Below are positions 1-10,824 of a stretch of 10,824 nt of DNA, in pieces. A model generated the notes under the pieces. It ran no database searches. It saw nothing but the letters and a program-made list of their open reading frames with translations, and was not told the origin of the DNA. Source of the DNA: Bacteroidia bacterium (GTDB lineage Bacteria; Bacteroidota; Bacteroidia; Bacteroidales; VadinHA17); NCBI GenBank assembly GCA_026391215.1, contig JAPLDX010000073.1, positions 1 to 10,824 of the forward strand, in the 5' to 3' direction. The position numbers and the translations under genes were made by a program. Position 1 is the stretch's first letter, and each line of letters opens with the position of its first letter.

Positions 1-15
1 CTGGCATTATTTGAA

Positions 16-924
16 ATGAAAGACAAGTATTACCTTGGTATTGATATCGGAGGAACCAAATGCGCGGTTATTGCCGGTACTGAAAACATGGAGATCCTTG
101 AAAAATCAGTTTTCCCGACTGAAACACACAGGGGTCCGGAACATACCATCAGTCTTCTCTTGAAAAGTGCGTCCACAATAACCGGGAAGCTTGGCTTACG
201 CGGATTACAGTCAATTGGGATCAGCTGCGGAGGACCACTTGATAGCAAAACAGGTATTGTGCAATCGCCCCCCAACCTTCCTGGCTGGGACAATATTCCT
301 ATCGTTCAGAATTTCAGTGACGCCTTCCATGTTCCTGCATATCTTCAGAATGATGCCAATGCATGTGCTCTGGCTGAATGGAAATTCGGAGCCGGAAAAG
401 GATGTGAGAATATGATATTCCTGACCTTCGGCACCGGGATGGGCGCAGGAATAATTATCGGCGGGAAAATATATTCAGGCACTAACGACCTTGCCGGTGA
501 AGTGGGACATATCCGGCTGGCGGATGATGGACCTGAGGCTTATGGTAAAAAAGGTTCATTTGAAGGTTTTTGCAGCGGAACAGGAATCGCTCTTATAGCA
601 AAAAAAATGATCATTGAGAAACTTGCTGATGGAGAAACTGTTTCATTTTGTCAGGACATTAAAGTTCTAAATAATATAACCACAAAAGATATTGCAGAAG
701 CAGCCTCTGCAGGAGATAAAACTGCGCTTGAAATTTTTGAATTCTCCGGGAAACAAGCCCGCTGCAGGCAATTCATAGAACCAGCCTGTATGAAAATCAT
801 TAAGCAGGAAGCGCTGGAACCATCCAGGTCGGTTTGCAGAGTAGTCCCTGCGTCACTTGGAGACCAGGTCGGAGATTTCGCCAGCTTGAGTGTTGCTATT
901 ATCGGGACAACCGGTAACCTATAA
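16..924 (+). CDS. ROK family sugar kinase (glucokinase-like), with an apparent in-frame internal deletion near the C-terminus
   Basis: N-terminal GIDIGGTK phosphate-binding motif, GISCGGPLD, LQNDANACALAEWKFGAG, FLTFGTGMGAG and AGEVGH ROK motifs. The Zn-binding CxCGxxGC is replaced by AYGKKGSFEG. The usual LGxGLxxLxxxLNPxxIVIG segment is missing between FSGKQ and ARCRQ (junction about 756/757). Confidence 0.9.
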   Translation: MKDKYYLGIDIGGTKCAVIAGTENMEILEKSVFPTETHRGPEHTISLLLKSASTITGKLGLRGLQSIGISCGGPLDSKTGIVQSPPNLPGWDNIPIVQNFSDAFHVPAYLQNDANACALAEWKFGAGKGCENMIFLTFGTGMGAGIIIGGKIYSGTNDLAGEVGHIRLADDGPEAYGKKGSFEGFCSGTGIALIAKKMIIEKLADGETVSFCQDIKVLNNITTKDIAEAASAGDKTALEIFEFSGKQARCRQFIEPACMKIIKQEALEPSRSVCRVVPASLGDQVGDFASLSVAIIGTTGNL

Positions 925-934
925 TTAAAAACTA

Positions 935-3469
935 ATGAGCAATAAAGACAGAACAAAGTCTCTTTCCCGCAGGGCATTTGTAAACCGGACAGCGGCAGGC
1001 AGTGTATTTCTTGTCCTTGGCCCGCTGACAAACATTATCCATTTTGAGCAGCAAGCTGCAAAACACAGGATACACATGATAGGCCATGCTCATATTGATC
1101 CGGTATGGCTCTGGCCTTGGCCTGAAGGTATGGCTGTGGTTTACAGCACATTCCGCTCAGCACTCGACCGAATGAACGAAACACCTGACTTTACATTTAC
1201 AGCCAGCTCTGCACAGTTCTACCAGTGGATCGCTGAAAATGATCCTTCAATGCTGGCTGAGATTAAAAAACGCGTTAATGAAGGGCGCTGGAATATTGCA
1301 GGCGGATGGTGGATAGAGCCTGATATGAATATTCCATCCGGTGAGGCAATGGTGAGACAGGGGCTGTATGGTCAGCTGACTTTCCAACGGCTTCTTGGTC
1401 GTCGTGCAACAGTTGCTGCCAATCCTGATTCATTTGGACATACCAGTACTCTACCCCAGATAATAAAGGGTCAGGGTATGGAAAATTATATTTTCATGCG
1501 TCCGGGGATCAGGGAAAAAAATCTTCCTTCTGATCTGTTCTGGTGGGAAGGACCTGACGGAACACGTGTTCTTACTTACAGAATACCAATTAGTTACAAT
1601 GATAGCGGTTCAGTAAGGAAACGCATTGAGGATGTCCTTTCCCAGTTCGAATATCTGCCTGTGAAGAGTTATATGGTATATTATGGTGCCGGCGACCATG
1701 GAGGTGGTGCAACAAAAGAGAATATCCGTTCCATCAATGAATTGAAAACTGAAAAGAATGCCCCTGTCATTTTTTACAGCACTACAGACAATTACTTTAA
1801 TGAGATCCGAAAAGAAAATGGCTTAAATCTGCCTGTTGTTAGAGATGACCTCCAGCATCATGCAGTTGGATGTTATACAGCCGAATCAGAAATCAAGAAA
1901 GGGAACCGTCAATCAGAGGCGGCACTTATTACTGCCGAGAAAATAACTTCGATCGGTTTCGCAACATGGGGATCAGATTATCCGATAGATAAATTCACAT
2001 CTGCCTGGCAAAGAGTACTTTTTCTTCAGTTCCATGACAGCATTGCAGGAACATCTGTACCGGAGCACTCCCAGCATGCGCGTGAAGGTTACGGTTATGC
2101 AATGGATATTGCACATCAGGCAACCTATGTGGCTCTTCAAAAGCTTGAAAGCCAGATACCTTCAGAAGATCCTGATTCTGAATATCTCGTGGTATTCAAT
2201 CCGCATGTCTGGGAGGTGACAGGTGATATTGAATATGACTTCGGATGGCGTCTGCGAAATCCTCTGCTGGTTGAGGATGAAAAAGGGAATGCCCTGCTTC
2301 ACCAATGGGGACCTGGATCAACAGAAACGGGAAACCGTAACAGGCTTGTTGTACATCTTTCCGTCCCTCCTCTTGGTTACCGTCAGATACATTTACGGCA
2401 GGGTAATCCTGCGCTTGTTAAAAATCCTGCATCGGCAAGTGACAGGAGGCTGGAAAATGAATTCTTAAAGGTAAGCTTCCAGGATGATGGCACCCCTGGT
2501 ATCTATGATATAGAAAACGGTAAGGAACTCTTTTCAGGTGGCAAAACCGGTTGCAGGGCAGTTGTAATAAATGATCCCAGTGATACGTGGAGCCATGATA
2601 TTAAAACCTTTTCAGATGAGATCGGTGCTTTCGGAAATGCTGTTTTTAAAGTGCTTGAAAACGGTCCGTTGAGAGCAAAGATCCGTGTGGTCACAACTTA
2701 CGGCAATTCTGAACTCGTTATTGACTGGATGCTCTCTTCCGGATCACGGCAGCTTGAGGCATCAGTCAGGCTTGACTGGCATGAACATCTTAAAATGCTC
2801 AAGTTTTCTTTCCCATTGAACATAGATTCTCCTGTTGCAACTTATGAAACACCATACGGAAACATTGAAAGGATAACAAACGGAGATGAAGAACCGGGTC
2901 AGAGGTGGATCGATCTTACAGGAGAACATGAAGGCACAGTTTACGGGCTTACAGTGATCAACGATGCAAAATATGGTTATAACGTGCCGGGAAATGACCT
3001 CCGTATCTCAATTGCCAGATCGGCAGTTTATGCACACCATAACCCTAAAGTACTGGATATGAATGCTGAACATATCTGGCAGGACCAGGGAATACAGACT
3101 TTTCGTATGCTGCTTGTTCCTCACATGGATACATGGAAGAAGAATAATATTTCCAGAACTGCAGAGGAATTCATTTCACCTTTATTAATGATCTATCAGG
3201 GGATCCATGATGGAACGATGCCAAAATCCGGTTCATTTCTTTTTGCAGATGCTGAGAATATTATTGTTTCATCAGTCAAGCTGGCAGAAGAGGGTGATGA
3301 CCTTATTCTCCGTTGTGTTGAGACATCAGGGTTGGAGACTATTGCGACAATCGATCTAAGGTTCGCAGGACTTAAATGGAAAGGCATTTTCAGACAATAT
3401 GAGATAAAAACTCTAAGGATGAACAAAGCAACTAAAGAGATCCGTGAGGTTAATCTTCTGGAGGAATAA
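935..3469 (+). CDS. Glycoside hydrolase family 38 alpha-mannosidase with twin-arginine-like N-terminal signal
   Basis: GHAHIDPVWLW metal-binding motif, GGWWIEPDMNIPSGE, PDSFGH (catalytic nucleophile region), YGAGDHGGG, QFHDSIAGTS and the C-terminal NDAKYG motif. SRRAFV at 965-982. Starts 10 nt after the ROK stop, so probably co-transcribed. Confidence 0.93.
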   Translation: MSNKDRTKSLSRRAFVNRTAAGSVFLVLGPLTNIIHFEQQAAKHRIHMIGHAHIDPVWLWPWPEGMAVVYSTFRSALDRMNETPDFTFTASSAQFYQWIAENDPSMLAEIKKRVNEGRWNIAGGWWIEPDMNIPSGEAMVRQGLYGQLTFQRLLGRRATVAANPDSFGHTSTLPQIIKGQGMENYIFMRPGIREKNLPSDLFWWEGPDGTRVLTYRIPISYNDSGSVRKRIEDVLSQFEYLPVKSYMVYYGAGDHGGGATKENIRSINELKTEKNAPVIFYSTTDNYFNEIRKENGLNLPVVRDDLQHHAVGCYTAESEIKKGNRQSEAALITAEKITSIGFATWGSDYPIDKFTSAWQRVLFLQFHDSIAGTSVPEHSQHAREGYGYAMDIAHQATYVALQKLESQIPSEDPDSEYLVVFNPHVWEVTGDIEYDFGWRLRNPLLVEDEKGNALLHQWGPGSTETGNRNRLVVHLSVPPLGYRQIHLRQGNPALVKNPASASDRRLENEFLKVSFQDDGTPGIYDIENGKELFSGGKTGCRAVVINDPSDTWSHDIKTFSDEIGAFGNAVFKVLENGPLRAKIRVVTTYGNSELVIDWMLSSGSRQLEASVRLDWHEHLKMLKFSFPLNIDSPVATYETPYGNIERITNGDEEPGQRWIDLTGEHEGTVYGLTVINDAKYGYNVPGNDLRISIARSAVYAHHNPKVLDMNAEHIWQDQGIQTFRMLLVPHMDTWKKNNISRTAEEFISPLLMIYQGIHDGTMPKSGSFLFADAENIIVSSVKLAEEGDDLILRCVETSGLETIATIDLRFAGLKWKGIFRQYEIKTLRMNKATKEIREVNLLEE

Positions 3470-3474
3470 AAAAC

Positions 3475-3590
3475 ATGTACCTACCCCCAACCCCCTCCCT
3501 GCTTCGTAAGGAGGGGGTGTAACGAATTGTATATCAATGATATCCCCCTCCTTGCGTCAGCAGGGAGGGGGAATATGGGGGTGGGTACGT
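3475..3590. repeat. REP/BIME-like element: two inverted copies of a hairpin-containing unit between convergent genes; may also act as a bidirectional terminator or mRNA stabiliser
   Basis: Left unit 3475-3517 is ATGTACCTACCCCCAACCCCCTCCCTGCTTCGTAAGGAGGGGG. The reverse complement of the right unit (3544-3590) is ACGTACCCACCCCCATATTCCCCCTCCCTGCTGACGCAAGGAGGGGG. Each unit has its own CCCCCTCC...GGAGGGGG stem. The units are separated by a 26-nt AT-rich spacer. Confidence 0.85.
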
Positions 3591-3601
3591 GCGACGAATT
3601 A

Positions 3602-5287
3602 TTAATTTTTCCCTTTCATCACATTCTTCTTATCCGGGAGTTTTATATTCTTTACCGGAATCACTTCTTCAAGAATAAGCACAATATCACCATCAACCGG
3701 TGAGGTAACGGTGAGAATATTTCCGTTATCGGTACCGGTTCCGTCAGAGTATGTATTCTTTACGGGATCAAACCATCTGACGCTGTAATTCTTCCCTTCA
3801 GGTTTCCTTATGCTGATAGTCAGCTTTACAGGAAGATAGGACAGAATAGTCTTGTTGTCGGTGGTTTTGACAACAGATACAAAATGATTATAGGTTTTAT
3901 CTCCGGGCTGGTTCACCAGAAGGTACTGGGCAGGATAAAAATTCCACCAGGCAAACCGCCTGATGAACTGTGCAAGATATCCCATCTGGATCGATCCGGG
4001 AAAATTTATACTTACGTCCCATGAAGAAGTTCCCGTTGCATCCTCATGGTTCAGTATCTTTTCGCCTTCACGTAGCCAGGGCCAGATACCATTTGCCCCG
4101 TATGTGATGCCGGCAATAGGTGTGGCAAAAATGCTCCAGTATGATGCATTCCGGACATCTTTATCTGTGATCGTGAAGAATATCTGTTCATAGTTTGGTT
4201 CAAGGTTGATGAGAGGTCTTGCCGGCAAATGTGACCACATTTTACTCATAGGTCCTCTGGTGATCCAGTTTACTGTTCCTTCTGAATTGCTATGACTGCT
4301 CTGATAACCGATTATATCAAGCCAGGACTCATCCTTATATACCTCTCCGATCCATGATGTGCCGCACGGATGCTGGGTTACAATGCCCTGGTGTTTTCCG
4401 TCAAATACTGCCCTGCCGATTGTCTTCCAACGCTGTTCATAAGTGCCGGTATAAAATCCGTCGCCGCCAAGTATCCATACAACATGATTTCCTCCATACC
4501 TGGCAACTATATATTTGGCAAGCAGAATAGCCTGATCATCAGGTAAATAATAACCCGGGCTCAGCTCTTTACCTTCAGCTACCGGGAGAGCCCACAACAC
4601 AACCGGTGCAGCCAAAAGTCCAAATTCATTTATCCTGTCAATCTTCTTATCAATCAGCCTGAAAAAATCAGGATTTATGCTTATAAGCCCGCTTCCTTCA
4701 AATGCAATAAGCCCCTCGCTGCTCTTATCACCCCCCCTCCACTGAGTCGTGACAAACTGGATAACACTGTAGCTATTCGCTGCTCTTTGCTGAAGGTACT
4801 TATCCCATTCTTCATCAGTCGATTTTAAGGCACCGTTCCATGCCGTGCATGCAAGCCAGAAAAAAGGAGTGCCATCAGAATGAGCAAGGTAATATGTACC
4901 CGCAGGATTTATTACGGGGCCGTGTTTGAATATGTCTTTCTGGTCATTATTTGGCTTGCAGGTAAATGTCCCTTTCTGTCCGTGCAGACCGCTGTTTTTA
5001 GTGTCCGAGCAGCTTGTTTCGAAGCTCCATTTACCGGTTTCTCCCGGAAGGAACCGTGTCTTCCAGCTTGTTCCTCCATCCCAGAAACCATTTATCGTTT
5101 TCCGTATGCCGGTAGGAGAAGTGAAGGTCACTTCAAAGCTCCAGACATCCTGGATTGGATTTTCATAATCAGTGCTGCTGATAAATGAAAGTTCATATTT
5201 GTGCCATTTCAGAGCATCCGGAAACTGTGAATTAAGAACAAAAGAACAAGACAATAACAGAGAAAACAGGATTATTCTTTTCATCAT
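3602..5287 (-). CDS. Secreted DUF5060/DUF4038 domain protein (GH140 apiosidase-like glycoside hydrolase) with C-terminal collagen-binding-like beta domain
   Basis: Signal peptide MMKRIILFSLLLSCSFVLNS. DUF5060-type FTSPTG...GFWDGGTSWKTRF..GETGKW. DUF4038-type SDGTPFFWLACTAW, YIVARYG, VWILGGDG, QSSH, INLEPNYE and GITYGANGIW. C-terminal VRWFDP...DIVLIL. Confidence 0.85.
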   Translation of the reverse strand: MMKRIILFSLLLSCSFVLNSQFPDALKWHKYELSFISSTDYENPIQDVWSFEVTFTSPTGIRKTINGFWDGGTSWKTRFLPGETGKWSFETSCSDTKNSGLHGQKGTFTCKPNNDQKDIFKHGPVINPAGTYYLAHSDGTPFFWLACTAWNGALKSTDEEWDKYLQQRAANSYSVIQFVTTQWRGGDKSSEGLIAFEGSGLISINPDFFRLIDKKIDRINEFGLLAAPVVLWALPVAEGKELSPGYYLPDDQAILLAKYIVARYGGNHVVWILGGDGFYTGTYEQRWKTIGRAVFDGKHQGIVTQHPCGTSWIGEVYKDESWLDIIGYQSSHSNSEGTVNWITRGPMSKMWSHLPARPLINLEPNYEQIFFTITDKDVRNASYWSIFATPIAGITYGANGIWPWLREGEKILNHEDATGTSSWDVSINFPGSIQMGYLAQFIRRFAWWNFYPAQYLLVNQPGDKTYNHFVSVVKTTDNKTILSYLPVKLTISIRKPEGKNYSVRWFDPVKNTYSDGTGTDNGNILTVTSPVDGDIVLILEEVIPVKNIKLPDKKNVMKGKN

Positions 5288-5338
5288 AATTCAATTAAAT
5301 TTCGTTAATTTATACCGTACTAAATTATTAATAAAAAA
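5288..5338. promoter_or_regulatory. Very short AT-rich divergent promoter region with inverted repeat TAATTTA-N8-TAAATTA
   Basis: Only 51 bp separate the two divergent start codons. TAATTTA at 5306-5312 and TAAATTA at 5321-5327 each resemble a variant Bacteroidota -7 box (TAnnTTTG), one on each strand. Confidence 0.4.
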
Positions 5339-6046
5339 GTGAATTCAATAATTAAAAAAATCAGGGCAGAACTGATCAAAAATGCCGACGAAAAAACCAG
5401 GATCCAGGGAGAAAAATTTTTCAAGGAGAACATTAAGATATATGGTCTGAGATCGGCTCAAACAGTGCAGATCAGCAAAGAATTCTACAAAACCATTCCT
5501 GATAAATCCAAGGCAAATATCTTCTCATTATGCGAAGAGTTATGGCAGTCAGGGTACATGGAAGAAGCAGGCATTGCGTGCATGTGGTCATATAATATAA
5601 GAAAAGATTATGTACCTGCTGATTTCAGGGTATTTGAAAGGTGGGTTAGCAAGTATGTATCCAACTGGGCGGCATGCGATACTCTCTGTAACCATACTGT
5701 AGGCTCGTTCATTGAGATGTATCCATCCTACCTTGCAGGGCTTAAAAGATGGTCGGGATCCAAAAACCGCTGGGTTAAGCGTGCCTCTGCTGTTACACTG
5801 ATTGTTCCCGCCCGTAAAGGCCTATTCCTTGATGACATTTTCGAGATTGCTGATATCCTGCATTCCGATCCTGACGACATGGTCCAGAAAGGATATGGCT
5901 GGATGCTTAAGGTAGCGAGCCAGGCTCACCAGAAAGAGGTATTTGATTATGTCATGAGAAAGAAGAAAACCATGCCGCGTACTGCGCTCAGGTACGCGAT
6001 TGAAAAAATGCCTCCGGATTTAAGGAAGAAGGCTATGGCAAAATAA
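5339..6046 (+). CDS. DNA alkylation repair protein (AlkD-like HEAT-repeat DNA glycosylase family)
   Basis: GTG start. Motifs LCEELWQSGYMEE, YVSNWAACDTLC, SKNRWVKRASAV, DMVQKGYGWMLK and MPRTALRYAIEK are typical of the DNA_alkylation/AlkD family. Confidence 0.88.
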   Translation: MNSIIKKIRAELIKNADEKTRIQGEKFFKENIKIYGLRSAQTVQISKEFYKTIPDKSKANIFSLCEELWQSGYMEEAGIACMWSYNIRKDYVPADFRVFERWVSKYVSNWAACDTLCNHTVGSFIEMYPSYLAGLKRWSGSKNRWVKRASAVTLIVPARKGLFLDDIFEIADILHSDPDDMVQKGYGWMLKVASQAHQKEVFDYVMRKKKTMPRTALRYAIEKMPPDLRKKAMAK

Positions 6047-6058
6047 CAAACCTCTGTT

Positions 6059-6066
6059 TACCTTTG
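6059..6066 (+). promoter_or_regulatory. Bacteroidota sigma-ABfr-type -7 promoter box for the ggt-family gene
   Basis: TACCTTTG matches TAnnTTTG exactly and lies 20 nt upstream of the ATG at 6087. No clear TTTG -33 box. Confidence 0.6.
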
Positions 6067-6086
6067 TGCAATAATTATTTCTTAAA

Positions 6087-7775
6087 ATGAAAAACCTGAT
6101 CACCTGTTTTATTATACTCATCATTCCATTCACACTGCTTGCCCAGGACAGGGTTACCGGTCATGATTTTGCAACCAGGTCTGAAGTTATTGCCCGTAAC
6201 GGGATGGCTGCAACCAGCCAGCCTCTTGCTACTCAGGTAGCCCTGGATATCCTTAAAAAAGGAGGTAATGCCATCGATGCTGCCATAGCTGCAAATGCAG
6301 TACTGGGATTAATGGAGCCTACAGGTTGCGGCATTGGAGGAGATCTTTTTGCCCTGATCTGGAGCGCTGAAAAAGGAAAGCTGTACGGACTGAATGCCAG
6401 TGGCAGATCACCAAGGTCTCTCAAACTGGAATATTTTAAGGAGAATGGCCTTGATCGAATCCCTTCACGCGGACCTCTGCCAGTTTCCGTTCCTGGTTGC
6501 GTTGACGGATGGTATGAGATGCACGATATGTTCGGGCGCCTTCCAATGAAAGATATACTTCAGCCTGCAATAAATTATGCCCGGGAAGGCTTTCCTGTAA
6601 GTGAAGTCATTGCCTATTATCTCGAAAGTGGAACAAATGCTCTCAAGGAATATCCCAATGTAAAGGAAATCTATATGCCCGGAGGCAAATCACCGGCAAA
6701 AGGCGAGATCTTCAAAAATCCTCTTCTGGCAAATACCTACGAAAAGATCGTAAAAGGCGGAAGGAATGAATTTTACAGGGGCAGCATAGCGCGTGATATT
6801 GCAACATTCATGAAGAAACAGGGTGGATTTCTTGCTTATGATGACCTCTCACGTCACCATTCTGAATGGGTGGAGCCGGTAAAAACAACGTACAGAGGTT
6901 ATGAAGTGTGGGAGCTTCCTCCGAACGGACAGGGCATTGCAGCACTTCAGATGCTGAATATTCTTGAAGGTTACGACTTATCCTCAATGGGATTTGGATC
7001 AACGGAATACATTCACCTTTTTACTGAAGCTAAGAAGCTGGCTTTTGAGGACCGTGCCAAATATTATGCTGATCCGCTCTTCGCCAAAGTACCTGTCGCC
7101 GAACTGATCTCGAAAAAATATGCAGCCGAAAGACGCAAGCTCATTGATCCCGAAAAAGCCTCCAGGATTTATGATGCTGGCGTTATTGAAGCCGGTAATA
7201 CTATTTATCTCACTGTGGCCGATAAATATGGGAACATGGTTTCGCTTATCCAGAGCAATTACCGGGGAATGGGGTCGGGAATGTGCCCGACAGGGATGGG
7301 ATTCATCCTCCAGGACAGGGGTGAGATGTTCAGCCTGGCACCTGGACACGCAAACGTTTATGCGCCCGGGAAAAGACCTTTCCATACGATCATACCGGCT
7401 TTTATTACGAAAAACGGGAAACCCTGGATCAGCTTTGTAGTTATGGGCGGTGACATGCAGCCGCAGGGACAAGCCCAGATAGTTATTAATCTCATTGATT
7501 TTAAAATGAATCTCCAGGAAGCCGGTGATGCGCCAAGAATTTACCATACAGGATCTTCAGAGCCGACAGGAGAGCAGATGACTGACGGCGGTATTTTGCA
7601 GCTTGAGAGCGGATTCCGCACTGAAGTCATCCAGAAGCTGATGTCGATGGGGCACACAATTCAGTGGAACCTTGGAGGCTATGGCGGCTACCAGGCTATC
7701 ATGTGGGACGCCAAAAACAAAGTATGGTATGGGGCCTCGGAATCCCGGAAAGACGGGCAGGCGGCAGGATACTAA
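6087..7775 (+). CDS. ggt: Gamma-glutamyltransferase family Ntn-hydrolase precursor, secreted
   Basis: Signal peptide, GGNAIDAAIA, EPTGCGIGGDLF, VSVPGCVDGW, LPPNGQG, autocleavage Thr in GN/TIYLTVAD (T372, 7200-7202), PGKRPFHTIIP, MGGDMQPQGQ and C-terminal SESRKDG. PFHTIIP in place of PLSSMSP points to the YwrD/acylase-like branch, so the substrate is uncertain. Confidence 0.9.
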   Translation: MKNLITCFIILIIPFTLLAQDRVTGHDFATRSEVIARNGMAATSQPLATQVALDILKKGGNAIDAAIAANAVLGLMEPTGCGIGGDLFALIWSAEKGKLYGLNASGRSPRSLKLEYFKENGLDRIPSRGPLPVSVPGCVDGWYEMHDMFGRLPMKDILQPAINYAREGFPVSEVIAYYLESGTNALKEYPNVKEIYMPGGKSPAKGEIFKNPLLANTYEKIVKGGRNEFYRGSIARDIATFMKKQGGFLAYDDLSRHHSEWVEPVKTTYRGYEVWELPPNGQGIAALQMLNILEGYDLSSMGFGSTEYIHLFTEAKKLAFEDRAKYYADPLFAKVPVAELISKKYAAERRKLIDPEKASRIYDAGVIEAGNTIYLTVADKYGNMVSLIQSNYRGMGSGMCPTGMGFILQDRGEMFSLAPGHANVYAPGKRPFHTIIPAFITKNGKPWISFVVMGGDMQPQGQAQIVINLIDFKMNLQEAGDAPRIYHTGSSEPTGEQMTDGGILQLESGFRTEVIQKLMSMGHTIQWNLGGYGGYQAIMWDAKNKVWYGASESRKDGQAAGY

Positions 7776-7777
7776 AT

Positions 7778-7809
7778 GGCGCAAAGGCTCAACGGTAAAA
7801 CGGCGCAAT
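7778..7809 (+). repeat. Degenerate 8-bp tandem repeat (4 copies, consensus GGCGCAAC)
   Basis: GGCGCAAA GGCTCAAC GGTAAAAC GGCGCAAT, starting 2 nt after the ggt stop codon. Confidence 0.6.
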
Positions 7810-7863
7810 TGCTGAAGAAAGAATTTCTACAAACAGCAACCTGTAATCCTCTATCAAGATTTT

Positions 7864-7930
7864 CTTGCACATCAAACTATTTTATTGTAATTTAACGTCA
7901 TTGTAATTCAACAATTGAGATATTGACGTT
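7864..7930 (+). promoter_or_regulatory. Putative promoter of the two-gene STAND module with an overlapping inverted repeat
   Basis: CTTG (7864-7867) lies 20 nt before TAATTTAA (7888-7895), a variant -33/-7 pair. Inverted repeat AACGTCA (7894-7900) / TGACGTT (7924-7930) encloses an inner TCAA-caa-TTGA. Confidence 0.4.
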
Positions 7931-7965
7931 CTTTTTCCACAACCCTTTAATTAATTCCCCTGTTT

Positions 7966-9006
7966 ATGGCAGCCACCAATGAACTTCTCATTCAGAAGGT
8001 ATTTCAGGAGATGCTGAAGTACAAACCCTCAATGCAAAAGATGCTTATAGCCGACGAGGAGGAGGAAGAAACCCTTGATCCGCGCTTGCTTGGTGATCTC
8101 ATTATCAGGAACTTCCCATGGCCTATCGGAGTAGAACTGCGGAGACTCTTCTCCGCATCGACACGCCAGCTCGACAGGATGCGCCTTGACCAGATATTCA
8201 AGACTATTGAGCGAAGCATGCAGTTCTTAAGCTTCCTTATGATCAGCCAGCTCTGGAAGGATACAAAGGAGAAAAAGCTTGCCATTCCTGACGGATTCAG
8301 AAAAGAGTTCAACGAACGTATTATGGTACTGAGCATGGGTAATTATACATGGCTCATAAGGGCGATCGGAACCTTCATGCAGGAAAAAGGCATCACCTGG
8401 TTCATGCCCGAAATGGGAGAGAATTTTGACAAGAAGTTCTATGCTGCTCTCGACTTCTGGGTACCGGAGCGCAATGAAATAGGACATTACCAGATCAACC
8501 TTACAAATGAGGAGATAGAAAAACGGTGTGTTGAATATGAAGAAAAGCTATCCTTAATACTCGAAAAGCTTGCATTTATTTCCAAGTATAAGCTTGTTTC
8601 CGTGCGTGAGATCAAGGTAATACATCCGAAGAACCAGGTGGCAAAGTTCAACCATATAATCGATCTTCTGAGCAGTTCCGATTCCGGGTTCAAGGCACAG
8701 GAGCTCGAGGAGACCAAATATGCAGAGAGCAGTTCCGTTCTGCTCATGAAGTCCCTCAAGTCTTTTGATGAATATCTTAACCTCTCCCCTCTCGTAATTG
8801 ACACCAATTCTGAGGTCATTGATGATAAGGAGAAATTCGATATCAAGAAGGACATATTCATGTATACTAAGTTCCGCGGTGATCAGCTGATGTATGTTGG
8901 AACGGAAGTAACGGAGAAATGCGATCTGCGGAGCCTTCACAATTACGCGACCCTGGTGGAGCAGTTTAAGGATATGCTGGCCACCATCTCAGGGAGTCCT
9001 GCATAA
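7966..9006 (+). CDS. Uncharacterised 346-aa cytoplasmic protein with HEPN-like RxxxxH motif; putative effector/partner of the downstream STAND NTPase
   Basis: Long clean ORF with no signal peptide or TM segment. The N-terminal half looks helical: FPWPIGVELRRL...FKTIERSMQFL (E82)...LSMGNYTWLIR...ERNEIGH (R169-H174, 8470-8487). The C-terminal half looks beta-rich (LVSVREIKV, LNLSPLVID, DIFMY). The CDS is confident; the HEPN assignment is tentative. Confidence 0.75.
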   Translation: MAATNELLIQKVFQEMLKYKPSMQKMLIADEEEEETLDPRLLGDLIIRNFPWPIGVELRRLFSASTRQLDRMRLDQIFKTIERSMQFLSFLMISQLWKDTKEKKLAIPDGFRKEFNERIMVLSMGNYTWLIRAIGTFMQEKGITWFMPEMGENFDKKFYAALDFWVPERNEIGHYQINLTNEEIEKRCVEYEEKLSLILEKLAFISKYKLVSVREIKVIHPKNQVAKFNHIIDLLSSSDSGFKAQELEETKYAESSSVLLMKSLKSFDEYLNLSPLVIDTNSEVIDDKEKFDIKKDIFMYTKFRGDQLMYVGTEVTEKCDLRSLHNYATLVEQFKDMLATISGSPA

Positions 9007-9022
9007 TTTGAACATGCTCTTT

Positions 9023-10824
9023 ATGAAATCCCCCTTTAAGTTTCTGGACAGTTACACCAAAGACGACCGCGGGATCTTCTTCGGCCGTGACCGTGAGATT
9101 GAAGAGCTATATCATCGTGTCTTCGAGAGTAAAATCATGCTTGTTTACGGAGTATCGGGTACAGGCAAATCTTCTCTTATACATTGCGGATTAGCTAACA
9201 AGTTCCAGGATACTGACTGGCTGCCGATTGTGATACGTCGTGGAGGTAACATAATTGAAAGCCTGGCTGCCGGGATCGGTTCGGCTTCGCTCACCGAACA
9301 ACAAAGTAAGTTTGCAAATCCTTCAGATTTTAAGAAAGGAGTCCGTTCACTATATCTTGATCATTACAAACCTGTTTTTTTCATTTTCGATCAGTTCGAG
9401 GAACTATTCATTTTCGGGAATAAGGAAGAGCGCAAGTCATTCATTCATATTGTTAAATTATTAACAGAATCAGATCTCCAGTGCCGTATGATCTTCGTGA
9501 TGCGTGAAGAATATATGGCTGGAGTAACAGAATTTGAAAAGTTCATTCCGACATTCTTTGGCAACAGGGTGCGTATAGAAAAAATGTCACACAGGAATGC
9601 CATGGAAGCAATAAAAGAACCTTGTAAAGTATTTAATATCAGCCTTGAAGAAGGTTTTGCAGAGACGCTTCTTGAGAAGCTGAGCCCTGACGAAACAGAT
9701 GTTGAACTTACATATCTTCAGGTCTATCTTGACAAGATATTCCGTCTGGACACTGGGTTTGTTCCCCCCTCCCAGGGGGGAAAAGAAGGGGGGTTATCCT
9801 TCACACTTGCCCTTCTCTCTAAAATCGGAAATGTCACCGACTTGCTGGGGAGCTTCCTTGATGAACAGGTCTCGCTTCTTGATAATCCTGATGAGGGATT
9901 GGCCGTACTTAAATCCTTTGTGTCAGTCAAGGGATCAAGAAGACAGATTAATCTGGAAGAAATATCTGAATACACTCAGACATTTGGTCAACCTGTAAAA
10001 GAATCAGTATTAAAGGACCTGATCCAGACATTCATAAATCTGCGTATCCTCCGTGATAAGGATCAGAATGAGAAGTACGAACTCAGGCACGATGCACTTG
10101 CAACAAAAATTTATGAGAAGATATCTCTTGTCGAAAAAGAGATACTGGAAATCAGACAGTTTATTGACAATGCATATAGCAGCTTTAAAAAGCGGGGAGT
10201 ATATCTTTCTTCTGATGACCTTAATTATATTGCCCCATATGAAAGCAGGCTTTTTCTTTCAAAAGAATTATCTGACTTTATCTATGAAAGCAAGGAAAAG
10301 CTGACCATGTCAAAACGAAGGAAAAGAAATATCGTATTTGCATCTGCAATAGCCTTATTCGTTGTTCTGGCAGGATTTACCATCTGGGCAATAAATGAGA
10401 AAAACAAAGCAGATAAAGCCGGTATAAGACAGCTTGAATCGATTTTGAAACTCAATGAAAACTTTGAGAAAGTCAAAAAAAATCAGGTACAGAGCAAAGC
10501 TGAATTATATCAAATGTTCGAAATGTCATATCTGACTCATCCGGATAAGCTGCGGGGACTCTGGGACAAAGCCCTGGCTATCAGGAAAGCCTCTGATAAA
10601 TTGACAGATTTTATTTATCAGCTGGAGTACAAAATGTTATCTGAATCAGAGAATATCAGTCTTGATTCAGCACGGAATACAAATCTTGAGATAGTAAAGA
10701 ATAAATCAAATTCAAAGATCCCTTTTCAGATACTTTTCGAAACCAATAAAGAGACGGAATTTTCAAATGTCTTACTGCTAAAACAAAAAATCCGGGATTA
10801 CAGAAGAACAATTTTTGACCAGAT
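9023..10824 (+). CDS. nSTAND1-type P-loop NTPase with single TM helix and periplasmic GldM/PorM N-terminal-like domain (3' partial)
   Basis: Translated by hand, 600 codons with no stop (alternative in-frame ATG at 9014). Begins MKSPFKFLDSY...FFGRDREIEEL. Walker A GVSGTGKS (9149-9172), Walker B FFIFDQFEELF (9377-9409), sensor IFVMREEY, VELTYLQVYLDKIF, winged-helix YELRHDAL (10076-10099). KRRKR (10313-10327) precedes TM IVFASAIALFVVLAGFTIWAI (10331-10393), then a helical GldM-like region. Missing from the ORF track because it is open-ended. Confidence 0.9.
   Translation, partial: MKSPFKFLDSYTKDDRGIFFGRDREIEELYHRVFESKIMLVYGVSGTGKSSLIHCGLANKFQDTDWLPIVIRRGGNIIESLAAGIGSASLTEQQSKFANPSDFKKGVRSLYLDHYKPVFFIFDQFEELFIFGNKEERKSFIHIVKLLTESDLQCRMIFVMREEYMAGVTEFEKFIPTFFGNRVRIEKMSHRNAMEAIKEPCKVFNISLEEGFAETLLEKLSPDETDVELTYLQVYLDKIFRLDTGFVPPSQGGKEGGLSFTLALLSKIGNVTDLLGSFLDEQVSLLDNPDEGLAVLKSFVSVKGSRRQINLEEISEYTQTFGQPVKESVLKDLIQTFINLRILRDKDQNEKYELRHDALATKIYEKISLVEKEILEIRQFIDNAYSSFKKRGVYLSSDDLNYIAPYESRLFLSKELSDFIYESKEKLTMSKRRKRNIVFASAIALFVVLAGFTIWAINEKNKADKAGIRQLESILKLNENFEKVKKNQVQSKAELYQMFEMSYLTHPDKLRGLWDKALAIRKASDKLTDFIYQLEYKMLSESENISLDSARNTNLEIVKNKSNSKIPFQILFETNKETEFSNVLLLKQKIRDYRRTIFDQ
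9762..9795 (+). repeat. Palindromic mini-repeat lying in frame within the STAND CDS
   Basis: Perfect 9-bp stem TTCCCCCCT-ccc-AGGGGGGAA (9762-9782) followed by AAGAA and GGGGGG. This hairpin + short spacer + G-run layout matches the right unit at 3544-3590. Translates as VPPSQGGKEGGL. Confidence 0.65.

Follow-up and report, generated by a model that had tools for sequence, protein, structure and literature searches.

What role could the periplasmic arm of GldM/PorM, the rotor of the type IX secretion (T9SS) and gliding motor, play on a STAND NTPase? STAND and NLR-type receptors are regarded as sensors of the cytoplasm that are equipped with repeat domains, and the window (the whole stretch of DNA analysed, 10,824 bases from an uncultured Bacteroidales bacterium) ends in a gene that a reading of the sequence alone had taken to fuse such an NTPase, through a TM helix, to a GldM/PorM domain. 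The peptide quoted in that sequence-only reading is the exact translation of positions 9023 to 10822 on the forward strand, and the frame is open across 600 codons.

Architecture of the fusion gene

The gene and its parts are located as follows.

9023-10824, + strand: STAND-TM-GldM gene, its 3' side lost at the end of the contig, which leaves 600 of about 975 codons
9032-10105, + strand: nSTAND1 NTPase module, residues 4-361 (PF20703, 144.9 bits)
9149-9172, + strand: Walker A, GVSGTGKS, residues 43-50, read off the translation
9374-9403, + strand: Walker B region, VFFIFDQFEE, residues 118-127, read off the translation
9755-9800, + strand: G/P-rich variable insert VPPSQGGKEGG within the STAND module, varying among relatives
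10331-10393, + strand: single TM helix, residues 437-457, from a hydropathy scan; hydrophobic segment IVFASAIALFVVLAGFTIW at residues 437-455
10430-10824, + strand: first two thirds of the GldM/PorM D1 helical domain (PF12081), QLESILKLNENFEKV from residue 470

The NTPase half has a profile match above the PF20703 cut-off of 27.1 bits (146.3 bits in the genome scan) together with both Walker motifs, and G43, S45, G46, T47, G48 and K49 of Walker A as well as F122, D123, Q124, E126 and E127 of Walker B are invariant among 22 family members. The GldM_1st profile (PF12081, cut-off 25 bits) matches residues 476-597 (10448-10813) over profile positions 8-121 of 194, scoring 32.1 bits (E 1.4e-7) with the whole window protein, 37.6 bits (E 3e-9) with the isolated 131-aa stretch, and 37 bits in the genome scan. 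Both matches far exceed chance. The region behind the TM helix is a true homologue of GldM/PorM D1, as had been claimed, and its fusion to a STAND NTPase through a single TM helix is likewise upheld.

No N-terminal effector domain, no C-terminal WD40 or TPR repeats and no Pfam domain before residue 4 were found in the window protein, and the GldM part stands at the STAND sensor position. The proposal that it was recruited as a sensor module fits this placement, which in paralogues is that of a WD40 propeller. A KRRKR stretch ahead of the TM helix places the N-terminus inside; basic residues there are generic. The original picture has to be qualified in one respect: the fusion of D1 is real, but the TM helix is not of GldM origin. 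Helix and juxtamembrane motif (FT[IF]WAL.E..KA) are of the STAND-family type, and the helix and the WA.NE.NKA motif that follows it are common to the WD40 paralogues P0011, P0018 and P0033 and absent from canonical GldM. A GldM TM helix with an Arg9 equivalent and a short cytoplasmic tail was not found in the window protein.

Because the window is an entire contig (C28, 10,824 bases), the truncation of D1, which the sequence-only reading noted at the window edge, comes from the assembly. The remainder of the gene was not found elsewhere in the genome by tblastn with the full-length relatives P0002, P0003 and P0005, whose matches were limited to C28 itself, to C121 and C101 with their STAND paralogues, and to the canonical GldM on C105. 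Contig C71 starts at a TPR-SpoIIE gene, which in the syntenic metagenome locus L045 is found about 5 kb downstream, and an assembly gap therefore follows C28. No RNA dataset is listed for 9800-10824, which is uninformative on expression.

Full-length relatives from other assemblies (seven proteins of 963-983 aa) carry the STAND module and all four GldM Pfam domains (D1-D4), as does the complete gene in L045, where GldM_1st scores 57.9 bits; the same architecture also occurs in a second metagenome locus, L044. Over 600-604 aa the window gene shares 77-79% identity with P0002 (974 aa) and with L045:8582-11518 (978 aa), and L045 is syntenic with the window gene for gene (GH38, apiosidase-like, DNA-alkylation repair, GGT, partner, and fusion, at 70-88% amino acid identity). 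The expectation that Ig-like D2-D4 follow D1 is therefore borne out in the seven relatives and L045, and from these we infer that the window's own gene would continue into D2-D4. For P0003, TIGR03517 (GldM) matches residues 482-979 with 181.5 bits (cut-off 180). A PDB sequence search matches the full-length relatives to PorM 7cmg at E 2.5e-37, and the suggested structural check, made by fold on an AF2 model of P0003, returns 7cmg (E 8.4e-25) and 6ey4 (E 9.4e-20). D1 of this model superposes on PorLM 7sat_A with a target TM-score of 0.72 and an rmsd of 3.8 over 206 columns.

The likeness of the fusions to GldM/PorM (6ey4, 7cmg, 6ys8, 7sat) is therefore significant by Pfam, TIGR03517, PDB sequence search, and fold, and the fusion relatives share with it the order of all four periplasmic domains as well as the N-in/C-out topology. 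They differ in having a 435-aa NTPase and a foreign TM helix instead of a short tail and the GldM helix, in lying outside gldKLMN, and in being rare (2 of 401 genomes sampled in the order) and only 26-31% identical to that order's canonical GldMs, with 31% for the one in the same genome. The sequence-only reading had recommended checking for a canonical gldKLMN operon, and the genome does have a separate one, at C105:22138-26879; the window gene is preceded instead by a GGT gene and the gene of a 346-aa partner. Sixteen canonical GldMs are separated from the fused arms by a branch of length 0.76 with support of 100/100. The fused arm retains 62-93% of the near-invariant residues of canonical GldM, mostly structural G, P, or F, and for that reason we rejected per-domain residue retention as evidence of binding.

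One partner gene and exchangeable periplasmic modules

The system comprises one 346-aa partner gene and, behind it, one to four STAND-TM paralogues in tandem, distinguished solely by their periplasmic module, which may be a WD40 propeller, D1-D4, D2-D4, D1 plus D3-D4, or D3-D4 with or without further repeats. Tandem STAND-TM arrays occur in L044, L045, L031, and L041, and the STAND paralogues of the window's own genome carry WD40-type repeats (C121 by Pfam, C101 by eye from the translation). In a domain-architecture survey with P0003 over 1.84 billion representatives, GldM-derived domains stand behind the STAND-TM backbone in 27 of the best 150 examined: four have D1-D4 (two of them fragments), one has D1 plus D3-D4, one has D2-D4, and 21 have D3-D4 only, with the GldM part immediately after the TM helix. 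All five non-GldM proteins sampled (four representatives and the C121 paralogue) have WD40 repeats. A tree of D3-D4 by a quick method (197 columns, without P0030, P0113, P0119, and P0092, which have fewer than 150 aligned residues) is poorly resolved; it needs three changes for the STAND-linked modules, is compatible with a single origin, and gives no number of recruitments.

The form with a GldM arm is rare. No orthologue was found in 60 relatives (36 of the same genus), where the best matches were canonical GldMs or the TM region, and 400 further genomes of the order yielded one only, in G078, at 43% identity. A pattern scan with P0003 across 185,579 species genomes, which relies on exact peptide words and hence undercounts, gave 16 loci; 14 are STAND-only paralogues, and the GldM part appears only in L042.

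The features that concern the partner are the following.

7966-9006, + strand: 346-aa partner gene (ORF), ending 16 bases ahead of the STAND gene
8470-8487, + strand: R169-N-E-I-G-H174 motif (R-N-x3-H) in the partner, conserved in stand-alone relatives
9200-9373, + strand: stretch that contains the predicted docking surface for the partner on the NTPase (residues 60-65 and 109-117), from the complex-model interface

The pairing is conserved: at 12 other loci the partner immediately precedes the first STAND gene, a 66% identical paralogue is found upstream of the second STAND gene on C121, and stand-alone partners occur in 11 of 401 genomes of the order, including the window's own. Relatives exist in which this module is joined to a CHAT protease or to an AraC-HTH and a class III nucleotide cyclase (20 clusters of AraC-HTH fusions, 18 with the cyclase); no CHAT fusion was found in the 401-genome sample of the order, which has stand-alone forms only. 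The partner has no match in Pfam, NCBIfam, or PADLOC, nothing from Pfam at E up to 10 or from a PDB profile search, and no Foldseek match to its fold in the PDB at E <= 0.001, and a wide search with VIA gave only middling Z values. Its relatives form 1127 clusters; none of the 120 listed has a Pfam domain, and their names are blank or "hypothetical protein." The Atlas places unnamed clusters and one EAD11-bearing cluster (0.81) near the partner, which is a lead only. An identity with EACC1 (Kaur 2020) was rejected, as EACC1 is a small single-TM domain, whereas the partner is a soluble protein of 346 aa.

The partner is predicted to dock on the NTPase. The complex model gave an ipSAE of 0.73, against 0.00 for the best of three controls, a mark that 58 of 80 solved complexes attain but only 2 of 110 mismatched pairs; custom alignments were used, contacts agree between runs at 80% or more, and the pLDDT of the partner is 81 or higher. 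At the modelled interface, K60, F61, D65, L112, D113, K116, and P117 of the NTPase are invariant across GldM-type and WD40-type paralogues, and the interface residues, invariant on both sides, are retained in the CHAT-fused and cyclase-fused relatives of the partner.

The partner may be a HEPN-like RNase. Its R-N-x3-H motif is one that we take to be of the HEPN type (Rx4-6H), and R169, N170, G173, and H174 are identical in 130 of 130 distinct stand-alone relatives. The model has a four-helix core that resembles those of HEPN RNase effectors; its residues ~50-207 match the HEPN domains 8xdj, 3o10, 6tug, 8jbc, 1wol, and 1jog at Z 5-6, values in the noise range of helical bundles, and with the Roquin N-terminal region at Z 8.3, below the stated noise level for such bundles. 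Against this idea, the whole range of Z 5-8 lies within noise, profile searches found nothing, relatives fused to CHAT or to the cyclase have lost the motif, and the partner has an extra C-terminal beta-rich part, modelled with low confidence.

Roles considered for the periplasmic arm

We consider a trans-envelope, two-part STAND system, with the GldM arm as input and the partner as output, to be the best explanation, and hold it with about even confidence. The presence of a GldM arm in place of WD40 repeats suggests a sensor reaching across the cell envelope. The architecture, the homology, the logic of the topology, the module swapping among paralogues, and the conserved gene pairing are shown by the data, whereas ligand, signal, and output are proposals. 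In this explanation the protein is a bitopic inner-membrane protein with a cytoplasmic ATPase, one family-typical TM helix, and the whole GldM arm (helical D1, then Ig-like D2-D4) in the periplasm in native orientation. Acting as the input module, the arm would form a D2/D3-swapped dimer of ~18 nm and reach the outer-membrane GldK/GldN ring, the partner of D4 in real PorM. A ring that is lost, occupied, or disrupted, or a foreign factor gripping GldM, could be the trigger, which would be relayed via the TM helices to the NTPase, whose nucleotide-dependent assembly would switch the docked partner as the output. The candidate inputs are the T9SS ring, an invader, or none at all, with the arm a stalk only. 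According to PMC5790014, D4 of PorM alone suffices for binding PorN, PorK requires D2-D4, and D2 and D3 swap strands within the PorM/GldM dimer. In Flavobacterium, T9SS and gliding genes are reported to determine phage susceptibility (10.1101/2020.10.02.323337 and PMC9804748), which also counts in favour of this explanation.

Several observations count against this explanation. The gene is surrounded by genes of ordinary metabolism (ROK kinase, GH38, apiosidase-like, DNA-alkylation repair, GGT) and by no defence island. In PADLOC-DB 2.0 no family matched the partner, and P0003 reached just mad8, with 17.1 bits (E 7e-4) across its P-loop. A long branch separates the fused arm from canonical GldM, of whose near-invariant residues it keeps only part, and the assembly lacks D2-D4 of the window's own gene.

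Compared with the nSTAND1 NTPases of predicted conflict systems (PF20703; Kaur et al. 2021, PMC8195603), the window protein has the same NTPase module with intact Walker A and B, a variable C-terminal module where sensor repeats stand, and paralogue arrays; it differs in having no N-terminal effector or EAD domain, the match starting at residue 4, and in a TM helix that places the variable module, here a T9SS part, in the periplasm.

The GldM domains might instead be a passive rod, i.e., a rigid, strand-swapped periplasmic dimer or spacer that ties two STAND chains to each other and fixes their distance from the membrane, with no link to the T9SS, so that the D1-D4 arm senses something unrelated or just keeps the receptor dimeric. 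This reading has real weight for the 21 forms with D3-D4 only among the best 150 representatives: in P0089, WD40 repeats lie downstream of D3-D4, and the 380-aa tail of P0027 resembles TPRs on Atlas features alone, a lead with a score of 0.95 and 129-157 shared features; such combinations argue that GldM domains can act as a mere stalk. Strand swapping of D2 and D3 in the GldM dimer (PMC5790014) is also what a rod would offer. The subfamily of the window, however, ends at D4 without distal repeats, which leaves the arm as the only candidate input; every listed GldM-bearing form with a complete C-terminal side retains D4, the domain that binds PorN in PorM; and D1 is the best conserved domain within the fusions (mean pairwise identity 0.57 versus 0.39-0.45 for the others), a conservation that a spacer does not need. 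For the arm as a whole we regard the rod as unlikely, if still worth serious consideration.

Plant NLRs with integrated decoy domains carry a copy of a host protein inside a STAND receptor. By analogy only, the GldM arm is a host-protein copy at the sensor position of such a receptor, and a factor of phage, predator, or toxin origin that seizes the T9SS rotor might also seize the copy and fire the STAND NTPase. A complete host machine part on a backbone whose paralogues bear classical sensor repeats would suit such a decoy, as would paralogue arrays behind one shared partner, which resemble receptor diversification. GldM is periplasmic and is not known to be targeted directly by any phage or toxin, and this speaks against the decoy. 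So does the divergence of the arm from the order's GldMs and from the genome's own, which makes it a poor mimic; the copy is also periplasmic, has no known targeting factor, and lacks a defence-island context. Resistance to phage in Flavobacterium maps to gliding and T9SS genes, as reported in the two studies cited above, and this is in the decoy's favour. On balance, we judge it improbable.

Still less probable, in our estimate, is a component or regulator of the T9SS itself, which would join the GldL stator with or instead of GldM and couple the motor to ATP or a cytoplasmic signal, or would report T9SS assembly to gene regulation. The whole GldM arm is present, and the AraC-HTH and class III cyclase fused to the partner module elsewhere are regulatory outputs. 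According to 10.1101/2022.01.28.478170, the Arg9-bearing helix of GldM faces Glu49 of GldL; the TIGR03517 match begins only at model position 36, so this GldL-pairing helix was not taken along, and since the TM helix is of the STAND type, a rotor role inside the GldL ring is unlikely. From the same preprint we conclude that an N-terminal 435-aa NTPase would have to occupy the site at which the cytoplasmic cage of GldL closes. The gene also lies outside the gldKLMN operon, and its occurrence in only 2 of 401 sampled genomes of the order means that it is not a core T9SS part. A GldL_N-like gene of 236 aa that adjoins the array in L045 would suit a T9SS component, but it is missing at that place in L044, and we rejected it as a dedicated stator.

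The contig end that truncates the window gene and broken frames in some relatives (L042 at 981-984 and several L041 genes) could point to a chimeric assembly or a dead gene fragment, and the sequence-only reading had named a chimeric junction as its own refutation. Logan contigs from two runs, which may be source samples of the genome assembly, span the junction (9872-10824 and 9775-10824, with 5 and 7 letters different), and those of X1 and X3 run 1167 and 1093 bases beyond the window end; Logan contigs break at 9755 and 9795, in the variable insert. Contigs cross the junction and continue, seven full-length relatives assembled separately are intact, as are the genes in L044 and L045, and 600 open codons hold undamaged Walker motifs. 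We therefore treat an artefact or dead fragment as already refuted as far as the methods used can reach, and its probability as negligible.

Significance for STAND receptors and the T9SS

A published architecture joining a STAND or other NTPase to GldM/PorM was not found, although the supplement tables of Kaur 2020 and 2021 could list one; term searches of the available portions of PMC7159879, PMC8195603, PMC10907252, and PMC12803255 returned no mention of GldM or PorM. The STAND-TM family places its variable module across the inner membrane, and one of its branches uses a whole periplasmic arm of the T9SS motor for the purpose. The partner would be a new STAND-docking module, and, once defined, it would supply an annotation for many Bacteroidota genes now labelled "hypothetical."

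A more specific version of the two-part system, to which we give a low probability, is that an NLR-like receptor with a copy of the T9SS rotor arm guards the T9SS/gliding machine: the arm would dock on, or compete for, the GldK/N ring and report its disturbance by a phage or predator to the NTPase, which would turn on a docked effector of a new family. If this guard reading were true, the protein would be the first integrated host-machine domain in a prokaryotic STAND receptor and the first case in which STAND signalling crosses the envelope. Should the arm have kept its binding to the GldK/N ring, it would link the secretion and motility machine directly to nucleotide-switch signalling and would offer a natural, separable probe of the poorly defined contact between GldM and GldK/N.

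The STAND-GldM fusion gene and its continuation

The window makes up all of contig C28 of a Bacteroidales genome (G000; 3.39 Mb, 135 contigs, 98.9% complete), and its last open reading frame (ORF) joins a STAND NTPase, a transmembrane (TM) helix, and a domain derived from GldM/PorM, the rotor of the type IX secretion (T9SS)/gliding motor. The remaining genes at positions 1 to 7775 are ordinary, running from a ROK-family kinase to a gamma-glutamyltranspeptidase.

Genes of the window
9023-10824, +: STAND-TM-GldM ORF, ATG start (MKSPFKFLD...), 600 residues, 3' end off the contig end
7966-9006, +: 346-aa partner
Within 1-7775: ROK-family kinase (5' cut), GH38 alpha-mannosidase, DNA alkylation repair protein, gamma-glutamyltranspeptidase
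Within 1-7775, minus strand: apiosidase-like hydrolase with DUF5060

The nSTAND1 domain (Pfam, 144.9 bits) occupies residues 4 to 361 of the fusion product, and both Walker motifs are intact (A, GVSGTGKS, residues 43 to 50; B, FIFDQFEE). A single hydrophobic segment (residues 437 to 457) is preceded by KRRKR, which puts the NTPase in the cytoplasm and the GldM part on the other side of the membrane, the orientation of real GldM. The sequence-only reading had proposed GldM/PorM domain 1 (D1) behind this helix; the peptide on which it drew agrees letter for letter with the ORF translation, and the domain was recognized by Pfam GldM_1st (cut-off, 25) with 32.1 bits at residues 476 to 597 of the ORF and with 37.6 bits in a scan of that reading's own stretch by itself. 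Within the STAND module, a G/P-rich insert (VPPSQGGKEGG; window 9755-9800) varies among relatives, and Logan contigs from three runs are interrupted or diverge at this point.

A word-indexed search with residues 455 to 600 found eight other proteins, seven of which are 963 to 983 aa long, carry PF20703 and all four GldM domains (PF12081, PF21601, PF21602, and PF12080), and share 49 to 72% identity with the window protein in the D1 region. Over residues 482 to 979, corresponding to model positions 36 to 522 of 524, the full-length relative P0003 scored 181.5 bits with TIGR03517, the GldM equivalog model of NCBIfam (cut-off, 180), and its residues 497 to 973 matched Porphyromonas gingivalis PorM (7cmg) in sequence (E, 2.5e-37). 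The structural resemblance expected from the first reading was also found in its AF2 model (mean pLDDT, 64.8; periplasmic part mostly 70 to 90), which matched 7cmg (E, 8.4e-25), GldM 6ey4 (E, 9.4e-20), and, through D1, PorLM 7sat_A (target TM-score, 0.72; rmsd, 3.8).

Gene-by-gene synteny with the window (70 to 88% amino acid identity) was seen in the metagenome locus L045, which has the fusion gene in full (978 aa; nSTAND1 and GldM_1st, 2nd, 3rd, and 4th). As the Ig-like domains D2 to D4 are present behind D1 in the seven full-length relatives and in this syntenic gene, they almost certainly follow in the window's own gene, judging from these homologs. The remainder of the gene was not found in the G000 assembly, in which contig C71 starts about 5 kb further along in the L045 gene order. 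An assembly chimera near 10400 to 10430, which would have undone the proposal, was ruled out so far as the tools permit, as the STAND/TM/GldM junction is spanned by Logan contigs, which extend up to 1,167 bases beyond the window end.

Swapping of periplasmic modules on a constant STAND-TM backbone

Scanning 1.84 billion representatives with P0003 (HMMER), we identified 1,310 proteins at E ≤1e-30; in nearly all of the best 150, the match was confined to residues 1 to ~475, which cover the STAND module and the TM helix. Searched with an HMM of the fused arm (D1 to D4), 27 of the 150 proved to contain GldM-derived domains.

Domain types among the 27 GldM-bearing proteins (best 150 of 1,310)
D1-D4 type: 4 (window protein and two fragments included)
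D1+D3-D4: 1 (P0020)
D2-D4: 1 (P0023)
D3-D4 only: 21

Pfam confirmed the GldM domains in the 13 proteins checked, with one of two domains under cut-off or unlisted in 5 of them. P0089 continues from D3-D4 into WD40, the 380-aa tail of P0027 is TPR-like by Atlas features only, and the remaining sampled members carry WD40 propellers. Beyond the fusion, G000 holds two nSTAND1-TM genes, one with WD40 (contig C121) and one with, by eye, a coiled coil and WD40-like repeats (C101). The D1-bearing fusion is rare: of 401 genomes sampled from the order, two (G000 and G078) contained it, and it was found in none of the 60 close relatives searched.

In the STAND protein P0020 (948 aa), hydrophobic segments begin at 461, 492, and 520 and are followed by GldM D1 (114 bits) and D3-D4 without D2; its arm would still lie outside if all three segments cross the membrane. 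The array in the genome of P0003 (L044:1794-21073) includes two partner genes and encodes STAND-WD40 (1,450 aa), STAND-GldM (985 aa), and two further STAND-WD40 proteins (1,429 and 905 aa), with an AAA_14/DUF4143 ATPase (403 aa) after STAND-GldM and an opposite-strand LolA-like gene before the last STAND-WD40. At L042:1-1706 the GldM part lies in two overlapping frames split at 981-984, and several STAND genes at L041:1467-16078 are likewise split, reflecting either decay or assembly indel errors.

The separate canonical gldK-gldL-gldM-gldN operon that the sequence-only reading had suggested looking for is present on contig C105, and its GldM is ~31% identical to the fused arm. The fusion shares its TM helix and the following motif FT[IF]WAL.E..KA with the WD40 paralogues P0011, P0018, and P0033; this helix is unlike that of GldM, and the GldM family model aligns only from position 36. 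In a whole-arm tree, one branch (support, 100/100; length, ~0.8) separates 8 STAND-linked sequences from 16 canonical GldMs of the order, which indicates a single origin of the fusion subfamily and long separate evolution. Mean pairwise identity within the fused arms (P0002 to P0009) is highest in D1 (0.57, versus 0.39 to 0.45 in D2 to D4), whereas conservation in canonical GldMs is about even over domains (0.36 to 0.40). A short D3-D4 tree placed P0002 apart from other fusions, which hints at module exchange.

Other membrane proteins of G000 also seem to contain reused modules of motor origin. A 479-aa multi-TM protein (C77:38104-39884) has three GldL_N-like TM hairpins (32.7, 32.5, and 20.8 bits) and, at its C terminus, a weak GldM_1st-like match under cut-off (17.7 bits), and the following gene has two further hairpins. 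The gene at L045:14274-14984 (minus strand), convergent to the window-syntenic STAND array, encodes a membrane protein of 236 aa in which a GldL_N-like hairpin scored 31.4 bits (cut-off, 24); L044 has its LolA-like gene at this position, and a similar ORF of 234 aa is found at C42:11599-11877 (minus strand) of G000.

The partner family

The partner gene ends 16 bases upstream of the fusion gene, and its product has no match in Pfam, NCBIfam, or PADLOC. The C121 STAND paralogue has a copy with 66% identity ahead of it, and 12 of 14 fetched loci with at least 1.2 kb of upstream sequence have a partner ahead of their first STAND gene; the other two (L028 and L034) possibly start inside an array. 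Up to four STAND genes follow one partner (L044). Among the 120 listed of 1,127 relatives, the named ones are "hypothetical protein" and none has a Pfam domain.

When the partner was modeled in complex with STAND residues 1 to 435, the score was 0.73, and the highest of three controls gave 0.00. Of 80 solved complexes, 58 attained this mark, as did 2 of 110 mismatched pairs; these counts are rough because the alignments were author supplied. The runs share at least 80% of contacts (partner pLDDT, at least 81), and the predicted contact residues are invariant within each family (STAND 60-65 and 109-117; partner 38-47 and 59-66). The model supports, rather than shows, binding of the partner to the STAND NTPase. 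The partner stretch IIRNFPWPIG..LR.L, predicted to contact the STAND, is kept in longer fused relatives (P0277 to P0307). In these proteins the partner module forms the C-terminal half, behind CHAT in 11 clusters and behind AraC-HTH in 20, of which 18 also have a class III nucleotide cyclase.

In the model of the partner by itself (pLDDT, 63.5), the N-terminal helical half is reliable. Its fold resembles HEPN domains (Z, 5 to 6) and the Roquin N-terminal region (Z, 8.3), both inside the stated noise range of helical bundles, and an R-N-x3-H motif is invariant in all 130 stand-alone forms and lost in CHAT- and cyclase-fused forms. An HEPN-like RNase is possible but somewhat improbable; a STAND-docking module, as the complex model predicts, is better supported.

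Possible roles

The analysis establishes the architecture, the logic of the topology, the exchange of periplasmic modules, the recurrent pairing with the partner, and a canonical T9SS distinct from the fusion. Beyond this, the GldM-derived arm would be the input of this system and the partner its output. In real PorM, D4 by itself binds PorN, PorK binding needs D2 to D4, and strands are swapped in D2 and D3 of the dimer (PMC5790014). By analogy, D3-D4, the recurrent unit in the STAND family, would be the part that dimerizes and reaches the ring. We favor a trans-envelope sensor that may read the GldK/N ring or events at the ring. Two less favored but plausible explanations are that the GldM domains would serve as a stalk only and that the arm would be a decoy. 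The evidence for an immune role points both ways: STAND clade membership, the arrays of paralogues, and the CHAT and cyclase domains fused to the partner module favor it, but the gene neighborhood is one of ordinary metabolism and PADLOC gave no match. A motor subunit is unlikely, since the Arg9 equivalent of the GldM helix faces GldL Glu49 (10.1101/2022.01.28.478170) and the STAND-type helix, with the model match from position 36, indicates that this Arg9-bearing helix is missing from the fusion, which argues against a rotor role in the GldL ring.

We found no paper linking GldM or PorM with STAND or another NTPase, although supplementary or source-data tables might list the architecture, and JGI annotates three such fusion proteins simply as GldM. 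The fusion is a STAND receptor, a known kind of protein, and differs in that its module is periplasmic and machine derived; this module is unusual, and the partner family is undescribed.
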